Shown here: piece after piece, positions 1-64,000 of the stretch
Layout of the letters: each line of letters begins with the position of its first letter
Numbering within the stretch: the first letter of the stretch is position 1
Assembly: GCA_029265715.1 (NCBI GenBank)
Contig: JAJUGZ010000003.1
Span: forward strand, 10,322-74,321
DNA: 64,000 bases
Source: Bacteroidota bacterium
GTDB lineage: Bacteria; Bacteroidota; Bacteroidia; Bacteroidales; Prolixibacteraceae
Reading direction: 5' to 3'
Notes under the pieces: model-generated
What the model saw: only the letters and a program-made list of their open reading frames with translations
Database searches by the model: none
What the model was told of the DNA's origin: nothing
Program-made: the position numbers and the translations under genes

Positions 1-1
1 C

Positions 2-304
2 GGCTATATCGAAGTTGATAAAGGGTACAATTGGGACCCTGCTTCTTTGGTCCCGGAGATCAAAAAAGAGAACATTTTAGGGATTGAGGCTCCACTTTGG
101 TCTGAGACCGTCACTAATCTGCAGGAAGTTGAGTTATTAGTCTTTCCTCGGTTACAGGGTTATGCCGAGATTGGATGGACCCCGGCCGGTCTCCGGAATT
201 GGGATGAATATAAATTACGCCTGGCCAATCACGGTGAACGGATGAAAGCTCGCGGCATTAATTTCTTTGCTTCAAACGTTGTTCCTTGGGAACTTCAGAA
301 GTAA
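2..304 (+). CDS. beta-N-acetylhexosaminidase (GH20), C-terminal part; 5' end lies outside the window
   Basis: Frame open from position 2: GYIEVDKGYNWDP...ILGIEAPLWSET...FPRLQGYAEIGW, typical GH20 C-terminal motifs. Confidence 0.85.
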   Translation, partial: GYIEVDKGYNWDPASLVPEIKKENILGIEAPLWSETVTNLQEVELLVFPRLQGYAEIGWTPAGLRNWDEYKLRLANHGERMKARGINFFASNVVPWELQK

Positions 305-325
305 AGGGAGCAAACACAATATTTG

Positions 326-361
326 AAAAGGAAGCGCTCGCTTGGGGGCGTTTCCTTTTTT
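326..361 (+). terminator. intrinsic terminator
   Basis: AAAAGGAAGCGCTC / GGGCGTTTCCTTTT hairpin followed by a T tract, just after the GH20 stop. Confidence 0.8.
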
Positions 362-400
362 GAATCTGATAATTTCAATCGTTTTCGAGTTGTATTTTTT

Positions 401-408
401 TACATTTG
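401..408 (+). promoter_or_regulatory. Bacteroidota sigma-A -7 element, probably giving a leaderless ispE mRNA
   Basis: TACATTTG matches TAnnTTTG and ends 4 nt before ATG 413. Confidence 0.65.
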
Positions 409-412
409 CAGC

Positions 413-1234
413 ATGATTTCATTTCCAAATGCCAAGATAAACCTGGGGCTCTACGTTACTGAAAAACGCCCCGACGGGTTCCACAACCTTGAAACGGTTT
501 TTATACCCATCGACTGGAAAGACGCCCTCGAATTTGTTGAGGCCCCGGAGACCCAGTTTACCTCGAGCGGCCTTGTTATTGAAGGCGATCCGGAACAGAA
601 TCTTGTGATGAAAGCCTATCGGTTGTTGCAATCACAATACGGTTTACCGGCGTTGCACATTCACTTGCATAAAAACATTCCTTTGGGGGCTGGTCTTGGC
701 GGAGGTTCTTCTGATGCCGCCTTTATGCTGAAAATGCTGAACGAATATTTTCATTTGGGGCTGACAGGAGATGAGTTGGAACAACATGCAGCCAGGCTGG
801 GTAGCGATTGCCCTTTTTTTGTTCGGAACCGGCCTGTTTTTGCCCGGGGGCGTGGTGAAATCATGGAAGATATCAGGCTAAAAATGTCCGGGTTAACCTT
901 GGTGGTTGTAAAACCACCGGTGCACGTAACAACCGCATTGGCCTTTAGAAATGTAATTCCGCAAAAAACGCGCATCTCGATAAAGGCTTTGGTTAACTTT
1001 TCGGTAACAAGATGGAACGGCAATATTAAGAACCAGTTTGAAGGCTCCGTTTTTCAGGAATTTCCAGAGATTGGGAAGATAAAAGAGCAGTTGTATGCTG
1101 CTGGGGCCCAGTATGCTTCCATGTCGGGCAGCGGCTCTGCCGTATTTGGCATTTTTGAGGGTGAGCCAGATAGTATTTCAAGCCTGTTTCCTTCGGATTA
1201 CATAACATTCAGGCAACCTTTGCAATTCCGTTAA
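413..1234 (+). CDS. ispE: 4-(cytidine 5'-diphospho)-2-C-methyl-D-erythritol kinase
   Basis: FPNAKINLGL, KNIPLGAGLGGGSSDAA, LGSDCPFF, MSGSGSAVF GHMP-kinase motifs. Start moved from 323 to ATG 413. Confidence 0.95.
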   Translation: MISFPNAKINLGLYVTEKRPDGFHNLETVFIPIDWKDALEFVEAPETQFTSSGLVIEGDPEQNLVMKAYRLLQSQYGLPALHIHLHKNIPLGAGLGGGSSDAAFMLKMLNEYFHLGLTGDELEQHAARLGSDCPFFVRNRPVFARGRGEIMEDIRLKMSGLTLVVVKPPVHVTTALAFRNVIPQKTRISIKALVNFSVTRWNGNIKNQFEGSVFQEFPEIGKIKEQLYAAGAQYASMSGSGSAVFGIFEGEPDSISSLFPSDYITFRQPLQFR

Positions 1235-1278
1235 GATTTCTTTAAGAAAACTTTCTTTTTTATTTAACGACCTCTGGA

Positions 1279-1304
1279 GTAACTTTTTAGCTGTTTGGCA
1301 GTCT
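1279..1304 (+). promoter_or_regulatory. candidate ECF-sigma promoter
   Basis: GTAAC-N16-AGTCT resembles the ECF AAC/GTC consensus; no TAnnTTTG seen upstream of the 1363 gene. Confidence 0.35.
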
Positions 1305-1362
1305 TAATAGCGAAAACAGTTAAGAAAGAAGAGAAACAGAAAAACAATTAAAATTGAAAGTT

Positions 1363-1626
1363 ATGAAAGCAAAGTTAAACTCCCTGATCGCAATTGTAGT
1401 ACTTGGCCTGATTGGCCTGGTGAACATCAATGCAACCGTTGATCATGAAGCAGAAAAACCGATTGTCGTAACTGCCGATGCAGATAAAGAACTAACGGTT
1501 GAACCTTGGATGATTGACGAAAGCTACTGGGACAACGAGAAAGCTGAAATCGTTGCAACAGCCGACAGCACTGATGAACCGCTGACCGTGGAAAACTGGA
1601 TGGTTAATACAACCATCTGGAAATAA
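1363..1626 (+). CDS. small secreted protein with two L-T-V-E-x-W-M-x4-W repeats
   Basis: Signal peptide MKAKLNSLIAIVVLGLIGLVNINA; repeats ELTVEPWMIDESYW and PLTVENWMVNTTIW; A-rich initiation region and downstream terminator. Confidence 0.8.
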   Translation: MKAKLNSLIAIVVLGLIGLVNINATVDHEAEKPIVVTADADKELTVEPWMIDESYWDNEKAEIVATADSTDEPLTVENWMVNTTIWK

Positions 1627-1651
1627 AGGGAAAGGAAACAAGAGAAAAGGG

Positions 1652-1678
1652 AGGGATCAAAAAATGATCCCTTTTTTT
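1652..1678. terminator. terminator between convergent genes
   Basis: AGGGATCA-AAAAA-TGATCCCT plus T tract, with an A-rich left flank. Confidence 0.7.
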
Positions 1679-1694
1679 ATGTCTTTATTTTCGT

Positions 1695-3164
1695 TTAACG
1701 AAACAAGTGATACGTTGCGCCAATGGTGAAAGCCAAGTTAGTTTTGTCGTACGACTCTTTGTAGGCAATACCCTGATAGCTGCTTTCTTTATAGTTGCTG
1801 TCATAAGCCGTATACAAACCGCCCAAATCCAGATCGAATTTCTCATTGACTTTGAACATGAGCCCGAACCCAACCGAGTTTCCGGTAAGGCTGAAACTGA
1901 TGTCTGACTGAAAATCACGGCCAACTCCGGTAACGGTGTGCATGTAACCGGCGCTGATTTTTGTGATGTCTGATACCTGATATTCCATTCCGAACGCCAG
2001 TTCATAAAGGTTTTTTTCGACACTGTTTTCGCGGCCGTCCCAGTCGGCATTTTTATCGAAGTAATTGGTAAATGAAGCGGATACATTCAGGTTGTCAAAC
2101 AACTTGTAGTCGACGCCGCCAGCCAGAATCGCCGGAATATCGTTTCGATAAGTGTCTCCGTCTGGGAATTGGTTTATGTCGTCTTGCCTGGTGTGATTTT
2201 CAAGTTTGAGCTTGGTTTTAAATTCGTAGCGAACCCCCATGTTAAGTTTTTCTGTCGGATGAATATTTAACCCAAAGATCGGAGCAATTCCGTATCCTTT
2301 TTGTTGGGCGTCAACCAATTTGTCGCCTAACGTACCGGCAGTAGCCGAGGCAGTAGCTGCTTTGGCATTCATTATAGCAGCAGCCTGCCCAAAGGTCGTC
2401 CCAGAAGGAAGTCTGGCACTGGCTGCCACATTTTCGGGCATAACCGCGTTGGCCGGATACTGAGCGAATTGTGTTGCCGCTGCAGTAGCTTGGGTTGCCA
2501 GCGAATTTAGCAGGACGGCAGCTTTTACGCTTTGCCCGCCCGACAAAACGCTGATGTTTTGGATATGTCCGTTGTATTTGTTGGTGGCGTCAATAACCCG
2601 AAAACCTGCAGAGGCCGCAACGGTCTCGTTTATGTTGTATGATGCATTAACCTGAAAGCCCAAATAAACAGAAGATCCTTTGAAGTACAGGTCGGTCGAG
2701 TAGCCTGTAACCGGTACTCCCAGTTGGTTTAGTCCGGCCGGGAGCATTGAAAATGGTATTTCAAACGAAGGGAGGCCATTTTTATATTCAGCAGTTCCGC
2801 CTCCGGCATTTACTCCAAAACCGAATGACATAGCCAGTTTGTCTTTTTTATAGACTGCGAAAGCTGATGGGAAAGCTGGAATGGTAACCCCGCCATCGTA
2901 AGTCGACTGGTTTAAAAGGGGAAAATTGTTTTCGATGGTCCGGGTTTGAAAAATACTTTGGTTGTTCAGCGCAAAGTGAAATCCATCTTTCATTTTCATT
3001 AAACCGGCGGGGTTGTAGTAAACGCCGTCAATCTCTGTCGATGCGTTTCTGGAAAGCATTCGGATGAATTGCGAACTTTGGTTTGAGTTTGTCAGGATAC
3101 CCCCAGCCATTAACCGACTGGCAATAAGCATTGGAAAAATACTCAGGAATACAAATTTCTTCAT
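1695..3164 (-). CDS. OmpP1/FadL/TodX-family outer membrane transporter
   Basis: Signal peptide, RNASTEIDGVYYNPAGL hatch motif, amphipathic beta strands, C-terminal YHLFR. Start ATG 3164 (MKKFVF). Confidence 0.85.
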   Translation of the reverse strand: MKKFVFLSIFPMLIASRLMAGGILTNSNQSSQFIRMLSRNASTEIDGVYYNPAGLMKMKDGFHFALNNQSIFQTRTIENNFPLLNQSTYDGGVTIPAFPSAFAVYKKDKLAMSFGFGVNAGGGTAEYKNGLPSFEIPFSMLPAGLNQLGVPVTGYSTDLYFKGSSVYLGFQVNASYNINETVAASAGFRVIDATNKYNGHIQNISVLSGGQSVKAAVLLNSLATQATAAATQFAQYPANAVMPENVAASARLPSGTTFGQAAAIMNAKAATASATAGTLGDKLVDAQQKGYGIAPIFGLNIHPTEKLNMGVRYEFKTKLKLENHTRQDDINQFPDGDTYRNDIPAILAGGVDYKLFDNLNVSASFTNYFDKNADWDGRENSVEKNLYELAFGMEYQVSDITKISAGYMHTVTGVGRDFQSDISFSLTGNSVGFGLMFKVNEKFDLDLGGLYTAYDSNYKESSYQGIAYKESYDKTNLAFTIGATYHLFR

Positions 3165-3203
3165 AGTGCAATGATGTAATAGTTTGATAAAGTTGTAAGC
3201 CAG

Positions 3204-3211
3204 CAAAGTTA
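3204..3211 (-). promoter_or_regulatory. -7 promoter element of the fadL-like gene
   Basis: TAACTTTG on the minus strand, about 40 nt upstream of the ATG. Confidence 0.6.
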
Positions 3212-3237
3212 TAATAATATTGAACTGCACTTTGTTT

Positions 3238-3256
3238 TATGTTGAAAATCAACATA
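3238..3256. promoter_or_regulatory. perfect palindrome, candidate transcription-factor operator
   Basis: TATGTTGA-AAA-TCAACATA overlapping the upstream promoter region of the fadL-like gene. Confidence 0.5.
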
Positions 3257-3420
3257 TTACAAAATAATTAAACAAAGGGTTCGTTTGGTCTAAAAAATCA
3301 ATATCGCGTGAGCTTAATTTGACAAACGCTTCAATATCAAAATGATTCATTGAGTGGGAAGATAAATTTACCGTCAATGGTAACCGCCAATCACTCCTCG
3401 TCTGCCAGCGCCATACGTCT

Positions 3421-3453
3421 CATCTCTCTATCCGTAACGAGTGGGGGGTGAGT
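3421..3453. repeat. degenerate REP-like element of the ...GGGGTGAG type
   Basis: CATCTCTCTA...GGGGGTGAGT resembles the ends of the element at 32273-32326. Confidence 0.3.
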
Positions 3454-3587
3454 CAACACGGATCAATAAAAAATGAGGCATCCTTTTTTTTGATTACTTA
3501 CATCGGACTCGTGTTGTTAGATAAATTGCACATTGACAGCGGGAAAGGTCGTTGAACAGATGGGGAACAGCTCTCAGGTGGAAGGAG

Positions 3588-3622
3588 AAAAAAGGCCTTT
3601 ACTTGTATGAAGCAAAGGCCTT
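3588..3622 (-). terminator. intrinsic terminator
   Basis: AAGGCCTTTGC / GTAAAGGCCTT stem plus T tract on the minus strand after the stop at 3626. Confidence 0.75.
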
Positions 3623-3625
3623 CTA

Positions 3626-4921
3626 TTATGTTTTGTGTTTTTTCTTTTTGGCTGCGGGGAATAAAACATTATTCAGAATAAGCCGGTAGCCAGGCGAATT
3701 GGGATGCAGGCTCAGGTCGGTCGGCGGATCGCCCACAAAATGGCGGTAGTCTTCCGGATCGTGTCCGCCATAGAACGTCCAAAATCCTTTTCCCAGCTCG
3801 CCATGAATATAGCGGGCCTCGTTGGCTGCTTTGTTTTCGCCCATTACTAACACATTCGGTTTGATAAAGTCCTTGTTATAAGCGGTTGTTTGTCCCATGA
3901 AGCCTTTAATCATATTGGTGTGGTTCTGGCACAGCATACACGGAACAGGGTCCCATTTGGCCGAAAACTCAAACAGATAGAAGTAATCTTCTTCACGCTG
4001 TACTTTACGAGATGTAGACACGTCGATGTTTGAAAATTCGTATTTATAGGGATCCCGCTCAATGGTAAAATTCTGAAAGGCCATGGTTTTGTTAAAATCA
4101 ATTTTTTTGTTGACTTCCGGGTCGGCCGGATCGCCATCAAATATCGATTCGCACAGATCCAGGTTCTCGGCCGAGCGTGCAATGTCGTAGGTATCGGTTG
4201 CCGCGCACATGGCAAACAAGAAACCTCCGTTTGCGACAAATTCCTGAATTTTTCGGGTAACGAGCGACTTCATTTCCGATACTTTCATAAATCCCAGCTT
4301 TTCGGCCATGGCTTTGTTGATGCGCACATCTTCCTGATACCAGGGCATGTGCTGATAAGCGGCGTAAAATTTCCCAAACTGCCCTGTAAAGTCTTCGTGG
4401 TGGAGGTGCAGCCAGTCGTAATCCGATAATTTCCCGTTCAGGATCTCTTCATCGTATATGACATCGTATTTTATTTCGGCGTAGCTTAAAACCAATGTTA
4501 CGGCATCGTCCCACGGTTGTTTGTTGGGTGGAGAGTAGACCGCGATTTTGGGTGCCTTTTGCAAGCTGACCGCATCCTGATTAACATCGTCGCGCGCGAT
4601 TTCGGTGAGCATATTATTTGCCTGGCCGTCAGCTAATTTTTCGACTGAAACGCCACGAATCAAACATTCGTTCTCTATATCCGGAGCATATTGAACTAGA
4701 AAACTTCCTCCCCGGTAGTTGAGCAACCATTTAACTTCGGTTCCTTTGGTAAGGGCCCAATAAGCAATTCCATAAGATTTCAGGTGATTTTTCTGTTTCT
4801 CGTCCATCGGGATCAGCAGGTAGATTGCCTGGGCCGATTGGATAATCAGTAAAAAAACGATCAGGAAAGAAACAAAAATGTGCTTCTTAAAACGGAATGT
4901 TATCGTTACCCGGTTTTCCAT
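3626..4921 (-). CDS. conserved Bacteroidota exported protein with a class-I GATase-like domain (I recall this family being labelled 'asparagine synthetase B')
   Basis: Signal peptide, LIPMDxxQKNHLKSYG, WLHLHHEDFTGQ, FAMCAATD nucleophile-elbow-like Cys; overlaps the dnaB 3' end by 35 nt. Confidence 0.75.
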   Translation of the reverse strand: MENRVTITFRFKKHIFVSFLIVFLLIIQSAQAIYLLIPMDEKQKNHLKSYGIAYWALTKGTEVKWLLNYRGGSFLVQYAPDIENECLIRGVSVEKLADGQANNMLTEIARDDVNQDAVSLQKAPKIAVYSPPNKQPWDDAVTLVLSYAEIKYDVIYDEEILNGKLSDYDWLHLHHEDFTGQFGKFYAAYQHMPWYQEDVRINKAMAEKLGFMKVSEMKSLVTRKIQEFVANGGFLFAMCAATDTYDIARSAENLDLCESIFDGDPADPEVNKKIDFNKTMAFQNFTIERDPYKYEFSNIDVSTSRKVQREEDYFYLFEFSAKWDPVPCMLCQNHTNMIKGFMGQTTAYNKDFIKPNVLVMGENKAANEARYIHGELGKGFWTFYGGHDPEDYRHFVGDPPTDLSLHPNSPGYRLILNNVLFPAAKKKKHKT

Positions 4922-6443
4922 AATCGCTAAATTGTTGGTTGTCAAAGTGGTGGTTGACAGGCATTGTTCCGCCAGAAAAGTCACTATCTTGGTTCATCTT
5001 CGAACTAAATTTGTTGCCCAGCATTCCGCCGCCAATTTCGTGCGGGATAGCATTGTCGAGGTCGGCAAATTTGGCCATGTGTTTTTTGAACGACAACTGC
5101 ACATCGCCAACGGCTCCGTTACGGTGTTTGGCAATGATAATTTCGGCCACCCCGATCAACGAATTACCGGCATCATCTTCGGTAATTCCATAATATTCCG
5201 GACGGTGAATGAAACAAACGATATCGGCGTCTTGTTCGATAGCTCCGGATTCCCGAAGGTCGGATAGTTGCGGGCGCTTTCCTTCGCGCGATTCGACCGA
5301 ACGGTTCAGCTGGGAAAGCGCCAGGATCGGGATGTCTAACTCTTTGGCAATGGCCTTGAGCGAACGGGAGATGGTGCTTACTTCCTGTTCGCGGCTTCCG
5401 CGGTTGTCGCCTCCGGCCGTCATCAACTGAAGGTAGTCGACAATAACGGCTGAAATATTGTGCTGCATTTTCAACCGACGGCATTTGGCCCGGAATTCAA
5501 ACACCGAAAGGGCGGGCGTGTCGTCGATAAAGAGGGGTGCTTCTTCCAGTACGCCGATCTTGCGTTGCAGGTGTTCCCATTCCCAGTCAACCAGCCGTCC
5601 GTTCTTGATTTTTTCTGACCCCAGTTCCGTTTCGGAGGCAATCAGACGGTTAACAAGCTGGAGCGACGACATTTCAAGCGAGAATACGGCAACCGGTTTT
5701 TTATGGTCGACTGCCATATTGCGGGCCATCGACAAAACGAATGCCGTTTTACCCATCGACGGGCGGGCTGCAATGATCACAAGGTCGGTTTTCTGCCATC
5801 CGGAGGTAACACGGTCGAGTGCAGTAAACCCGCTTGGAACGCCACTCAATCCGTCTTCGCGCTTCGAAGCCTGCTCAATCAAATCGGATGCTTCTTTTAG
5901 CAATGGTTTAATCGGTACGGTTTCTTTTTTGATATTTCCCTCGGCTACTTTAAACATCGATGTTTCAGCAAAATCAATCAGGTCGTCAACATCCATTGTG
6001 TCGTCGTAGGCCTTGGTCTGAATTTCGGTTGAAACACGGATCAGTTCGCGCTGCATGAACTTTTGAGCAATGATCCGGGCATGGAACTCGATGTGGGCTG
6101 CCGAGGCCACTCGCGACGTAAGCTGGGTAATGTATAGTGGCCCGCCGACTTCGTCGAGTATGTTCCGGTTTTTTAATTCCTGGGTCACCATTAGCAGGTC
6201 GACCGGTTTTTCGTGGGTCGATAAATACTTGATGACTTCAAATATTTTCTGGTGTTCTTCTTTGTAGAAACTACGGGTGTCGATGATGTCGGCTACTGCG
6301 ATGTAGGCGTCGCGTTCAAGCATTAGCGCGCCCAGAACGGCTTCTTCAACTTCAATGGCCTGTGGTGGCAGCTTGCCATATTGCGCATTGAGTTGCTCGA
6401 TGGGCGACATTTTACTCGGATTTTGTTTCTTTTCTCCGGCCAT
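4887..6443 (-). CDS. dnaB: replicative DNA helicase
   Basis: PPQAIEVEEAVLG, AARPSMGKT Walker A, IVDYLQLM, SQLNRSVE, SDLRESGAIEQDAD. Confidence 0.98.
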   Translation of the reverse strand: MAGEKKQNPSKMSPIEQLNAQYGKLPPQAIEVEEAVLGALMLERDAYIAVADIIDTRSFYKEEHQKIFEVIKYLSTHEKPVDLLMVTQELKNRNILDEVGGPLYITQLTSRVASAAHIEFHARIIAQKFMQRELIRVSTEIQTKAYDDTMDVDDLIDFAETSMFKVAEGNIKKETVPIKPLLKEASDLIEQASKREDGLSGVPSGFTALDRVTSGWQKTDLVIIAARPSMGKTAFVLSMARNMAVDHKKPVAVFSLEMSSLQLVNRLIASETELGSEKIKNGRLVDWEWEHLQRKIGVLEEAPLFIDDTPALSVFEFRAKCRRLKMQHNISAVIVDYLQLMTAGGDNRGSREQEVSTISRSLKAIAKELDIPILALSQLNRSVESREGKRPQLSDLRESGAIEQDADIVCFIHRPEYYGITEDDAGNSLIGVAEIIIAKHRNGAVGDVQLSFKKHMAKFADLDNAIPHEIGGGMLGNKFSSKMNQDSDFSGGTMPVNHHFDNQQFSDYGKPGNDNIPF

Positions 6444-6507
6444 ATCAGGATTTTAAAAGCTTTCAGGATTTGTAATGCCCCTTCTCCGGAAAAGAGGAGA
6501 AAGGTCT

Positions 6508-6515
6508 CAAAGGTA
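6508..6515 (-). promoter_or_regulatory. -7 promoter element of dnaB
   Basis: TACCTTTG on the minus strand. Confidence 0.6.
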
Positions 6516-6716
6516 TAAAAAAAGAGACCGACGGGCTTCCTTTGGATATTTAAGTTATCGACAAAATTTAGATCTGCCGGAACAACGTATCGGTCATTTT
6601 GCGATTCCGCGTATGGTTTGATGCTTTGTCAGCCGATATATCGCAGTGCCGCATCTTTGTTCTGCTCGACCGGTTCTACAGCACGTTTGGCGTTTCCAAA
6701 TAAACGACCGTGTTTT

Positions 6717-6781
6717 CAAACCCAACGGGTTTGTATGTAGAATGCCAATCGCGGGCAATACGTGCGACCCCGCCTGGGTCG
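6717..6781. repeat. REP-like double hairpin
   Basis: CAAACCC-AAC-GGGTTTG and CGACCC-CGCCT-GGGTCG in tandem within a 450-bp intergenic region. Confidence 0.5.
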
Positions 6782-6844
6782 AATTATCCCAGATCCCTAT
6801 CGCGTAATTTGGGTTTAAGACAGTTTTTGAGTCTTTCGGGCAAC

Positions 6845-6871
6845 AAAAAAAGGGGGCCATTGAGCCCCCTT
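6845..6871 (-). terminator. intrinsic terminator of the ddl operon
   Basis: AAGGGGGC / GCCCCCTT stem with T7 tract on the minus strand. Confidence 0.8.
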
Positions 6872-6894
6872 CGATGTATTGTGTGACAGAAGTC

Positions 6895-7881
6895 TTACTT
6901 CAGTTTATCTTCGATAATCAGGCTTATAATGTCTGACAGGTTGGAGCCCATGGCCGCTATTTGTTGTGGTACAAAGCTGGTTGCTGTCATGCCTGGCGTT
7001 GTGTTTGCCTCCAGGAAGTAAAATTCGCCGTCGCGCAAAATGTAGTCGATCCGGACGATACCCTGGCAGTCGCATAAGGTATAAATGCGGGATGAGAGTT
7101 CCTGGCATTTTTTAGTCAATTCTGGAGAAAGGCGGGCCGGGGTAATTTCTTCGGTCATGCCCTGAGTGTATTTGGCTTCGAAGTCGAAAAATTCATTTTT
7201 CGGAAGCACTTCGGTGATGGGGAAAATAATCTCGCGGTCGGAAAGTTTCACTAATCCGCAGGTAAATTCTTTGCCGTCGATAAATTGTTCGGCCAGCACA
7301 TCATGGCTTTCCTGGAGCGCTTTTTTTATGGCTTCGTCTAATTGGTCGGCTGTTTTTACTTTGGTTACCCCAAAGCTCGATCCGCTGGTGTTGGGCTTTA
7401 CAAAAATCGGAAGTCCCAGTTCGTTGATAATAGATCGGGCGTCGACCAGATCGCCTTTCAGTATGCGAATGGATTTGGCCATTTTTATCCCGAAGTTCCG
7501 CAGGTAGTTCGAACAGAAATATTTATTGAACGTCAGTGCGCTTGACTGGACGCCGCAGGTGGAATACGGAAGCCCGATCAGGTCGAAATAGCCTTGCAGG
7601 CGGCCGTCTTCGCCCGGGGTTCCGTGAATAATGATATAGGCGAAATCGAACGTGATTTTTTCACCATTCAGGCTGAACGAGAAATCGCTTTTGTCAATGG
7701 ATGTCAATTTTTCGTCGCCGGCATACACGTCCCATTCCAATCCGCGAACCTGCACCTTCCATGCATTAAATTTCTCGCGGTCGATCGAGGCAAATACGTT
7801 TTTGCTGCTTTCTACCGAAACCACATATTCTGATGAATCGCCGCCAAAGACAACGGCAATATTTTTCTTCTTGCACGACAT
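6895..7881 (-). CDS. ddl: D-alanine--D-alanine ligase
   Basis: VFGGDSSEYVVS, IHGTPGEDG, KPNTSGSSFG, EANTTPGMT. Confidence 0.96.
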   Translation of the reverse strand: MSCKKKNIAVVFGGDSSEYVVSVESSKNVFASIDREKFNAWKVQVRGLEWDVYAGDEKLTSIDKSDFSFSLNGEKITFDFAYIIIHGTPGEDGRLQGYFDLIGLPYSTCGVQSSALTFNKYFCSNYLRNFGIKMAKSIRILKGDLVDARSIINELGLPIFVKPNTSGSSFGVTKVKTADQLDEAIKKALQESHDVLAEQFIDGKEFTCGLVKLSDREIIFPITEVLPKNEFFDFEAKYTQGMTEEITPARLSPELTKKCQELSSRIYTLCDCQGIVRIDYILRDGEFYFLEANTTPGMTATSFVPQQIAAMGSNLSDIISLIIEDKLK

Positions 7882-7915
7882 AATTTTTTAGATAATTTTC
7901 AGGATTAATGCTCCG

Positions 7916-7923
7916 CAAAGGTA
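7916..7923 (-). promoter_or_regulatory. -7 promoter element of ddl
   Basis: TACCTTTG on the minus strand. Confidence 0.55.
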
Positions 7924-7973
7924 TGTTTTCGGCTTATATCTGCCGTCGAAATCATGCATAAATTCCGGATAAA

Positions 7974-9131
7974 TTATTGTTCGAGTGACGACCGGTTAGC
8001 CAGGTAACCTCTCCATTTTTCAAGAGCTGCTTTCATGTCCTCCGGAAGTTCTGATTCAAATACCATCTGCTCTCCGGTTGTAGGGTGTTCAAAACCAAGC
8101 ATCTGTGCATGCAGTGCCTGTCGGGGAAGTATCTCAAAACAATTGGCTACAAACTGTTTGTATTTACTGAAGGTAGTTCCGCGCAAAATCTGGTCGCCTC
8201 CGTATACATCATCGTTAAACAGGGGGTGCCCGATGTATTTCATGTGTACGCGGATCTGGTGGGTGCGGCCGGTTTCGAGGTGGCATTCAACCAGATTAAC
8301 ATAGCCAAGACGTTCGATCACCTTATAATGAGTTACGGCGTGTTTTCCCGACCCGCCATCGGGGAAAACAGTGAAGACCTGTCGGTTCTTGGGGCTTCTT
8401 CCAATATGGCCGATAATGGTCCCTTCGTCGTTATCCAGATCTCCCCAGACTAAAGCGACATAGCGGCGCTTGGTTGTTTTCTCAAAAAATTGAAGTGCCA
8501 GTTTGTTCTTTGCCAGCTCGGTTTTGGCAACAACCAGTAACCCCGAGGTATTTTTATCGATGCGGTGTACCAGTCCGGGACGGGGATCGTTGCTGTTAAA
8601 CAACGGCAGATCTTTGAAGTGGTAGGCCAGCGCATTGACCAGCGTTCCGGTATAGTTTCCATGGCCCGGGTGTACAACCAACCCAGCCGGTTTGTTAATG
8701 ACAATCAGCTGGTCGTCTTCGTAAACAATGTTCAACGGGATGTTTTCGGCAATGATTTTTAGTTCGCGCCGCGGATAATCCATTACTACCACCACAACAT
8801 CGCCTGGCTTTACTTTATAGTTCGATTTTACCGGCTGGCCGTTTACCAGAATATTGCCCGCTTCGGCTGCTGCCTGGACACGGCTGCGGGATGCATTGTC
8901 GAGCCGGTTTGCCAGGAACTTATCGACACGCAGCGGCTTTTGTCCCGGATCGGCTACCACTTTGTGGTGTTCGTACAACCCATTTTCGTCGCTGTCTTCC
9001 GATTCTTCGTCATCCAGTTCTTCGTCTGCGTCCGGGTCATAATTGCGATTGTGAGGGATGTTGTGATTTGTTTGTTCATCCCTCTTATTTTGCTCCTGAT
9101 TTTCCGGAGATATGTGAGCTGTCTCGGTCAT
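7974..9131 (-). CDS. rluD: RluA-family 23S rRNA pseudouridine synthase with S4 domain
   Basis: RVDKFL S4 domain, INKPAGLVVHP, HRIDKNTSGLL, GRTHQIRVH; acidic N-terminal extension. Confidence 0.93.
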   Translation of the reverse strand: MTETAHISPENQEQNKRDEQTNHNIPHNRNYDPDADEELDDEESEDSDENGLYEHHKVVADPGQKPLRVDKFLANRLDNASRSRVQAAAEAGNILVNGQPVKSNYKVKPGDVVVVVMDYPRRELKIIAENIPLNIVYEDDQLIVINKPAGLVVHPGHGNYTGTLVNALAYHFKDLPLFNSNDPRPGLVHRIDKNTSGLLVVAKTELAKNKLALQFFEKTTKRRYVALVWGDLDNDEGTIIGHIGRSPKNRQVFTVFPDGGSGKHAVTHYKVIERLGYVNLVECHLETGRTHQIRVHMKYIGHPLFNDDVYGGDQILRGTTFSKYKQFVANCFEILPRQALHAQMLGFEHPTTGEQMVFESELPEDMKAALEKWRGYLANRSSLEQ

Positions 9132-9940
9132 TAAAAAATGTCGTTTTCAGTTGAGTCTGCGTTCTGGATAGTCGTCTTTCCGAGCCAGATGTCGATTGAA
9201 GCGCCTGGTTCCATGCGAAACTGGCTGTTAGCTTCGGGCATTTGTTTCCATACGGTGGCATCGATGCTGTCGTAGTGGGTCCGGACTGTTTGGTCAAAAA
9301 TTACCGAGCCCACATTTAGCATGGCATCTCCCAGGGTCAGGCGGGCCTCTTTCAGGGTAAGCCCGGTTAAATCGGGTACTGTGCCAATTGCTCCGTTGCC
9401 TGTTTGTCCAATGGTTAAATCGACTATGCTTCCTTTAGCGATCAGGGTTCCGGGGGCGATGGTCGTCCCGTTCACTTTCTGATCGAGTACCAGATTTTCA
9501 TATTCCGAAGCCACGTATTCTACTTCGCCAATTGCTAGCCCTGCTGTTTCGAGCATATTGACAGCTTGTCGGAAAGAAATATCGGTGAGCCGGGGCATTG
9601 GTATTTTTTCCGGATTTATGGCACAGAGCGTTATGAATACTGTTCGGTTTTCTTTTACGTGGTACCCGGGGCGGGGAATCTGATCGACCACGGTTCCCGG
9701 TTCGATCCCGGCTGAAAAAATCGAATCGGTGATTTGATATTTTAAGTCGAGGTCGTCCAGGATACGGGCAATTTCTGATTCGGATTTGCCGCGCAAATCA
9801 GGGATGGCAATGGATTCGCCATGATGCGTATAAACTTTCAGTATCAGGTTGGTCGAAAACAGGAGTGCGATGGTTATACCGACCGCTAGTGAAACATGTT
9901 TCCAGAAAAGTTTGGTCTTCAAAAATGCTTTTAGGCTCAT
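9131..9940 (-). CDS. membrane-anchored protein with three PASTA domains
   Basis: One N-terminal TM helix, then PDLRG, PRLTD and PDLTG PASTA starts; no kinase domain; coupled to rluD. Confidence 0.88.
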   Translation of the reverse strand: MSLKAFLKTKLFWKHVSLAVGITIALLFSTNLILKVYTHHGESIAIPDLRGKSESEIARILDDLDLKYQITDSIFSAGIEPGTVVDQIPRPGYHVKENRTVFITLCAINPEKIPMPRLTDISFRQAVNMLETAGLAIGEVEYVASEYENLVLDQKVNGTTIAPGTLIAKGSIVDLTIGQTGNGAIGTVPDLTGLTLKEARLTLGDAMLNVGSVIFDQTVRTHYDSIDATVWKQMPEANSQFRMEPGASIDIWLGKTTIQNADSTENDIF

Positions 9941-9968
9941 TGTCTGGTGTAATGCTTTTTGATCAAAA

Positions 9969-9976
9969 CAAAAGTA
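9969..9976 (-). promoter_or_regulatory. -7 promoter element of the PASTA-rluD operon
   Basis: TACTTTTG on the minus strand. Confidence 0.55.
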
Positions 9977-10027
9977 GTTGAATTTTTAGTATGTCGATGG
10001 ATATAAAAAATCGAACCTCTGATAAAA

Positions 10028-10062
10028 CAAAAAGGTAAAGAACACTGGTTCTTTACCTTTTG
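10028..10062 (-). terminator. intrinsic terminator of rpmH
   Basis: AAAAGGTAAAGAAC-ACTG-GTTCTTTACCTTTT perfect hairpin. Confidence 0.85.
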
Positions 10063-10088
10063 TATGTCTTTTTGAAAAAGAAAACCGA

Positions 10089-10247
10089 TTAACGTTTGTG
10101 GCGGGGTTCGTCAGAAACTGTTAATTTTTTGCGGCCTTTGGCACGACGTGCTTTCAACACTTTGCGACCGTTGGCAGTAGCCATTCTTTCACGGAAGCCG
10201 TGTTTGTTCCTTCTTTTTCTGTTCGATGGTTGAAATGTCCTTTTCAT
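10089..10247 (-). CDS. rpmH: 50S ribosomal protein L34 (absent from the supplied ORF track)
   Basis: Manual translation [52 protein letters not shown]. Confidence 0.98.
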
Positions 10248-10291
10248 CGGTCAATATTTTAGTTTATTATTTTCTCCTTAAATTCGGACTG

Positions 10292-10299
10292 CAAAAATA
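10292..10299 (-). promoter_or_regulatory. -7 promoter element of rpmH
   Basis: TATTTTTG on the minus strand. Confidence 0.6.
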
Positions 10300-10339
10300 A
10301 ATCTTTTTTATTACGCTCCAAAATATTGAGACTTTTATT

Positions 10340-10969
10340 TCATGCGTTTTTCAATGCTAAATGAATCAGCTTTTTAGTCTCAAAAAAATCCTCTTCAAAA
10401 TATTCCTGAAGCGGATAAATCCGGATACGGTCGCCGAAATTTTTAGTTTCGCTTTCAAAATCGCCGCCTTTTAAGTATAAGATGCCGTTGTTCAGGGCAT
10501 TGTGGTTTTTATCGGATATTTTGGTGCGTACAAGGGCTACAAACTGTGGGAATGCAGTGACGGCGCGGCTTACGATAAAGTCGAATTTCTGGTTGACCTG
10601 TTCGGCCCGTTTTTGTTCGGCTTTCACATTTTTTAGCCCGAGTTCACGGGCAACTTCTTCGACCACTTTTATTTTTTTTGCAATTGAATCGACCAAATAA
10701 AATGAGCACTCCGGGAACATAATGGCCAGTGGAATCCCCGGGAATCCACCTCCCGTGCCAACATCCATGATGGAGGTCCCGGCTGTAAACTGTATGAGTT
10801 TGGCTATGCCCAATGAATGGAGTACGTGCCGTTCGTAAAGTTGATCAATATCTTTACGCGAAATTACGTTAATCTTTTCGTTCCATTCCTGATAAAGCGG
10901 GCCAAGCTTTTCAAAACGGCTGTACTGCTGATCGGTCAGATCAGGAAAATATTTTCGGATAATTTCCAT
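10340..10969 (-). CDS. rsmG: 16S rRNA m7G527 methyltransferase
   Basis: WNEKINVISRKD, HVLHSL, DVGTGGGFPGIPLAI, SRAV, LKGG. Confidence 0.96.
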   Translation of the reverse strand: MEIIRKYFPDLTDQQYSRFEKLGPLYQEWNEKINVISRKDIDQLYERHVLHSLGIAKLIQFTAGTSIMDVGTGGGFPGIPLAIMFPECSFYLVDSIAKKIKVVEEVARELGLKNVKAEQKRAEQVNQKFDFIVSRAVTAFPQFVALVRTKISDKNHNALNNGILYLKGGDFESETKNFGDRIRIYPLQEYFEEDFFETKKLIHLALKNA

Positions 10970-11040
10970 GCCATAATTGTCGAAAAAGTGGGCTGCAAAA
11001 ATAGCAGAATAAATTCGTTACAGAAATAATGTTGGCGAGG

Positions 11041-11652
11041 CTATTCCTGATCGCCCATTTCGGTCGATTCAATCATTTTGAACAGCATTTCACGGGCCCT
11101 GAACAACTGGGCCTTTACGGTGCCGAGCGGCAGGTTAAGCTCTTTGGCAATTTCTTCGTACGAGTATTCCCTGAAATACCGGAGCTCTACCAGGTTTCGG
11201 TAACGTGGTTTCAATGTCCGTACAATTTTCCGGAGCAAAATGGCTTTTTGGATACGGATCATTTTTTCTTCCGGATCAGGATCGCCTGATTTTAACTTGA
11301 TGGGCGGCTCATTATCGGTGTTTTCCTGATTGTTATTTTCGATGGGAACTAATACGCCTCGTCGTTTTCTCAGAAAATCGATGCAATTGTTTGATGCAAT
11401 TTTAAACAACCACGTGCTGAAGGCATAGTTGGGCGAGTATTGGTGCAGGTTTTTAAAGGCTTTGCCAAATGCTTCGATGGTCAGGTCCTCAGCATCGTTC
11501 TTGTTGTTTACCATTTTCAGGAGCATAAAATAAATGGCATCCTTGTAGCGGCTCATCAATTTGGCAAAAGCTTTTTCGTCGCCTTGAAGGGCTGATTCCA
11601 CCAGATGGTAGTCAAACACTGCCTTGTCTGACAGTTGAGGGTTTAATTCCAT
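11041..11652 (-). CDS. ECF RNA polymerase sigma factor
   Basis: DAEDLTIEAFGKAF, FSTWLFKIASN region 2; SYEEIAKELNLPLGTVKAQLFRAR region 4. Start ATG 11652 overlaps the upstream stop. Confidence 0.93.
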   Translation of the reverse strand: MELNPQLSDKAVFDYHLVESALQGDEKAFAKLMSRYKDAIYFMLLKMVNNKNDAEDLTIEAFGKAFKNLHQYSPNYAFSTWLFKIASNNCIDFLRKRRGVLVPIENNNQENTDNEPPIKLKSGDPDPEEKMIRIQKAILLRKIVRTLKPRYRNLVELRYFREYSYEEIAKELNLPLGTVKAQLFRAREMLFKMIESTEMGDQE

Positions 11653-12779
11653 CTGTTCCTTCGAATTGTTAACCGCATCGACCATAAAAACCACGTATTA
11701 ATTAGAGGCTTGAACAATGTGTATACTAACGAAGATAGGAATATTTTCCGTTCATTCAAACGGCTGGTCGTTTTTTTAACAATAATACAGAAGAGGATTG
11801 TATAAATAAGTGCAATTGATGAGTACCAGACCCAGTATTCGAGACGGAAGAATAGCAAAACGCCTAACATGGCATAGAAAAACAGGCGCGAGTATTCATC
11901 GGTCATCATCAGGAACCGTTTCCCAAACGATAAATTTTTCCTGATTTTCAGTCCTTTCTTGATCAGTTCGCGAACCATTTCTCCGGTTACCTCAACTTGT
12001 TCCCTGAGTGTATTTTCGGGCGAAATAGCCAGTTTGGTCCGGCCTTTTTTGAACCGGTCGTTAAATACGAGTTCGAGGTTGGCGAAATTTTTGTTGATCT
12101 TATGCCGAAATCCGGGGCCATCAAAATAAAGTTCTTTTCGGAAAAGGATATTGTTTTCGTGATAAACAAATGGAAGCCCGTTTAAAATGAATGTTGCACT
12201 AGAGCTAAATTGCAGAAAGTGCTCAATTCGGTAAATTTTGTTCCGGAAGCCTTTCCGCGGAATGATGTTGGAGTAACCCACAACGGCATCGGTTTGCTGG
12301 TCGATATACCGGTTGAAATGGCTCAGCCAGGTTCCCGGAATTGTTTCAGATTCTTGGTTGATCCGTAGGACCCAGTTCGAGTTTGCACCCTTCAACCCAA
12401 TGTTGATGGCCAGTTTTTCGGAATACCGGGTTTCCTGGCTCAGGCTCGAAAATTTAAGTTTGTTGTACGTTTTAGCTAAAACGCCAAGGATGGTCAAGGT
12501 ATCGTCCAATGAATAATCATCGACAACAACGGCCTCAAATGCCGAATAGTCTTGCCCGAATATTTTCTCAAGGATGCTTTTTATACGGCCTTCTTCATTA
12601 CGCAGTGGCAGAAGTACCGAAATTTGGTTCTCGGGAGCATTCTCCTGACATTTTTTTAGCCGGATTAACTTCAGCGAAAACCCAAATATGAATATTAGTT
12701 GGATAATAAACAGCAGTATGAAAACCGAAAACAAGGCGATATCGAGAGCTGTCAGCGAATAGAAATCAATCATTTTCAC
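11643..12779 (-). CDS. GT2-fold membrane protein with degenerate catalytic motifs
   Basis: SVLLPLRNEE...VVVDDYSLDDT N-terminal GT2 motif and C-terminal TM helices, but no DxD or DDD motif. Confidence 0.8.
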   Translation of the reverse strand: MKMIDFYSLTALDIALFSVFILLFIIQLIFIFGFSLKLIRLKKCQENAPENQISVLLPLRNEEGRIKSILEKIFGQDYSAFEAVVVDDYSLDDTLTILGVLAKTYNKLKFSSLSQETRYSEKLAINIGLKGANSNWVLRINQESETIPGTWLSHFNRYIDQQTDAVVGYSNIIPRKGFRNKIYRIEHFLQFSSSATFILNGLPFVYHENNILFRKELYFDGPGFRHKINKNFANLELVFNDRFKKGRTKLAISPENTLREQVEVTGEMVRELIKKGLKIRKNLSFGKRFLMMTDEYSRLFFYAMLGVLLFFRLEYWVWYSSIALIYTILFCIIVKKTTSRLNERKIFLSSLVYTLFKPLINTWFLWSMRLTIRRNRWN

Positions 12780-12795
12780 GATGCAAAATTTGTTG

Positions 12796-12803
12796 CAAAT
12801 TTA
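12796..12803 (-). promoter_or_regulatory. -7 promoter element of the GT2-ECF operon
   Basis: TAAATTTG on the minus strand. Confidence 0.5.
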
Positions 12804-12893
12804 GTAATCCAAGTTGAGTTGTCAATTTTAATTTTTAATGATAATTAACAATAAGCCGAAAGGTTCTATTTCAGGTAGTTTAAGTTTTATAAC

Positions 12894-12901
12894 TATCTTT
12901 G
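12894..12901 (+). promoter_or_regulatory. -7 promoter element of tgt
   Basis: TATCTTTG 19 nt before the ATG. Confidence 0.6.
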
Positions 12902-12920
12902 GGCACTCAAAAAAAATTGG

Positions 12921-14051
12921 ATGCAATTTGAACTGAAACATAAAGCTAATCAAAGCAAGGCGCGGGCCGGGCTGCTTTCGACCGATCACGGAGTTATTGA
13001 GACTCCGATTTTTATGCCTGTCGGGACTGCCGGCTCGGTGAAGGGAATTCACAAAAAAGATCTGAAAGAAGACATTCAGGCCCAGATTATTTTGGGGAAC
13101 ACCTATCATTTGTATTTGCGCCCGGGAACGTCGATCATTGAACAGGCTGGAGGGCTTCATCGGTTCAATGGATGGGATGGTCCGATTTTGACGGATAGCG
13201 GCGGGTACCAGGTTTTTTCGTTGGGCGATATTCGCAAGTTGTCGGAAGAAGGTGCCCGGTTTCAGTCGCATATCGATGGTTCGTATCACCTGTTTACTCC
13301 GGAGAGTGTCATGGATGTTCAGCGGACGATTGGCGCTGATATCATGATGGCTTTTGACGAGTGCACGCCGGGCGATGCCGATTTTGCCTATGCAAAAAAA
13401 TCGCTGGAACTAACTCAGCGCTGGCTGGCCCGGTGCTTTAACCAGTTTGAGAAAACGACGCCTAAATACGGATACGGGCAATCGTTGTTCCCGATCGTTC
13501 AGGGGGGCGTTTATCCGGCCTTGCGGGCCAAAGCTGCCCAAGATGTGTTGCAATATAACAGCGACGGGTATGCGATTGGCGGTTTGTCGGTTGGCGAACC
13601 CGAGGCCGATATGTATGCAATGATTGAGGTGGTTAATGAGATTCTGCCGGAAAATCGGCCCCGTTATTTAATGGGAGTTGGAACGCCCGTAAACATCCTG
13701 GAAGGGATTGACCGGGGCATCGATATGTTCGACTGTGTGATGCCCACCCGAAATGGCAGGAACGGGATGCTTTTTACACAAAAGGGAATTATCAACATCC
13801 GAAATAAAAAATGGGCCGACGATTTTACTCCGGTTGATCCGGATGGGACTTCGTTTGTCGATCATCAGTATAGTCGTGCATTTTTACGGCATCTGGTCAT
13901 TTCGGGCGAAATGCTGGGGGCTCAGATTGCCAGTCAACATAACCTGGCGTTTTATTTGTGGCTGGTAAAAGAGGCTCGCAGGCAAATTCTGAATAATACT
14001 TTCCGCGAGTGGAAAGATCAGATGGTAAAACAATTGTCGGTTCGATTATAA
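12921..14051 (+). CDS. tgt: tRNA-guanine transglycosylase
   Basis: ETPIFMPVGT, NTYHLYLRPG, TDSGGYQVFSL, PRYLMGVG, DMFDCVMPTRNGRNG. Confidence 0.97.
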   Translation: MQFELKHKANQSKARAGLLSTDHGVIETPIFMPVGTAGSVKGIHKKDLKEDIQAQIILGNTYHLYLRPGTSIIEQAGGLHRFNGWDGPILTDSGGYQVFSLGDIRKLSEEGARFQSHIDGSYHLFTPESVMDVQRTIGADIMMAFDECTPGDADFAYAKKSLELTQRWLARCFNQFEKTTPKYGYGQSLFPIVQGGVYPALRAKAAQDVLQYNSDGYAIGGLSVGEPEADMYAMIEVVNEILPENRPRYLMGVGTPVNILEGIDRGIDMFDCVMPTRNGRNGMLFTQKGIINIRNKKWADDFTPVDPDGTSFVDHQYSRAFLRHLVISGEMLGAQIASQHNLAFYLWLVKEARRQILNNTFREWKDQMVKQLSVRL

Positions 14052-14060
14052 TACAAATAC

Positions 14061-15137
14061 ATGCTTCGGAAGATCGATTTTTATATTATCCGGAAATTTC
14101 TTGGTACGTTTTTCTATGCCATTGCTCTGATCATCAGTATTTCCATCGTGTTTGATGTGTCGGAGAACCTGGATGAGTTCTTATCGAAGGACATACCGAC
14201 CAAAAACATCATTTTTGATTATTACTTCAATTTTATACCATATTTCGCAAACCTTTTTAGCGCGCTGTTTACGTTTATCGCGGTAATTTATTTCACCTCG
14301 AAGATGGCCTATCAAACCGAGATCATCGCGATCCTGAGCAGCGGTGTTTCGTTCCGGAGATTGATGCGGCCCTACTTAGTATCAGCGGCCATTATTGCTT
14401 TGTTCTCGTACGTGTTGGGTAATTACGTAATTCCCCCCGCCAATAAGAAGAAAGAGCAATTCAGAAGTACTTACATTAATACGAAAGTGCAGGGGCCTGA
14501 GAATAACATTCACAGACAACTGGAACCAGGGGTATATATTTACATGCGGAGTTATAATGCCGCCAACGACGTAGGGTACAATTTCACAATTGAGAAATTT
14601 GAGGAACAGAAGTTGGTGTCTAAGCTTTCAGCGGAATACATCAAGTGGGACCGTGAGAATAAAAAGTGGGTCGTTCACAATTACAACATCCGGAATATTG
14701 ACGGGTACAAGGAAACCATCGTTCAGGGAGAATCGCGCGATACCTTGCTGAATATGTTGCCTGAAGATTACCGGGTAGAGCGTAATGTGACCGAAACAAT
14801 GACTCTGCCACAACTGAACAAGAGCATTAAAGATCTCCGGTTGCGGGGGGTCAGCACTATTGAATACGAGGTTGAAAAGCATAAACGGCGCTCCGGCCCA
14901 TTTTCGGCTTTTATCCTGACAATTGTTGGCGTGTCGCTGGCTTCCCGAAAAGTGAAAGGTGGCATTGGCCTTCATCTGGGATTTGGCTTGCTCATTAGTT
15001 TTTCCTACATCATGTTTATGCAGGTGACCACTGTTTTTGCCGATTCGGGAGCATTGCCTCCCTGGTTGGCCATGTGGATCCCCAATATTCTTTTTGGAGG
15101 GCTTGCCTTCTATCTGTACCGCTGGGCTGCCAGGTAA
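14061..15137 (+). CDS. LptF/LptG-family LPS export permease
   Basis: 3+3 TM layout, TEIIAILSSGVS motif, WLAMWIPN C-terminus. Confidence 0.9.
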   Translation: MLRKIDFYIIRKFLGTFFYAIALIISISIVFDVSENLDEFLSKDIPTKNIIFDYYFNFIPYFANLFSALFTFIAVIYFTSKMAYQTEIIAILSSGVSFRRLMRPYLVSAAIIALFSYVLGNYVIPPANKKKEQFRSTYINTKVQGPENNIHRQLEPGVYIYMRSYNAANDVGYNFTIEKFEEQKLVSKLSAEYIKWDRENKKWVVHNYNIRNIDGYKETIVQGESRDTLLNMLPEDYRVERNVTETMTLPQLNKSIKDLRLRGVSTIEYEVEKHKRRSGPFSAFILTIVGVSLASRKVKGGIGLHLGFGLLISFSYIMFMQVTTVFADSGALPPWLAMWIPNILFGGLAFYLYRWAAR

Positions 15138-15347
15138 CCGTTTAGATCCTGTTTTTACAGAAAAAACAATCGTTTTCAAGATCGTTTTTAGTCTTAAATC
15201 CTTGTTGAATGTGTGGTTACGGCTTGTTTTTCTGTTTGTCTAAAAATTCAAACTCAGAATAAAATAATTCAAAAACAAATCTGCAAGACTTTATTGCCAC
15301 ATTTGAAACAAATGTTTTATAAAACACATTCCGGTTTAAAAAAATTA

Positions 15348-15355
15348 TAATTTTG
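15348..15355 (+). promoter_or_regulatory. -7 promoter element
   Basis: TAATTTTG upstream of the carboxyltransferase gene. Confidence 0.5.
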
Positions 15356-15442
15356 ACCCGTCAAAAAAGACCTAAAAGCTTATTTGACAAGAAAAATCCG
15401 GAAACTCCGGAGCTATCTTTATTACAAACAAAAACAATTTCT

Positions 15443-16987
15443 ATGTCACTGAAAAGAAATATTCTTGACCTTCGGAAACGGAAAAGTGAAGTTCTCAAAG
15501 GTGGGGGTGATAAAGCCATCGAGAAACAAGTTGAGATGGGGAAAATGACCGCCCGGGATCGTATTCTTTCGATTGTTGATGAAGGATCGTTTCATGAATA
15601 CGATATGTTTGTTGAACACGTTGCCCGCGATTTCGATATGGACAAAAAAGTCCTTCATGGCGATGGTGTTATTATTGGTACTGCAACCATCTATGGTTCG
15701 CCGGTATGTTTGTTTGCCCAGGACTTTACTGTTGCCGGTGGTTCATTGGGGTTGATGCATGCCCGTAAGATCACCAAAATCATGGACCACTCGTTGAAAA
15801 TGCGTGTCCCATTGATCGGTATCAACGACTCAGGTGGCGCCCGTATTCAGGAAGGTGTTGATTCATTGGCTGGTTACGGCGAAATCTTCTTCCGCAATAC
15901 ACTCGCTTCAGGAGTTATTCCGCAGTTGTCGGTCATCCTGGGCCCTTGTGCCGGCGGCGCTGTTTATTCGCCAGCTTTGACCGACTTTGTTTTTGTAGTC
16001 GATAATATTTCAAAAATGTTCATCACCGGCCCTGGTGTAATCAAAACCGTACTGGGAGAAGAAATCTCGATGGAAGAACTGGGCGGCGCTAAAGTTCATG
16101 CTGAAGTTACCGGGAATGCCCATTTTTATGCTGCGAGCGAAAAAGAATGCTTCGAGCAAATTAAAAAGCTGATTACCTATATACCTTGGAACAATACCCA
16201 GAAAGCCCGCCGGTTCGAGCCGAAAGAGCCTACTGTAAAAACCAAGATCGAAGAGATTGTTCCTGCCGATCCCAAACAGCCATACGATATCCGCGATATT
16301 ATCAAATCGATCACTGATGGGTCTGAATTCTTCGAAATCATGGAGCATTTTGCCCCGAACATCGTGATTGGCTTTGGCCGTATGAACGGCGATACCGTTG
16401 GGTTTGTGGCAAATCAGCCTAAGTATCTGGCTGGCGTGCTCGATTGCGACAGCTCGGATAAGGCCGCTCGTTTCATCCGTTATTGCGACGCGTTCAACAT
16501 CCCGATCATTACATTGGAAGACCTTCCGGGATATTTGCCGGGGGTTGATCAGGAACATGCCGGCGTTATCCGTCATGGAGCAAAAATCCTGTATGCCTAT
16601 TCCGAAGCTACAGTTCCGAAAATTACTGTTATCATCCGAAAAGCTTACGGTGGGGGTTACATTGCGATGAACTCGCGCCACCTGCGTGCAGACTTTGTAT
16701 TTGCATGGCCAACTGCCGAAATTGCAGTGATGGGGCCTGAAGGTGCAGCAAACATCGTATTCCGCAAAGAAATCGATGAAGCTGAAAATCCGGAAGCAAT
16801 GCGTCAGCAAAAAATTCAGGAATACAAAGACAAATTTGCCAATCCGTATGTGGCTGCGGCCCGTGGTTATATCGATGAGATCATCGAACCTCAGGATACT
16901 CGCCGTTTGTTACTGCATGCATTGCAAGTTTCAGCAAACAAAGCGATTTCCGGACCAAACAAAAAACACGGAATTCCACCATTTTAA
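15443..16987 (+). CDS. acyl-CoA carboxylase/decarboxylase carboxyltransferase subunit (PccB/MmdA type)
   Basis: QDFTVAGGSLG, DSGGARIQEG, GPCAGGAVYSPALTD, RKAYGGGY, KKHGIPPF. Start ATG 15443. Confidence 0.93.
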   Translation: MSLKRNILDLRKRKSEVLKGGGDKAIEKQVEMGKMTARDRILSIVDEGSFHEYDMFVEHVARDFDMDKKVLHGDGVIIGTATIYGSPVCLFAQDFTVAGGSLGLMHARKITKIMDHSLKMRVPLIGINDSGGARIQEGVDSLAGYGEIFFRNTLASGVIPQLSVILGPCAGGAVYSPALTDFVFVVDNISKMFITGPGVIKTVLGEEISMEELGGAKVHAEVTGNAHFYAASEKECFEQIKKLITYIPWNNTQKARRFEPKEPTVKTKIEEIVPADPKQPYDIRDIIKSITDGSEFFEIMEHFAPNIVIGFGRMNGDTVGFVANQPKYLAGVLDCDSSDKAARFIRYCDAFNIPIITLEDLPGYLPGVDQEHAGVIRHGAKILYAYSEATVPKITVIIRKAYGGGYIAMNSRHLRADFVFAWPTAEIAVMGPEGAANIVFRKEIDEAENPEAMRQQKIQEYKDKFANPYVAAARGYIDEIIEPQDTRRLLLHALQVSANKAISGPNKKHGIPPF

Positions 16988-17004
16988 ACGGAGGAGGCAA
17001 CGTT

Positions 17005-17331
17005 ATGACAGAACAACAGGAAAATTTGCAGACGCTGATCGTTCACAGCGCCAAATACAAAACCAATTACACGAAAAAGTACCTGAACCGCAAGAAATGG
17101 GAACCCGTTAACCCGAATCACCTGATTTCGTTTATCCCGGGGACTGTTTTGGACGTTTTGGTGAAAGAAGGCGACAAGGTGAAAGCCGGGCAAAACCTGA
17201 TGATCCTTGAAGCTATGAAAATGCACAACCAGGTTTTGATGCCCTTCGATGGAGAAATTGTGAAAGTCAATGTCGAGGTCGGGGCAAAAATTCCGAAGAA
17301 CTTTTTGATGATGGAGATACGGCCAATCTGA
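17005..17331 (+). CDS. biotin carboxyl carrier protein
   Basis: EAMKM biotinylation motif; IPGTVLDVLVKEGDKV. Confidence 0.92.
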   Translation: MTEQQENLQTLIVHSAKYKTNYTKKYLNRKKWEPVNPNHLISFIPGTVLDVLVKEGDKVKAGQNLMILEAMKMHNQVLMPFDGEIVKVNVEVGAKIPKNFLMMEIRPI

Positions 17332-17343
17332 GAAAGATACGAG

Positions 17344-17370
17344 AAAGCGGGCGGGAACGTCCGCTTTTTT
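17344..17370 (+). terminator. intrinsic terminator
   Basis: AAAGCGGGCG-GGAA-CGTCCGCTTT plus T tract. Confidence 0.8.
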
Positions 17371-17374
17371 CTTT

Positions 17375-17382
17375 TAAATTTG
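17375..17382 (+). promoter_or_regulatory. -7 element, probably giving a leaderless paaI-like mRNA
   Basis: TAAATTTG ends 4 nt before ATG 17387, same spacing as at ispE. Confidence 0.55.
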
Positions 17383-17386
17383 AACT

Positions 17387-17785
17387 ATGATGATACCTGA
17401 AAAACTGGCAACCATGCTGGCCAACGATCGTTTCGCCAATCTCTCCGGAATCCGGTTGATTTCGGCCGGAGAGGGGAAAGCCGTGGCCGAGCTTGAAATT
17501 GCCGATCAACATTTGAATGGCGTAAACATTATCCAGGGCGGTGCAATATTTACACTTGCTGATTTTACGTTTGCTGCGGCTTCCAATTCAAGAGGCCGGA
17601 TTGCTGTTGCGACCAATGCAACCATTTCGTTCCTGAAAGGAATTTCAGGAGGAAAACTAAAGGCTGTTGCTTCCGAAATCAGGGCCGGTAAAACAATCGG
17701 AAATTATGTGGTCGAGGTCTTTGATGAACATGAGAACCTCGTTGCCCATTTTACCGGTACGGCCTTTATTAAAGGCACGTATTAG
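17387..17785 (+). CDS. PaaI-family hotdog thioesterase
   Basis: HLNGVNIIQGGAIFTLADFTFAAASN motif. Confidence 0.88.
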   Translation: MMIPEKLATMLANDRFANLSGIRLISAGEGKAVAELEIADQHLNGVNIIQGGAIFTLADFTFAAASNSRGRIAVATNATISFLKGISGGKLKAVASEIRAGKTIGNYVVEVFDEHENLVAHFTGTAFIKGTY

Positions 17786-17887
17786 CTCTGTCCCGATTTT
17801 GTTTGAGGCGAACAATTCAGGAGGAGATTGAATTTGAATCTTTTCAGATTTCAGAATTTCTTAAGTCCGAACAAACGGAATTTATTT

Positions 17888-17895
17888 TACCTTTG
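17888..17895 (+). promoter_or_regulatory. -7 promoter element of guaB
   Basis: TACCTTTG. Confidence 0.65.
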
Positions 17896-17924
17896 CGCAA
17901 TTTTTAAAAAATCAATTTATACTT

Positions 17925-19421
17925 ATGGCCCGATATTTTAATGATGTATCCAGAACTTTTAATGAGTATTTGCTCATTCCGGGATTAACTACCAAGGAAT
18001 GTGTCCCATCAAATGTTTCTCTGAAAACACCGTTAGTCAAATTTAAAAAGGGAGAGACCGCCAAACTGGAATTGAATATCCCTTTCGTATCGGCCGTTAT
18101 GCAGTCGGTATCTGATCATAAAATGGCCATTGCATTGGCAAAAAACGGCGGGCTGTCGTTCATTTTTGGATCACAACCAATCGAAACCCAGGCCGAAATG
18201 GTGCGAAAAGTAAAGAAACACAAAGCCGGCTTTGTGGTAAGCGATGCCAACCTGACTCCGGAAAATACATTGGCCGATGTATTAGCCATTAAGAAAGCAA
18301 CGGGGCACTCAACCATCGGGATTACCCACGACGGAACTTCGAACGGGAAACTGCTGGGGATTGTAACCAGTCGCGATTATCGGACCAACAAGGACAGTTT
18401 GGACAAAAAAATCAAGGATTTTATGACCCCCTTCTCCAAACTGATTACCGGAGAACTTGGAATCACGCTGACTGAAGCAAACGACGTGATTTGGGATCAC
18501 AAGCTGAATACCCTGCCGATTATTGACAAAGATCAGAACCTTCAATATTTTGTGTTCCGCAAAGATTACGACGAACACAAAGAAAACCCCAATGAGTTGC
18601 TCGATGCCAATAAAAAATTACTGGTTGGCGCCGGGATCAATACCCGCGATTATAAAGAACGCGTTGCCAAATTGGTTGAAGCAGGAGTCGATTTGTTGTG
18701 TATCGACTCGTCGGATGGTTTTTCTGAATGGCAAAAAGAAACGATCGAGTACATCAAAAAAGAATACAACGGCGAAGTTTTGGTTGGCGCCGGGAATGTG
18801 GTTGACAAAGATGGGTTTCTGTACCTGGTAAATGCCGGGGCTGATTTTATTAAAGTTGGCATTGGCGGCGGTTCCATTTGCATTACCCGCGAGCAAAAAG
18901 GAATCGGACGCGGGCAGGCGACTGCACTGATTGAAGTGGCCGAAGCCCGTGACGAATATTTCAGGGAGACCGGGATCTACGTGCCAATTTGTTCGGATGG
19001 CGGAATTGTGCAGGATTATCACATGGTGCTGGCCCTGGCAATGGGAGCCGATTTTCTGATGATGGGCCGTTATTTTGCCCGCTTCGATGAAAGTCCGACC
19101 AAAGTACTGAAAGTGGGTAATAATTACGTGAAAGAATACTGGGGCGAAGGATCGAACCGCGCCCGCAACTGGCAGCGTTACGACATGGGCGGAAGCGAAG
19201 CACTGAAATTTGAGGAAGGTGTTGACAGCTATGTGCCGTATGCCGGGAAAATGAAAGACAATCTGGATATTACCTTGGGAAAGATTGTTTCGACCATGTG
19301 CAGCTGTGGCGCTTTGACTATTGAAGAGCTGAAACAGAATGCCAAAATTACACTGGTTTCTTCAACAAGTATCATCGAAGGTGGCGCTCACGACGTGATC
19401 CTGAAGGATACAAACATTTAA
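17925..19421 (+). CDS. guaB: IMP dehydrogenase
   Basis: [12 protein letters not shown] pair, [12 protein letters not shown] catalytic Cys, SDGGI, MMGRYFA, EEGV. Confidence 0.93.
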
Positions 19422-19444
19422 GGGATATTATCATTCAGATATGA

Positions 19445-19477
19445 AAAAGGTCGCCGAAGTTTATTCCGCGACCTTTT
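19445..19477. terminator. bidirectional terminator
   Basis: AAAAGGTCGC / GCGACCTTTT stem between convergent genes. Confidence 0.75.
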
Positions 19478-19500
19478 GTGTTTTTATAAACCTTCCGAGC

Positions 19501-20814
19501 TTAGATGGTTGGCAGGGTCCAGGGTGCCCGATAATGAGCTTTGGCAAACAGGTTGGCTTCCGGGTCGTTGACGAACTCCTGTTTCTCGCCGTCCCATTCC
19601 AGTTTACGTCCTACCCGATAAGCAATGTTCCCCATTTGGGAGAAACGTGCAATATGTGCTGCGGTTTCGATGTCACAGTTGGGTTTTCCTCCTTTCCGGA
19701 TGCAATCGAGGAAATTGGCAACATGCAGGTCAAGCCCCTGACCAGTCCCTTTTTGTATCGGCATACCCTGATAGCCTTCCTTGGCGCTGGTACTTTTAGT
19801 TTCCGGAACGACTTCCCAGCCATTCCGGTCGATAACCAGCGTTCCGTACTCACCGATAAAGGCAACTCCATGTCCGCGGTTTTTAAATTGGGCTCCGTAA
19901 ATCCCGATGGTGTGGTCCCAAAGAATGCCGAAATCGCCAAAATCATACATGGCCATCATCGTGTCGGGGGTTTCCATGGCATCGGAGGGGAAGGCATATT
20001 TCCCTCCTGAAGAGCTGACCGATTTCGGTATATACTGGTTCATCCCGAGTAACGCATAATCAAGAAGGTGAACTCCCCAGTCGGTCATCAGGCCGCCGGC
20101 ATAGTCCCAGAACCAACGGAACGTAAAATGAAAACGGTTGCGGTTAAAGGGTCTTTCCGGGGCAGGGCCAAGCCACATGTTGTAGTCAACTCCTGCCGGG
20201 GCCGGTTCGTCGGCAAGGACCGGAATCGATTTTTTCCACCCAACGTACGACCAGGCACGGACCGACCGGACGCGGCCAATTTGTCCGGACTGGATATAGT
20301 CGACGGCAGCCCTCCAGTGCGGGTCGGATCGCTGCCACTGGCCAACCTGAACAACTTTGTTATATCTTTTCTGGGCTTTTACCATCAGGTTGCATTCTTC
20401 GATGGTGTTGCCCAGCGGTTTTTCGCAATAAACATCTTTGCCGGCCTGAACGGCATAGATCATAGGCAGACAATGCCAATGGTCGGGCGTTCCAATAATC
20501 ACCGCATCGATGTCTTTCTGCTCAAGCAGTTTTCTGAAATCGCCAAACAAGGCTGGTTTCTTGCCAGTTATTTTTTCAACCTCGGCGGCTCTTTTGTTCA
20601 GGACATTCTGGTCAACATCGCAAAGAGCGGCACATTCAACATGGGGTTGTTTCAGGAAGGCTTTCAGGTCTTCGAACCCCATGCCGTTGCAGCCGATTAA
20701 CCCGACCACTATTTTCTCGTTAGCAGCGCAACTTGCATTCAAGATGGTTGGCATAACCCCGATTGCAGCTGTGACGGCCGCCGAGTTCTTAATAAAGTTT
20801 CTTCTGGATTCCAT
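19501..20814 (-). CDS. Tat-exported Gfo/Idh/MocA oxidoreductase
   Basis: SRRNFIK twin-arginine signal, GLIGCNGMG, TPDHWH, YCEKP, DWGVHLLD. Confidence 0.92.
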   Translation of the reverse strand: MESRRNFIKNSAAVTAAIGVMPTILNASCAANEKIVVGLIGCNGMGFEDLKAFLKQPHVECAALCDVDQNVLNKRAAEVEKITGKKPALFGDFRKLLEQKDIDAVIIGTPDHWHCLPMIYAVQAGKDVYCEKPLGNTIEECNLMVKAQKRYNKVVQVGQWQRSDPHWRAAVDYIQSGQIGRVRSVRAWSYVGWKKSIPVLADEPAPAGVDYNMWLGPAPERPFNRNRFHFTFRWFWDYAGGLMTDWGVHLLDYALLGMNQYIPKSVSSSGGKYAFPSDAMETPDTMMAMYDFGDFGILWDHTIGIYGAQFKNRGHGVAFIGEYGTLVIDRNGWEVVPETKSTSAKEGYQGMPIQKGTGQGLDLHVANFLDCIRKGGKPNCDIETAAHIARFSQMGNIAYRVGRKLEWDGEKQEFVNDPEANLFAKAHYRAPWTLPTI

Positions 20815-20922
20815 AATTGTTCAGATATTGTGTTGGTTTATGTAACTTAGTTTTCTGAAAAGACCGTTAAAGGTATAATGAATCATTTTACCCAGACAAT
20901 CCTGAAGTAAAAAAACACTAAG

Positions 20923-21684
20923 ATGAGACCGTATATTTTAGCCGAAACCAACTGGAAAATTGTTAAGGACACTCTTTACGAAATTGCCATCTTGCCCTGG
21001 GGGGCCACCGAACCCCACAATTTTCACCTTCCGTATTCGACCGATCAGATTGAAGCCGAAACAATCGCGGCAGAGTCGGCCCGGTTGGCTTGGGGAAAGC
21101 AGGTGAAGGTAATTGTGCTGCCAACAATTCCGTTCGGGGTAAATACCGGGCAGTTTGATATCAGGCTTGATATAAACCTGAACCCGACTACGCAGCACTT
21201 TATTCTTCAGGACATTATTGAAACATTGAACCGGCAGGTAATCCGGAAACTGGTCATCCTGAACAGTCATGGCGGGAACAACTTCAGGCAAACGCTTCGC
21301 GAACTGGGGCTGAAATTCCCGGATATGTTTTTGTGCGAACTGGATTGGTATAAAATGCGGGAACAGGAACAAATTTTTGATAATCCGGGAGAGCATGCCG
21401 GAGAAGTTGAAACAAGTTTATTGTTGTTCCTGAAACCGGAATGGGTCAGGCCTTTGGATGAAGCCGGCGACGGCGCGGCTAAAAAATTCAGGTTTGATGC
21501 CATGAACGAAGGATGGGGGTGGGCCGAACGCCGGTGGAGTATGGTAACAAACGATACCGGAATTGGCAATCCGGCGAAAGCTACCAGCGAAAAGGGCAAA
21601 CGTTTCTTTGAACTCGTGACCCAAAAAATTGCTGCATTTCTGGTCGATCTGAGCAAGACTTCTTCAGACGAAATGTTTGTATAA
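20923..21684 (+). CDS. creatininase-family amidohydrolase
   Basis: LPWGATEPHNFHLPYSTD, NSHGGN, HAGEVETS. Confidence 0.92.
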   Translation: MRPYILAETNWKIVKDTLYEIAILPWGATEPHNFHLPYSTDQIEAETIAAESARLAWGKQVKVIVLPTIPFGVNTGQFDIRLDINLNPTTQHFILQDIIETLNRQVIRKLVILNSHGGNNFRQTLRELGLKFPDMFLCELDWYKMREQEQIFDNPGEHAGEVETSLLLFLKPEWVRPLDEAGDGAAKKFRFDAMNEGWGWAERRWSMVTNDTGIGNPAKATSEKGKRFFELVTQKIAAFLVDLSKTSSDEMFV

Positions 21685-21718
21685 AAGTTGAAGGGATCCC
21701 GGATATATCATTGTGGTG

Positions 21719-22327
21719 ATGAAACGAGTTGAAGCCATTTTTTACGGGCTAATTTTGGGGGCGTTTTCTCCACTCTCAATTGCGTTGGGGGCTGTCGGTT
21801 TGTGGTTTAATTCTGATCGGATCGAAGATAGGGCCCCGTGGTATTTGTTATCGGGTTTAGCTGCCGGTTTTTTGATTGATGCGATTTATCTGCGCGGTTG
21901 GCTTCGTCACCGGTATGATTTGCCTGTTTGGTTTGTTGCCACAATTTTTTGCTTATATAATATTTTGGCGTTCGGCTTTTTTATGGGTTTTCCGGTTTTT
22001 CATGTTTTGGGAGGGCCCATCGCTGGATTTTATTTTGCGCAGCGGATTATTTTTCAGAAAATACCTGCTGAAGGTTACAATCGGATTATGAAACGGGTTT
22101 CTGCTTTTACCGGACTTATGATGGCAATTATCTGCGTTGCATCGGGCACAATTGCATTGGTGGGAACCGGAGCTGGCGATGATATACAGGGTATGCTGGG
22201 GCTGAGTTTTGTCCCGGCCAAATCGATGATTCTTCTCGTATCAACTATTGGGGGACTTTTTCTGATTACAGTTCAGGTGATACTAACCCGTCGAACCATG
22301 ATTTGGATGATTCGGCAGCAGAATTGA
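21719..22327 (+). CDS. multi-pass membrane protein, unknown function
   Basis: Five to six hydrophobic segments; no recognised motif. Confidence 0.7.
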   Translation: MKRVEAIFYGLILGAFSPLSIALGAVGLWFNSDRIEDRAPWYLLSGLAAGFLIDAIYLRGWLRHRYDLPVWFVATIFCLYNILAFGFFMGFPVFHVLGGPIAGFYFAQRIIFQKIPAEGYNRIMKRVSAFTGLMMAIICVASGTIALVGTGAGDDIQGMLGLSFVPAKSMILLVSTIGGLFLITVQVILTRRTMIWMIRQQN

Positions 22328-22580
22328 CTTTTTTTAATGGGTTGCTTGGGTAATTCCGGTGTTTATTTTTGTTTCTTCAGGCTGTTACGCGAAAATTGAT
22401 TAACTTTTTAACCGGTTTGGACCGTATTGATCTGCAAGGCGATTGGGTTACTGTTTTAACCTTGCTGAATAGGGTCGGCATGATTGCCGTTTTTGCTTTC
22501 GAAGTGTTGGCGAAATAAATGACGGGTAAAACGGTACAGGCTCACTTTCGGGGTATTCAAACTTCCTAAAAACTGATGCG

Positions 22581-23324
22581 ATGAGAACGTTGTTCTTTCT
22601 ACTATTTCTGATTTTAACTACTACTGGCCTTTCCGCTCAGGACGTGAAAGAAATCGTGCGGAAAGCTGATGAGAAAATGCGCGGAAATTCAAGCGTCGGG
22701 ACTTTTACAATGACAATTGTCCGTCCGACCTGGAGCCGGACCATCTCGATGAAAAGCTGGACAATAGGCATGGACTATTCCATGATTTATGTGACAGCTC
22801 CCGCCAAGGAGAAAGGACAGGTATTCCTGAAACGGCACAATGAAATGTGGAACTGGGTGCCAGGCATTGAACGGTTGGTGAAAATTCCGCCTTCGATGAT
22901 GATGCAGTCGTGGATGGGCTCGGATTTTACCAACGACGACCTGGTGAAAGAATCATCGATTGTGAAAGATTACGACCATAAGCTGGCGGGCGAGGAGCGA
23001 ATTGATAATTATCCGGCCTACAAAATTGAACTTATCCCGCATGAAGATGCTGCCGTGGTTTGGGGCAAGGTTTACATGTGGGTAAGCAAAGCAGATTATC
23101 TGTGGCTGAAGGCTGAGTTTTACGATGAGGATGGCATGCTGGTCAATACCGAAATCCTGAGTGATATTAAGAAGATGGACGACCGGGTGATCCCTTGCCG
23201 GATGGAAATGATCCCGGCTGGCAAGAAAGGGCAGAAGACGGTAATGGTCTTCGAGGACATTGATTTTGATGTGCCCCTGAAAGAAGACTTTTTCTCGATC
23301 CAGAATATGAAAAAAGTAAAATAG
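22581..23324 (+). CDS. LolA-like 'outer membrane lipoprotein-sorting' periplasmic protein
   Basis: Signal peptide; IVRPTWSRT, APAKEKGQVFLK, SWMGSDFTNDDL motifs. Confidence 0.85.
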   Translation: MRTLFFLLFLILTTTGLSAQDVKEIVRKADEKMRGNSSVGTFTMTIVRPTWSRTISMKSWTIGMDYSMIYVTAPAKEKGQVFLKRHNEMWNWVPGIERLVKIPPSMMMQSWMGSDFTNDDLVKESSIVKDYDHKLAGEERIDNYPAYKIELIPHEDAAVVWGKVYMWVSKADYLWLKAEFYDEDGMLVNTEILSDIKKMDDRVIPCRMEMIPAGKKGQKTVMVFEDIDFDVPLKEDFFSIQNMKKVK

Positions 23325-23328
23325 AATT

Positions 23329-23355
23329 ACTGAAGGATTGAAGGATTGAAGGATT
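23329..23355 (+). repeat. left arm: (TGAAGGAT)x3 8-nt tandem repeat
   Basis: ACTGAAGG ATTGAAGG ATTGAAGG ATT starting 4 nt after the upstream stop. Confidence 0.9.
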
Positions 23356-23377
23356 TGCGATCAAAATAGATCTCTTT

Positions 23378-23775
23378 ATGGGAACGGTGGATGTTGACTA
23401 TAAAATCAAATTTAGGGAAGAATTTGAGCTCCGGCTTAAGTCATTTGTAATAATATTGATAGAATTAACGCGTGGAACTTCTTACAGTCTGGAAAGCAAA
23501 GTCGTTTTAAATCAGTTGCTTCAGTCTGGGAGTTCTGTTTGTGCAAATTACAGGGCTGCCTGCAGGGCTCGGTCAAAAGCCGAATTCTTCAGTAAGTTAA
23601 GTATTGTTGTAGAAGAAGCCGATGAAACAGAAATGTGGCCGGAGCTTTTAATTAGTTAATAAACGATTCTGAAGATACCAAAGCTCTTTATGCTGAAAGT
23701 ATCGAAATCCTGAAAATTATGGCAAAGGCCAGAAAAATGCAGGTATTTAATAAATTCAATCCGTCAATCCTTTAG
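23378..23775 (+). pseudogene. four-helix-bundle protein (TIGR02436 / 23S-IVP family), frameshifted
   Basis: QLLQSGSSVCANYRAACRARSKAEFFSKLSIVVEEADET motif; TAA TAA at 23657-23662, while the last helix LINDSEDTKALYAESIEILKIMAKARK continues in another frame to TAG 23775. Confidence 0.85.
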
Positions 23776-23785
23776 TCCTTCAATT
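23753..23785 (+). repeat. right arm: inverted 8-nt tandem repeat
   Basis: AATTCAAT CCGTCAAT CCTTTAGT CCTTCAAT T, complementary to the left arm, ending at ATG 23786. Confidence 0.85.
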
Positions 23786-25000
23786 ATGAACCTCAAACTT
23801 GCATGGCGAAATTTGTGGCGTAACAAGCGCCGGACCCTGATAACGGTCGCTTCGATTTTTTTCGGGGTGCTGCTCAGTACGTTTATGACGTCGATGCAGG
23901 AAGGGACCTATTCGCGCATGATCGACAATGTAGTTGGTTTTTATTCCGGGTATGTTCAGGTTCATGCTCCGGATTATTGGGCCAACAAGACCATCGAATA
24001 CACGTTGCCGGTAAACGATTCGTTGCTGAAAGCAATCGGAAATACTCCGGATGTGAAAACGGTAGTGCCGAGGCTTGAGTCGTATGCGTTGCTTTCATTT
24101 CAGGATAATACCAAAGGGGCTGCTTTGCTGGGAATTGATCCGGAGAAAGAAAACCAAATGACCAACCTGGCACACTGGATTGATCGGGGTTCGTACCTGC
24201 AAAATGGGGATGACGGGGCTTTGCTGGCTTTCAACCTGGCCAGAAACCTGGGCGTTGAAGTTGGCGATACACTGGTGGTTATTAGTCAGGGCTTCCATGG
24301 AGCAAGTGCCGCCGCACTTTTGCCGGTTCGCGGAATCCTGAAATTTCCGGCCCCAACCATGAACAACCTGGGCGCTTACATTGACCTCAATGCCGCGCAG
24401 GACTTTTTCTCTGTTCCCGATCGTTGTACCTCCATTGTGTTGATGGTTAACGGATATTCGAGGGTGGATCAGGTAAAAAGCCGGCTGGTTGCAAAATTTG
24501 GGAACCGGTACGAAATAATGACCTGGGATGAGATGGACCCACTGACCAAAAACATGATTGATGCCGATCGCTCCGGGGCTTATATCACCAAGGGAATTCT
24601 GTATGCCCTGGTTGGGTTTGGTATTTTTGGAACGGTAATCATGATGATGGCCGAACGGCGCAAGGAGATGGGTGTCTTAATCGCCATTGGGATGCAAAAG
24701 CACAAGTTGGGCACAACTCTTTTTTATGAAACGTTGCTGATTGGTCTGGTCGGGGTAATAGCTGGTTTTGCAGTTAGCTGTCCGTTAATCCTGTATCTGG
24801 TTTATCACCCGATCCCGTTTACGGGGGAGACGGCAAAAGCTTATGAACAGTTCGGTTTTGAGCCGGTTATGTACTTTTCGGCCAAATGGTTCATTTTTGC
24901 CCGGCAGGTGTTGATCGTATTTATCCTTGTTTTGTTGGTTTATCTGTATCCGCTGGCAAAAACTGCCAGGCTGCGTTTGACCAAGGCGCTTCGTGCGTAG
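23786..25000 (+). CDS. FtsX/LolE-like ABC permease
   Basis: LAWRNLWRNKRRT, large periplasmic domain, ERRKEMGVLIAIGM. Confidence 0.9.
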   Translation: MNLKLAWRNLWRNKRRTLITVASIFFGVLLSTFMTSMQEGTYSRMIDNVVGFYSGYVQVHAPDYWANKTIEYTLPVNDSLLKAIGNTPDVKTVVPRLESYALLSFQDNTKGAALLGIDPEKENQMTNLAHWIDRGSYLQNGDDGALLAFNLARNLGVEVGDTLVVISQGFHGASAAALLPVRGILKFPAPTMNNLGAYIDLNAAQDFFSVPDRCTSIVLMVNGYSRVDQVKSRLVAKFGNRYEIMTWDEMDPLTKNMIDADRSGAYITKGILYALVGFGIFGTVIMMMAERRKEMGVLIAIGMQKHKLGTTLFYETLLIGLVGVIAGFAVSCPLILYLVYHPIPFTGETAKAYEQFGFEPVMYFSAKWFIFARQVLIVFILVLLVYLYPLAKTARLRLTKALRA

Positions 25001-25003
25001 AAG

Positions 25004-25196
25004 CTGAAGGATTGAATAGTAGTGAGTAGTGAGTAGCGAGACCAGAAATTGATTATTGATCACTCAAAATTCAACATTCAGAATTCGAGACTCGAGTCTC
25101 TTTTCTTGATACTTGATACTTGAAGCTTGAAGCTTGATACTTGATGCCGGATGGTTGCCCTGTGATGTTTGGGTTAACTAAACTCAGGTACTCAGG
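25004..25196 (+). repeat. stack of several different 7/8-nt tandem repeats, no ORF
   Basis: CTGAAGGATTGAA; (TAGYGAG)x3; (ATTGATY)x2; AAATTCA ACATTCA GAATTCG; GAGACTCGAGTCTC palindrome; (CTTGAWR)x6; ACTCAGG x2. Confidence 0.9.
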
Positions 25197-25231
25197 GACT
25201 ATATTATTTAGGTACTTTTTAAAAATGAAAT

Positions 25232-26452
25232 ATGATACTTGCAGTAGCCTGGAGAAACATCTGGAGAAATAAAACCCGCAGCTTGGTTATTCTGGTTGCG
25301 ATCTGCCTTGGATTGGCCTCCGGGATTTTCTATATGGCCTTTTATTTCGGGATGGTCGACCAGCGCATCAACACGGCCATAAAAACCGAAGCATCCCACA
25401 TTCAGATACATCACAAAGAGTACCTGAGCAACCCGGATAAAAAGTTTATGATTGAAAATGCTGGTCCAGTTGGCCAGGAGATCAAACGGGTGGAAGGAGT
25501 GATCGCAACCAGCAACCGCATTATCCTGAACACCATGATACAATCTCCGGAAACGGGGGCGGGAGTGAAAATCTCCGGAATTGACCCTGAAGATGAAAAG
25601 CAGGTGACCAACCTGTATTCAAAACTGATTGAAGGGACGTATTTCGAAGACGGGAAACGAAATCCGATTATTATCGGGAAAAAACTGGCCGAGAAACTGA
25701 GGGTTAAACTGCGGTCGAAGGTGGTTATTACCCTTCAGGATATGCAGGGAAACATGACCGGCGCTGCATTTAAAGTGGAAGGTATTTATGAAACCTCCAA
25801 CACGGCATTCGACGAAACCTGTGTTTTTGTGCGCAGGTCTGATCTGGCCCCGATCATGTTGATGGACGATCATGCTTGTCAGGAGATTGCTGTTTTGCTC
25901 GAAAAGAACGACCAACTCCAGGTGGCCGACGAAACCATCAAAAGCAAACTTCCGGATTTGGATGTAAAAACATGGCGCGAAATCATGCCTGAAGTCAGTC
26001 TGATCGAAAGCAGCTTCACCCTTACCATGTTCATCTTTATCGGCATTATCCTGCTGGCTTTGCTTTTCGGGATTGTCAACACCATGCTGATGGCTGTGCT
26101 CGAACGGGCCAAGGAACTGGGCATGCTGATGGCTATCGGGATGAGCAAGGTGAAACTATTCCTGATGATTTTGTCGGAAACGGTTATGTTGTCGTTATTT
26201 GGTGGCTTGTGCGGTATCGTGTTGGGCTGGATTCTGACCCTTTGGTTCGGTGTGCAGGGAATCGACCTGGGGGCCTGGTCGGCTGCTTATAAGTCGCTGG
26301 GGTACGATACGCTGGTTTATACACGGCTATCCATGGGTATTTCGTTTCAAATTGCCGGTATGGTGATTGCTACAGGAATTATTGCCGCGATATATCCGGC
26401 TATGAAAGCGTTGCAACTGAACCCGGCCGATGCCCTCCGGATTGATATGTAG
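25232..26452 (+). CDS. FtsX/LolE-like ABC permease, second subunit
   Basis: VAWRNIWRNKTRS, ERAKELGMLMAIGM, LNPADALR. Confidence 0.9.
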   Translation: MILAVAWRNIWRNKTRSLVILVAICLGLASGIFYMAFYFGMVDQRINTAIKTEASHIQIHHKEYLSNPDKKFMIENAGPVGQEIKRVEGVIATSNRIILNTMIQSPETGAGVKISGIDPEDEKQVTNLYSKLIEGTYFEDGKRNPIIIGKKLAEKLRVKLRSKVVITLQDMQGNMTGAAFKVEGIYETSNTAFDETCVFVRRSDLAPIMLMDDHACQEIAVLLEKNDQLQVADETIKSKLPDLDVKTWREIMPEVSLIESSFTLTMFIFIGIILLALLFGIVNTMLMAVLERAKELGMLMAIGMSKVKLFLMILSETVMLSLFGGLCGIVLGWILTLWFGVQGIDLGAWSAAYKSLGYDTLVYTRLSMGISFQIAGMVIATGIIAAIYPAMKALQLNPADALRIDM

Positions 26453-26472
26453 CCGGCGGGATTTATATTTGA

Positions 26473-26505
26473 TGTCTAATGCCTTTTGTCTAACATCTAA
26501 TGTCT
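26473..26505 (+). repeat. orphan 7-nt tandem repeat arm
   Basis: TGTCTAA TGCCTTT TGTCTAA CATCTAA TGTCT just before ATG 26513. Confidence 0.7.
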
Positions 26506-26512
26506 GGGATAT

Positions 26513-27208
26513 ATGAATGTCATCGAAGTTAAGAAGCTGAATAAAATATACAACGAGTCGGAAGTGAAAGTTCAGGCATTGAGCGAAGTTGACCTGGCGA
26601 TTGAACAGGGCGAATTCACCGCGATTGTGGGACCGTCCGGTTCCGGGAAAACAACCTTCCTGAACATGCTTGGCGGGTTGGACGAACCAACTTCCGGCGA
26701 GATTCACATTGGAGGAACCGATATCAGGGGGCTGTCGTCGTCGCAACTGATCGATTTTCGGCTCCGGAATATTGGCTTTGTTTTTCAGGCCTATAACCTG
26801 ATCCCGGTTCTGACGGCCAAAGAAAACGTCGAATTCATCATGGAACTGCAGGGCGTTTCGAAGAAAGACCGGGAGGCACGAACGATGGAACTGCTGGAAG
26901 CTGTTGGTTTGAAAGGCCGTGAAAACAGCCGTCCGGCCAAACTAAGCGGAGGGCAGCAACAACGGGTGGCCGTTGCCCGTGCGTTGGCCTCGAAACCCAA
27001 ATTCGTGCTGGCCGATGAGCCAACGGCCAACCTCGACTCGAAATCGACTGAAAACCTGCTCGAACTCATGGAAGAGCTGAACCGAAAAGAAAATGTTACA
27101 TTTATCTTTTCGACGCACGATCAGCGTGTTGTGAACAAGGCGCGCCGCGTGATTACGCTCGAAGACGGCAAAATAATTCGCGATATCCGTAAAAACCATA
27201 CGATATGA
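26513..27208 (+). CDS. LolD/MacB-type ABC ATP-binding protein
   Basis: GPSGSGKT, LSGGQQQRVAVAR, LADEPTANLD, STHD. Confidence 0.95.
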   Translation: MNVIEVKKLNKIYNESEVKVQALSEVDLAIEQGEFTAIVGPSGSGKTTFLNMLGGLDEPTSGEIHIGGTDIRGLSSSQLIDFRLRNIGFVFQAYNLIPVLTAKENVEFIMELQGVSKKDREARTMELLEAVGLKGRENSRPAKLSGGQQQRVAVARALASKPKFVLADEPTANLDSKSTENLLELMEELNRKENVTFIFSTHDQRVVNKARRVITLEDGKIIRDIRKNHTI

Positions 27209-27894
27209 CAACACTATTCCAGACAATTTTTTTCCTTGGCTGGCTCCTGATAGCCCCGGGAAATCATCCGGCAACCGTTTCCGGAGAACCCTGGCCGGAA
27301 GAATTAAATACAGCCAAAGATGTTGTTTACCTGACTAAGTTTGAAAAAGAAGTGATTTTCGAACTCAATAAAGTAAGGAGTGATCCGGCCGGTTATGCAG
27401 CCCAGTATCTCGAGCCGTTGCACCAGGCTTTCGAGGGGCTGAAATACACCTATCCGGGCAAAACCCCGGTGATGACCAACGAAGGTGTTGTTGCCCTCGA
27501 CAATTGCATCAAAGCCTTAAGAGAAGCACCTCCGGTTCCGGCGTTGCAACCGTCAAAAGGATTGTCTGGCGCTGCCAAACTGTTAGTCAACGACCAGAAA
27601 TTGTATGGCGGCCTGGGGCATATCACCAAAAGCGGCTGGACCGTGAATACGCGGGTGAACCGGTTTGGCGAATGGAAATCGAAACTGGCCGAGAACATCT
27701 CGTATGGGAATGACAATGCCCGCCAATTAGTTATTTCGTTGCTGATTGATGATGGCGTGGACGATCGCAGTCACCGCGGAAATGTGCTTGACCCGGAAAT
27801 GGTAAAAGTTGGTGTGGCTGCCGATACACACCCGACCTACAAAAATTTCTGCACCATCATTTTTGTCGACGATTTTACCGAAGCTGCCAAATGA
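27205..27894 (+). CDS. exported CAP (SCP) domain protein
   Basis: ELNKVR, AENISYG, HRGNVL, VGVA CAP motifs; signal peptide; 4-nt overlaps with both neighbours. Confidence 0.85.
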   Translation: MTTLFQTIFFLGWLLIAPGNHPATVSGEPWPEELNTAKDVVYLTKFEKEVIFELNKVRSDPAGYAAQYLEPLHQAFEGLKYTYPGKTPVMTNEGVVALDNCIKALREAPPVPALQPSKGLSGAAKLLVNDQKLYGGLGHITKSGWTVNTRVNRFGEWKSKLAENISYGNDNARQLVISLLIDDGVDDRSHRGNVLDPEMVKVGVAADTHPTYKNFCTIIFVDDFTEAAK

Positions 27895-29051
27895 AGCCTT
27901 TTATATTCCTGTTTATTGTTCTGTTGCCACTCCTGATAAAGGCACAACAAACAGTAACACTGAACGGCTATGTAAAAGATTTGTACATGTTTTATCATCC
28001 GGAGATGGATATTCCCGGAGTGGATTCTGAGTTTCTTTCGACCAATGTGGTGCACAACCGGTTAAATTTCCGGTGGGATGCAACTTCCAAATTCGTCGCT
28101 GTTGTTGAGATGCGGAACAGGCTAATTTTCGGCAACCTGGTCAGCAAATTCCCGGAATATGCTTCGATGGTTGATGTTGATAATGGGTTTTTCGATTTGT
28201 CGTGGATGACCGCTCAGAACGATAAGTGGTTTTTGCATTCGATGATCGATCGGGCTTACCTCGATTATACTGCCGGGAAATGGCAGTTCCGCGTTGGGCG
28301 GCAGCGCATCAACTGGGGCGTGAACCTGGTTTGGAACCCCAACGATGTGTTCAACAGTTTTTCGTATTTCGACTTCGATTACGAAGAGCGTCCGGGGAGT
28401 GATGCCGTTCGGGTGCAGTATTATACCGGAACAACTTCTTCGGGCGAGCTGGTTTACAAAGCAGGCAACGATGCCGACCAGACTGCCGTGGCCGGATTGT
28501 ACCGTTTTTCGTGTCGGGGTTACGATTTCCAGTTCATAGGCGGTTGGGTTGGCCCCGACCTGATTGCCGGTGGCGGTTGGGCCGGCGACATTCGCGGCGC
28601 CGGTTTTCGGGGTGAAATTACGCGTTTCATGCCCCGAAAAGGGGTGGCCAATCCGGTTCCGGCAACTGTGGCTTCGGTTTCGGGCGATTACACGTTCCGG
28701 AATGGCTGGTATATCCACGGCAGCGTTTTGTACAGCAGCAACGGGACTACCGGCAAGGCGGGTGGGATGAACCTGCTGTTTAACCCGGATATGTCGGCCA
28801 AGCAGTTGTCGTTCGCGCGCTATTCGTTGTTTGGTCAGGTTTCGAAGCCGATTACCCCGCTTCTTTCCGGAAGTTTTTCGGGTATCGTCAATCCGTCAGA
28901 CGGCTCGTTTTATGCCGGGCCGTCGCTGGTTTATTCGCTTCAAAACAATCTGGAGCTGATGCTTGCAGGGCAGTTGTTTTTCGGAAGCAGCGGCGCCGAG
29001 TTTGGCGATATCGGCCAGGTCGTTTTTGGACGGCTGAAATGGAGTTTTTAA
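27891..29051 (+). CDS. outer-membrane beta-barrel protein
   Basis: Signal peptide, IDRAYLDY, RVGRQRINWG, DYEERPGSDA, terminal aromatic residue (KWSF). Confidence 0.8.
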   Translation: MKPFIFLFIVLLPLLIKAQQTVTLNGYVKDLYMFYHPEMDIPGVDSEFLSTNVVHNRLNFRWDATSKFVAVVEMRNRLIFGNLVSKFPEYASMVDVDNGFFDLSWMTAQNDKWFLHSMIDRAYLDYTAGKWQFRVGRQRINWGVNLVWNPNDVFNSFSYFDFDYEERPGSDAVRVQYYTGTTSSGELVYKAGNDADQTAVAGLYRFSCRGYDFQFIGGWVGPDLIAGGGWAGDIRGAGFRGEITRFMPRKGVANPVPATVASVSGDYTFRNGWYIHGSVLYSSNGTTGKAGGMNLLFNPDMSAKQLSFARYSLFGQVSKPITPLLSGSFSGIVNPSDGSFYAGPSLVYSLQNNLELMLAGQLFFGSSGAEFGDIGQVVFGRLKWSF

Positions 29052-29082
29052 ATTCAGCAGGAAATGGCAACGAGAAACGTCC

Positions 29083-29113
29083 TTGCCCCGATGCTTCCGG
29101 GGCATAGGGGCAA
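29083..29113. repeat. hairpin repeat, copy 1 (left border of the AT-rich insert)
   Basis: TTGCCCCGATGCTTCCGGGGCATAGGGGCAA. Confidence 0.7.
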
Positions 29114-29143
29114 GAACGTAACCGTGGGCTATTTGCATCAACT

Positions 29144-31258
29144 TTATGGTTTAACCACTAATTTGCCTGTCAGAATTTCGCCGTTGTATAATGCGCGGAC
29201 GATATAAATGCCTTCTTTCCAGCCCGAGGTATTCAGGCATGTGCTCCTGCTCATTATTTTTTCTTTCTTTGCTTTTAGCGCCTGGCTTTGGTCGTAAACC
29301 TCCAAATCCCATGAGGTAGTCTCATCAGGAATGTCTTCTTCCGACGGTTCAACGGATATGGTTGTTACATTGGTGCTTGGGTTTGGTGAGATCATCAGAT
29401 AATCGCACATGATCACATTAATATTCCTTGTTGTTGTTTTTTTGATGCCACAAGCGGTAACTGTGCATGATATATAGCCAGAGCCATCAAAATCTCCCCA
29501 GACAGTACATGTTGGGCTGGTCTCATTACTAATGGAAAGGATATCTGAATCCCAATAAAAAGAATCGCCATTCATCGCATTGGTATCATCGACCCGGTAA
29601 GTTAATTGATAGCCGCATTTTACGACATAATTTCCTGAAAGGACCGGAGCCGGAAGTTCGCTGGTGTAAACATCACGACGAGGAAGCGTAACTTCCCCGC
29701 ACCCATTAGTTATGGTTGCCCCGATCCACCCTGTTCCGGAGCTGGTTGCTGTAAATGTACAGGGGTTAGAGCCTTGGGCCGAACTTCTCGATAGGTTCGC
29801 GCTCTGGGTCCAGGTAATGGTTGCCCCGGGCGGTAAATTGGTAATTGAGTATGAGGCTCCGGAAGTACAGACCAAGGTGGGGCCGGAAATTAAAGGACTT
29901 CTTGTAGTATTTGTTGTTATTGTTCCGGAGCTGCATGGGTCAAGCCAGTTACTCAACCGGGTTGTATTCGTGCCACCCCCTGTCCATGATCGATGGAAGC
30001 ATCCGTACCAAAATTGATTTGAAGAATGACAACCTGGATAACCAGAATGGAGTTGTCCGACAACCCGATCATCCTGATTAAACAAAGGAGAACCGGAAGA
30101 TCCATGTTCTAAAGTTCCATCATCGATGTCAACATACCAATGATTTATTCCCCCAGAAGTCGAACCTTGAACGGTTTCTGGAATTGCGTCATTATCAAAA
30201 GAAATTTTCATTACATCTCCTGATGGATGGTGAATTCCTGTTCCTGAAGTTGGAGCTGTTCCACTTCTATCCCATCCCAGCCAAGCAAAACGTTCATCTC
30301 CTAGAGGAGAATCATCCATTTCCATCAACGCAAAATCAGAAGTATTCCAAGCGGCTCTAAATTGAGCTCCATTATAGGTAATTCCTGTGGTTGCTACACT
30401 TCCACCACATGATATCATTTTGTATTGAAACTTGAACATCCAATTCTCTGCATTAGATATCTCCGCGGAAGATAAATTTCCATCATTTGAGGTATCAATG
30501 CAATGAAATGCAGACAAAAAGTAAGGTTCAAAAGTCTGGCCTGCTGTCATCAGTAATGATCCACTACACAATTCCTCTCCTCCGGAGAGCAAAACCAAAG
30601 CCACTGCATCTGATTCTTCGTCCCAGACAGGAAAGCAGGCAATATCATTGTTACAACTTTCGGAACCTCCCAGGTTCCCGTATGACATTGGTCCCAAATT
30701 TTTATAGGCATGTACTACCCGTTGTATGGTCAAGCGCGATTCTCCAATCTTGTCTTTTGGTTCGAACAGGAATATGGTTACAATATCTCCTTGAATAAGA
30801 TCGGTCAGAAAATAACCGTTTTTCGTATTTTGTTTTGATGTTACTGGCCCGTATAATATTGTCCCAGACACGTTGGATATATACAATTCCGCACCATCTG
30901 GTAAGTAAAATTGATTGAAAACAAAATTGATAGAGTAGGCTCCTTTTGATTGGAACTCCATTGCCCAGAGACGTCCTCCTTCGATATTAACCCATTCTCC
31001 ATCAGATAGCGTGATATGGGTATCAAACCCTTTCCCGAAACGAAAAGGGATATCCACCTTTTCGTTTAGCTTGTCTTCATTAATAAATTTCTGAGCATCA
31101 AACGAGGGGAAAGTCTTTATTTTATTTGCCTTGGGATGTTCCCGGGTAGTCTTAACTTGCTCTAAAGCATTTTTATTTGGGTAAAATCTTGTTTCTACTT
31201 GTCCCTTCGTTGTCGATATAACAGACATAATAATTAGGGTTATGATTGATTGTTTCAT
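29144..31258 (-). CDS. T9SS-secreted trypsin-like serine endopeptidase (lysyl-endopeptidase-like) with pro-domain and Ig-like repeats
   Basis: Triad motifs SAFHC, SDFALM, GSSGSPLF; CTD ISPNPS...GIYIV...KLVVKP. Confidence 0.88.
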   Translation of the reverse strand: MKQSIITLIIMSVISTTKGQVETRFYPNKNALEQVKTTREHPKANKIKTFPSFDAQKFINEDKLNEKVDIPFRFGKGFDTHITLSDGEWVNIEGGRLWAMEFQSKGAYSINFVFNQFYLPDGAELYISNVSGTILYGPVTSKQNTKNGYFLTDLIQGDIVTIFLFEPKDKIGESRLTIQRVVHAYKNLGPMSYGNLGGSESCNNDIACFPVWDEESDAVALVLLSGGEELCSGSLLMTAGQTFEPYFLSAFHCIDTSNDGNLSSAEISNAENWMFKFQYKMISCGGSVATTGITYNGAQFRAAWNTSDFALMEMDDSPLGDERFAWLGWDRSGTAPTSGTGIHHPSGDVMKISFDNDAIPETVQGSTSGGINHWYVDIDDGTLEHGSSGSPLFNQDDRVVGQLHSGYPGCHSSNQFWYGCFHRSWTGGGTNTTRLSNWLDPCSSGTITTNTTRSPLISGPTLVCTSGASYSITNLPPGATITWTQSANLSRSSAQGSNPCTFTATSSGTGWIGATITNGCGEVTLPRRDVYTSELPAPVLSGNYVVKCGYQLTYRVDDTNAMNGDSFYWDSDILSISNETSPTCTVWGDFDGSGYISCTVTACGIKKTTTRNINVIMCDYLMISPNPSTNVTTISVEPSEEDIPDETTSWDLEVYDQSQALKAKKEKIMSRSTCLNTSGWKEGIYIVRALYNGEILTGKLVVKP

Positions 31259-31259
31259 G

Positions 31260-31868
31260 TTATTGGATTTTAAATTGGATTCTAAATTTTAGAGTCCCAG
31301 TCGAAAGAGAGGGACGATCACCTGAGCGTTCAAATTGAAAATGGTATTGAAACCCTGTAAAGTAGTCTCCAATTGGTAAAGGTTTTTGATTAGCGCTTTC
31401 ATAATAGCCATATTTCCAGCGCCAGGAAGAAACTCTGTTATCTATCCATGGTTGTTCAAAAATATATGACTCCCCTATCTCAAATGGATAGGCACCGGTC
31501 CCGATTAAATCTGTTCCTTTGAAAATAAATGGTTTCCCTTCATCGATTTGTAATAAACGATAAACCTTACAGAAATCATTCTCTTCAGAATAAGCATATC
31601 CAGGATAGAAATAAAAATTCTCATTGCTATTATTGGTAACTGAAAAGTAGAAAGAAAAATTCTCACCTTCTTGTAAAACGGTGGTAGGCACACCTTCTTC
31701 ATTTAAGAGACAAAACTTAAATTCTATGCCATCCACTTCTTTCTGGATTACTGTACTTTTATTGGTTGGAGAAATCTCCCAAAGGAGTTCTTCCTCTTTC
31801 TCACACCCTGCCCCCATTAAACTCAGGAGCAGAATAAGACAACTGATTTTTAAAACGATAGTTCTCAT
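31260..31868 (-). CDS. lipoprotein of unknown function, co-transcribed with the protease
   Basis: Lipobox LMGAG-C followed by acidic EKEEE; stop lies 1 nt from the protease start. Confidence 0.8.
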   Translation of the reverse strand: MRTIVLKISCLILLLSLMGAGCEKEEELLWEISPTNKSTVIQKEVDGIEFKFCLLNEEGVPTTVLQEGENFSFYFSVTNNSNENFYFYPGYAYSEENDFCKVYRLLQIDEGKPFIFKGTDLIGTGAYPFEIGESYIFEQPWIDNRVSSWRWKYGYYESANQKPLPIGDYFTGFQYHFQFERSGDRPSLSTGTLKFRIQFKIQ

Positions 31869-32090
31869 TTTTTGTTTTTTTAGGTTTGACAGACAAGGTT
31901 AACTCTTCAGGGCAGTTTGCCCGACAAGCAGCAGGTTTGGGCGGCGGGTGTTTCATCGCATTTGGGTTTTAAAGGTTTAACAAATTGCTTTGGGCACGAT
32001 ATGCCCCTTCTGTTTTCCCTTTTTCGCTGGACCACGATTGATATATAGATGCTGCAAAATGTAAAATCGTTGCGTTGTGCAGTGTTTGTA

Positions 32091-32119
32091 TTGCCCGATG
32101 CTTTCGGACATAGGGGCAA
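32091..32119. repeat. hairpin repeat, copy 2 (right border of the insert)
   Basis: TTGCCCGATGCTTTCGGACATAGGGGCAA, direct imperfect copy of 29083-29113. Confidence 0.7.
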
Positions 32120-32272
32120 TGAGTTACCCAAGTTACGATCTTATTTTCAAACAAAGAATATCAATAACCTAAAAACATACAGGTAAAATGATTTTAAATA
32201 TTGCGGAGGAATAATCCGTGGTCCGGGATTGACTGTTCGACAGAAGGGGCAAGCCCGATAAATCGGACTTTT

Positions 32273-32326
32273 CCCCTCTCTACATGTAGAGAGGGGCGGG
32301 AGCATCGTAGATGCGACGGGGTGAGT
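32273..32326. repeat. REP-like element with a perfect 24-bp palindrome
   Basis: CCCCTCTCTACATGTAGAGAGGGG, then GCATC-GTA-GATGC, then GGGGTGAGT. Confidence 0.8.
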
Positions 32327-32348
32327 TTAATTCCTAAAAGAAATTTAA

Positions 32349-32504
32349 ACAGCCGCTAAAAATTTAAGCGATTTTGGCGTTGACATCCCGCTACCCGGGA
32401 GATATATGTACATCCCTTCCGGAGACGAAACGCTGGAACACAAAGAAATCGCAAAACAAATCGGCGAACTTGTTGAACGAAAGCTCTCTGGTCTGTTGAA
32501 GTAA
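32349..32504 (+). pseudogene. possible 3' remnant of a gene truncated at the insert border
   Basis: Open frame TAAKNLSDFGVDIPLPGRYMYIPSGDETLEHKEIAKQIGELVERKLSGLLK* with protein-like composition and no 5' part. Confidence 0.4.
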
Positions 32505-32515
32505 ATTCGCTTTTC

Positions 32516-34153
32516 TTACCACAAAACCTCTTCCAGTATTTTCCCTTGGCAATAATCCGGGACTGGGATGCGCAGTATTTCGAACAGGGTCGGGACCAGA
32601 TCAATGCCTTCGGTACGGCGGCGGATATTCCCTTTTCTGACCGCGTTGCCATGAAAAATGAGCGGAATGTGCGAGTTGTCGTTATAGATGGTGCGCTGGT
32701 ACTTGTACACCGGCTGCCAGCCGTCTTCGAGCTGGTACAGCACATCGCCCGAGCGTTTCAGGTTGTACGAGTTCGAGATGCTGGACAGTTGTCCATTGGT
32801 AAAGTCGCCTTTAATAAAATCGGTGGCCGGAAGCGCTACCCGGACGCCTTCAAACTGGTTGATGAACGTGGCCGTTTTGGTCAGGATGTCGTTCAGGTCG
32901 ATCTTATTTTTCTGCAACAGTTCGCGGTTGAAATACAGTTGCTGGTCGGAAACATGCTCGATGTAATCGCCCGGCCCGTAAGTTACGTTCAGGTACGATT
33001 TGAGCAGCGCCACGGCGCTTTCCGGCGAAAACTGGCCTACAGGCATGTTAAACTCTTCTTTCAGGTATTCCGATGGGTAAATCGACGAGCAGGTTGATGT
33101 TAACACCACCAGCGTGTTGTTTTTTCCGAAGTTTTTGTCCAGAAAATTCATTATCTGGGCAATCTCCTGGTCCATCCGGAGGTAGGTATCTTCCATTTCG
33201 ACCGAAGCCGGTCCAAACGAGTTGTTTTCGTAGTCCATCGACGTGAAGGTCACAGTCAGCAGGTCCGGGTAGTCATCCATTCCCAGCTTTTCCGAAACAA
33301 TCAGGTTCAGCGCAAAATCTTTGACCAGGGTGTTCCCAAACGGCGTTGTTTTCAGGAATTTGTAACTTTCTGCGCGTGATTTCAGCTTTTTCAGGTTATA
33401 CGGGAAGGTGTTCCATTTATCGTAATAGCCCTTTTCGAGTACATAGTCGTCTTCGAGGCTTTCCTTATAAGTCGACAGGGGCAGGATGGTTGTCCAGTCG
33501 CGCTGCGTGTAAAAATCGGCAAAGTGCTTTTCGTTGAACTGGCGCACCCACTCCGGAAATATATCGAGGTAGTAAGAACTGGAAATCATGTTGCCGTTGG
33601 TTGTGTCGAACCAATAGGCCCCGTTGGCGGCATGACCGGCCGAAAAAATGGCACTGTTGGCATTCAGGGCCACGCTGAATACTTTCGATTGGTTGCGGGT
33701 GCTGATTTTCAGGATGTCGCCGATGGTCGGGCTGAGCAGTTTGGCCGCCGAGCATTCGCCCTCGTGCGAGTCGCTGCCTACGGTAATGTAGAACGGATCG
33801 GCTAGACAGTTCACCTCTTTTTTGCGGAGTTGGTCGTACCAACTGTCGTTTACGATGCCGTGAATGGCGGGGTGGGTGCCGGTGAAAAGGGTAGCCGTGC
33901 CGGTTGTGGTTTTCTGGATGTGCAGGTCGAGCCGGGTGTTTTCGCAAACCGCGCCTTCCTGAACCAACCTTCTGAACCCGCCATCCTGAAACTTTTCCCG
34001 GTAACGGTCTAGGTAGTCGGGCCTCATCTGGTCGACCGAAATAACTACGATCAGTTTGGGAACTTCGGGCGTCTTGGGGCCCTGGGCATAAGAGGCCGGT
34101 ATAAGCAGAACGATCAAGGTCAGGATAGTCAGAAGGTTATGTATTTTTTGCAT
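32516..34153 (-). CDS. PafA-like alkaline phosphatase family protein, metal ligands degenerate
   Basis: PKLIVVISVDQMR, TGTHPAIHGIV, GANGAYW-like segment, RSGDV, HIPLIF. Start ATG 34153. Confidence 0.85.
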   Translation of the reverse strand: MQKIHNLLTILTLIVLLIPASYAQGPKTPEVPKLIVVISVDQMRPDYLDRYREKFQDGGFRRLVQEGAVCENTRLDLHIQKTTTGTATLFTGTHPAIHGIVNDSWYDQLRKKEVNCLADPFYITVGSDSHEGECSAAKLLSPTIGDILKISTRNQSKVFSVALNANSAIFSAGHAANGAYWFDTTNGNMISSSYYLDIFPEWVRQFNEKHFADFYTQRDWTTILPLSTYKESLEDDYVLEKGYYDKWNTFPYNLKKLKSRAESYKFLKTTPFGNTLVKDFALNLIVSEKLGMDDYPDLLTVTFTSMDYENNSFGPASVEMEDTYLRMDQEIAQIMNFLDKNFGKNNTLVVLTSTCSSIYPSEYLKEEFNMPVGQFSPESAVALLKSYLNVTYGPGDYIEHVSDQQLYFNRELLQKNKIDLNDILTKTATFINQFEGVRVALPATDFIKGDFTNGQLSSISNSYNLKRSGDVLYQLEDGWQPVYKYQRTIYNDNSHIPLIFHGNAVRKGNIRRRTEGIDLVPTLFEILRIPVPDYCQGKILEEVLW

Positions 34154-34171
34154 AGTTATCAGATTTGTGGC

Positions 34172-34179
34172 CAAAAATA
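34172..34179 (-). promoter_or_regulatory. -7 promoter element
   Basis: TATTTTTG on the minus strand, 18 nt upstream of the ATG. Confidence 0.6.
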
Positions 34180-34392
34180 TAAAAAGAACGGTTGACCGCC
34201 AATCGATTTGCGTTATATCGGCAAGGGTGCGTTACGGCGAAGTGACCGTCTATAAAGTGCGATATCCTGAGTCTGATGCCATGAAGCCGAGGATGTATGT
34301 AATTCCCCAGATTGATTCGGTTGTGCCGCCTTTACAGTGACAAACCGGCTGACTTCGAGACAGCCTCGAGGTGGATGAAATACGTTCCTTGT

Positions 34393-35511
34393 TCACGTTG
34401 TTTTACGATATCGCCAAATAGCCAGGCTGAGAAATGTGATCCCGATAACGATCAGCGAGGCAAACTCGGTGGTCAGGTCGGTAAATCCGGAGCCTTTTAA
34501 AACCACATTCCGCATAATGCGCATAAAATAATAGATCGGGTTCAGGCGGTCGAGGTACTGCGCCCAGGTTGGCATATTTTCGACCGGGGTGAAAATGCCA
34601 CCCATCAGGATAAATACCATCATAAAAAAGAAGCTGACAAACATGACCTGCTGCTGGGTGTCGGCCAGGGTCGAGATGAAAAGTCCGAGTCCGAGTGCGC
34701 CAACTAAGTAAAGTGTGGCAAAACCGAATAACAGAGGAAGGCTTCCTACAATGGGCAAGTCGAAGGCCAGGCGGGCAATCGTTAGCCCGAAGGCCAGGTC
34801 GAACAAGGCAATAAACACGAAGGGGATGAGTTTGCCGACAATAAATTGATATTTTTTAATGGGTGTCACGTTGAGTTGCTCGATGGTGCCGAGCTCTTTT
34901 TCGCGCACTAAGTTCATCCCCGACAAAAACATGCCGATAATGGTTACCAGGATTGCCAGGATACCGGGCGCCATGTACCATTTGTAATCCAGTTCAGAGT
35001 TGAACCAGAAACTTGGTTGCACCTTGATTTGTTTCGGCGGGTTAAACTCCGGGAGGCCTTTCCATTCGGCAATCAGGTTTTTGTTGTAGCCCTGCAGGAT
35101 GTTGTTGGCGTAGTTATAAATCAGCTCCGCCTTGCTTTGGTTGATGGCATTGATTATGAGTTGTATTTGGGCTTCGTCGTCACGGCGAAGGTCGGCTTCA
35201 AATTTTTCCGGAATGGAAATAACCATATCCACTTTTTCGCGTTTCAGGGCGTCTTCGGCGTCATCCGGAGAAAAACCGGTTTGTGTAATCCGAAAGAACG
35301 GCGAGGCCTGAAACTTATCGGTCAGTTTGCGCGATGCCGACGACAGGTCGTTGTCGACAATGTAAATGTTGACGTTTTTCAGGTCGTTGGTTGCCGCAAA
35401 AACCAGGATCAGCATCTGTAGAATCGGGATGAAAAAAATCATCGGCAGCATGGTCCGGTTCCGGAAAACCTGGATAAACTCTTTTTGCAGGATATAGAGG
35501 ATTGTTCTCAT
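34393..35511 (-). CDS. ABC-2 permease (YbhR-like)
   Basis: KEFIQVFR, REKELGTIEQLNVTP, GGIFTPVENMP. Confidence 0.92.
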   Translation of the reverse strand: MRTILYILQKEFIQVFRNRTMLPMIFFIPILQMLILVFAATNDLKNVNIYIVDNDLSSASRKLTDKFQASPFFRITQTGFSPDDAEDALKREKVDMVISIPEKFEADLRRDDEAQIQLIINAINQSKAELIYNYANNILQGYNKNLIAEWKGLPEFNPPKQIKVQPSFWFNSELDYKWYMAPGILAILVTIIGMFLSGMNLVREKELGTIEQLNVTPIKKYQFIVGKLIPFVFIALFDLAFGLTIARLAFDLPIVGSLPLLFGFATLYLVGALGLGLFISTLADTQQQVMFVSFFFMMVFILMGGIFTPVENMPTWAQYLDRLNPIYYFMRIMRNVVLKGSGFTDLTTEFASLIVIGITFLSLAIWRYRKTT

Positions 35512-35523
35512 CGGATAATCGTT

Positions 35524-35558
35524 TGAAGTTACAAGATACGTGTTACGGGTAACGTGGT
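35524..35558 (-). repeat. orphan degenerate 7-nt tandem repeat arm
   Basis: Minus strand ACCACGT TACCCGT AACACGT ATCTTGT AACTTCA just before the permease ATG. Confidence 0.55.
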
Positions 35559-35720
35559 TTGCATCGAGTCTGTTTCTTGAAATTTTATATTGGATATTTC
35601 AATTTGCTGTTGTCTTTATTGTCTCAGTTAGATTTGTTGTCATTGTTGTTTCAAAAAGTCTATTGTGATCTACTGTGTCTATGTGTTTTTTTATACTGTG
35701 ACAAAATATTGCAATGTCAG

Positions 35721-36827
35721 CTATTCCAGTCTGGTTTTGAACTTTTTGACGGCAATGGTGGTGAACAGCGTGGCCATTCCGGCGATAATCAGGGTTTCTT
35801 TCCAGACATACAGGATGCCGGTGCCTTTCAGCATGATGTTTTTAATGATGATGATAAACCATCGGGGGGGCATGATCGAACTGAGAACCTGCAAGGCTTT
35901 GGGCATATTTTCGATCGGGAAAATAAAGCCTGAAAGCAGCATGGTTGGCAACATCAGGGCAATCATCGAAATAAACATGGCTGTCATTTGCGTTTTGGCC
36001 GCTGTCGAGATTAAAATTCCCAGGCAAAGCGCCATCAGGATAAACAGGATGGTTTCTGCCATCAGGAAAATCACGCTGCCTTTGATGGGGACCAGAAATA
36101 CCAGGTGCCCGATCAGTACAATGACAATGGCATTAATGATCGACAAGAATAGGTAAGGGGTCACTTTCCCCAAGATGATCTGTGTTGGGCGGAGCGGCGA
36201 TACCAGCAGGATTTCCATGGTTCCCAGCTCCTTTTCGCGGGTGATCGAGATGGAAGTCATCATGGCTGAGATCAGCATCAGGATCATGGCCATAATGCCG
36301 GGCACGAACATGTACACGCTTTTCAGGCTTTCGTTGTAAAACATGCGCACTTCGGTATCGATCTGCATGGGCATAGTCACCGGCTTCATGTCTTTGGTAA
36401 TGTAGTCGTTGATGATCCCGGCGGTATATCCCGATAGCAGTTTCCCGATGTTCGGATCGGAAGCGTCGGCAATTATCTGGACATCGGCCCTGCCTTCACG
36501 GACCAGTTTTTCGCCGAAGTTTTGTCCGAAGACGATGACTTCTTTTACATGCCCTTTGCGGAAAATACCTTCTACTTCGGCTGTGCTTTCCAGGTTTTGG
36601 TCGAGCCGGAAATAACCTGATGACAGGATTTTTTGCGTGATTTCGCGTGTTGCCTCGTCCTTGCTTTGGTCGAGGATGGCAATGCGGGCATCTTTAATTT
36701 CGTTTGTGATGACGGTACCGAACAGCAACAGCTGGATGATCGGGATCCCGAACAGGATCACCATGGTACGCACATCGCGAAAGATGTGGTAAAATTCTTT
36801 GATGACAAATCCGTAGAAGCGTTTCAT
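35721..36827 (-). CDS. ABC-2 permease (YbhS-like)
   Basis: KEFYHIFRD, REKELGTMEILLVSP, SGFIFPIENMP. Confidence 0.92.
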   Translation of the reverse strand: MKRFYGFVIKEFYHIFRDVRTMVILFGIPIIQLLLFGTVITNEIKDARIAILDQSKDEATREITQKILSSGYFRLDQNLESTAEVEGIFRKGHVKEVIVFGQNFGEKLVREGRADVQIIADASDPNIGKLLSGYTAGIINDYITKDMKPVTMPMQIDTEVRMFYNESLKSVYMFVPGIMAMILMLISAMMTSISITREKELGTMEILLVSPLRPTQIILGKVTPYLFLSIINAIVIVLIGHLVFLVPIKGSVIFLMAETILFILMALCLGILISTAAKTQMTAMFISMIALMLPTMLLSGFIFPIENMPKALQVLSSIMPPRWFIIIIKNIMLKGTGILYVWKETLIIAGMATLFTTIAVKKFKTRLE

Positions 36828-36838
36828 AGTTTAATCAT

Positions 36839-36859
36839 GAGTAGCGAGTAACGAGTAAA
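36839..36859 (-). repeat. right arm of four-helix-bundle cassette 2
   Basis: Minus strand TTTACTC GTTACTC GCTACTC. Confidence 0.85.
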
Positions 36860-36882
36860 ATGGGCTCGCGTTCGGTTGTTCG

Positions 36883-37239
36883 CTATTTGTTGTTTATTGA
36901 TCGTTGAAGACCGCTTATCATTTTTTGTATTTCATCCAATTTCTGAGTCAATGATTCGAAATCGGGTTGGCTTACGTAGTTTAGTTCGTGTGCGATGATG
37001 AGTTGAGTCTCGAGTTCAAACGAAGAACCCTTGGCAATATTTAAAAAGTGGATGAAGTCTTCCGGGCTCATTCTTCCAGCACCTTCGGCAATATTTGAAG
37101 GAATAGAAGACGCAGCTCTTCGGATTTGTGATGTCAGTCCGTAGCCTTCTTCCGTTGGAAAGGTCTGAGTGATTTTGTATATCAAGATCACTAATTCAAT
37201 GGCCCTTTGCCAAACTTTCAATTCTTTGAAATTATTCAT
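36883..37239 (-). CDS. four-helix-bundle protein (TIGR02436 / 23S-IVP family), intact
   Basis: MNNFKELKVWQRA, FPTEEGYGLTSQIRRAASSIPSNIAEG, FLNIAKGSSFELETQL; real start ATG 37239. Confidence 0.95.
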   Translation of the reverse strand: MNNFKELKVWQRAIELVILIYKITQTFPTEEGYGLTSQIRRAASSIPSNIAEGAGRMSPEDFIHFLNIAKGSSFELETQLIIAHELNYVSQPDFESLTQKLDEIQKMISGLQRSINNK

Positions 37240-45571: not shown

Positions 45572-46534
45572 TTAAGCTTCGGGTATTATCCAGGCATTAT
45601 CTTCTTTTCCCCGGATATAAGTTTCGATGTGCCTGTCTTTTTTGGCTTCGTAAATGTCCTGAATGGTTACGATAATTCCGGTTTCCTCCACATCCCCAAA
45701 ATGATCATTGATTACTGTGCCAAATGTTTTCATCGACGGGCTTAGGTTCATATAGGCATTAATCAATGGTGGAATATTTTCGCCGTATTCCCGTACCCGT
45801 TGTGTTAAAATCCGATAATCTTCTTTGTAGGAACCTCCACAGAAAATCTTATTCATTTCATTTTCGTCGATGTGCAAATCAAGTGGTTTCCGGGGAGTAA
45901 CAAGATTTTCGGTATCCCTGAAATATTTCGAGAAAAAGAATAAGATCAGGTTGCGGGCCTCGATATTAAAATGTGTATACATGGTGACTTTCCCAAAGAA
46001 ATACTTAATCTCCGGATGGTCAACCGTTAAGGCGCCAAGACCGTCCCACAGATTGTCGAGCGCAAAAAGTGCCTTGGCCCCCGCTTTGCTCGACTGATAG
46101 GCTGGTTGTACAAACGAACGGCCCAGCTCAAGCGTGTAGGGTAGGTATTCTTTTAGAAATTGTTCGGAAAAGTTGAAAAACGGGGATGTTGCAAGGATGA
46201 CATCGCCATTTTCGTCAACTGGCAGGTCTTTGCATAGGATATACCGGTATCCGCCTAAAATTTCCTGTGCATCCGGATCCCATACAATAAGCTGTTTGTA
46301 TGGATCGGCATTGGTATCGTATATGTCAATGTCAACTTCTTCGCCGGTTCCTCCTCCGGCATCCCGAAAGGTAAGTTCCCTCAACCGGCCGATCTCCAAC
46401 ATCACATTGGGCGAATCGTTGTGTGTAATTACATATATTTCGTTCGCACCTTTGTTGGTTTTTCGTAATAATTTATCCGGAGTTAATTCGGCTAGCAAAA
46501 CCTCTCTGGGAACAGGTGCAATAATGTCTTTCAT
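45572..46534 (-). CDS. GNAT/Acetyltransf_5 amino-lipid N-acyltransferase (GlsB/OlsB-like)
   Basis: EIGRLRELTFR, ILGGYR, ELGRSFV, LDNLWDGLG, IPPLINAY. Confidence 0.8.
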   Translation of the reverse strand: MKDIIAPVPREVLLAELTPDKLLRKTNKGANEIYVITHNDSPNVMLEIGRLRELTFRDAGGGTGEEVDIDIYDTNADPYKQLIVWDPDAQEILGGYRYILCKDLPVDENGDVILATSPFFNFSEQFLKEYLPYTLELGRSFVQPAYQSSKAGAKALFALDNLWDGLGALTVDHPEIKYFFGKVTMYTHFNIEARNLILFFFSKYFRDTENLVTPRKPLDLHIDENEMNKIFCGGSYKEDYRILTQRVREYGENIPPLINAYMNLSPSMKTFGTVINDHFGDVEETGIIVTIQDIYEAKKDRHIETYIRGKEDNAWIIPEA

Positions 46535-46565
46535 CCTTTTTTGCCTGCTAATTTTTAGTCGGGTA

Positions 46566-46573
46566 CAAAACTA
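46566..46573 (-). promoter_or_regulatory. -7 promoter element
   Basis: TAGTTTTG on the minus strand. Confidence 0.5.
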
Positions 46574-46623
46574 TAAAAAATAACGTATGGATGACTTTTG
46601 TCCGGAATTAAAATTGAGATTGG

Positions 46624-47454
46624 CTATTTCACGGACAAACTGTAAACAATATCTTTAACATACGAAGCCCATTCGTTGGGTGTTTTGGATTTATCGAATG
46701 TTTGCCAGGGAATTGGTTTGCCAAACGTAAGGGTGAATTCTTGGTTTTTTTGTTTGAACAGCTCGTCGGGTAGAAAGAACATTTCCAAGTTCCATTTAAT
46801 CCTGAACCGGGTCCTGAAATTAGCCAGGTTGTAGAAAAAATTGGAATTTCGCCCGCTGATGTGGACTGGCACTACATCGCGCTGGTATTCAACAGCTTTA
46901 ACTACAAAGTGTTTCTGCCATGTGAAATCGCGGATTTCCCCTTTGATTTTCCGGGAAGCAAATCCGGAAGGGAAAATAAGGATTTGGACATCGGAAGAAT
47001 ATGCGTCGTGAAGCGTTTGCAACAAGTCGCGGCTCAGTCCCCCGTGTTTGTTAATCGGGACAAAAATGGGCCGCAACTGCGGAATGTTCATTAGTACGTC
47101 GTTCACAAGAAACCGGACTTCGCCGAGGCGCTTATGCACATTGCTCATCAGCAACATCGAATCAAAACCTCCGAGTGGATGGTTTGAGGCAAAAATGTAG
47201 CGGCCTCCCTGAGGAATATTCTCAAGCCCGACAATGTTTTGCCTGACATTGAAGTAGCTGACCATACTGTCGGAAAATTCAATCCCACGTTCGTTCCCGT
47301 GGACTGACAATATTTGGTTGATCTCATCAATATGCATAATCCGGTTGATAAACCGGTACACAAAACCGGGCATTTTTTTGGCGAGCCCTGGATTCTTCTC
47401 TGCAAATACTTCCCGGATATTTATGGGTTTAAAAGGTTCTTGCGATTGTTCCAT
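46624..47454 (-). CDS. PlsC-like O-acyltransferase (GlsA/OlsA-like)
   Basis: FASNHPLGGFD HxxxxD motif, IFPSG, RDVVPVHISGRNS. Confidence 0.85.
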   Translation of the reverse strand: MEQSQEPFKPINIREVFAEKNPGLAKKMPGFVYRFINRIMHIDEINQILSVHGNERGIEFSDSMVSYFNVRQNIVGLENIPQGGRYIFASNHPLGGFDSMLLMSNVHKRLGEVRFLVNDVLMNIPQLRPIFVPINKHGGLSRDLLQTLHDAYSSDVQILIFPSGFASRKIKGEIRDFTWQKHFVVKAVEYQRDVVPVHISGRNSNFFYNLANFRTRFRIKWNLEMFFLPDELFKQKNQEFTLTFGKPIPWQTFDKSKTPNEWASYVKDIVYSLSVK

Positions 47455-47690
47455 ATTGGATTATTTTTGCGAACCGAAAATAGAAAAAATATTGTATCAG
47501 CTGATTTTGTCCGTGAAAGAGAAGAAAGCATCTGGTTTTGGTTTTTTTGCCTTTTTTAAAGTTATCAACTGTTGTTGGTAATTTTATCTGTTTATAGCAA
47601 ATGATTGTGATTTAGTGCTTTGTGAATGTTTTTCTGTTTATAATGGCGTTTTTTCAACAGGTAATTAACAGGCTTTTTTGATAAATTTAA

Positions 47691-47730
47691 GTGACGCAGG
47701 GTGACTAAAAGTGACTTAAAGTGGAATTTT
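47691..47730 (+). promoter_or_regulatory. probable MraZ operator: four GTG boxes at 10-bp period
   Basis: GTGAC at 47691, 47701 and 47711; GTGGA at 47721; a -7-like TACTTTTA at 47745. Confidence 0.7.
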
Positions 47731-47778
47731 AATTATGAAATTGCTACTTTTACGATTGGAAAATAGGCACTTGACAAA

Positions 47779-48234
47779 ATGGATTTCTCATCAGAAAAAC
47801 GGGCAACTTTCGACGAAAAAGGAAGGGTAGTTTTGCCAGCCGACTTCAAAAATCAGTTGGGCGGCAAAATTCCTGATGGCCAGATGGCTGTTGAGATCGA
47901 TCCGTATGAAAAGTGCTTGAATATTTATCCGATGCCCGAATGGGAAAAACGGTTGTCGGATATAAAATCCAAACTAAACCGCGACGACAGAATCCAGAGC
48001 CGCCTGCTTGATATGTTCTACCGGAATTTTAAAGTTGTCCCTGTTCCGGATAGCTGCCGGATCAATATTCCGAATGATTTTTTGAATAAGGTCGGGATAA
48101 AAAAAGATGTGGTATTTGTGGGTGTTGGCGAGCGGATCAGATTGTGGGATTCCGCTCAGTATGAGGCCTATATTGATTCGCAGGGTGATTTTGGGACTTT
48201 GTTTGAACAGGAAATTTGTAAACGTGGGGAATAG
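47779..48234 (+). CDS. mraZ: division/cell-wall cluster repressor
   Basis: DEKGRVVLP and DSCRINIP SpoVT/AbrB repeats, GVGERIRLWD; first gene of the dcw cluster. Confidence 0.9.
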   Translation: MDFSSEKRATFDEKGRVVLPADFKNQLGGKIPDGQMAVEIDPYEKCLNIYPMPEWEKRLSDIKSKLNRDDRIQSRLLDMFYRNFKVVPVPDSCRINIPNDFLNKVGIKKDVVFVGVGERIRLWDSAQYEAYIDSQGDFGTLFEQEICKRGE

Positions 48235-48236
48235 TT

Positions 48237-49139
48237 GTGGAAAGAGAATATCACATACCTGTTTTGCTCAACGAGAGCGTTGACGGGCTGAATGTGGACA
48301 AAGGCGGTGATTACGTTGATGTTACATTCGGAGGGGGCGGGCATTCCCGTGAAATATTGTCGCGTTTGAGGGATGGTTGTCTGTATGCGTTTGATCAGGA
48401 TGAAGATGCGGCTGCCAATGTGATCGATGACCCCAGATTTGTTTTTACCCGCCACAATTTTAAATATCTCCGGAATTTTTTACGGTATTACGGTGTTGAA
48501 AAAGTTGACGGTATTTTGGCCGACCTGGGTGTTTCTTCTCACGATTTTGACGAGGCTGACCGCGGTTTTTCGTTTCGTTTTGATGCCGACCTGGATATGC
48601 GAATGAACCGAAATTCAGGCTTGTCGGCAGCCGAGGTGGTAAATACGTATCCGGAAGAACAGCTCCGCATGATTTTTCAGGAGTATGGCGAGATAAATAA
48701 TGCCGGACGGGTTGCCCGTCAGTTGGTGAGTTATCGTCAGGGAAAATCGGTTCGGACAATCGCTGATTTTAAAGATGCATTGGCCGGGTGTGTCCCGAAA
48801 GCCAAAGAAAGCAAGTATCTGGCGCAGGTTTTCCAGGCGCTCCGGATTGAAACAAACAACGAACTCGAAGTCTTGAGAGAGTTTTTGGAACAGAGCGCCG
48901 AGTTGCTTAAGCCGGGTGGCCGGCTGGTTGTCATTACCTATCATTCACTCGAAGACCGGCTGGTGAAAAATTTTATGAAGACTGGTAATTGCGAGGGCAT
49001 TCAGGAAAAAGATTTTTTCGGGAATGTGGTTTCGCCTTTCGAATTGATCACCCGGAAAGTGATTGTCCCCGATCAGGAAGAGATCGAGCGTAATCCGCGC
49101 GCAAGAAGCGCTAAGTTGAGAATTGCTGAAAAGAAATAG
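48237..49139 (+). CDS. rsmH: 16S rRNA m4C1402 methyltransferase
   Basis: YHIPVLL, DVTFGGGGHS, DLGVSS, FQALRIETN, YHSLEDR, NPRARSAKLR; GTG start. Confidence 0.97.
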   Translation: MEREYHIPVLLNESVDGLNVDKGGDYVDVTFGGGGHSREILSRLRDGCLYAFDQDEDAAANVIDDPRFVFTRHNFKYLRNFLRYYGVEKVDGILADLGVSSHDFDEADRGFSFRFDADLDMRMNRNSGLSAAEVVNTYPEEQLRMIFQEYGEINNAGRVARQLVSYRQGKSVRTIADFKDALAGCVPKAKESKYLAQVFQALRIETNNELEVLREFLEQSAELLKPGGRLVVITYHSLEDRLVKNFMKTGNCEGIQEKDFFGNVVSPFELITRKVIVPDQEEIERNPRARSAKLRIAEKK

Positions 49140-49140
49140 A

Positions 49141-49581
49141 ATGGCAGAGGGAAAGGAAAATATGGCAGCAGAAGAGGTCGGGCAAAAAACGGCTGAATCT
49201 CAGGAGCAGGAGCCTGTTGTGGCAGAGGCTGCCAAGCCCGGGAAAAAGAAGCTACTGGTTTCGGGCGTAAAAAGTGTTTTGGGAGGAGGTGTGCTTGGTA
49301 GCGATCGGGTAATGCGCCAAATCCCATTTATTTTCTTTTTAGTTTTTCTGAGTTTGGTCATGATTACCAATCGCTATTGGTCGGAGCAGACCATTCGTGA
49401 GATTGAGATGGTGAAGGATTCGATCAGGCAGTTAAGCGCTGAAGCTGTAACTCACGAGGCAAAGTTAATGGGCATTAACCGTCCGTCGGAAGTTGCTCGT
49501 CGGGTGCAGGAAAATGGGCTTGAATTAATGGAACCGGAACATCCGGCACAACGGATCGTGGTAAAAAAACTTGAGGAATAA
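49141..49581 (+). CDS. ftsL: FtsL-like cell division protein
   Basis: Position between rsmH and ftsI; single TM followed by a coiled coil. Confidence 0.8.
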   Translation: MAEGKENMAAEEVGQKTAESQEQEPVVAEAAKPGKKKLLVSGVKSVLGGGVLGSDRVMRQIPFIFFLVFLSLVMITNRYWSEQTIREIEMVKDSIRQLSAEAVTHEAKLMGINRPSEVARRVQENGLELMEPEHPAQRIVVKKLEE

Positions 49582-52215
49582 ATGGAGATCAGGAGAGAAA
49601 TAACAATGCGCTTTGGCATCATCTATTTTTTGATTGCCTTGGTTGGACTGGTTATTGTCGTGAAGATTTTCATGATCCAGAATGTTGATACTGCGCATTG
49701 GAGCCAGATTGCCAAAGACCTGAGGAGCAATACGACCGAAATATTTGCCAAACGCGGAAATATTTGTGCCGACGACGGAACGGTGCTGGCAACCTCGCTG
49801 CCATTGTACGAGATCCGGATGGATCTGGCCGCGTCGAGAATTAAAGAGATATTCAATACCGAATCCAACCTGTTGGTTAACGAGGTTTCGGATTACCTCG
49901 GAATCTCGAAACCCGATCTTCAGAGCCGGCTAAATGCCGCTTTCCTGAAAAAGAACCGCTGGTTTTTACTAGTAAACGATAAACTGGATATTACCCAGTT
50001 GGCCGGGTTGAAAAAACTTCGTTGTATGTCACGAAGCAAATTTGGATCGGGACTTATCGTTGTGGCTGAAAACAACCGCATATTGCCCCATGGCGATTTG
50101 GCCAGCCGTACCATCGGAGTATTAAACAAGGGAGCGTTTGGCGGAGTTCATGGAAATGTGGGGTACAACGGGATCGAAGGCTTGGAAGAAAATTACTTGT
50201 CCGGACAGAATGGACTGGCATTGAAACGCAACCTTTCCGGAATATGGGTGAATATGCCGTTGATCGATCCGGTCAACGGGAAAGATGTGATTACAACATT
50301 GAATGTAAATCTTCAGGATTATGCCCAAACCGCGCTGATGAAGCAAATGATCACCAGTGATGCCGAATGGGGTACCGCGATTGTGATGGAGGTGGCAACC
50401 GGAAACATCAAAGCCATCGCCAACCTGGGGCGAAAAAAAGATGGAACCTATGGCGAGACCTATAATTATGCAATTGGGCATCAGGGGTGTAGTGAGCCGG
50501 GATCGACGTTCAAGTTGGTTTCGCTGATGGTTGGCCTCGAACATGGTTACATTGACACGACCGAGCGTTTTGATACAGGTGTCGGCAAATGGGAATACAA
50601 AGGACAGACTGTTTATGACAGTGATTACGGACATGGCGGGCATGGCGTCATATCGGTGAAGAAGATCTTCGAGTTATCTTCGAATGTGGGAACCGCCAAG
50701 GTTATTACCAAGTACTATGAAAATCGGAAAGAAGATTTTATTGACCGGATCTACAATTTTGGGTTAAATAAGCCATTGGGACTTGGCTTTCTGGGCGAGG
50801 GGACTCCCCAGATTAAGTATCCGACCGATCAGAATTGGTGGGGGCCTTCTCTGGCCTGGATCTCTTTTGGGTATGAGATTAAAGTGACCCCGATGCAAAC
50901 CCTGACCTTTTACAATGCGATTGCCAACAATGGTAAAATGGTGAAGCCCCGGTTTATCGACGAGGTTCGTGAGGATGGCATCCTGGTCAGGAAATTTCCG
51001 GTTGAGGTTATTAATCCCTCGATTTGCTCGAGAAAAACGTTGACTATCGCTCAGGAGTTATTAAAAGGAGTGGTTGAACACGGAACCGGGAAAGCGCTAA
51101 AAAGTCCGTATTACAAATTGGCCGGAAAGACTGGTACGGCTCAGATTGCATACGATAATGCCGGCTATAGCGTTGGCGGACAAAAAAGGTATCAAGCCTC
51201 GTTTTGCGGATATTTCCCGGCTGATAACCCGAAATATTCCTGTATTGTCGTTATCGTGGGGCCGAAGGGAAAATATTATGGAGGTTCGGTAGCTGGTCCG
51301 GTTTTTCGTGAGATTGCCGATAAAGTTTATGCGACTTTTCTCGATCCGATTCCGCCCCGCCAGGATACAATTATTCCGGCGCCTCCTGTGAAACCAGGGT
51401 TGAAAGACGATATTCTGCGCGAAACCATGGAGCTTGAACTTCAGGCATCCTCAGAAATAAAAGATGGAACATTAGCATATGCAAAATCAGAAGGGCCCAA
51501 AGTCACAGTTTCGGGAATGATGAACATGCCGGGCATGATGCCGGATGTGACCGGAATGGGCGCATCCGATGCGGTATATGCTCTGGAAAGCGCTGGTATG
51601 AATGTAAAAATTAAGGGCTTTGGCAGGGTGATGTCTCAGTCGGTTCCGGCAGGAGCTCCAATCCAGAAAGATTTTCCGGTTGTATTGGAGTTAGGTGTTG
51701 GCGAATTACTGGGCGACAGCACACGTTTGCTTGCCTCGGTAGCTGATTCACTGGTTCAGGGGCCGGTTCAATTGGCTGATCAAATTAAAGCAGCAGTTAA
51801 AGCTGTCCAGCCCGATGAAGCTGATGAGGATGATGTTGCTCCGGAATTGAGAAATACCCCGGCACAAGTTGCCCCGGCTCCGAAAAAAAATGTGACTTCC
51901 GATAAAAAGGTCACAGTCCCGGCAAAAAAGGCGGCTCCGTCAACAACACAGAAAAAAACAACAACTACGGTGAAAGAGCCTGCAACAACCAAGAAGCCTG
52001 TTACAACGGCTAAAAAGCCTGCAACTGCAACGAAAGTACCAGCAGCAACTGCAGGGAAAAAAACAGCTGCGCCAACAACAAAGAAACCGGCCGCAGCAAC
52101 AGCTAAAAAGCCAGATGCTGCAAATCAAACAAAAACGAAGAATACAAAAGCTCAAATAAAGAACAATGCAAACGCTAAAAAAACTACTAACGGGAATACC
52201 GGTCAACGAAAGTAA
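49582..52215 (+). CDS. ftsI: septal transpeptidase (class B PBP) with PASTA domain and a long basic low-complexity tail
   Basis: EPGSTFK (SxxK), SSN (SxN), KTG triad, PDVTGM PASTA, then a K/A/T/P-rich tail. Confidence 0.95.
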   Translation: MEIRREITMRFGIIYFLIALVGLVIVVKIFMIQNVDTAHWSQIAKDLRSNTTEIFAKRGNICADDGTVLATSLPLYEIRMDLAASRIKEIFNTESNLLVNEVSDYLGISKPDLQSRLNAAFLKKNRWFLLVNDKLDITQLAGLKKLRCMSRSKFGSGLIVVAENNRILPHGDLASRTIGVLNKGAFGGVHGNVGYNGIEGLEENYLSGQNGLALKRNLSGIWVNMPLIDPVNGKDVITTLNVNLQDYAQTALMKQMITSDAEWGTAIVMEVATGNIKAIANLGRKKDGTYGETYNYAIGHQGCSEPGSTFKLVSLMVGLEHGYIDTTERFDTGVGKWEYKGQTVYDSDYGHGGHGVISVKKIFELSSNVGTAKVITKYYENRKEDFIDRIYNFGLNKPLGLGFLGEGTPQIKYPTDQNWWGPSLAWISFGYEIKVTPMQTLTFYNAIANNGKMVKPRFIDEVREDGILVRKFPVEVINPSICSRKTLTIAQELLKGVVEHGTGKALKSPYYKLAGKTGTAQIAYDNAGYSVGGQKRYQASFCGYFPADNPKYSCIVVIVGPKGKYYGGSVAGPVFREIADKVYATFLDPIPPRQDTIIPAPPVKPGLKDDILRETMELELQASSEIKDGTLAYAKSEGPKVTVSGMMNMPGMMPDVTGMGASDAVYALESAGMNVKIKGFGRVMSQSVPAGAPIQKDFPVVLELGVGELLGDSTRLLASVADSLVQGPVQLADQIKAAVKAVQPDEADEDDVAPELRNTPAQVAPAPKKNVTSDKKVTVPAKKAAPSTTQKKTTTTVKEPATTKKPVTTAKKPATATKVPAATAGKKTAAPTTKKPAAATAKKPDAANQTKTKNTKAQIKNNANAKKTTNGNTGQRK

Positions 52216-53623
52216 AGGCGATTTGAATGTCAGGATCAGGCAAGTTCAGTTTGATTCCCGGAAAGTTGCCCCGGGCGATTTGTTTGTGGCAGTGAAAGGG
52301 ACGCATACCGACGGCCACCAGTTTATAGCCAAAGCGATTGAACAGGGCGCGGTTGCCGTTGTTTGTGAAGAAATGCCTTCGGAACTTCCCGATGGTGTGG
52401 TATTTGTCCGGATTGAAAACACCCAGAAAAATTTTGGAATTATTGCCTCTGCTTTTTATGGCAACCCGTCTGATAATTTAAAAGTAGTCGGGGTCACCGG
52501 GACAAACGGCAAAACCACAATAGCTACGCTTTTGTATAAAACATTCAGTCTGCTGGGGTATAAAGTGGGGTTGATTTCTACCATTAAATATTATGTGGGC
52601 GATGACGAATTTCCGGCGACTCATACCACGCCCGATGCCCTGGCCATACAACAGTTGATGGCAAAAATGGTGGAGGCCGGTTGTGAGTACTGCTTCATGG
52701 AGGTAAGCTCGCACGCGGTTGATCAGGACCGTATCAGCGGGATCCAGTTTAATGGAGCCATCTTTACCAATCTGACCCACGATCATCTGGATTATCACCA
52801 CACATTCGCCGAATACCTTAAAGCCAAAAAAAAGTTTTTCGACCAGTTACCTCCGGACGCTTTTGCACTGACCAATGCCGACGATAAAAACGGGATGGTC
52901 ATGCTGCAAAATACAACTGCCCGGAAACTGACCTACACGTTGCGTTCGATGGGCGATTTTCGTTGTAAGGTACTTGAAAAACATTTTGACGGGATGTTGC
53001 TTAGCGTCGATGGGCACGAAGTCTGGACTCATTTTACCGGTCTTTTTAATGCCTATAACCTGATGGCCGTTTATGGCGCAACGCAAATGTTGGGCGTCAG
53101 TCAGGACGAGATGCTTCGGGTGATGAGCGAATTGCGCCCGGTTGCCGGTCGGTTCGAGATTATTCGTTCGCCCGAAGGAAAGTATGCGGTGGTTGATTAC
53201 GCGCACACGCCCGATGCCGTGAAAAATGTGCTTTCAGGAATTGCTGAAATCCGGACCGGGAACGAGCAGGTTATTACGGTTGTCGGCGCTGGTGGCGACC
53301 GCGATAAAACCAAACGTCCGGAGATGGCTGCCGAGGCATGCCGGTTAAGCGATAAGGTTATTCTGACTTCGGACAATCCGCGCTCGGAGGAGCCCGGGCA
53401 AATTTTGGCTGATATGGAAGCGGGTGTCGAAGCTCAATACAAATCGAAAGTGTTGTCGATTGTCAACCGCAAGGAAGCTATTCGAACGGCTTGTATGCTG
53501 GCGCGCCCGGGCGACATCATTCTGGTAGCTGGCAAAGGGCACGAAGATTATCAGGAAATAAAAGGCGTGAAATATCATTTCGACGATAAGGAAGTGATTA
53601 ACGAGATATTTGGGAACAACTAA
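52166..53623 (+). CDS. murE: UDP-MurNAc-dipeptide--diaminopimelate ligase
   Basis: [31 protein letters not shown] (DAP-type), AGKGHEDYQ; start overlaps the ftsI end by 50 nt. Confidence 0.95.
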
Positions 53624-53634
53624 TACAGGAAGCT

Positions 53635-54885
53635 ATGTTGTATCATCTTTACGAATTTCTGAAGGGCTACGATATCCCGGGGATGGGAATGTTACAGTAC
53701 ATTTCGTTTCGCTCGGGTGCGGCCATCATTTTGTCGCTGTTAATTACAATGGGTTTTGGAAAAAAACTGATCCGCTTTTTGCAGCGCAAACAGATTGGTG
53801 AGGAAGTTCGTGATCTGGGTCTTGAAGGGCAGTTGCAAAAAAAAGGCACGCCAACCATGGGGGGAATCATCATACTGGCTTCCATTATCATCCCGACCAT
53901 CTTGCTGGCTAGGCTCGACAACGTATATATCCTGCTGATGCTGATCACTACCGCATGGCTCGGGTTGATCGGGTTTGCCGACGACTACATCAAAGTATTT
54001 CTGAAAGATAAACAGGGCCTGGCCGGGAAGTTCAAAATTATGGGACAAGTTGGTCTGGGGCTTATTGTTGTTGCAACCTTGTTTTTTTCGGATGATGTTG
54101 TTGTTCGCGAAAAACAACGCGACGAAAAAGGCTTGTTAATAAAAGAAGTTGTTACCAATCCGCAAACGGGGCAGCCAGAATTGCAAGTGGTTACCAAAGA
54201 AGAAAAATCGACACTTACCACACTCCCATTTATTAAGAACCACGAGTTTGATTATACCTGGTTGGTTGCTTTTACCGGTAAATATGCCGAAGTGTTCGGA
54301 TGGATCGTTTATGCCATTGCTATTATCCTGATTATTACAGCTGTTTCGAATGCAGCTAACCTGACCGATGGGATTGATGGATTGGCCACGGGAACTTCGG
54401 CCATCAGCGGGGCCACGTTTGGTATCTTAGCCTACGTGAGTGGAAACGTGATTTATGCCGATTACCTGAACATCATGTATATTCCGAACCTTGGCGAGCT
54501 GACCGTGTTTATTTCAGCCTTTATCGGGGCAACCGTTGGTTTTTTGTGGTTTAACTCTTTCCCGGCCCAGGTTTTCATGGGCGATACCGGAAGCCTTGCG
54601 TTGGGTGGCATTCTGGCCGTTTTTGCCATTATTATCCGGAAAGAGTTTCTGATCCCCTTGTTGTGTGGAATCTTTTTGGTCGAAAATTTATCGGTCGTGA
54701 TTCAGGTCAGTTATTTTAAATATACCAAACGAAAATATGGAGAGGGAAGGAGGATTTTCCTGATGGCTCCCATTCATCATCATTACCAGAAAAAAGGAAT
54801 TCCGGAGGCAAAGATTGTTACCCGTTTCTGGATTGTCGGAATTATTCTGGCCGTGTTGACGATTGTAACCTTAAAAATGCGTTAG
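53635..54885 (+). CDS. mraY: phospho-MurNAc-pentapeptide translocase
   Basis: [38 protein letters not shown]. Confidence 0.97.
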
Positions 54886-54888
54886 TCG

Positions 54889-56226
54889 ATGGCAAAAAAG
54901 TTAGTCATATTAGGTGCGGCTGAAAGCGGGGTTGGCGCGGCTATTCTAGGAGTCAAGCTCGGCTATCAGGTCTTTGTTTCAGACAAAGGTACAATTCGCG
55001 AAAAATACCGCCGCGAGCTGGATGAACGTTCAATCTTGTTTGAAGAAGGGCAACATTCGGAGGAGGTTATCCTGGCGGCCGATCTGGTTGTGAAGAGCCC
55101 GGGTATTCCCGAAAAGGCCCCGATAATTGTTAAGCTGAAAGAAAAAGGGATTCCGGTAATTTCCGAAATTGAGTTCGCCGGAAGGCATACATCGGCAAAA
55201 AAAATCTGCATTACAGGTAGTAACGGCAAGACTACCACAACTTTGCTAACTTACGATATCCTGAAACGGGCTGGCCTTAATGTGGGTCTGGCCGGAAATG
55301 TCGGGCAAAGTCTGGCCTGGCAGGTTGCCGAAAAAGACTATGATTATTATGTGATTGAGCTGAGCAGTTTTCAGCTCGACGGAATGATCGAGTTTAAAGC
55401 AGATGTTGCCATTTTGTTGAATATTACTCCTGATCATCTTGATCGCTACGAATATAAGATGCAAAACTACATCGACTCAAAGTTCCGGATTGCGCAGAAC
55501 CAGGGGCCGAACGATGTTTTTATCTACTGTGCCGACGATCCGGTGGTGGGCTACGAAATGACCATGCGTCAGTTACCCGCCCGCTGTGTGCCTTTTGGCC
55601 TGGGGAAACCTCCGGTATGCGGGGCCGGCATTATCAATAACGAAATCATCATTAACTGGGAACAAAATCCATTTACCATGTCAATATTCGATCTTTCTTT
55701 ACAGGGTAAGCACAATACCTACAATTCGATGGCTGCCGGAATTGCCGGTAAAGTAGTTGAAATCAGGAATGAAAAGATCAGGGAAAGCCTGTCGGGTTTT
55801 GAAGGTGTTGAACACCGTCTCGAACGTTTTTTACGGGTTCATGGAATCGAGTTTATAAACGACTCGAAAGCAACCAACATCAACTCAACCTGGTATGCAC
55901 TGGAAAGTATGACCATGCCGACCGTGTGGATTGTCGGGGGCGTTGATAAAGGAAATGATTATTCGGAGCTGATGGATTTGGTCAAGGCAAAGGTGAAAGC
56001 CATTGTTTGCCTGGGCGTTGACAATACCAAGATTGTTGAAGCGTTTAAAAATACGGGAATCGATATTGTTGAAACACGCTCGATGGCCGATGCTGTTCGT
56101 TCGGCCTATTATTTGGCAAAAAACGGTGATGCTGTGCTGCTTTCGCCGGCATGTGCCAGCTTCGATTTGTTCGAGAACTACGAAGACCGTGGCCGTCAGT
56201 TTAAAAATGCAGTAAGAGATTTGTAA
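54889..56226 (+). CDS. murD: UDP-MurNAc-L-Ala--D-Glu ligase
   Basis: VKSPGIP, GSNGKTTT, ELSSFQL, NDSKATN, SPACASFD. Confidence 0.97.
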   Translation: MAKKLVILGAAESGVGAAILGVKLGYQVFVSDKGTIREKYRRELDERSILFEEGQHSEEVILAADLVVKSPGIPEKAPIIVKLKEKGIPVISEIEFAGRHTSAKKICITGSNGKTTTTLLTYDILKRAGLNVGLAGNVGQSLAWQVAEKDYDYYVIELSSFQLDGMIEFKADVAILLNITPDHLDRYEYKMQNYIDSKFRIAQNQGPNDVFIYCADDPVVGYEMTMRQLPARCVPFGLGKPPVCGAGIINNEIIINWEQNPFTMSIFDLSLQGKHNTYNSMAAGIAGKVVEIRNEKIRESLSGFEGVEHRLERFLRVHGIEFINDSKATNINSTWYALESMTMPTVWIVGGVDKGNDYSELMDLVKAKVKAIVCLGVDNTKIVEAFKNTGIDIVETRSMADAVRSAYYLAKNGDAVLLSPACASFDLFENYEDRGRQFKNAVRDL

Positions 56227-56227
56227 G

Positions 56228-57436
56228 ATGAGGTTTTCGTTGGGAAATATATTCAAGGGCGACCGTTCGCTGTGGATCGTGATGGTTCTGCTGTCGCTGA
56301 TCTCGATGTTGATCGTGTACAGCGCAACCGGGAAGCTGGCCTTCCGCGAAGCAGGAGGCGATACCAGCCATTACCTGGTACGCCAGTCAATTTTTATCCT
56401 GACTGGGCTAACGATCATGGTAATTCTGGTCAATTTCATTCCTGTCAAATTATATTTCCTGATTTCGCCGGCCTTGATTGGAATTACCCTTTTTACACTC
56501 GTAGCGGCGTATGTTCAGTTTAAGATACAGCACAAGCCAACGCCCCGTTCGCTCGATGTGGGCTTTTTTAACTTTCAACCTGCCGACCTGGCCAAAATAT
56601 CGCTGGTGATGTATGCGGCGCGGATACTTTCAAAATATCAGAAAACCAAAGAGGACCTGTGGTTTGCATTCAAACGCGTAACCATTGTTTCCGGAGTTAT
56701 CTGTGCGATTATCTTCATGGGGAACGTTTCTACCTCGGTATTGATTTTTGCATCGATGATGGTTTTGATGATGATTGCCCGTATCCCGATGAAATATCTG
56801 TCCGGGCTGATTGGCGCCGGAATCTTGTTTGTTACCCTGGTTTATTTTACAGCCAACATTATGCCGAAAGGGTTTGGCCGTGTACACACATTTAAAGAAC
56901 GTATCGACGATTTTTTATACGGAGATAAAGAAGCCGAGAAAGGAACCACTCAGGCTGATTTTGCGAAACTTGCCATTTTCGAAGGCGGAACATTTGGGAA
57001 AGGTCCCGGAAACAGTGAGGTGAGCAACTATATGGAAGCCGGGTACAACGACTTTATTTTTGCCATCATTGTCGAAGAATATGGCCTGGTTGGCGGTACC
57101 ATCCTGGTGTTTTTATATCTGGTGTTACTGTATCGCGGCGTTGTTATTGTGCGCCGGTCCGAGCGAACGTTTCCGGCTTTTTTGGTTGCAGGTCTGGTGA
57201 TTATGGTGGTTTTTCAGGCCGTCATAAACATGTCGGTATCGGCGGGGGTCATCCCTGTTACTGGCCAGCCATTGCCCTGGGTAAGTATGGGAGGAACCTC
57301 CATGTTGTTTACAGCCGTAGGATTTGGCGCTATTTTGTCGGTCAGTTATTACAATAAGAAAATAAAAGCTTCGCAGGATAGCGGGCAATCCGAAGTGGCG
57401 GTTGCCGAAGTTCCGGTTGAAGATCAGGATTTATAG
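56228..57436 (+). CDS. ftsW: SEDS peptidoglycan polymerase
   Basis: FQPADLAK, FGKGPG, DFIFAIIVEEYG, GQPLPWVSMGG. Confidence 0.93.
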   Translation: MRFSLGNIFKGDRSLWIVMVLLSLISMLIVYSATGKLAFREAGGDTSHYLVRQSIFILTGLTIMVILVNFIPVKLYFLISPALIGITLFTLVAAYVQFKIQHKPTPRSLDVGFFNFQPADLAKISLVMYAARILSKYQKTKEDLWFAFKRVTIVSGVICAIIFMGNVSTSVLIFASMMVLMMIARIPMKYLSGLIGAGILFVTLVYFTANIMPKGFGRVHTFKERIDDFLYGDKEAEKGTTQADFAKLAIFEGGTFGKGPGNSEVSNYMEAGYNDFIFAIIVEEYGLVGGTILVFLYLVLLYRGVVIVRRSERTFPAFLVAGLVIMVVFQAVINMSVSAGVIPVTGQPLPWVSMGGTSMLFTAVGFGAILSVSYYNKKIKASQDSGQSEVAVAEVPVEDQDL

Positions 57437-57446
57437 AACGAGAACG

Positions 57447-58550
57447 ATGGAAAAATTAAAAGTCATAGTCAGTGGAGGAGGAACAGGCGGGCATATTTTC
57501 CCGGCCATATCCATTGCCAACGAGATTCGCGACCGGTTTCCGGAATCGGAAATTTTGTTTGTCGGGGCGTTAGGAAAGATGGAGATGGAACGCGTTCCGG
57601 CAGCCGGCTATCGCATTGAGGGCTTACCGGTGATGGGGTTTCCGAGGAAACCCTCGCTGAAGATGTTCACGTTCTTTGTAAAATTATATAAGAGCATGCA
57701 GAAAGCCCGCCGTATTATTCGGGAGTTTCAGCCCGATGTGGCCATTGGCGTGGGAGGTTTTGCAAGCGGCCCGATTTTGAAAGCTGCGGTTCGAAAAGGC
57801 GTGCCGGCTGTGCTTCAGGAACAAAACTCGTATGCGGGCCTGACCAATAAAATTCTGGCATCTAAAGTGCGAAAGATCTGTGTGGCGTATCCCAATATGG
57901 ATCGTTATTTCCCGGCCGAAAAATTGGTTGTAACCGGGAACCCAATCCGGAAAAATTTGCTTGAAAAGGTGGCAAACCGTTCGGAAGCCTTATCTTATTT
58001 CGAATTGGAATCAGGTAAACCGGTCGTTCTGATTGTGGGCGGAAGTCTGGGCGCCCGCACCCTGAATGAAAGCGTGATGGCGAATTTAGATGTAATCCGG
58101 AAATCAGGAGTGCAGGTTGTGTGGCAAACCGGTAGTTATTATTATCGGGAAATGCTTGACCGGTTAAAAAATCAGGCGCCGGAAAATCTGAAAGTGACGG
58201 AGTTCCTTTCGCGGATGGATTTGGCGTATGCGGCGGCCGACGTGGTCGTTTCACGAGCCGGGGCCGGAACAATTTCTGAGCTTTGCTTGCTGGGCAAACC
58301 GTCGGTTTTGGTTCCCTCGCCCAACGTGGCTGAAGATCATCAGACCAAAAATGCCATGGCGCTGGTCGAGAACAATGCGGCTCTGATGGTTCGCGACAAC
58401 GAAGCCAAAGAAAAATTGTTCGACGAAACGCTTGCCTTGCTGGCCGACCCCAAACGTTTAGACGAGCTGGCCGCAAACAGCCTGAAGCTGGCTAAGCCAA
58501 AGGCTGCTGAAGAAATTGTTGATGTTGTAATGTCGGTGATTGAAAAATAA
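57447..58550 (+). CDS. murG: lipid II GlcNAc transferase
   Basis: GGGTGGHIFP, EQNS, GNPIR, GGSLGA, SRAGA, EDHQTKNA; start ATG 57447. Confidence 0.97.
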   Translation: MEKLKVIVSGGGTGGHIFPAISIANEIRDRFPESEILFVGALGKMEMERVPAAGYRIEGLPVMGFPRKPSLKMFTFFVKLYKSMQKARRIIREFQPDVAIGVGGFASGPILKAAVRKGVPAVLQEQNSYAGLTNKILASKVRKICVAYPNMDRYFPAEKLVVTGNPIRKNLLEKVANRSEALSYFELESGKPVVLIVGGSLGARTLNESVMANLDVIRKSGVQVVWQTGSYYYREMLDRLKNQAPENLKVTEFLSRMDLAYAAADVVVSRAGAGTISELCLLGKPSVLVPSPNVAEDHQTKNAMALVENNAALMVRDNEAKEKLFDETLALLADPKRLDELAANSLKLAKPKAAEEIVDVVMSVIEK

Positions 58551-58551
58551 T

Positions 58552-59940
58552 ATGCTGGATTTTAATACTATACAAAACGTTTATTTTCTTGGTATCGGCG
58601 GAATCGGGATGAGCGCCCTGGCTCGCTTTTTTAACCATTCTGGTAAAAAGGTGGCCGGTTACGACCGCACTTGTACCGATCTGACCAATCAATTGGTTTC
58701 TGAAGGGATTGCGGTGCATTATACCGACGATCCGGCGTTGATCCCGTCCGGATGGGACCCAGGAAATACATTGGTTGTTTTTACCCCGGCTGTTCCTGCC
58801 GACCATCAGGAATTGAATGTGTTAAAAAACTCCGGGTTTAGTATCCATAAACGGGCCGAGGTGTTGGGCCTGATTTGCCGGGCGCACAAAACCATTGCCA
58901 TTGCCGGTACCCACGGAAAAACATCGGTTACCACCATGACGGCACACCTGCTGAAATCGTCGACTGTTGATTGCAGTGCGTTTTTGGGCGGGATTTCGAA
59001 AAATTACGGCACCAACTTGCTGCTGAGCGAAACCAACTCTGACTGGGTTGTTGCCGAAGCCGACGAGTTCGACCGTTCGTTTCTGCACTTGCACCCACAA
59101 CAGGCTGTTATTACGGCCATGGATGCCGATCATCTGGATATTTACGGCACACATGAATCGGTAATCGAAAGTTTTAATCAGTTTGCATCGCAAGTTGCTC
59201 CGGATGGATTGCTGTTGATTAAAAATGGGTTGCCAATTAACCCGGAAATCCTTCAGTCGCATCGCTGCCTGACCTATTCATTGCACGGGCCGGCTGATTT
59301 TTATGCCGTTCATATTCAGCTTATTGAAGGAGCTTATCAGTTCGACTTGGTAACCCCGGATGGAATCATTGAAAAATTAGTGCTGAATTATCCGGGGCTG
59401 ATGAATATTGAAAATTCGATCGCTGCCTCGGCTATGGCACTGAATGCCGGAATGACCCCGGACGAGCTCCGGAAAGGATTGCCGGAGTATGGTGGCGTAA
59501 AGCGCCGCTTCGATCGTCACCTGCAAACCCCCGAATTCGTACTGATCGACGATTATGCCCATCATCCGGAGGAACTGAAAGCAACGATTCTTTCGGTGCG
59601 CGATTTATACCCGGGGCGCAAAATAACCGGTGTTTTTCAGCCGCATTTGTACACCCGGACGCGCGACTTTGCCGATGGTTTTGCGGCCAGTCTTGATCTG
59701 GTCGATCAGGTAGTTTTGCTCGATATTTATCCGGCACGCGAGTTGCCAATCGAAGGTGTTACGTCTGAAGTTATTTTTAACAAAATACAGAACCCGAATA
59801 AAATCTTGTGCAACAAAACCGAATTGGTCGGACTCAGCGCAACATTCGATCAGGGGGTTATCCTGATGATGGGTGCCGGTGATATTGAGTTATTGGTTGG
59901 ACCGGTAAAACAAAAATTGATGGAACGGACACATGTTTAG
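58552..59940 (+). CDS. murC: UDP-MurNAc--L-Ala ligase
   Basis: GIGGIGMSALA, GTHGKT, EADEFD, DDYAHHP, FQPHLYTRT. Confidence 0.97.
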   Translation: MLDFNTIQNVYFLGIGGIGMSALARFFNHSGKKVAGYDRTCTDLTNQLVSEGIAVHYTDDPALIPSGWDPGNTLVVFTPAVPADHQELNVLKNSGFSIHKRAEVLGLICRAHKTIAIAGTHGKTSVTTMTAHLLKSSTVDCSAFLGGISKNYGTNLLLSETNSDWVVAEADEFDRSFLHLHPQQAVITAMDADHLDIYGTHESVIESFNQFASQVAPDGLLLIKNGLPINPEILQSHRCLTYSLHGPADFYAVHIQLIEGAYQFDLVTPDGIIEKLVLNYPGLMNIENSIAASAMALNAGMTPDELRKGLPEYGGVKRRFDRHLQTPEFVLIDDYAHHPEELKATILSVRDLYPGRKITGVFQPHLYTRTRDFADGFAASLDLVDQVVLLDIYPARELPIEGVTSEVIFNKIQNPNKILCNKTELVGLSATFDQGVILMMGAGDIELLVGPVKQKLMERTHV

Positions 59941-60682
59941 AAAGATACTGATCATATTAGGCTGGATTTTGTTCGTCGCCTTTGTTGGCGGTTCGATAAC
60001 CTACTGCTGGCTCGAGATGAAAGACGTGAAGTGCCAGGCGGTATCGGTTCATATTGATCCGTCGTCGCCAAGGTTTATTGATGAAGCCGATCTGGCCCAG
60101 GTGATTGAGAAAGAAAATAACGGACTGATCGGTAAACGGATGGGATCTCTGAACCTGTATAAGCTGGAGAATAATTTAAAAAAGCTTACAACAATTAAAG
60201 ATGTTGAGGTTTTCAAGCGCATTAACAGTAAATCGTTGCGGTTTGCCGGGAGACTGGTGGTTAATGTTAGCGAGCGGACCCCAATCATGCGGGTTAAAAC
60301 CGATTCAGACGATTATTATGTCGATGCCGAAGGTGTTAAAATCCCGGTTTCAACCAAATATGCAGCCAATGTAATGGTGGTGAACGGGGCGGTGACCGAC
60401 GAGCTGATAAAAGAAAAACTGATCCCGCTGGTATTGTATATCGATAAAACCGAATTCTGGAAAGCTCAGGTTGAGCAAATATATGTAAAGGGAAACGGAG
60501 AACTGATTATGGTCCCTCAGGTTGGCGATCATATCATCGAATTTGGCTCGGCCGACGATTACAAGCGTAAGTTTCGGAATTTAAAAGAAGTGTATTTAAA
60601 AGGCTTCAACCATTCGGGTTGGGACCAATATAAAATTGTGAGTGTAAAGTATTACAATCAGGTTGTTTGTACAAAAAGATAA
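59933..60682 (+). CDS. ftsQ: cell division protein FtsQ/DivIB
   Basis: Single TM, POTRA-like domain, ERTPIMRV; position murC-ftsQ-ftsA. Confidence 0.88.
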   Translation: MFRKILIILGWILFVAFVGGSITYCWLEMKDVKCQAVSVHIDPSSPRFIDEADLAQVIEKENNGLIGKRMGSLNLYKLENNLKKLTTIKDVEVFKRINSKSLRFAGRLVVNVSERTPIMRVKTDSDDYYVDAEGVKIPVSTKYAANVMVVNGAVTDELIKEKLIPLVLYIDKTEFWKAQVEQIYVKGNGELIMVPQVGDHIIEFGSADDYKRKFRNLKEVYLKGFNHSGWDQYKIVSVKYYNQVVCTKR

Positions 60683-60686
60683 ATGT

Positions 60687-61988
60687 ATGGACAGGAGCGA
60701 ACAAATTTTTGCAGCCGTTGATATCGGTACAACAAAAGTAATAGCAATTGCCGGTAAACGGAATGATGAAGGGAAAATAGAAATTATCGGATTTGGTCAC
60801 AGCAAGTCGCAGGGTGTTAAACGGGGAATCGTTTTTAACATCGACGAGACACATGCCGCCATCGAGGAGGCAGTCAAGAAGGCAGAAGAATCGTTTGGTG
60901 GCATCATCGACGAGGTATATGTCAACATTGCCGGACAACACCTGAAAACACTCACTGCGCGCGGCCAGAAATACATCGGGCGCGACAACGAGTTTACCGA
61001 AGAGCATGTGGCTGAGCTTGAAGGGCAGGCCCGTCAAATTCCACTCGATCCGGAAATGTCGATTTACCATGTCAATCCGCAAATGTTCATTATCGATAAC
61101 GAGTCGGGCATCCAGAACCCGGTCGGAACGGCAGGCGAAAAACTTGAAGCTGTATATAAAGTTCATGTTGCTCCGGATTTGTATCAACGGAATATTCAGA
61201 AAAGCCTTGATAAAGCCGGGATCAAAATGCAGCGTGCCGTTCTCGACCCGATCGCCTCATCCGAAGTTGTTTTGACCGAAGATGAGAAAGAGGCTGGCGT
61301 GGTGCTGATTGATATCGGAGGTGGAACAACCAAAATGTCGATTTTCCGCGATGGCGTTTTGTGTTACACGGCGGTCATTCCGTTTGGTGGTAATGTAATC
61401 ACTCACGACATCAAGGAAGGCTGCTCCATCTTGTTACGACAGGCCGAGTCGCTTAAAGTACAGTTCGGGCAGGCGATGGGCGATTTTGCCCCGGCCGAGA
61501 AGGTGGTTACTATTCCGGGGCTCTCCGGATGGGAACCCAAGGAAATTTCGTTTAAAAACCTGGCGTTTGTTATTCAGGCCAGGATGGATGAGATTATTGA
61601 AGCCTGGTATTTTCATCTGGAGAAATCAGGCTACCTCGATAAGGTTGGCGCCGGAATTGTGTTGACCGGCGGAACGGCCTTGCTGCCCAATTTGAGGCAG
61701 TTGATCAAATACCGTACCGGTTTGGATGTGCGTCACGGGAAGCCGATTATGCACTTCTTTAAAGCCTGGAAAGAACTTGAAGACCCGCGTTTTTCAACCG
61801 CGCTGGGTTTATTGCTGATCGCGGCGAATGATGCCGATGAGGAAATAAAATCGAAACTGGCTAATCGCAGAAACCGGGGGAAGAAACCAAAAAACTCTCA
61901 GCCAGGTTTTTTCAGTTCCATCAAGAATCAGGTAGCGAAACAGGTCACACTTTTCTTCGAAGAAGATCAGGATACGGAAATGAGTTAG
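60687..61988 (+). CDS. ftsA: cell division protein FtsA
   Basis: DIGTTK, IDIGGGTT, PFGGNVIT, LTGG; C-terminal amphipathic helix; start ATG 60687. Confidence 0.96.
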   Translation: MDRSEQIFAAVDIGTTKVIAIAGKRNDEGKIEIIGFGHSKSQGVKRGIVFNIDETHAAIEEAVKKAEESFGGIIDEVYVNIAGQHLKTLTARGQKYIGRDNEFTEEHVAELEGQARQIPLDPEMSIYHVNPQMFIIDNESGIQNPVGTAGEKLEAVYKVHVAPDLYQRNIQKSLDKAGIKMQRAVLDPIASSEVVLTEDEKEAGVVLIDIGGGTTKMSIFRDGVLCYTAVIPFGGNVITHDIKEGCSILLRQAESLKVQFGQAMGDFAPAEKVVTIPGLSGWEPKEISFKNLAFVIQARMDEIIEAWYFHLEKSGYLDKVGAGIVLTGGTALLPNLRQLIKYRTGLDVRHGKPIMHFFKAWKELEDPRFSTALGLLLIAANDADEEIKSKLANRRNRGKKPKNSQPGFFSSIKNQVAKQVTLFFEEDQDTEMS

Positions 61989-62014
61989 AAAAACACTTTA
62001 ATCTCGTCTGCTGT

Positions 62015-63292
62015 ATGAACGACGAAATTTTCAACTTTGGACTCGAACAGGCCGGCTCTTCCATCATTAAAGTAATTGGCGTGGGAGGCGGTGGATGTAA
62101 TGCAGTCAATCACATGTACGAGGAAGGCATCGCCGGTGTTGATTTTATTCTTTGCAACACCGATGCTCAAGCTCTTCGAAACAGCCCGGTGCCGGTTAAA
62201 ATTCAACTGGGGGTTACCCTTACCGGAGGCCGAGGCGCCGGGAACAGGCCGGAGCATGGGGAACTGGCTGCCATCGAAAACCTCGAAGATATCCGCGCGT
62301 TGCTGGATGGCACTACCAAGATGGTTTTCATCACGGCCGGAATGGGCGGAGGTACCGGTACTGGCGCGGCGCCCGTGATTTCGAAGCTGGCAAAGGAACT
62401 CGATATCCTGACAATTGCCGTCGTTACAGTGCCCGCGCCAGCTGAAGGTCGGCGCAGGTTCCATCAGGCGCTCGACGGAGTTACCAAGTTGAAAGAGCAT
62501 GTCGATAGCTTGTTGGTCATCAGCAACGAAAAATTACACAAAATATACGGCAACCTGCCGGCATCACAGGCTTTTAAAAAAGCCGACGATATTTTGACTA
62601 CAGCCGTAAAAGGGGTTGCCGAGATTATCACGGTGCATGGTAATATTAATATCGACTTTGCCGATGTGAGCACGGTAATGTCGGGAAGCGAAGTGTTCCT
62701 GATGGGAACCGGCTATGCATCCGGTGAAGGGCGGGCCATGAAGGCTGTGAAAGAAGCTTTGCGCTCACCGTTGCTCGATAGCAACGATATTTATGGCACT
62801 AAAGATATCCTGCTCAATATTATTTCCGGCGAAGAAGAAATCACCATGGGCGAAATCGGAGAAATTATCGATTACCTTCAGGATAAAGCCGGACAGGATG
62901 CTAATATTATCTGGGGAAATGGAGTAGATAAAAAACTGGGTCCAAACATCAGTGTTACTATTATTGCCACCGGTTTCGAAACCAATCCCAATGAACTATT
63001 TCAGGAAAACAGAAAAGAAGTTATCGTGCTTGATCCCGACTTTACCGACATCGGGCCTGAAATAAACCTGGAAGAACCCGAAAAAGCAGAATCACCCTAT
63101 AGTCTGTTCCCCGAAGAGGAAACAACTTCTTTTGAGGTAAAAACGGATAAACGTGCTAAACGAAAGAAGGTAAAAGAACCTGTTTCGGGAAAGCCATCAG
63201 ATGGCGGAAATGTGGATAGCTGGTTTGCACGGCAGTTTTCACGTTTTTTTGAGGACACCGACGAACCCATGTCGGATGGTAAAGATCAATGA
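62015..63292 (+). CDS. ftsZ: FtsZ paralog 1 with a non-canonical, FtsA-like C-terminus
   Basis: GVGGGGCNA, GAG, GMGGGTGTG, EGRRR, NIDFAD; tail ends WFARQFSRFFEDTDEPMSDGKDQ. Confidence 0.93.
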   Translation: MNDEIFNFGLEQAGSSIIKVIGVGGGGCNAVNHMYEEGIAGVDFILCNTDAQALRNSPVPVKIQLGVTLTGGRGAGNRPEHGELAAIENLEDIRALLDGTTKMVFITAGMGGGTGTGAAPVISKLAKELDILTIAVVTVPAPAEGRRRFHQALDGVTKLKEHVDSLLVISNEKLHKIYGNLPASQAFKKADDILTTAVKGVAEIITVHGNINIDFADVSTVMSGSEVFLMGTGYASGEGRAMKAVKEALRSPLLDSNDIYGTKDILLNIISGEEEITMGEIGEIIDYLQDKAGQDANIIWGNGVDKKLGPNISVTIIATGFETNPNELFQENRKEVIVLDPDFTDIGPEINLEEPEKAESPYSLFPEEETTSFEVKTDKRAKRKKVKEPVSGKPSDGGNVDSWFARQFSRFFEDTDEPMSDGKDQ

Positions 63293-63317
63293 AGTAAAAC
63301 CCTGAAAAAGTAAGATC

Positions 63318-64000
63318 ATGACAAATGAAATAATCAATTTCGAGTTACCGGAAAAATCCGGATCGATCATTAAAGTTATTGGAGTTGGCGGCGGTGGAGG
63401 GAACGCCGTAAACCACATGTTTCACCAAGGTATCCGCGATGTCGATTTTATGGTATGCAACACCGATTCGCAGGCGCTGGCAAACAGCCCGGTACCCTAT
63501 AAAGTGCAGCTGGGTTCGTCGCTAACCGAGGGCCGCGGGGCTGGCAATAAGCCTGAAGTTGGTCGTGAAGCAGCCATTGAAAACATCGAAGATGTGAAGA
63601 AAATCCTGAAAGATAATACCAAGATGGTATTCATTACGGCCGGAATGGGCGGAGGGACCGGAACCGGAGGCGCCCCGGTTATCGCACAGGCAGCCCGCGA
63701 ACTGGGCATCTTAACGGTTGGGATTGTAACAATTCCGTTCCGCAATGAAGGACGCCGTCGTGTAAAGCAGGCCATCGAAGGTATTGCGGCCATGGAGGAA
63801 CATGTTGACTCGCTACTGGTGATCAATAACGAACGGATACGCGAAATGTACGGGGATTTTAAGATTTCGGATGCATTTGCCAAAGCAGATAATATCCTCA
63901 CAACGGCGGCCAAAGGAATTGCTGAAATTATAACGGTCCCGGGGTATATCAATGTTGACTTTGCCGATGTGGAGACGGTAATGCGCGATAGTGGCGTGGC
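63318..64000 (+). CDS. ftsZ: FtsZ paralog 2 (canonical-looking), runs off the window end; not in the ORF track
   Basis: Manual translation MTNEIINFELPEKSGSIIKVIGVGGGGGNAVNHM...GMGGGTGTGG...IPFRNEGRRR...GYINVDFADV. Confidence 0.96.
   Translation, partial: MTNEIINFELPEKSGSIIKVIGVGGGGGNAVNHMFHQGIRDVDFMVCNTDSQALANSPVPYKVQLGSSLTEGRGAGNKPEVGREAAIENIEDVKKILKDNTKMVFITAGMGGGTGTGGAPVIAQAARELGILTVGIVTIPFRNEGRRRVKQAIEGIAAMEEHVDSLLVINNERIREMYGDFKISDAFAKADNILTTAAKGIAEIITVPGYINVDFADVETVMRDSGV

Follow-up and report, generated by a model that had tools for sequence, protein, structure and literature searches.

The window, a stretch of 64,000 nucleotides, contains an ABC operon in which a four-helix-bundle gene enclosed by two inverted arms takes up the whole interval from a LolA-like gene's stop codon to the start codon (ATG) of a permease gene. 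The elements of this region are the following:

22581..23324, + strand, LolA_like gene of the outer-membrane lipoprotein-sorting type (PF17131, E 3e-57), with its stop codon TAG at 23322-23324
23329..23355, + strand, 5' arm, in which the octamer TGAAGGAT (core GATTGA) stands in 3.1 tandem copies
23378..23659, + strand, four-helix-bundle gene (PF05635 / TIGR02436 by the family HMMs), a pseudogene, first 93 codons, ending in TAA TAA
23653..23659, + strand, frameshift site, a -1 change, at the left edge of a patch less than 80% alike in the sister strain
23656..23775, + strand, rest of the gene in the -1 frame (LINDSEDTKALYAESIEILKIMAKARKM...), from the alignment with intact orthologues
23758..23784, + strand, 3' arm, complementary to the 5' arm, in degenerate AATCCTTC units
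23786..25000, + strand, FtsX/MacB-type ABC permease, the downstream host gene (PF02687, PF12704)
25232-26452, second permease, beyond the first (PF02687/PF12704 profile matches)
26513-27208, ABC ATPase (PF00005)

The cassette and its decaying gene

The 5' arm (ACTGAAGGATTGAAGGATTGAAGGATT, 23329-23355) begins 4 nt after the TAG of the LolA-like gene and the 3' arm (AATCCGTCAATCCTTTAGTCCTTCAAT, 23758-23784) ends 1 nt before the permease ATG (23786); the cassette measures 456 nt from arm to arm. Tandem Repeats Finder delimited 3.1 perfect copies of TGAAGGAT at 23331-23355, and in a relative of ~97% identity this arm is one octamer shorter (8 nt missing at 23331). Over 27 positions, the arms pair on the + strand RNA with 23 Watson-Crick pairs, 2 G-U pairs and 2 mismatches, and on the opposite strand with 23, 1 and 3, respectively. 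The first-pass annotation had described a 27-bp stem of precisely this composition, with spacers of 4 and 1 nt, and every detail of that description held when recomputed. The arm stem closes the minimum-free-energy fold of 23315-23800 (-132.2 kcal/mol, z = -3.9). Its score is 21.5. When the two flanks were dinucleotide-shuffled 1000 times, the scores were 9.0 +/- 1.5 and never exceeded 15.5, and none of 2000 random placements in the window attained 21.5 either. The cassette thus has two of the traits by which IVS elements are recognised, a closing terminal stem of at least about 20 bp and tandem units whose copy number varies among strains. No Rfam family matched in 22500-25400 up to E = 1.

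Only two four-helix-bundle genes are present in the 64-kb window, and they belong to different subfamilies; the other one is referred to here as cassette 2. In the gene under study, 93 codons stand in place of an intact ORF of ~115-125 aa with four helices. From 23656 on, the -1 frame encodes the last helix (LINDSEDTKALYAESIEILKIMAKARKM); this frame has lost the natural stop and runs on into the 3' arm. With the frameshift corrected, the read-through protein matches TIGR02436 (E 9e-17, 61.2 bits, cut-off 24) and PF05635 (E 1e-9, 39 bits, cut-off 33.8), and an intact orthologue of the protein matches PDB 2RLD (E 2e-16). Both the frameshift near 23655 and the proline of the WPELL motif, which had been pointed out initially, are present in the sequence: codon 23639-23641 encodes Pro and the corresponding residue is Leu in 29 of 29 aligned orthologues. 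The sister strain (~97% identical, assembled in two independent runs) bears a different ORF-breaking lesion, an additional TG after 23604. The cassette protein of the window lies at an amino-acid distance of 0.30-0.38 from its ten nearest relatives and the host protein at 0.18-0.23; among those ten relatives themselves, the distances are 0.11 and 0.13, respectively. The frameshift itself is read from the assembly, and decay is supported apart from it, because the sister strain has its own lesion and the window protein is abnormally diverged. As had been proposed, the gene is decaying in this lineage, with a frameshift, a Leu-to-Pro change and faster amino-acid change.

The sequencing runs searched did not include one containing the source genome (the best shared 42% of its words, as contigs), and one scan each of metagenomes and of genomes with the LolA-like protein gave nothing above ~82% identity. 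A programmed frameshift was considered and set aside in favour of a pseudogene, because the shift would fall at AGT-T, just past the in-frame TAG of the target frame, and there is no slippery site. A role in defence was likewise dropped, as neither the intact orthologue nor cassette 2 matched any PADLOC family at E up to 0.01.

States of the junction and descent of the cassette

LolA-like orthologues were compared at 149 distinct LolA-to-permease junctions (~150 species), and a four-helix-bundle gene is present in 38 of them. About 30 Prolixibacteraceae, with strains of Maribellus, Mangrovibacterium and Sunxiuqinia as cultured examples, carry the orthologous cassette at the same junction, with a gene of the same subfamily and arms of the GGAYTGAA type. 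Empty junctions are of two kinds, a 4-nt ATGA overlap of stop and start (five junctions) and a spacer of 2-9 nt (three junctions). Gene-less hairpins of cassette-type arms occupy nine junctions, and at one more, L046, a half-deleted gene lies between the arms. Across different lineages, the same place is taken by at least four types of cargo and arms: type A, type B (which has AATGCNTA arms), that of L073 and that of L079, with a PDDEXK_3 cargo. An ATGA overlap, an intact cassette, a decaying cassette, a solo stem and another cargo can therefore be aligned as states of one junction. Both kinds of site that the first-pass annotation had proposed to look for exist among relatives, as intact cassettes and as ATGA overlaps, and its proposal that a stem can outlast its gene is supported, since gene-less solo stems and the half-deleted gene of L046 occur at this junction in other species. 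Spacers at the LolA-to-permease junction gather hairpins of many kinds, and at the second junction of the same operon the debris of two arm families lies side by side.

The identity of the cassette gene follows that of the host gene (Spearman 0.56, p 6e-35), and the arm type is retained at the LolA site though synonymous sites are saturated. With dS ranging from 0.4 up to saturation, the median dN/dS of the cassette gene is 0.05 and that of the host gene 0.04; judging by these ratios, the intact orthologues of most related species are under purifying selection as strong as that on the host gene. Selection also acts on the pairing of the arms. In a test with fixed 150-nt flanks, own arms complement each other better than arms swapped within their class, with z = 11 overall, 6.3 for the GATTGA class and 2.6 for the LolA site. 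Duplex energies of 120-nt flanks were at the median 12-17 kcal/mol better than those of shuffles; we give them little weight because the method also pairs shuffled sequence extensively. In the A/GATTGA set, ~79% of the arm positions are Watson-Crick pairs, many arms are imperfect, and the cores are more conserved than the intervening spacers, which hints at a sequence-specific recognition besides pairing.

Non-Watson-Crick positions of the arms are G-U in 178 cases and A-C in 141 (p = 0.04), a combination of two sets (123:97 and 55:44), each non-significant, and this excess is too weak to separate a role of the arms at the RNA level from one at the DNA level. The comparison did not bear out the suggestion that the stem protects operon expression: besides this weak signature, the clean ATGA junctions, together with the unrelated hairpins found at others, indicate that the operon does not need the arm stem.

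We conclude that the element in the window is an IVS-type cassette of old, vertical descent, here in a dead copy: a PF05635/TIGR02436 gene between inverted tandem arrays, whose arms still pair though the function of the gene has been lost. That the stem is a neutral leftover of simple-sequence slippage, self-complementary by accident and of no function for host or element, is very improbable. The arms are indeed of low complexity, prone to slippage and variable in unit number among strains, and the junction does collect diverse hairpins; however, the pairing lies far above that of shuffles, own arms surpass swapped arms, and the architecture persists past synonymous saturation and recurs in all four clades sampled, across many phyla.

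Arm families, transcripts and the role of the stem

The gene-plus-arms design was found in all four clades sampled and in many bacterial phyla, and inverted tandem arrays flank nearly all members of the sets inspected, with units specific to each clade. In the wider clade of the window cassette, inserted at unrelated sites, the GATTGA core is retained. The B. thetaiotaomicron 2RLD clade, with members also in Firmicutes, Campylobacterales and Treponema, has AATTGAC/CATTGAC heptamers, and the nearest relatives of cassette 2 have heptamers of the GAGTAGY type. A universal arm motif, GATTGA/ATTGAC, seemed at first glance common to three clades; it was discarded given that the units of the cassette-2 clade are quite different, with GC-rich ones in high-GC hosts. 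Family-wide, the unit tracks the GC content of the host. Within clades, the arms are inherited with the gene, as the ~30 species with the orthologous cassette and arms illustrate. The window's two cassettes therefore belong to a single old family of elements and have diverged within it; they are not convergent, contrary to the initial view that the same architecture had arisen independently. Within the literature searched, we found no paper on PF05635 cassettes with inverted tandem arms outside rRNA.

The cassettes lie in the position of passengers. Three clades contributed 163 cassettes, of which 130 have a co-directional neighbour within 150 nt upstream and 7 an opposite one. Relative to the stop of that neighbour, the start of the 5' arm lies at a median of -4.5 nt (IQR -10 to +6.5), and the median distance from the end of the 3' arm to a co-directional downstream ATG is 9.5 nt. 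The 5' arms of the 2RLD clade end 0-2 nt ahead of the ATG of the cassette protein. In a cultured Bacteroides, RNA-seq contigs, which give no information on transcript ends, extend without a break from the upstream gene across an AATTGAC-armed cassette and into araA. Breaks of contigs at the arms in 2 of 4 Bacteroides RNA runs were considered as a sign of processing and rejected: the arm sequence recurs elsewhere in the genome, such that the assembly branches there. The same assemblies show arm-only matches to several other contigs, which suggest multiple cassettes with the same arms in Bacteroides. We found no terminator-like site inside the window cassette.

How might the stem act? The cassette appears to lack a terminator or promoter of its own (the promoter scan used the sigma-70 consensus, which is unsuited to Bacteroidota) and would most likely be read through from the upstream gene. 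In the transcript, the arms would zip into a helix of ~27 bp that loops out the ~400-nt insert, so that only ~5 nt would again separate the upstream stop from the downstream start. If the 23S rRNA IVSs of the same gene family are a guide, this helix is probably a substrate of RNase III. Either way, the insert would do hardly any harm to the host operon, much as the ribosome hardly suffers from an IVS, which would explain how cassettes can be tolerated right up against stop and start codons. Arms made of tandem units would moreover behave as a register-tolerant zipper, in which the gain or loss of a unit by slippage keeps the helix continuous. A role of the stem in RNA is plausible because the related 23S rRNA IVSs function through such a terminal stem (PMC4990558). 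Taken as a whole, a dead IVS-type cassette whose stem acts in the transcript, by looping out or by RNase III, is our best explanation, and we consider it probable with clear reservations. A stem that ends 1 nt ahead of the ATG could equally well inhibit translation of the permease.

A different reading takes the arms as the ends of a DNA-level mobile element, inverted protein-binding repeats for a trans-acting recombinase or for the four-helix-bundle protein, with the RNA stem as a by-product; the multi-site ends of Tn7 or Mu and the subterminal repeats of Ac/Ds are its models. It would account for unit cores kept within clades across distant hosts and unrelated sites while spacers vary, and for the four or more types of cargo and arms at one junction, which imply that insertion or replacement has happened repeatedly. 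The remains of two arm families at the second junction and the weakness of the G-U excess agree with it as well, as does the old hypothesis that the ORF of the IVSs serves mobility (quoted in PMC4990558). However, the 19-nt flanks outside both arms of 117 cassettes, compared own against swapped in a test that resolves duplications of at least 5 bp, have a longest shared word of 3.95 nt against 4.05, that is, no target-site duplication of that size, and on this ground we dropped the classical cut-and-paste reading as the lead. An ATGA on both sides of the cassette was seen at four loci (L048, L060, L073 and L079). Also against mobile ends, there is no transposase or integrase inside or beside the window cassette, the cassettes of the LolA junction are of old, vertical descent, and near-identical copies did not turn up (within its own genome, in the 64-kb window). 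Lastly, the unit sequence is not conserved family-wide and tracks host GC content, which is more readily explained by drift under a structural constraint than by a fixed binding site. On balance, we hold this reading to be unlikely.

The tandem units could instead be putative binding sites for the pentameric-ring protein of the cassette, in the manner of TRAP, with one unit per subunit; the protein would bind the 5' arm as RNA or single-stranded DNA and control the opening of the stem, its own translation or the formation of a ribonucleoprotein. Avd, the homologue in diversity-generating retroelements, binds nucleic acid and reverse transcriptase. The strong purifying selection on the cassette protein means that it does something, its clades are followed by the unit families of the arms, and arms usually have 3-6 units. 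Five chains are present in 2RLD, and Xcc0516 is a homopentamer (PMC4990558, PMC3936711); the proximity of the 5' arm to the protein ATG in the 2RLD clade also agrees with binding. Yet common descent by itself would make arms and protein covary, the solo stems and the dead window copy keep their arms without a protein encoded in cis, and, as the two arms differ in RNA sequence, the inverted symmetry is left unexplained. We therefore regard protein binding as quite doubtful.

A broader proposal joins several of these elements, and as a joint claim we rate its chances as low. PF05635 genes would be the cargo of widespread, undescribed selfish cassettes that hug stop codons, with the rRNA IVSs as a special case. 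Such cassettes may insert immediately after an expressed gene or within its final codons, with arms that give stops in all three frames. The zipper may then rejoin the stop and start of the host, such that terminating ribosomes re-initiate across the base of the helix, a bacterial analogue of ribosome shunting, and/or RNase III frees a self-contained panhandle mRNA. The pentameric ring protein may recognise the units of its own clade and so control re-initiation or release, or mobilise the cassette, and PDDEXK_3/GxxExxY genes may be an alternative cargo of the same vehicle.

The design of IVS elements, known for decades from 23S rRNA, is met here in mRNAs, flush between or behind ordinary genes. 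Four-helix-bundle genes lying between cas genes or in further operons have been interpreted as functionally linked to them (PMC3936711); if they are passengers that may follow any expressed gene, conclusions drawn from neighbourhood are unsafe for the PF05635 family. For annotators, pseudogenes and gene-less arm hairpins are to be expected in operon spacers. The series of junctions makes it testable whether the stem neutralises the insertion, whether RNase III cuts it and whether the ring protein binds the repeats, and a tractable model is the cassette with the gene of the 2RLD protein that lies between a 227-aa gene and araA of B. thetaiotaomicron/B. faecis (L163, 2438-2904).

Comparison with known systems

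Neisseria Correia/NEMIS elements, which are cut by RNase III, and the enterobacterial ERIC are co-transcribed miniature inverted-repeat elements with a fixed consensus, many near-identical copies and target duplications. The cassette resembles them in its intergenic position within transcription units and in terminal inverted repeats that fold in the mRNA, and their gene-less copies recall the solo stems; it differs in having a cargo gene, clade-specific tandem-array arms and no duplication of 5 bp or more. With integron cassettes it shares a small promoter-less ORF that depends on read-through and imperfect inverted repeats that fold as single strands. Integron cassettes, however, have one 3' attC and form an array beside an integrase, whereas here two arms bracket scattered single insertions and no integrase is present.

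Avd of the diversity-generating retroelements has a homologous four-helix-bundle fold and belongs to a homologous family, and the resemblance of PF05635 to Avd has been described (PMC10053308). On Avd models, cassette 2 obtained weak scores, below the cut-offs. Diversity-generating retroelements comprise a reverse transcriptase and template/variable repeats; none of these lies beside the window cassette, whose neighbours are transporter genes, and Avd genes are not known to have inverted tandem arrays on both sides.

The closest known system is the 23S rRNA IVS of Coxiella burnetii and Leptospira (PMC4990558), with a gene of the same family inside. The Coxiella IVS has a 28-bp terminal stem and tandem GACAGAT heptamers in strain-variable number, its S23p ORF undergoes reductive evolution, and RNase III cuts the stem at its middle in vitro; the origin and mobility of IVSs and the role of the conserved ORF are still open (PMC4990558). 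The two elements are alike in size (~430 nt for the Coxiella IVS, 456 nt from arm to arm here), in a terminal inverted repeat that forms a stem of 27-28 bp, in a 5' end made of tandem 7-8-nt units of strain-variable number, in an ORF prone to decay while the RNA structure stays, and, most likely, in being transcribed only within the host RNA. In contrast with the IVS, the ORF of most relatives of the window cassette is clearly under purifying selection. The insertion point is also different: IVSs lie at the tip of helix 9, 25 or 45 of 23S rRNA, whereas the window cassette lies between two coding genes of an ABC operon, at a stop/start junction that was ancestrally an ATGA overlap. Excision by RNase III is established for the rRNA IVSs and predicted for the window cassette. 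The host RNA is 23S rRNA in one case and a polycistronic mRNA in the other, and the consequence for the host, fragmentation of the rRNA by an IVS, would here be one for translational coupling or for the fate of the mRNA.

The arm stem and the broken gene that it encloses

The window holds two four-helix-bundle cassettes, one in the spacer between the LolA-like and permease genes and the other, cassette 2, of a different subfamily with a 7-nt arm unit.

Features of the two cassettes and their neighbours
TAG 23322-23324, +, stop of the LolA-like ORF, the upstream host gene (PF17131, E 3e-57)
23329-23355, +, 5' arm ACTGAAGGATTGAAGGATTGAAGGATT, beginning four bases 3' of the LolA-like TAG
23378-23659, +, four-helix-bundle ORF of 93 codons, ending TAA TAA
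23758-23784, +, 3' arm AATCCGTCAATCCTTTAGTCCTTCAAT, separated by one base from the permease ATG
ATG at 23786, +, FtsX/MacB-type permease, the downstream host gene
36841-37396, -, cassette 2, with an intact PF05635/TIGR02436 gene (E 1e-44)
37397-38143, ABC ATPase neighbouring cassette 2
35721-36827, ABC-2 permease neighbouring cassette 2

Tandem Repeats Finder resolved the 5' arm into 3.1 perfect copies of TGAAGGAT. Antiparallel pairing of the arms on the + strand gave 23 Watson-Crick pairs, 2 G-U pairs and 2 mismatches, which exactly reproduces the counts of the first-pass annotation, and the coordinates agree with its spacing of 4 nt past the LolA-like stop and 1 nt short of the permease ATG; on the opposite strand, at the same positions, the counts were 23/1/3. 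The arm helix closes the minimum-free-energy fold of 23315-23800. On a simple helix score it reached 21.5, where dinucleotide shuffles of both flanks (1000) gave 9.0 +/- 1.5 and at most 15.5, and the score was equalled by 0 of 2000 random placements within the window; since neither ever matched it, the stem is real, beyond chance. Neither a terminator-like site within the cassette nor an Rfam match at it was found.

The ORF lacks the last helix (LINDSEDTKALYAESIEILKIMAKARKM), which is encoded in the -1 frame starting at 23656, in keeping with the frameshift placed earlier at about 23655. When read through, the protein scores 61 bits against TIGR02436 'four helix bundle protein' (cut-off 24) and 39 bits against PF05635 '23S rRNA-intervening sequence protein' (cut-off 33.8), and an intact orthologue matches the five-chain entry PDB 2RLD (E 2e-16). 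A custom family HMM detected only two four-helix-bundle genes in the window, namely the present one and that of cassette 2 at 36886-37392 (-). The residue after the conserved Trp is Leu in 29/29 orthologues and Pro in the window's copy, so that the reported WPELL for WLELL stands. The cassette protein lies at a distance of 0.30-0.38 from its ten nearest relatives and the host protein at 0.18-0.23; among those relatives the distances are 0.11 and 0.13, respectively. A programmed frameshift is implausible, as the shift would have to occur at AGT-T, directly behind a TAG of the target frame.

The window's own genome was not found in any sequencing run searched, and a sister strain, about 97% identical, is present as contigs in two anaerobic-digester runs. 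Its 5' arm is one octamer shorter (8 nt left out at 23331), and a TG inserted after 23604 turns SIVVEE into SIVL-stop; the gene was broken independently there, and the decay therefore does not depend on a single frameshift. Across 23658-23783, which comprises the gene's last helix and the entire 3' arm, the sister strain has 129 letters less than 80% alike to the window, with both flanks 97-99% alike. Because the left edge of this divergent patch coincides with the window's frameshift, the sequences suggest that the frameshift may be the scar of a patch replaced from another cassette and not a simple indel. In a river metatranscriptome, short contigs fall on the host gene and on a relative of the cassette gene, a faint indication that both are transcribed.

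The LolA-to-permease junction in other species

LolA-like orthologues were taken from 80 species genomes (Prolixibacteraceae and neighbours) and 80 metagenome contigs; the best identity among the genomes was 81%, and the source species is therefore absent from the genome collection. After duplicate removal, 149 distinct junctions from the LolA-like stop to the permease ATG remained (L numbers denote loci from other genomes or metagenomes). Eighteen are tight (30 nt or less), with an ATGA overlap of both genes in five (L044, L067, L070, L284, L299) and a stop-start gap of 2-9 nt in others (L051, L038, L249). A four-helix-bundle gene occupies 38 junctions, other long inserts occupy 7, and in the other 86 the spacer measures 31-300 nt and has no such gene. 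The empty state is thus shown to be an ATGA or tight junction; the first-pass annotation had proposed looking for intact and empty sites, and both occur among the 149, the former as intact orthologous cassettes.

About 30 of the 38 occupied junctions hold the window's subfamily (…ANYRAACRARSKAEFFSKLSIVVEEADETEMWLDLL…), bracketed by arms of its type (GAAGGATT, GAAGGACT, GATGGACT…), the left arm usually beginning at the stop codon and the right arm ending 0-6 nt before the ATG. Over 29 orthologous cassettes, the pairwise identities of the cassette protein and of the host LolA-like protein co-vary (Spearman 0.56, p 6e-35). Median dN/dS in the 15 pairs with unsaturated synonymous sites was 0.05 for the cassette vs 0.04 for the host gene, and dS in the closest pairs already runs from 0.4 to about 1. 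These three observations show that the cassette has been at the junction since before the split of these genera, by vertical inheritance, and that in most lineages purifying selection has preserved its protein; the window's decayed gene is an exception among mostly selected orthologues.

Different occupants are found at the same junction in other lineages, sometimes inside one genus, and some junctions retain a solo stem, an arm-type hairpin with no gene.

Other occupants and remnants at the junction
L024, L030, L048, L060: second subfamily, AATGCNTA-type arms
L073: classical family member, AATTGTTA arms
L079 (one Bacteroidetes MAG, 492-nt spacer): PDDEXK_3 / TIGR04256 'GxxExxY' gene, E 2e-41
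L021, L049, L282, L291, L292: solo stems of AATGCATGAATG… type
L077, L052, L015, L257, L253: solo stems of other unit types
L285, L066, L274: weaker AATGC-type hairpins, z 2.4-3.6
L002 and L046 (gene fragment still there): remnants of the window's own cassette type

Inverted repeats of a plain, non-tandem sort bracket the L079 gene, with ATGA at either side; this gives the same kind of vehicle another type of small cargo. Nineteen of the 87 gene-less spacers that are 45 nt or longer carry a spacer-spanning inverted repeat with z of 4 or more; ten of these are gene-less arm-type hairpins, and the rest are unrelated hairpin families. Solo stems at this very junction (e.g., L021, L049) bear out the earlier proposal in so far as stems can outlive genes. 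Two further hairpin families recur at the junction, one with TGTCATTTCGAAGG…CGTCGAAATGACA stems enclosing an inner GAGAAATCT hairpin (L023, L035, L043, L050, L271) and one of CCCCTCCCCAACCCTCCCC / GGGGAGGG blocks (L005, L006, L009, L010, L241); both look like unrelated repeated intergenic palindromes.

Design, position and maintenance of the arms

Relatives of the window's protein at unrelated Bacteroidota sites (47-57% identity) nearly all have inverted tandem arrays built on a GATTGA core, their periods ranging from 7 to 11, and the window's unit includes GATTGA. In the 2RLD clade, hosted by Bacteroides, Prevotella and Alistipes as well as Firmicutes, Campylobacterales and Treponema, the flanks consist of inverted AATTGAC/CATTGAC/CATTGAA heptamers, which often abut the ORF start or stop. 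Cassette 2 has a stem of 14-15 bp made of GTAGCGA/GTAGTGA heptamers (arms 37396-37383 and 36854-36841) that begins directly after the stop of the ATPase gene; similar heptamer arms, of GAGTAGY type, are retained by its nearest relatives, in other Prolixibacteraceae, and the distant ones (Verrucomicrobiota, Gemmatimonadota, Myxococcota, candidate phyla and one archaeon) have very different, host-GC-like units, in inverted tandem arrays nonetheless. What is conserved is shown to be a design, not a universal motif, and it recurs in all four clades sampled. The first-pass annotation had the architecture arise independently in the two cassettes; this recurrence speaks against it and makes them diverged members of one element family.

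The next junction of the operon, 231 nt between permeases 1 and 2 (25001-25231, +), looks like a graveyard of arms: CTGAAGGATTGAA, the unit of the LolA-junction cassette, adjoins TAGTAGTGAGTAGTGAGTAGCGAG, the unit of cassette 2, followed by six CTTGATA/CTTGAAG units and ACTCAGG repeats. It contains a terminator-like hairpin at 25087-25100, and neither a gene nor an overall stem was found in it (fold z = -1.1).

Position was assessed on 163 cassettes from three clades. A neighbour within 150 nt upstream has the cassette's orientation in 130 cases and the opposite one in 7. The median start of the 5' arm lies 4.5 nt ahead of the last base of that neighbour's stop codon, and the upstream stop is thus often provided by the arm. 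The downstream neighbour is co-directional in 98 cases vs 34, the 3' arm ending a median of 9.5 nt before a co-directional ATG. In transcriptomes of a cultured Bacteroides, single contigs span the upstream gene, an AATTGAC-armed cassette and araA; it follows that such cassettes share their hosts' transcripts. One of them, L163 (B. faecis MAJ27, 2438-2904; also L161, L162), carries the gene of the PDB 2RLD protein between a 227-aa gene and araA. A 5' array of 4.4 AATTGAC heptamers begins 3 nt past the upstream stop and leaves 2 nt to the ATG of the 2RLD gene; 9 nt separate the end of the mirror array from the araA ATG, and CAATAAA is present at each outer side. The entire unit is covered by RNA-seq contigs, and the L163 cassette is a ready experimental model.

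Relatives 53-69% identical to the Bacteroides cassette occur in Firmicutes (Faecousia, Oscillospiraceae, Phascolarctobacterium), Campylobacterales, Aquificota and Treponema, nearly all with the same heptamer arms. The cross-phylum loci (L170, L172, L181-L183, L195, L198, L205, L206, L223, L224, L228, L350) point to transfer between phyla or, in the case of some MAGs, to binning contamination; L350, in a Methanophagales archaeon MAG, is a relative of cassette 2 and not of the Bacteroides gene.

Own arms match better than exchanged arms of the same class (z = 11 overall with fixed 150-nt flanks; 6.3 in the GATTGA class and 2.6 at the LolA junction), and complementarity itself is therefore maintained, past synonymous saturation. 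We then compared G-U, tolerated in the transcript, with A-C, its equivalent on the other strand: the ratios were 123:97 and 55:44, together 178:141 (p = 0.04), a weak lean towards selection of the pairing at the RNA level. The arms may also serve at the DNA level as ends for mobilisation, or may be bound by the cassette's own ring-forming protein, and either role would be compatible with the RNA reading. Target-site duplications of 5 bp or more were not found. Arms were scanned for stop codons in 111 cassettes (from loci L081-L240 plus the window): each of the three frames contains one within 30 nt in 67% of 5' arms and, on the other strand, 65% of 3' arms, as against 19% of composition-matched shuffled arms, in counts that ignore shared ancestry. 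Unit periods are mostly 7 (60) or 8 (17), not multiples of three.

Relation to described elements

In the literature searched, we found no published description of PF05635 cassettes outside rRNA. PF05635 genes wedged between cas genes have been read as associated functions (PMC3936711); on present data, they may simply be passengers. In the mechanism that we propose, the arms would zip in the transcript and loop out the insert, bringing the host stop and start together, and RNase III would cleave the arm helix; looping-out or cleavage would make the insertion tolerable, and tandem units would make the zipper robust to slippage.

The closest described element is Coxiella burnetii's 23S rRNA intervening sequence (IVS), 428-444 nt long, with terminal inverted repeats that form a 28-bp stem, tandem GACAGAT heptamers of strain-dependent copy number at its 5' end and an S23p (PF05635) ORF under reductive evolution; RNase III cleaves it mid-stem in vitro, and its authors considered the RNA part more important than the protein (PMC4990558). 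The window's cassette matches every structural feature of this element except the host RNA, which is an operon mRNA; because it is not 23S rRNA, the cassette falls outside the strict IVS by location. A known element type here follows an apparently undescribed mode of life, of which the cassette is an ordinary example, and its main interest lies in the comparative series that it opens across species.

Follow-up and report, generated by a model that had tools for sequence, protein, structure and literature searches.

A repeat-filled spacer between two permease genes of a Prolixibacteraceae-like bacterium as a probable composite of decaying cassette arms

The 231-nt spacer at positions 25001-25231 of the analyzed window (the whole 64,000-nt stretch of DNA) separates two co-oriented LolE/FtsX-type ABC permease genes and is probably made up of cassette arms in decay, a composite that changes through slippage and recombination. 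Most likely, it represents the wreckage of cassettes and not a working gene or signal. The cassettes in question are of the IVS type: they are 460-610 nt long, carry a gene for a four-helix-bundle protein (FHB; TIGR02436/PF05635, 23S-rRNA-intervening-sequence type) flanked by a pair of inverted arrays whose units measure 7-8 nt, and sit just past the stop codon of one operon gene, ~ 13 nt ahead of the next start codon. The first-pass annotation had described the spacer as the scar of repeated nested insertions and losses of such cassettes. That description is partly supported, as the spacer contains an insertion, is polymorphic, is composed of arm units and belongs to a lineage in which cassettes turn over; however, no remnant of cargo was detected in it, and nesting is moderately supported for two layers only.

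The junction, its repeats and its alleles

The source of the window is a Prolixibacteraceae-like bacterium of the phylum Bacteroidota whose best relatives in a species-level genome collection show 70-76% protein identity, and exact-protein look-ups of five window proteins gave no match. The two permease genes belong to one operon with a LolA-like gene and an ABC ATPase gene. The features of this operon, of the junction and of two further loci in the window are as follows.

22581-23324: LolA-like gene, same operon as permease genes 1 and 2
23325-23785, + strand: cassette 1, a frameshifted TIGR02436 pseudogene flanked by arms of (TGAAGGAT)3 and of TTCAATCC-type units
23786-25000, + strand: permease gene 1, LolE/FtsX-type
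24998-25000, + strand: TAG stop codon of permease gene 1; the inserted material starts 3 nt downstream
25004-25016, + strand: orphan A-type arm unit CTGAAGGATTGAA, octamer family TGAAGGAT / GGATTGAA
25017-25040, + strand: B-type heptamer array, TAG followed by (TAGTGAG)2 and TAGCGAG, GAGTAGY family, with the three units at 25020-25040
25048-25061, + strand: (ATTGATY)2, as ATTGATT and ATTGATC; the breakpoint of a 229-nt strain indel follows 25060
25062-25150, + strand: inner gene-less arm-arm hairpin, RNA fold of -22.8 kcal/mol (z -3.11, 0/200 shuffles)
25067-25087, + strand: xTTCAxx units AAATTCA, ACATTCA and GAATTCG, left arm of the inner hairpin
25087-25100, + strand: perfect palindrome GAGACTCGAGTCTC, continuing from the xTTCAxx units
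25105-25146, + strand: six CTTGA(TA/AG/TG), that is, CTTGAWR heptamers (family C), right arm of the inner hairpin
25147-25181, + strand: non-repetitive filler CCGGATGGTTGCCCTGTGATGTTTGGGTTAACTAA, the same in sister strains L053 and L054, the alleles that reach that far
25182-25197, + strand: E octamers ACTCAGGT/ACTCAGGG, a probable right-hand counterpart of the B array, decayed
25214-25231, + strand: retained ancestral pre-start spacer ACTTTTTAAAAATGAAAT, adjoining the ATG of permease gene 2 (25232)
25232-26452, + strand: permease gene 2, LolE/FtsX-type
26513-27208: ABC ATPase gene, same operon as permease genes 1 and 2
35512-35720, - strand: second gene-less repeat junction (209 nt), between two ABC-2 permease genes
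36828-37396, - strand: cassette 2, GAGTAGY-type arms enclosing an intact TIGR02436 gene of 118 aa (36886-37239)

All of the repeats named in the first-pass annotation were confirmed at these coordinates, as was the absence of an ORF: the 231 nt contain no credible ORF, only trivial ones (a 43-aa frame opening with TTG, and the end of an antisense ORF of 92 aa). The arrays consist of head-to-tail units of 7-8 nt, without spacers between them. Tandem Repeats Finder detected four arrays within the 231 nt and 28 in the whole 64 kb, so that 0.10 would be expected in a stretch of this size (Poisson P(>=4) ~ 4e-6). The annotated order of purine-rich left and pyrimidine-rich right arms could be reproduced on the left side, where the first 60 nt are 66% purine and 8% C, whereas on the right pyrimidines are only in slight excess (57%).

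Two of the unit families recur in the neighboring cassettes far more often than chance would predict. CTGAAGGATTGAA at 25004-25016 matches the left arm of cassette 1 (23330-23342) in 13 of 13 positions, as had been claimed; the 64-kb window holds two exact matches to it and one with a single mismatch, compared with 0.11 expected, while the counterpart in the sister strain (L053/L054) agrees at only 10/13 positions. For GAGTARYGAGTAR, allowing up to one mismatch, five window matches were found versus 0.12 expected, and they are confined to the junction and to both arms of cassette 2. The claim that the junction shares its unit with the left arm of cassette 2 is correct with regard to the unit itself, although that arm is the complement of the 3' arm on the transcribed (-) strand; the GAGTARYGAGTAR/GAGTAGY unit forms the true 5' arm of cassette 2 as well.

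Comparison with relatives indicates where the extra sequence lies. In more than 30 relatives belonging to several genera, the spacer between permease genes 1 and 2 is 17-21 nt long and has the form CCTTAAAAAnnnnGAATC (in one relative it measures 95 nt), and the 18 nt at 25214-25231 of the window match these CCTTAAAAAnnnnGAATC spacers. Because the relatives' spacer is this short and the matching 18 nt were kept, ~ 213 nt must have been added just past the stop codon of permease gene 1, and the window junction carries a lineage-specific insert. The junction has the geometry of a cassette: in 16 FHB-bearing cassettes, the arms start at a median of 1.5 nt past the upstream stop and end at a median of 13 nt before the downstream start, and here the insert begins 3 nt after the TAG and leaves 18 nt ahead of the ATG.

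Sister strains were reached via the homologues P0001 and P0121; through the permease P0001, which is 97% identical, three independent assemblies were found (L053/L056, L054/L057 and L055) with 98.6-99% DNA identity to the window. Length polymorphism among close relatives, which had been proposed beforehand as a check, was indeed found in the form of a 229-nt indel and of changes in unit copy number. In the sister strains, the junction is 460 nt long, with the 229 nt extra following window position 25060. This block is bounded by a 46-nt direct repeat, the copies of which are 83% alike and end in ATTGATYATTGAT, and it contains approximately five further GGATTGAA-type units and the arm-like segment CTCCGTGAAACTCTGCGTCTACTCTGCGGTT. 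That the 46-nt copies have diverged is compatible with an old duplication and later deletion, as well as with recombination between arms that imported foreign arms. The number of TAGTGAG units is three in the window and in L055 and two in L053/L054, the CTTGAxx units number six in the window versus four in L055, and the left arm of cassette 1 has three or two octamers depending on the allele.

Pairing between the arms

In the inner hairpin, the xTTCAxx units together with half of the palindrome pair with the CTTGAWR units through helices of 4-6 bp in a 7-nt register, in a manner resembling a gene-less (GTTTCAR)n/(CTTGAAA)n hairpin of a relative (L005, z -4.6). Outside it, a duplex between the B array (25017-25042) and the E octamers reaches -16.9 versus -9.4 +- 2.5 (z -3.0, 2/1000); when reverse-complemented, B aligns to E as ACTCA-CTACTCA-CTACTA, which was equaled by 10 of 500 shuffles. 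A partner for the A-type unit CTGAAGGATTGAA was sought in the junction by complementarity, and none was found. Thus, nesting is moderately supported for two layers, with the inner D/C hairpin (z -3.1) enclosed by the B-left/E pair (z -3.0), and is unsupported for a third, since the GGATTGAA-type unit is partnerless.

Taken as a whole, the junction pairs less well. Complementarity of its arms from end to end is not significant, the short form having a z of -1.5, a value equaled by 7 of 100 shuffles, and the long form one of -1.05; nor is the whole-junction fold significant in either (z -1.07 and -1.75, respectively). Among 16 FHB-bearing junctions, 15 have complementary ends (z <= -2), mostly between -3.3 and -5.3 with 0/100 shuffles as good; the arm pairing of cassette 1 has a z of -5.2 to -5.4 and that of cassette 2 a z of -3.0 to -5.4. 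Gene-less junctions at two neighboring operon positions in relatives are either well-paired hairpins (z -3.4 to -5.6) or arrays of a single polarity (z ~ 0), examples of the latter being 186 nt of (TTCTTGRT)n in L021 and five GAGTAGY units in L024. With its z of -1.5, the window junction is nearer to the single-polarity class, despite the inner hairpin.

According to a first alternative, the junction is a working gene-less RNA element in which the inner hairpin, with its palindrome followed by TTTTCTT, serves in the polycistronic mRNA as a processing site, a stabilizer or a partial terminator and thereby determines how much of each permease is made, the arrays on either side being incidental. 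We consider this explanation unlikely. The inner region does fold better than its shuffles, GAGACTCGAGTCTC+TTTTCTTGAT was detected as terminator-like, all four alleles compared have the same palindrome and adjoining sequence, and well-paired gene-less hairpins recur at the operon junctions of relatives. However, more than 30 relatives make do with their 17-21-nt spacer, the copy number of the arms differs between near-identical strains, terminator-like sites occur in the region at chance level (9 versus 5.5 +- 2.7), and the 5-bp stem by itself is unremarkable (z -0.04). Moreover, the Rfam search of 23200-25400 (E <= 1) returned 0 matches to rRNA or any other family, and the RNA runs (X12, X15 and X16) gave scattered contigs within the permease genes, none of them spanning the junction.

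Neighboring cassettes and the distribution of the units

The reading of the junction as decayed cassette arms draws on its surroundings, in which cassettes are found both with and without cargo. Cassette 1 has orthologues in nine relatives. Its FHB pseudogene (23378-23760) contains double stops at 23657-23662 and continues with its C-terminal part in another frame, both frames being matched; in the sister strain, cassette 1 differs by a 2-nt indel at 23604 and a replaced 3' segment. The protein of cassette 2 is homologous to PDB 2GSC and 2RLD.

Evidence of turnover is provided by the second gene-less junction at 35512-35720. At this position, the 99%-identical sister strain L056 (11108-11593) carries a cassette with an intact 131-aa PF05635 gene, and a relative with 83% protein identity (L058, 11108-11590) likewise has arms around an intact PF05635 gene; the divergent stretch reaches precisely from the stop codon to the following start codon. 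Since the FHB gene of the sister strain sits where the window is gene-less, the gain, loss or replacement of cassettes happens in this lineage.

Nothing comparable was seen at the permease junction itself. A resident four-helix-bundle gene, for which a check in relatives had been proposed, is absent from this junction in every allele and relative compared. An FHB profile built from 18 cassette proteins and run on six-frame translations of the 231-nt and 460-nt forms found no remnant (E > 0.5), with the cassette-1 pseudogene as a control scoring 8e-39.

Several further loci show related organization. The segment at 40081-40319 (-), upstream of an HlyD-like gene (39202-40080), has a hairpin/leader of ~ 100 nt in common with the 5' UTR of cassette 2 (37240-37396), of the form ATGAAATAGCCA...ATGGCTATTCCAT..GACAAnTnAAAAACAAATTATTnACG-ATG, and looks like a third cassette remnant joined to a host start codon. 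The 60-nt spacer between permease gene 2 and the ATPase gene (26453-26512) contains TGTCTAA-like units. In relatives, the same junction holds FHB cassettes (L004, L032), gene-less hairpins (L005, L009) or an NmrA-like gene (L003, L008), and in L021 it is made up solely of ~ 23 TTCTTGRT octamers. The LolA-permease 1 junction, which is the site of cassette 1 in the window, has a different hairpin family in L004, L005, L008 and L009, in which GCCCCnCCCC...GGGGAGGGAG is paired with CTCCCCTCC...GGGGGAGGC. Another small junction cargo is a PDDEXK_3 (PF13366) gene that lies in the orthologous operon with an ABC ATPase gene on either side (L058, 8211-8582). Outside the junctions, ~ 830 nt (30416-31246) of a gene for a 704-aa protein with PKD and Por-secretion-tail domains (29144-31258) are missing from the sister strain (425 aa), which is probably a repeat-domain indel.

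Another important issue is how closely the repeat units are tied to cassettes. In 690 kb comprising the window and its relatives, (TGAWGGAY)2 is restricted to FHB cassette arms, (GAGTARY)2 to this junction, cassette 2 and the gene-less junction of L024 in the same operon, and CTTGAWR to this junction alone. A scan of JGI metagenomes for (CTTGAWR)4 yielded 120 loci (790 kb), in which all seven FHB genes detected lie within 265 nt of the array. An FHB neighbor was found for ~ 6% of the sampled arrays and none for ~ 94%, the FHB profile being narrow, and 13% of the arrays have an inverted partner; because of these low proportions, the CTTGAWR unit is not exclusive to cassettes. The units of the junction are arm units of TIGR02436 cassettes: families A and B occur only in FHB arms or gene-less junctions of the 690-kb set, and family C flanks FHB genes on metagenome contigs. 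When the 460-nt form was compared by blastn-short with the window, the sister contig and 178 loci, the heptamer array alone was matched, and the filler segment 25148-25174 had 0 exact matches in the JGI metagenomes.

The metagenome loci with FHB genes nevertheless repeat the units of the junction. CTTGATA/CTTGAAA arrays flank FHB genes in L165, L084, L153, L082 and L063; those of L165 and L084 consist of CTTGATA/CTTGATG, exactly the units of the present junction, and L153, L082 and L063, which are GC-rich contigs from other phyla, show, in this order, a stop codon, (GTTTCAA)n, the FHB gene, (CTTGAAA)n and the following gene. Metagenome contigs also carry hairpins without a gene, of the form (GTTTCAA)n-loop-(CTTGAAA)n. 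Five of the proteins form one FHB clade with 45-53% identity, two of them found via the permease (L004, L032) and three via the array (L063, L082, L153), and all five genes have GTTTCAA-left/CTTGAAA-right arms; L070 and L084 form a separate clade with the arms in the opposite orientation. That arm unit and orientation follow the FHB clade across phyla hints at a joint movement of arms and gene or at recognition of the arms by the protein. The annotation further proposed that the junction links the two arm families into one system; the families do co-occur here, but co-occurrence is no proof of a common system.

According to a second alternative, the insert is a home-grown expansion of simple sequence: the arrays would have arisen in place by slippage in unconstrained DNA, and their likeness to cassette arms would reflect recurring slippage-prone motifs. 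We regard this as quite unlikely. It would agree with strain differences that amount to whole units, with the partnerless single-unit arrays of L021 and L024 and with the many metagenome CTTGAWR arrays that stand alone. Nevertheless, slippage requires a seed, which the ancestral spacer does not offer; the insert is placed exactly as cassettes are; the 13/13 and GAGTAGY matches to the neighboring cassette arms are far above chance; and the insert includes non-repetitive filler (25147-81) and, in the sister strains, a 190-nt mixed block.

The strain-dependent number of heptamers could also be thought to mark a phase-variation (contingency) locus that switches the expression of permease gene 2; this is very unlikely, as the arrays are located inside the operon, 85-210 nt ahead of the ATG, and outside any recognizable promoter, the 7-8-nt units are spread over several unrelated arrays, and the relatives have no such locus. 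An assembly artifact in a repeat-rich spot of metagenome-derived sequence, suggested by the contigs of one sample (X2) that break within the junction, is hardly credible, because the arrays are shorter than one read, the shared parts are base-identical across the three independent assemblies, and the 46-nt repeats bounding the indel, being only 83% alike, would not collapse.

Proposed origin and comparison with known systems

The preferred explanation of the junction as decayed cassette arms implies the following course of events. One or more cassettes would have been inserted between the two permease genes, their cargo being lost or never present, and the junction, functionless in itself, would since have drifted as replication slipped and arm repeats recombined with one another. 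In intact cassettes, the arms may pair and bracket the cargo in the manner of the RNase III-excised intervening sequences of 23S rRNA; alternatively, their role may lie at the DNA level, where they would be terminal inverted repeats or substrates for recombination. Mismatches in 31 arm pairs, 69 of them G.U-compatible versus 89 A.C (p = 0.13), show no evident selection for sense-RNA pairing, so that the DNA-level role is equally plausible. A much broader proposal, which we put forward as a doubtful speculation, is that FHB genes belong to a widespread and hitherto undescribed class of cassettes, present in several phyla, whose insertion site is precisely the gap between the stop codon of one co-transcribed gene and the start codon of the next, that their inverted 7-8-nt arrays co-vary with the protein clade because the pentameric protein recognizes its own arms (as RNA or ssDNA) for excision, insertion or transcript processing, and that junctions such as this one are the fossil record of the process.

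These observations bear on questions that have been open since 1993, namely, the function of the PF05635 'intervening sequence' protein and the origin of IVS elements. The family rides in cassettes within ordinary operons that follow a regular grammar, starting right past a stop codon, carrying inverted arrays of 7-8-nt units and stopping short of the leader of the following gene; cassettes exist with cargo, without cargo and as wreckage, and they turn over between 99%-identical strains. Orthologous cassettes in the cultivable Mangrovibacterium and Sunxiuqinia offer a tractable comparative system in which IVS mobility, the role of the arms and the binding target of the protein could be addressed. 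Mangrovibacterium marinum and M. lignilyticum (loci L023 and L020) have the orthologue of cassette 1. In practical terms, such junctions are hotspots of strain-level variation and of assembly breaks and may be mistaken for regulatory repeats or CRISPR-like arrays. A CRISPR array requires repeats of 24-48 nt with unique spacers, whereas the units here measure 7-8 nt and have no spacers between them.

Among mobile elements, MITEs and REPINs are likewise short, non-coding, intergenic, hairpin-forming and strain-variable. The junction differs from them in that no other copy of it was found beyond the CTTGAWR array in the window, the sister contig and the 178 loci, its termini are tandem arrays, and no target-site duplication is evident, the sole direct repeat being the 46-nt pair inside the long form. 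The genes called over ~ 33 kb of the sister contig include no transposase, RAYT, integrase, recombinase or reverse transcriptase. Integrons resemble the present arrangement in having small promoter-less genes in series between genes, imperfect inverted repeats (attC) able to form hairpins, and both empty and filled sites; however, arms occur here at both ends instead of a single 3' attC, neither an integrase nor attI is present, and the units are simple tandem repeats. The cassette proteins are also relatives of Avd from diversity-generating retroelements (NF033474 at 1e-6, below the cut-off; PF22296 matches). A retroelement of this kind was rejected, as the Avd model scored 28.9 versus a cut-off of 80, the Pfam-annotated genes of the sister contig include no reverse transcriptase, and no pair of template and variable repeats lies nearby.

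The closest likeness is to the intervening sequences of 23S rRNA genes. An IVS of 428-444 nt with terminal inverted repeats is associated with the PF05635 protein family and excised by RNase III, and IVSs with an S23p / PF05635 ORF are known in the 23S rRNA genes of Leptospira and Coxiella (PMC4990558); further work on rRNA IVSs has been reported (PMC11270868). The cassettes neighboring the junction encode the same TIGR02436/PF05635 family, are of similar size (460-610 nt versus 428-444 nt), have complementary termini bracketing the cargo, and occur in gene-less and pseudogene versions, just as ORF decay and ORF-less versions are known for the IVS. They differ in lying between protein-coding genes of an operon instead of in an rRNA helix, in having variable-copy tandem arrays of 7-8-nt units as termini where the IVS has a unique 28-bp stem, and in that the G.U test (69 versus 89) does not support excision by RNase III. 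The junction under study departs further, as it is without an ORF, its stem is partial, and it lies between two LolE/FtsX-type permease genes and not in 23S rRNA helix 9, 25 or 45. Compared with an intact IVS-type cassette, it encodes no PF05635 protein (FHB profile E > 0.5) and shares its arm units with gene-bearing cassettes as well as their placement after a stop codon and a short leader; complementarity of its termini is z -1.5 as a whole, -3.1 for the inner hairpin and -3.0 for B-left/E, compared with -3 to -5.4 in true cassettes.

In the searchable literature, we found no tandem-repeat arms around PF05635 genes and no operon-embedded PF05635 cassettes, although curators may have noticed them; a 23S_rRNA_IVP gene wedged between cmr3 and cmr2 has been recorded, its arms not being commented on (PMC3936711). 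We regard the cassette type as a variant of the IVS element that is new to the searchable literature, and the junction between the two permease genes would be a decayed example of it.

Follow-up and report, generated by a model that had tools for sequence, protein, structure and literature searches.

The window (the whole 64,000-nt stretch of DNA analysed) contains a dcw cluster with the gene order murD-ftsW-murG-murC-ftsQ-ftsA-ftsZ1-ftsZ2, in which ftsZ1 lies inside the cluster, at its end and downstream of ftsA. The ftsA gene (60684..61988, forward strand) encodes a protein of 434 aa from the ATG at 60684, which matches TIGR01174 (ftsA) with 324 bits and the Pfam domains FtsA and SHS2_FTSA; the frame is also open from a TTG farther upstream, at 60663. 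It is followed on the same strand by ftsZ1 (62015..63292, with the stop codon at 63290-63292), encoding an FtsZ paralogue of 425 aa, and by ftsZ2 (63318..64000), encoding a canonical FtsZ whose first 227 aa score 291 bits against TIGR00065 as a partial protein. Because FtsZ2 runs beyond position 64000 and is cut by the window end, its tail is known from relatives only. Spacers of 25-26 nt separate ftsZ1 from each of its neighbours, and no terminator-like site was found in either the ftsA/ftsZ1 or the ftsZ1/ftsZ2 spacer.

The order ftsA-ftsZ1-ftsZ2 was observed in all 15 loci holding both ftsA and ftsZ1 (the window, L001, L003, L004 and L081-L091), which belong to Prolixibacteraceae and Marinifilaceae, and a single ftsZ was found in the other 76 Bacteroidota loci sampled. 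Where the downstream region is annotated (L081-L091), yqeY is the next gene after ftsZ2. Among these loci are the complete chromosomes of Aquipluma (AP018694), Gaoshiqia (CP186334) and Marinifilum fragile, and positions 60600-64000 are matched at 99.5% identity by an independent metagenome contig of 11.5 kb. As evidence for transcription, three short contigs that are identical or nearly identical to the window lie inside ftsZ1, inside ftsZ2 and across the ftsZ1/ftsZ2 junction, respectively. The source of the contig across the junction is labelled as a metatranscriptome, and the runs of the other two were only guessed to be RNA. An exact look-up of the window FtsZ1 protein returned no contig.

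The FtsZ1 core and its phylogenetic position

The first-pass annotation had read 62015-63292 as an FtsZ that keeps four GTPase motifs, and both points hold. FtsZ1 scores 369 bits against TIGR00065 (ftsZ; cut-off 295), matches PF00091 Tubulin with 158 bits and PF12327 FtsZ_C with 83 bits, and contains GVGGGGCNA, GMGGGTGTG, AEGRRR and NINIDFAD. The GTPase core and FtsZ_C domain together span 62051..62998 (forward strand, residues 13-328), with the G-box and T7 loop intact. GMGGGTGTG (the GTP-binding loop) and NINIDFAD (the T7 loop) are invariant in 42 FtsZ1 orthologs, as are N212, D214, D217 and the start Met in the FtsZ1 ortholog alignment, and the full-length orthologs P0002-P0120 are about 70% identical to the window protein. 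An AlphaFold2 model of FtsZ1 reproduced the FtsZ secondary-structure pattern, with high confidence in the N-terminal GTPase domain and lower confidence in the C-terminal subdomain. With its GTP-binding and T7-loop motifs intact, ftsZ1 is taken to encode a functional paralogue of FtsZ.

In the sampled loci, FtsZ1 is confined to Marinilabiliales of the families Prolixibacteraceae and Marinifilaceae. When 1.84 billion representatives were searched exhaustively with a profile, the top 150 contained only one further FtsZ1-type protein (P0241), the remainder being hidden by clustering at 50% identity. FtsZ2 is nearer than FtsZ1 to the single-copy Bacteroidota FtsZ. The Prolixibacteraceae FtsZ1 clade is long-stemmed and more diverged than FtsZ2 (57-65% and 58-78% identity to other Bacteroidota FtsZ, respectively), whereas the Marinifilaceae FtsZ1 core is as conserved as FtsZ2. 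In neighbour-joining trees both paralogues branch inside the Bacteroidia FtsZ; the duplication is independent and lineage-specific, and the two are not orthologous to the archaeal and plastid FtsZ1/FtsZ2 clades. Bootstrap values were 89-100% for the four clades and 0-6% for the relations between them. Since the FtsZ1 cores of the two families are not joined (5% bootstrap), a single origin of FtsZ1 is indicated only by the tails and the gene order. No literature on FtsZ in Prolixibacteraceae or Marinifilum was found.

The C-terminal tails of FtsZ1 and FtsA

At the C-terminus of FtsZ1, a basic patch precedes an amphipathic helix (W403-F412), and an acidic end follows the helix. A disordered linker of 72 aa (62999..63214, forward strand, residues 329-400) follows the core, with AlphaFold2 pLDDT below 50 and no secondary structure, and it includes the basic patch K376-K387 (63140-63175, forward strand; TDKRAKRKKVKEPV, charge +5). 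The segment D401-E413 (63215..63253, forward strand; DSWFARQFSRFFE), which AlphaFold2 modelled with low confidence as a helix of residues 401-413 after the disordered linker, is a candidate FtsA-like membrane-targeting helix. It runs into the acidic end EDTDEPMSDGKDQ (63251..63289, forward strand), which matches the F-[DE]-x-x-D-x-x-M motif of FtsA tails and leaves the helix region without a net positive charge. The start of the tail was placed correctly at first, with W403 at nt 63221, but its end was not: FtsZ1 does not stop at ...PMS, and DGKDQ follows before the stop codon.

The FtsA tail (61866..61985, forward strand) is built in the same way, with a basic patch RRNRGKKPKN (RRNRGKKPKNSQP, charge +6), an amphipathic helix GFFSSIKNQVAKQVTLFF and an acidic end EEDQDTEMS, and its terminal sequence is indeed ...VAKQVTLFFEEDQDTEMS followed by the stop codon, as originally read. 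Its position, and its homology to FtsA tails that have been characterised, make this segment the presumed membrane-targeting sequence. According to the account of Pichoff and Lutkenhaus (2005) given in PMC12583498, the C-terminal segment of FtsA anchors the protein to the membrane in every species tested; no membrane-binding test of a Bacteroidota FtsA tail was found in the literature searched.

The tail is present in every FtsZ1 ortholog examined (120 of the Prolixibacteraceae type and 75 of the Marinifilaceae type). W403, F404, F408 and F412 are invariant in the ortholog alignment, and the hydrophobic face, comprising the five aromatic or aliphatic positions W, F, F, F/L/I and F, is constant across both families. 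The polar face is family-specific, with R-Q in Prolixibacteraceae and D/K-T/K in Marinifilaceae. The hydrophobic moment of FARQFSRFFED is 0.77 (0.84 in the E. coli FtsA anchor), which corresponds only to the 92nd percentile of the C-terminal windows of ordinary proteins (range, 87th-93rd). As a discriminator, the moment lends support without being decisive.

The tail stands where a canonical FtsZ has its FtsA-binding peptide. A motif search found no such peptide in the window FtsZ1, in agreement with the first reading that no IPAFLR- or PAY-x-R-type peptide is present; it is missing from 194 of 195 proteins of the FtsZ1 type, and each of the 45 canonical FtsZs has it. Canonical Bacteroidota FtsZ shares with FtsZ1 the GTPase core, the FtsZ_C fold and the gene cluster (57-65% identity), but is 45-60 aa longer than FtsZ1 in Prolixibacteraceae. 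In canonical proteins E-x-x-PAY-x-R-[RK] lies about 45-50 aa from the C-terminus, and most of them terminate in NNSFLHDNVD; FtsZ1 has neither feature. PAY-x-R (in the form E-x-x-PAY-x-R-R/K) occurs in all single-copy FtsZ and FtsZ2 proteins, most of which also end in NSFLHDNVD; each of the 12 orthologous FtsZ2 proteins from the Prolixibacteraceae loci has ENIPAYRRK or a close variant and an end of the type ...N[SP][YF]LHD[NK][VA]D.

We also considered the FtsZ1 tail as a diverged FtsA-binding peptide. Placing WF-x-R-Q over AY-x-R-K gave scores of 7.5-8.0 with a column-shuffle p of 0.06-0.26, and hhalign gave P values of 0.17-0.7, so this origin was rejected. The C-terminal regions of FtsZ1 and FtsZ2 have no alignable similarity (P 0.32). 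The GNVD just before the helix had been taken for a remnant of the ...HDNVD end marking a fusion point; this reading is treated as unsupported: just NVD matches (post hoc p about 0.01) and no remnant aligns upstream. Judged from these comparisons, the end of FtsZ1 did not arise by divergence of an ordinary FtsZ C-terminus; it retains neither the FtsA-binding peptide nor the terminal sequence specific to Bacteroidota.

The tail could still be a protein-docking peptide and not a lipid anchor, either as a replacement FtsA-binding peptide, with FtsA or another divisome protein as its target, or as a segment by which FtsA and FtsZ1 dock to the same partner. This is rather unlikely, but several features are compatible with it. 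FtsA and FtsZ1 tails share the conserved acidic motif, which membrane binding does not explain, and two polar-face residues, R406 and Q407, show conservation of at least 90% in Prolixibacteraceae. Known FtsZ C-terminal peptides are also helical and amphipathic when bound to FtsA, on which they form short amphipathic helices (as in the Thermotoga maritima FtsA-FtsZ peptide structure), and WF-x-R-Q can overlay the canonical AY-x-R-K. However, the likeness of that overlay is at the level of chance in both tests given above. In addition, invariant hydrophobic positions with a polar face that varies between families are the usual pattern of a lipid-binding helix, and the homologous FtsA segment is the membrane anchor in every species tested, as summarised in PMC12583498. 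A conserved acidic motif beside the helix is not something that a simple lipid anchor needs, and its occurrence in FtsA and FtsZ1 tails alike points to an unstudied feature of Bacteroidia FtsA.

Relationship of the FtsZ1 tail to FtsA tails

The first-pass annotation had drawn its case from the two tails of the window, aligned as the ungapped block FARQFSRFFED / VAKQVTLFFEE. The five identities (A, Q, F, F and E) are there, and a basic patch precedes both tails. Of the five pairs called conservative, R/K, S/T and D/E are positive in BLOSUM62, but the two F/V pairs are merely both hydrophobic. As evidence of relationship, this single pair did not rise above chance: in a phmmer search with the window FtsA tail, the window's own FtsZ1 was not among the best 40 matches, and the best FtsZ1-type matches had E values of about 6 in a database of 6649 sequences.

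Comparison of profiles gave a different result. With hhalign, the FtsZ1 tails of both families matched Bacteroidia FtsA tails with a probability of 94.8% (P 5.5e-8). Against Bacteroidales/Marinifilaceae FtsA tails, the Marinifilaceae FtsZ1 tails reached 97% (P 7e-11) and those of Prolixibacteraceae, the family of the window, 85% (P 6e-6). When restricted to the FtsA tails of six single-ftsZ genomes, the P values were 1e-9 (Marinifilaceae) and 2e-5 (Prolixibacteraceae). The controls, which were Flavobacteriia/Cytophagia FtsA tails, the canonical FtsA-binding peptide region and the canonical FtsZ end, gave P values of 0.02-0.8, far weaker than the fit of FtsZ1 tails to the FtsA tails of their own order. 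Column-shuffle and reversed nulls scored 7-8 ± 2, compared with 26-44 for the observed tails, over short aligned segments of 20-34 columns.

Individual sequences point the same way in Marinifilaceae, as illustrated by the ends of Ancylomarina FtsZ1 (...GWFKDTLGSLFDTEDTSM) and Marinifilum FtsA (...GITAFLGSLFDTHDVDM). When 22-aa Marinifilaceae FtsA tails were used as phmmer queries, the best non-FtsA matches were all FtsZ1 tails, which outranked every unrelated reading frame in the 6649 sequences. The FtsA/FtsZ1 match extends to the very C-terminus, including the terminal Met in Marinifilaceae. The signal in Prolixibacteraceae is narrower, with the family-level ungapped score coming mostly from the four columns FF[ED][ED], and an HMM of the Prolixibacteraceae FtsZ1 tail found FtsA proteins among the local reading frames only in the noise (E 3-24). 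Ongoing co-variation or gene conversion between FtsA and FtsZ1 tails was also considered and rejected, since same-genome pairs are no closer than cross-genome pairs (permutation p 0.28).

An improbable alternative is that the likeness to FtsA tails reflects convergence or chance, the FtsZ1 C-terminus having evolved from the linker or from a diverged FtsA-binding peptide without any capture of FtsA sequence. The insignificance of the window pair taken alone, the absence of any closer resemblance within genomes and the shortness of the aligned segments are all consistent with it. Furthermore, no DNA similarity above codon-shuffle nulls was found between the 3' ends of ftsA and ftsZ1 or between the two spacers (window, L083, L090 and L091). 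Convergence does not, however, readily account for profile-profile P values of 5.5e-8 to 7e-11 with composition-preserving nulls scoring far lower, nor for a match that reaches the extreme C-terminus. It would also have to explain why other FtsA tails that are amphipathic and acidic, those of Flavobacteriia and Cytophagia, remain unmatched, and why the gene order is exactly that expected from a duplication-fusion. On the strength of the profile comparisons, the FtsZ1 tail module, of about 25-45 aa, is homologous to the Bacteroidales-type FtsA tail. Because the FtsA-type tail also occurs in Bacteroidales genomes without FtsZ1, FtsA is the donor type and not the recipient.

Proposed origin and function of FtsZ1

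The simplest origin for FtsZ1 would be a tandem duplication-fusion. A single duplication whose breakpoints fell in the ftsA 3' end and the 3' part of ftsZ would produce, in one step, the order ftsA-[ftsZ core::ftsA tail]-ftsZ, and the predicted order, with an FtsA-like tail on the middle gene, was seen in each of the 15 loci. Because the 3' ends of ftsA and ftsZ1, and likewise the two spacers, have no similarity at the DNA level, the duplication junction cannot be seen.

With a relative of the FtsA anchor in place of the usual FtsA-docking peptide, FtsZ1 may attach to the membrane by itself. FtsZ1 filaments, or co-filaments of FtsZ1 and FtsZ2, would bind the inner membrane directly via the helix face W-F-x-x-x-F-x-x-F-F, possibly helped by the upstream basic patch and independently of FtsA, and FtsZ2 would stay tethered through FtsA. 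The earlier proposal of a self-anchoring FtsZ is supported as far as sequence analysis goes: the tail is conserved among the orthologs and fits FtsA tails far better than the controls, so that neither of the two refuting conditions accessible to sequence analysis came about. We favour, with a probability of about 0.6, the reading that FtsZ1 is a paralogue with an FtsA-type tail derived from tandem duplication and that it binds the membrane directly beside FtsA-tethered FtsZ2. Tentatively, the duplication may have occurred in an ancestor within the Marinilabiliales, grafting the FtsA anchor onto an FtsZ core, such that a self-tethered FtsZ1 would now work beside the FtsA-tethered FtsZ and probably co-polymerise with it.

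FtsZ1 might also be membrane-associated without being a second Z-ring subunit and serve a separate role, such as control of cell shape or length, or capping or competing regulation of FtsZ2, as other specialised FtsZ-like paralogues do. The long stem of the Prolixibacteraceae FtsZ1 clade and its greater divergence relative to FtsZ2 would suit such a role, as would the retention of FtsA and a complete canonical FtsZ2 in every genome, which implies that FtsZ1 is an addition and not a replacement. We consider a separate role very unlikely, given the location of ftsZ1 inside the dcw cluster, closely spaced and with no terminator-like site on either side, the invariance of the GTP-binding and T7-loop residues needed for polymerisation, and the conservation of the Marinifilaceae FtsZ1 core.

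Z-ring tethering and the further roles of FtsA are long-standing questions that have mostly been approached with artificial FtsZ-membrane-targeting constructs. Prolixibacteraceae and Marinifilaceae appear to have made such a construct naturally and to have kept it throughout the radiation of both families. If direct membrane binding by FtsZ1 is correct, the locus would allow the contribution of a directly anchored FtsZ, over and above one anchored by FtsA, to be studied in a natural system, and it would give bacteria a counterpart of the FtsZ1/FtsZ2 division of labour known from archaea and plastids. Among walled Gram-negative bacteria, it would then be the first division system with two FtsZs to be described. 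It would also clearly illustrate the transfer of a module between cytoskeletal proteins that interact, documenting the movement of a membrane anchor from one partner to the other. Second bacterial ftsZ copies are said to lie outside the dcw cluster (PMC9871819), and the position of ftsZ1 inside the cluster corrects that statement.

The FtsA membrane-targeting sequence of E. coli, B. subtilis and T. maritima is a terminal amphipathic helix after a flexible basic segment, as in FtsZ1. Compared with the E. coli FtsA tail, the FtsZ1 helix is shorter (about 10-13 versus about 17 residues) and precedes a conserved acidic end, which is missing from the E. coli sequence; moreover, the FtsZ1 tail sits on an FtsZ and the FtsA tail on the actin-like FtsA. 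Osawa and Erickson, as cited in bioRxiv 10.1101/2023.08.29.555414, engineered an FtsZ whose C-terminal peptide was swapped for the MinD helix. Its architecture is that of FtsZ1, i.e., an FtsZ core, a linker and an amphipathic helix replacing the FtsA-binding peptide. Unlike the engineered protein, FtsZ1 is natural, is conserved in two families beside FtsA and a canonical FtsZ, and has a helix of the FtsA and not the MinD type.

Self-anchoring FtsZs are already known from Mycoplasma, Odinarchaeota and chloroplasts. The Mycoplasma group 1E FtsZ has a C-terminal amphipathic helix that binds liposomes and the E. coli membrane (bioRxiv 10.1101/2023.08.29.555414). By its description, this protein resembles FtsZ1 in having a terminal amphipathic helix and no canonical FtsA-binding peptide, but it belongs to wall-less organisms with minimal genomes and a single FtsZ, and its helix has no reported relation to FtsA. 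Odinarchaeota FtsZ1 binds the membrane directly through an N-terminal helix (PMC12583498), and Arabidopsis chloroplast FtsZ1 does so through an amphiphilic beta-strand motif (PMC11285052). Purified self-anchoring FtsZs bind liposomes, and binding is lost when the helix is deleted (bioRxiv 10.1101/2023.08.29.555414; PMC12583498). In the dual FtsZ systems of Odinarchaeota, Haloferax and the chloroplast, the adaptor-binding tail is retained by just one of the two paralogues, as at the locus described here. Unlike the FtsZ1 of Odinarchaeota and Arabidopsis, however, the FtsZ1 of the window has its helix at the C-terminus, the helix is of the FtsA type, and the genes stand in tandem inside the dcw cluster. 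As in the natural self-anchoring FtsZs, FtsZ1 combines the absence of an adaptor-binding tail with an intrinsic terminal amphipathic element.

Tandem ftsZ genes at the end of the dcw cluster

The window closes with the final part of a dcw cell-division gene cluster, which takes up its last 9 kb and comprises murD (54889-56226), ftsW (56228-57436), murG (ending at 58550), murC (58540-59940), ftsQ (59933-60682), ftsA (60684-61988), ftsZ1 (62015-63292) and ftsZ2 (starting at 63318 and running past the window end). The last three were identified by NCBIfam and Pfam, and TIGR00065 scored 369 bits for FtsZ1 and 291 bits on the 227 visible residues of FtsZ2. The ftsA/ftsZ1 and ftsZ1/ftsZ2 spacers are 26 and 25 nt long, and no terminator-like site was found in either. 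The tandem arrangement is no assembly artefact, since an independent contig from an anaerobic digester metagenome spans 60600-64000 with 99.5% identity. Parts of ftsZ1, of ftsZ2 and of their junction were also matched, exactly or almost exactly, by short contigs; the source of the junction contig is labelled as a metatranscriptome, and the runs behind the ftsZ1 and ftsZ2 contigs are only presumed to be RNA. The junction contig (164 nt; riverine metatranscriptome X12) is identical to window 63288-63425, from the ftsZ1 stop codon to the ftsZ2 start, which is consistent with co-transcription of the two genes and also with DNA carry-over.

A protein search revealed 119 full-length FtsZ1 relatives at about 70% identity, the named ones being Prolixibacteraceae (Gaoshiqia, Aquipluma and Mangrovibacterium). 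The GTP-binding and T7-loop residues are conserved in the ortholog alignment. When 80 Bacteroidota ftsA-ftsZ loci were scanned, one genome per species, only four had two ftsZ genes (Maribellus, Prolixibacter, Tangfeifania and a Marinifilaceae metagenome-assembled genome). The Tangfeifania locus starts within ftsZ1 and does not cover ftsA; the other three have the order ftsA-ftsZ1-ftsZ2. All 11 further loci fetched through FtsZ1 orthologs read ftsA-ftsZ1-ftsZ2-yqeY, and the ftsA-ftsZ1-ftsZ2 order was found in 15/15 loci holding both ftsA and ftsZ1. The single-copy FtsZ proteins of the scan are closer to FtsZ2 than to FtsZ1, and FtsZ1 is the extra copy of the pair.

C-termini of FtsZ1, canonical FtsZ and FtsA

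Every single-copy Bacteroidota FtsZ and every FtsZ2 has the classic FtsA-binding peptide, E-x-[EVI]-P-A-[YF]-x-R-[RK], about 45-50 aa upstream of the C-terminus. Most of these canonical proteins end in the phylum-typical NNSFLHDNVD, so the ...HDNVD end given in the first-pass annotation was right. FtsZ1 has neither element. The peptide motif occurred in 1 of 195 FtsZ1-type versus 45 of 45 canonical proteins, and the lone FtsZ1-type match is spurious, sitting within the tail helix; the absence of the peptide noted earlier thus holds. Over the whole C-terminal region, FtsZ1 and FtsZ2 could not be aligned (hhalign P 0.32). An exception among canonical ends is Marinifilaceae FtsZ2 (loci L004 6306-7595, L090 5468-6742 and L091 5360-6583), which kept a PA[FY]KRK peptide but lost the NSFLHDNVD end; these proteins (407-430 aa, shorter than FtsZ1) end in ...V[RIH]F[TD]L[DG]... 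In most canonical Bacteroidota FtsZ (loci L002-L080, e.g., L005 4989-6470; FtsZ2 in L081-L089; proteins P0196-P0240), a second conserved segment, S-R-[FY]-[ST]-L ... N-N-S-[FY]-L-H-D-N-V-D, lies at the extreme C-terminus, about 45 aa past the PAY-x-R-R FtsA-binding peptide.

Other FtsZ architectures were observed. P0329 (705 aa; representative search) is a fusion protein in which a ParA/MinD-like P-loop ATPase (KGGVGRT) lies N-terminal to a Bacteroidota-like FtsZ core without the FtsA-binding peptide. P0242 (840 aa) is a single polypeptide with two complete FtsZ cores, a Pro-rich linker between them and IPEFLRRRARR at its end, and P0254 (751 aa) and P0263 (979 aa) are Bacteroidota FtsZ with acidic N-terminal extensions of 220-440 aa.

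The FtsZ1 tail consists of a basic patch (K376-K387), N399-V400-D401, a helix (W403-F412) and an acidic end (E413-Q425; nt 63251-63289). The first-pass annotation read the motifs and both tail sequences correctly but ended FtsZ1 at ...EPMS, after which DGKDQ follows. The tail is conserved among orthologs: 119/119 relatives end in N-[VLT]-D-x-W-F-x-R-Q-F-x-[RK]-F-F-[ED]-D-x-D, with W403, F404, F408 and F412 invariant. A separate FtsZ1-type family (P0121-P0195) belongs to Marinifilaceae (Marinifilum, Ancylomarina and Paralabilibaculum); its members lack the FtsA-binding peptide and end in ...[IL]-D-N-W-F-K-D-K-F-T-Q-I-F-D-N-x-D-T-S-M or ...K-K-S-G-W-[FL]-K-D-T-L-G-S-L-F-D-T-E-D-T-S-M. The tails of the two families are homologous (hhalign 93%, P 4e-8 to 2e-7). 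Marinifilaceae FtsA ends in ...KKKRGITAFLGSLFDTHDVDM and ...KKKGLKRFFGALFDTQDVEM, and single-ftsZ Bacteroidales FtsA in ...TDIFDEDDAEM and ...ASIFDERDTEM. Ancylomarina euxinus FtsA (L090 2644-3894) ends in ...KKRGLKRFFETIFDN, missing the last ~6 acidic residues of other Marinifilaceae FtsA, whereas FtsZ1 of the same genome retains the full ...LGSLFDTEDTSM end.

The FtsA-like tail proposed for FtsZ1 was not recovered from the window FtsA tail alone (phmmer against FtsZ1-type proteins, best E ~6, not significant) but emerged from family profiles. Prolixibacteraceae FtsZ1 and their own FtsA tails gave an ungapped profile score of 16.1 (column-shuffle p ~0.001), almost all of it supplied by FF[ED][ED]. 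The link to FtsA becomes visible through the second, Marinifilaceae family. Against Bacteroidales plus Marinifilaceae FtsA tails, hhalign gave 97%, P 7e-11 and score 44 for Marinifilaceae FtsZ1 tails, and 85%, P 6e-6 and score 26 for Prolixibacteraceae FtsZ1 tails (profile with the window sequence placed first), compared with 7-8 ± 2 for 150 column shuffles (maxima 16 and 13) and 7-8 for the reversed profile. The FtsA tails of six single-ftsZ genomes alone gave P 1e-9 and 2e-5, and protein profile comparison of both families' FtsZ1 tails with FtsA tails gave 94.8%, P 5.5e-8. Controls of similar composition and amphipathicity (Flavobacteriia and Cytophagia FtsA tails, the canonical peptide region and the canonical FtsZ end) gave P 0.02-0.8. 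The first-pass annotation had named as refuting its reading a tail that matches FtsA tails no better than it matches unrelated amphipathic helices, and this was not observed. When phmmer was queried with 22-residue Marinifilaceae FtsA tails, the top matches outside FtsA were FtsZ1 tails only (E 0.05-1), outranking every unrelated reading frame in the 6649-sequence database.

Proposed membrane tethering by the FtsZ1 tail

The AlphaFold2 model shows a core whose secondary structure follows the FtsZ pattern, with high confidence for the N-terminal GTPase domain and lower confidence for the C-terminal subdomain, then a disordered linker (329-400) and a low-confidence helix (401-413). On the HeliQuest scale, the hydrophobic moment of the FARQFSRFFED 11-mer is 0.77, which is only the 92nd percentile among C-termini of ordinary proteins; that of the E. 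coli FtsA anchor is 0.84. The helix-face pattern across families is more telling. In a set of 75 unique tails drawn from both families, positions 0, +1, +5, +8 and +9 (W, F/L, F/L, F/L/I and F), all inside one 180-degree arc, are invariant in character, and polar positions vary by family (R-Q versus D/N-T/K; R/K versus S/Q). A fixed hydrophobic face with a variable polar face is what lipid-facing helices usually show. The charges of basic patch, helix and acidic end are +5, +2 and -5 in FtsZ1 and +6, +2 and -5 in FtsA. We therefore favour direct membrane tethering of FtsZ1 through its tail, with FtsZ2 tethered via FtsA, as the most likely function (probability roughly 0.6).

An acidic F-[DE]-x-x-D-x-x-M is common to FtsA and FtsZ1 tails, often at the very C-terminus (window 61959-61985 in FtsA and 63251-63289 in FtsZ1; FtsA/FtsZ1 ends in L004, L090, L091, L005, L006 and L009). 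Membrane tethering does not account for this conserved, shared motif, which may mark a partner common to both proteins or a regulatory element.

Origin of FtsZ1 and comparison with known FtsZ systems

The FtsA-type tail is present in Bacteroidales genomes without FtsZ1, which makes FtsA the donor type. One tandem duplication with breakpoints in the ftsA 3' end and the ftsZ 3' part would give exactly ftsA-[ftsZ core::ftsA tail]-ftsZ, and this order, expected from the duplication model of the first-pass annotation, is that of all 15 loci. Its suggestion that GNVD marks the fusion point was unsupported, three residues being its whole basis. The event is old, with no DNA similarity found between the ftsA and ftsZ1 tails or between the spacers. 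Tails of the same genome showed no excess similarity (p 0.28), so nothing points to gene conversion still being active. Neighbour-joining trees placed all four FtsZ1/FtsZ2 clades inside Bacteroidia, with bootstrap values of 100% for Prolixibacteraceae FtsZ1, 89% for Marinifilaceae FtsZ1 and 96-100% for the two FtsZ2 clades; the FtsZ1 and FtsZ2 branching patterns of Prolixibacteraceae are roughly alike. Bootstrap values for the relationships between the four clades were 0-6%, and therefore we infer a single origin of FtsZ1 from the tail and gene order that both families share rather than from the cores.

Pairs of FtsZ paralogues that divide tethering between them are known from archaea and plastids. 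Our literature search found no paper on the FtsZ of Prolixibacteraceae or Marinifilum. Direct membrane binding has been documented for Mycoplasma genitalium FtsZ (bioRxiv 10.1101/2023.08.29.555414) and for Odinarchaeota FtsZ1 and chloroplast FtsZ1 (PMC12583498; PMC11285052). According to a 2023 survey, a second ftsZ gene is present in few bacteria and is then located outside the dcw cluster (PMC9871819), whereas here the tandem pair lies inside it. New here are a tandem ftsZ pair that is conserved within the dcw cluster of a walled Gram-negative lineage, a paralogue lacking the FtsA-binding peptide, and a putative anchor that appears to be copied from FtsA.

Follow-up and report, generated by a model that had tools for sequence, protein, structure and literature searches.

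In this Prolixibacteraceae bacterium, the dcw operon closes with ftsA - ftsZ1 - ftsZ2 - yqeY, and the two tandem FtsZ copies differ most in their C-terminal tails: the first copy (Z1) keeps an intact GTPase core but has had its C-terminus replaced. The new tail resembles that of FtsA. The swap points to an altered membrane tethering of Z1, instead of or besides the tuning of GTPase turnover or filament curvature suggested in an earlier note on this DNA. From these sequence features we propose, with moderate confidence, that Z1 is an active FtsZ which would co-assemble with the second copy (Z2) and anchor itself at the membrane, and which would have arisen by a tandem duplication fusing the 3′ end of ftsA to it.

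Within the window (the whole stretch of 64,000 nt analysed here), both ftsZ genes lie downstream of ftsA on the same strand. The ftsA gene (60687-61988, + strand) encodes 433 aa counted from an ATG and matches the Pfam families FtsA, SHS2_FTSA and MreB_Mbl; gene callers gave the same length on identical contigs, the mechanical start of the open reading frame being a TTG at 60663. It is followed by Z1 (62015-63292, + strand), complete with 425 aa, by a 25 nt spacer (63293-63317, + strand) without terminator-like hairpin, and by Z2 (63318-64000, + strand), a canonical Bacteroidota FtsZ of which the first 227 of 472 codons fall inside the window, with no stop before its end. The order ftsQ-ftsA-Z1-Z2-yqeY was found on three independently assembled contigs (one JGI and two NCBI metagenome assemblies; L212-L214), and the sole strong terminator-like hairpin, seen on the identical contig L214, is located after yqeY. 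RNA-labelled runs yielded contigs at least 99% identical across Z1, Z2 and ftsA; these contigs are short and their RNA label is partly guessed, and they give weak evidence of Z1 transcription.

Both copies matched the Pfam Tubulin/FtsZ domains (Tubulin and FtsZ_C) and the NCBIfam equivalog TIGR00065, whose curated cut-off is a whole-protein score of 295.2 bits. Z1 scored 369 bits and full-length Z2 379.6 bits, while the partial Z2 stayed under the cut-off at 291 bits because it is cut by the window end. To recover full-length Z2, the 227 aa of the window were joined to the C-terminal portion of the nearest ortholog, and this chimera, used as query, led to P0214. With its full 472 aa, the Z2 of the window terminates in DIPAYRRKNL...NNSYLHDNVD; the truncation of copy 2 that the earlier note had wished to see checked is not found. 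Bacteroidota FtsZs end in a PAYxRR peptide followed by a terminal NSFLHDNVD motif, and Z2 retains this arrangement. PAYxRR corresponds to the peptide that docks FtsA/ZipA in model bacteria. Of the two copies, Z2 is the orthodox FtsZ. Identity between Z1 and Z2 is 65% at the protein level, over 227 aa without gaps, and 64% at the DNA level, with only 40% at third codon positions; the pair is therefore neither an assembly echo nor the product of a recent duplication. The two same-strand frames with many amino acid differences described earlier agree with these coordinates and with this identity, and the old age given to the tandem duplication is borne out by the third positions and by mirrored trees (see below).

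The globular domain of Z1 aligned with FtsZ chains of the PDB over residues 16-327 (phmmer E 5e-84) and was confidently modelled by AlphaFold2, with pLDDT dropping below 50 from residue 332. According to the model and to alignment, residues 331-400 (63005-63214, + strand) form a disordered linker with a basic stretch, KRAKRKKVK, at its end. The tail proper, residues 401-425 (63215-63289, + strand), reads VDSWFARQFSRFFEDTDEPMSDGKDQ and is predicted, from the model and the hydrophobic moment, to form an amphipathic helix with an acidic end; AlphaFold2 placed the helix at 402-415 with low confidence (pLDDT ~40). This C-terminus, composed of the basic stretch, a WFxRQFxxFF helix and the acidic end, lacks both the FtsA-docking peptide and the terminal NSFLHDNVD. 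Similarly, PAYxRR...LHDNVD is absent from all Z1 selected by their T7 motif, nearly all of which end in (N/S)WFxxxFxxxF(D/E). The earlier note had overlooked the tail replacement. The C-terminal tail of FtsA in the window (61896-61985, + strand) combines basic residues, the amphipathic segment GFFSSIKNQVAKQVTLFF and the acidic end EEDQDTEMS, a design that recurs in FtsA across Bacteroidota. The membrane-targeting sequence at the C-terminus of FtsA is described as well established (Pichoff and Lutkenhaus 2005, as cited in PMC12583498). Like it, the predicted amphipathic helix of Z1 is C-terminal and preceded by basic residues, and the Z1 tail aligns to the Bacteroidota version; unlike it, the helix sits on an FtsZ and not on an actin-like protein, and is about 4-6 residues shorter than that of FtsA.

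The likeness between the two tails was then quantified. The hydrophobic moment of FARQFSRFFED in the window's Z1 is 0.77, a value reached by 0.1% of shuffles (p 0.001); the membrane-targeting sequence of E. coli FtsA gives 0.84. Z1 tails of the Maribellus/Draconibacterium type carry a Gly-containing insert and attain only 0.46 when treated as a straight helix. An HMM trained only on FtsA tails from genomes without Z1 gave scores to all 87 Z1 tails (median 5.4 bits, best 12.8, individually weak), while Z2 tails remained at background level (median -0.2, best 4.2 bits) and true decoys reached at most ~7.5 bits. Comparison of the Z1-tail and FtsA-tail profiles by hhalign gave P 4e-5 with a probability of 70% (1.5e-4 in a re-run), over a segment too short to tell homology from convergence; in the controls, Z2 against FtsA tails gave P 0.38 and the best of 30 column-shuffled profiles 4.5e-3. 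Since Z1 tails are phylogenetically dependent, these class-level tests represent few independent events. Within genomes, the Z1 tail was closer to its own FtsA tail than to those of other genomes (24.9 vs 22.3, a difference reached in 0 of 5000 permutations), and matching ends of Z1 and FtsA can be seen in Prolixibacter (SDNDMEM/SDEDMEM) and in strain 6E (DDDQNM/DDDGNM).

A helix that served simply to anchor the protein to anionic lipids would not be expected to be followed by an acidic end. The co-variation of this end with that of FtsA would fit a shared protein partner as well as a membrane anchor. The Z1 tail could then be a protein-docking peptide, its motif (aromatic helix and acidic ...D.EM end) common to FtsA and recognised by the same Bacteroidota division partner, which Z1 would bring to the ring without FtsA. 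We regard this as rather doubtful. The acidic end is conserved in Z1 and FtsA and co-varies within genomes, it is unnecessary for, and would even oppose, binding of anionic lipids, and the hydrophobic moment of some Z1 tails is low, all of which speak for docking; nevertheless, the tail matches the established FtsA membrane-targeting sequence in position and length, in its aromatic face and in the basic stretch before it, and no candidate partner was identified. In the self-anchoring model that we prefer, the tail would insert directly into the membrane, and the ring would possess two tethers, Z2 being held via FtsA and Z1 unaided. Z1 itself would polymerise, most likely jointly with Z2, as suggested by their presumed co-transcription and their 65% identity.

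The GTP-binding signature GGGTG(T/S)G and the nucleotide contacts (T1-T6, H7) are 94-100% conserved in 86 Z1 and 53 Z2, and the same range was obtained in the 86 Z1 for the G-box, T1-T4, E139, R143, N166, F183, D187 and N208/D210/D213. In the T7 synergy loop, N208, D210 and D213 (S. aureus numbering), on which GTP hydrolysis within the polymer depends, are 100% conserved in both Z1 and Z2. The sole deviation among the nucleotide-contact positions of Z1 concerns F136 (and F138) in the T5 loop. In the window's Z1 this loop reads VPAPAEG (62429-62449, + strand): both Phe of PFxFEG are gone and the ribose-contacting Glu-Gly is retained. The change of a conserved Phe in copy 1, already pointed out in the earlier note, extends to the whole group, Phe136 (S. 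aureus numbering) being lost in 100% of the 86 Z1 and the position being F in 100% of compared Z2 and single-copy FtsZs. The T7 loop, HGNINID (62636-62656, + strand), keeps the catalytic Asn and Asp and shows Z1-specific changes of Tyr to Asn and Val to Ile; as the N, D and D are intact, the reported T7 difference is real but mild. The two loops had been contrasted with IPFRNEG and PGYINVD in copy 2. These motifs are indeed present, and the substitutions quoted for copy 1 are fixed features of that paralog. The description of copy 2 as canonical holds for the FtsZ overall but not for IPFRNEG itself: the Bacteroidota T5 consensus is PFxFEG, and the second Phe has become Asn in Prolixibacteraceae Z2 (F138N), in this family only.

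Purifying selection is equally strong on both copies (dN/dS 0.024 for Z1 and 0.027 for Z2), so that the relaxed selection considered earlier for copy 1 was not observed. The best reading of these sequences is that Z1 is an active FtsZ. Ten substitutions are fixed in its globular core, including F136S/A (T5 loop), V209I (T7 loop), A224F in strand S7, which lines the inter-domain cleft, and, in segments close to the interface, R170H and D273G. With changes in T5, T7 and the inter-domain cleft, Z1 might mainly act on polymer dynamics, altering how mixed Z1/Z2 filaments turn over GTP, treadmill or curve, and its tail would be secondary; the family-specific F138N of Z2 would likewise hint at co-adaptation of the longitudinal interface. 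We consider such a role as the main one unlikely: apart from the T5 deviation, all catalytic and nucleotide-contact residues are unaltered in Z1, and the conserved and complete tail swap would be left unexplained. Tuning of dynamics and self-anchoring are compatible ideas.

The distribution of Z1 was examined using the Z1-type T7 motif as search pattern. At least 119 species-representative genomes contain it, nearly all of them Prolixibacteraceae, and more than 120 protein clusters at ~70% identity were counted in a large protein database. Wherever the retrieved DNA was long enough, Z2 directly followed Z1 (at least 82 distinct Prolixibacteraceae genomes), and in every case Z1 was located between ftsA and ftsZ2, 25-40 nt from the latter. 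The Z1-Z2 pair is a family-wide trait of Prolixibacteraceae. The Z1 and Z2 clades (support 100/100 and 99/95, respectively) fall inside the Bacteroidales clade with mirrored internal topologies. The stem branch of the Z1 clade measures 0.42-0.46 vs 0.13-0.17 for Z2. AU tests of a duplication at the family base or earlier rejected neither (p 0.12, 0.14). An ftsZ pair was also present in one MAG labelled Marinifilaceae (L004). A search for relatives with its Z1 as query gave no further tandem pairs (L201 is single-copy), and its linker and tail alone matched just two close relatives; this Z1 type looks rare. If this pair arose separately, the same fusion would have occurred more than once in Bacteroidia.

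The long Z1 stem branch and the changed interface residues could lower mixing with Z2, and roles in cell shape are known for other FtsZ/tubulin paralogs, for example archaeal CetZ (PMC9871819). Still, it seems very improbable that Z1 builds a separate, non-division membrane cytoskeleton, unmixed with Z2 and governing shape or length of long, often filamentous rods, in view of its location in the dcw operon between ftsA and ftsZ2 without a terminator and of its ftsZ equivalog score. Broken copies were met at only two MAG loci (Z1 in L163, Z2 in L114) and look like assembly errors; we see a negligible chance of an assembly artefact or of Z1 being a decaying duplicate, the former being rejected by the three independent contigs and the 82 distinct genomes and the latter, as a pseudogene, by intact ORFs and the dN/dS of 0.024. 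Horizontal acquisition of Z1 was rejected as well, on the basis of similar GC content (0.48 vs 0.50), nesting in Bacteroidales FtsZ and a tree which mirrors that of Z2.

Z1 probably originated by a tandem duplication that joined the 3′ end of ftsA to the core of an ftsZ. A single duplication, extending from the 3′ end of ftsA through the ftsZ linker, would leave ftsA intact and would yield at the same time an FtsZ core with an FtsA tail (Z1) and a complete ftsZ (Z2). This one-step model implies the order ftsA-Z1-Z2, exactly as observed. At the DNA level, we found neither a trace of the fusion nor one of recent gene conversion between the 3′ ends of ftsA and Z1.

In 2008 Osawa, Anderson and Erickson reportedly obtained rings on liposomes without FtsA using FtsZ-mts, in which an amphipathic helix replaces the C-terminal peptide. 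Z1 shows a similar architecture, with an FtsZ core, a linker and a predicted C-terminal amphipathic helix in the place of the FtsA-binding peptide. FtsZ-mts is a laboratory construct carrying the MinD helix, whereas Z1 is natural, conserved in the family, located beside a normal FtsZ and provided with an extra acidic end. We suggest only tentatively that Z1 could be a natural counterpart of FtsZ-mts in a heteropolymeric Prolixibacteraceae Z ring that is tethered in two ways; the tails of FtsA and Z1 would then have co-evolved because both serve the same target.

Natural systems offer further partial parallels. In Odinarchaeota, one FtsZ paralog binds the membrane by an amphipathic helix, and an adaptor that engages the C-terminal tail of the second paralog tethers the latter (PMC12583498). 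A comparable splitting of tethering labour is proposed here, membrane binding being experimental in the archaeal case; that system is much older, its helix is N-terminal and its adaptor is SepF, not FtsA. Chloroplast FtsZ1 and FtsZ2 are co-assembling paralogs of which only FtsZ2 retains the C-terminal docking peptide, as might also apply to Z1 and Z2, and the C-terminus of FtsZ1 in plants and green algae reportedly touches the membrane directly (An 2024, Liu 2022, as cited in PMC12583498). The plastid genes are however nuclear, unlinked and of cyanobacterial descent, unlike the tandem genes in the Prolixibacteraceae dcw operon; the tails are unrelated, that of Z1 being FtsA-like and FtsA being absent from plastids. 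Some Mycoplasma FtsZs, which carry putative membrane-targeting sequences at the N- or C-terminus, are reported to bind liposomes (Dutta 2025, as cited in PMC12583498). As proposed for Z1, they would be natural bacterial FtsZs binding the membrane directly via a terminal sequence; they are single-copy and belong to wall-less hosts, and neither a paralog pair nor an FtsA-like tail is known for them. Finally, the truncated FtsZ paralogs of Hyphomicrobiales/Agrobacterium derive from old family-level duplications under selection (bioRxiv 10.1101/2025.09.29.679267). Like Z1, they are extra copies maintained by selection without a normal C-terminus; they have neither linker nor tail and are usually unlinked, whereas Z1 is full-length, in tandem and endowed with a new conserved tail.

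By what means the Z ring is attached to the membrane, and with how many tethers, is a central question in bacterial division. To our knowledge, tethering has so far been studied mostly with one FtsZ and its adaptors or with engineered FtsZ-mts. Draconibacterium, Prolixibacter, Maribellus, Mariniphaga, Sunxiuqinia and Gaoshiqia are cultivable and have a second FtsZ which appears catalytically intact and ends in a tail similar to the FtsA anchor. They may thus constitute a natural system for a self-anchoring FtsZ beside a canonical one, for division of labour in heteropolymers and for the emergence of cytoskeletal subunits via gene fusion. A literature search on FtsZ with Prolixibacteraceae or its genera, with subscription journals mostly outside its coverage, found no relevant paper. 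In databases, all Z1 and Z2 proteins are named 'cell division protein FtsZ', a uniform naming that hides the paralogy.

In the window, ftsA (60687–61988), a complete ftsZ ORF of 425 aa (Z1, 62015–63292) and a second ftsZ ORF (Z2, from 63318 onward) follow one another on the + strand. Z2 starts after a gap of only 25 nt and leaves the window after 227 codons. Both ORFs matched Pfam Tubulin/FtsZ and the NCBIfam ftsZ equivalog in profile searches, in agreement with the earlier note, whose motifs for each copy were also found in the sequence. Amino-acid identity between the two is 65%, gap-free, and DNA identity 64%, with third codon positions only 40% identical. For ftsA, the mechanical ORF list starts at a TTG (adding 60663–60686; 441 aa) and gene callers on identical contigs at an ATG eight codons further on (433 aa).

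The remainder of Z2 was retrieved from a large protein database by a query in which the 227 residues of the window were followed by the C-terminal portion of their closest ortholog. A 472-aa protein (P0214) from a 75,736-base contig was identical to the window ORF over residues 1–227, scored 379.6 bits on TIGR00065 and ended in ...DIPAYRRKNL...NNSYLHDNVD. The same protein was found on three further independently assembled contigs (one JGI and two NCBI metagenome assemblies), and in 3/3 contigs the gene order was ftsW-murG-murC-ftsQ-ftsA-Z1(425 aa)-Z2(472 aa)-yqeY, then convergent genes. Copy 2 is thus complete past position 64000, with a full C-terminus: truncation is ruled out by this match and its canonical end, and an assembly artefact by the same Z1-Z2 order on three independent contigs. 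No terminator-like hairpin was found between Z1 and Z2, and the sole strong one on an identical contig sits 3′ of yqeY. This 149-aa YqeY/GatB-domain gene (7421–7870 of L214, a contig with identical genes) begins 2 nt past the Z2 stop, ahead of the operon hairpin, and its position after Z2 was kept in four of the four first-found relatives. Most of this DNA came from anaerobic-digester metagenome runs. Short contigs of at least 99% identity were present in four RNA-labelled public runs, matching Z1 in two of them, Z2 in one and ftsA in one; the ftsA run is a declared metatranscriptome, the label was guessed for the other three and DNA carry-over is possible, so that these matches weakly suggest expression of the three genes.

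A first scan detected the ftsA-Z1-Z2-yqeY order in Maribellus luteus, Prolixibacter bellariivorans, a Tangfeifania MAG and a Marinifilaceae-labelled MAG. The T7 loop specific to Z1, written as a degenerate DNA pattern (HGN[IV]NID[FY][AT]DV), matched at least 119 species-representative genomes; among the matches listed, nearly all were Prolixibacteraceae (Draconibacterium, Mariniphaga, Sunxiuqinia, Maribellus, Tangfeifania, Prolixibacter, Gaoshiqia and Mangrovibacterium). Wherever the fetched block extended far enough, a canonical Z2 lay directly 3′ of Z1 (82 distinct pairs). Z1 orthologs formed more than 120 clusters at about 70% identity in the protein database, every named one being called ‘cell division protein FtsZ’. 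One copy appeared frameshifted or truncated in each of two MAG loci (Z1 in L163, Z2 in L114), probably through assembly errors, lineage-specific loss being the alternative.

In maximum likelihood trees of the globular domain only, Prolixibacteraceae Z1 formed one clade (support 100/100, stem 0.42–0.46) and Z2 a separate one (support 99/95, stem 0.13–0.17), both nested in a well-supported Bacteroidales clade. Their internal topologies mirrored each other, which indicates a duplication older than the radiation of Prolixibacteraceae. AU tests rejected neither sisterhood of Prolixibacteraceae Z1 and Z2 (p 0.12) nor a single clade of Prolixibacteraceae Z1 with the Z1 of the Marinifilaceae-labelled MAG (p 0.14). 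In the latter (JBGRQA010000019.1, 5920–8598; locus L004), Z1 carries a canonical PFRFEG T5 loop and an FtsA-like tail (IDNWFKEKFTQIFDNEDTSM), and Z2 keeps PAFKRK but is missing NSFLHDNVD at its end. The protein database contained just two close relatives of this type of Z1, and this tandem pair may be an independent event.

For the globular domain of 31 genome pairs with unsaturated dS, dN/dS was 0.024 for Z1 versus 0.027 for Z2. Z1 is therefore as constrained as the essential copy, and the relaxed selection considered for copy 1 in the earlier note was not seen. We then mapped Z1 and Z2 to S. aureus FtsZ numbering via a PDB alignment. The T1–T4 glycines, N25, D46, T109, T133, E139, R143, N166, F183 and D187, and likewise N208, D210 and D213 of T7, were 94–100% conserved in 86 Z1 sequences; Z1 appears to retain all that is needed for GTP binding and hydrolysis in the polymer. 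Ten differences are fixed in Z1 relative to both Z2 and single-copy FtsZ: G130A, I131V, F136S/A, R170H, A194V, V209I, A224F, N251D, A257T and D273G. Single-copy Bacteroidota FtsZs retain the second Phe of the T5 loop PFxFEG in 90% of cases; at this position Z1 has A, K or S and 53/53 Prolixibacteraceae Z2 have Asn (window 63732–63752), and both paralogs have thus altered this loop in Prolixibacteraceae. FtsZ filament structures place the T5 loop at the longitudinal interface, on the nucleotide side; that both copies changed here hints that this interface has co-adapted.

While an ancient, selected and co-transcribed pair, as first proposed, was borne out, that reading had overlooked an exchange of the Z1 C-terminus. 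Nearly all of about 75 single-copy FtsZs fetched as loci across Bacteroidota carry a PAYxRR-type peptide followed, some 30–40 residues on, by a terminal NSFLHDNVD. Both motifs are kept in Z2 and its orthologs and neither in Z1 and its orthologs, which marks Z2 as the canonical FtsZ and Z1 as a derived paralog on the evidence of these motifs. The second, NNSFLHDNVD, is strongly conserved at the extreme C-terminus of almost all Bacteroidota FtsZs (L002–L080 and P0214), and we know of no described function or partner for it.

At the Z1 C-terminus, a disordered linker leads into a stretch rich in Lys and Arg, and VDSWFARQFSRFFEDTDEPMSDGKDQ completes the protein. The Prolixibacteraceae consensus is (D/S)(N/S)WFx(R/K)(Q/N)Fxx(F/L)F(E/D)DxD, with W403, F404, F408 and F412 invariant in the alignment of Z1 orthologs (A3). 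AlphaFold2, given 43 aligned sequences, modelled the globular core with confidence, the linker (332–400) as disordered and a helix (402–415) at low confidence. Bacteroidota FtsA C-termini are of the same kind, running from a basic stretch through an amphipathic, aromatic segment to an acidic end (for example GNWFDQIFSKGKEWFNEDPE, LFEKIQRNFASIFDERDTEM and GSWFSNLLNKTTEFFEDDAIK). This acidic end is conserved in Bacteroidota, often as ...D(T/A)EM in Bacteroidales (window 61896–61985; L002–L080, L201), whereas the E. coli FtsA membrane-targeting sequence stops at the helix.

With an HMM of FtsA tails trained only on genomes without Z1, a score was reported for 87/87 Z1 tails (median 5.4 bits, maximum 12.8), and Z2 tails stayed at the background level (median −0.2 bits, maximum 4.2). 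The same loci supplied about 3,000 decoy C-termini; a few of these exceeded 7.5 bits, and all of those proved to be unlabelled Z1 tails. Similarly, profile-profile comparison of Z1 with FtsA tails gave P 4e-5 and a probability of 70% (re-run, P 1.5e-4), against P 0.38 for Z2 tails and 4.5e-3 for the best of 30 column-shuffled controls. Z1 is, with high confidence, a conserved functional paralog in which an FtsA-like tail replaces the docking peptides. Z1 tails resembled the FtsA tail encoded in the same genome more closely than FtsA tails from other genomes (0/5000 permutations reached the observed value). Recent gene conversion as the source of this co-variation was rejected since synonymous sites differ.

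In model bacteria the FtsZ C-terminal peptide docks onto FtsA and other partners. Z1 has lost this peptide and carries in its stead a putative, copy-like version of the FtsA anchor. Co-assembly of Z1 with Z2 would be the simplest expectation because they are co-transcribed and 65% identical in the polymerising domain, and the most economical reading would be that the ring is tethered in two ways, Z2 being held via FtsA and Z1 directly at the membrane. The hydrophobic moment of the window Z1 tail was 0.77 (p 0.001 versus shuffles), near the 0.84 computed for the membrane-targeting sequence of E. coli FtsA, and that of Maribellus-type tails was lower, at 0.46. The acidic end of the Z1 tail and its co-variation with the FtsA end leave room for docking of both tails onto a common protein. 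Direct membrane anchoring by Z1, taken with the rest of the package, we hold to be slightly favoured. As to origin, a tandem duplication reaching from the ftsA tail across the intergenic region and the ftsZ core into the linker would, in a single step, leave ftsA whole, create a fusion of FtsZ core and FtsA tail (Z1) and preserve a whole ftsZ (Z2). The predicted gene order is exactly that observed; no DNA-level trace of the event is left. Anchoring, co-polymerisation and a single fusion event all together are put forward only tentatively.

FtsZ paralog pairs with an adaptor-docking tail on one member and membrane contact by the other itself are described for Odinarchaeota and, as cited in the same source, for chloroplasts (PMC12583498), a division of roles like the putative one of Z2 and Z1; direct membrane-targeting sequences are also reported there for Mycoplasma FtsZs. 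Old bacterial ftsZ duplications have been described mostly from Alphaproteobacteria, with a truncated extra copy (bioRxiv 10.1101/2025.09.29.679267), whereas Prolixibacteraceae Z1 carries an FtsA-like tail. No Bacteroidota duplication is mentioned in a broad FtsZ/tubulin phylogeny (PMC9871819). As read from sequence, a bacterial FtsZ pair that is tandem throughout a family and has an FtsA-like tail on its additional member appears to be new as a variation on these known arrangements, since the chloroplast, archaeal and Alphaproteobacteria pairs differ and a search of the available literature for FtsZ with Prolixibacteraceae or its genera found no paper.

The otherwise disordered Z1 linker contains a short island, (F)EINLE(D/E) (GPEINLE, aa 348–354, window 63056–63076), which may be a docking motif particular to the subclade of the window: conservation there is at least 90% (I350, N351; A3), and the island is not conserved in Maribellus or Prolixibacter Z1. 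Finally, in a few divergent Z1 tails the Trp or the FF-acidic end is missing (loci L174, GGMFDGIKKIFGKLVKAPEDQNFK; L186 and L195, ...RQFTKLLGDAKD...); in the L174 tail the alternation of hydrophobic and basic residues is still present.
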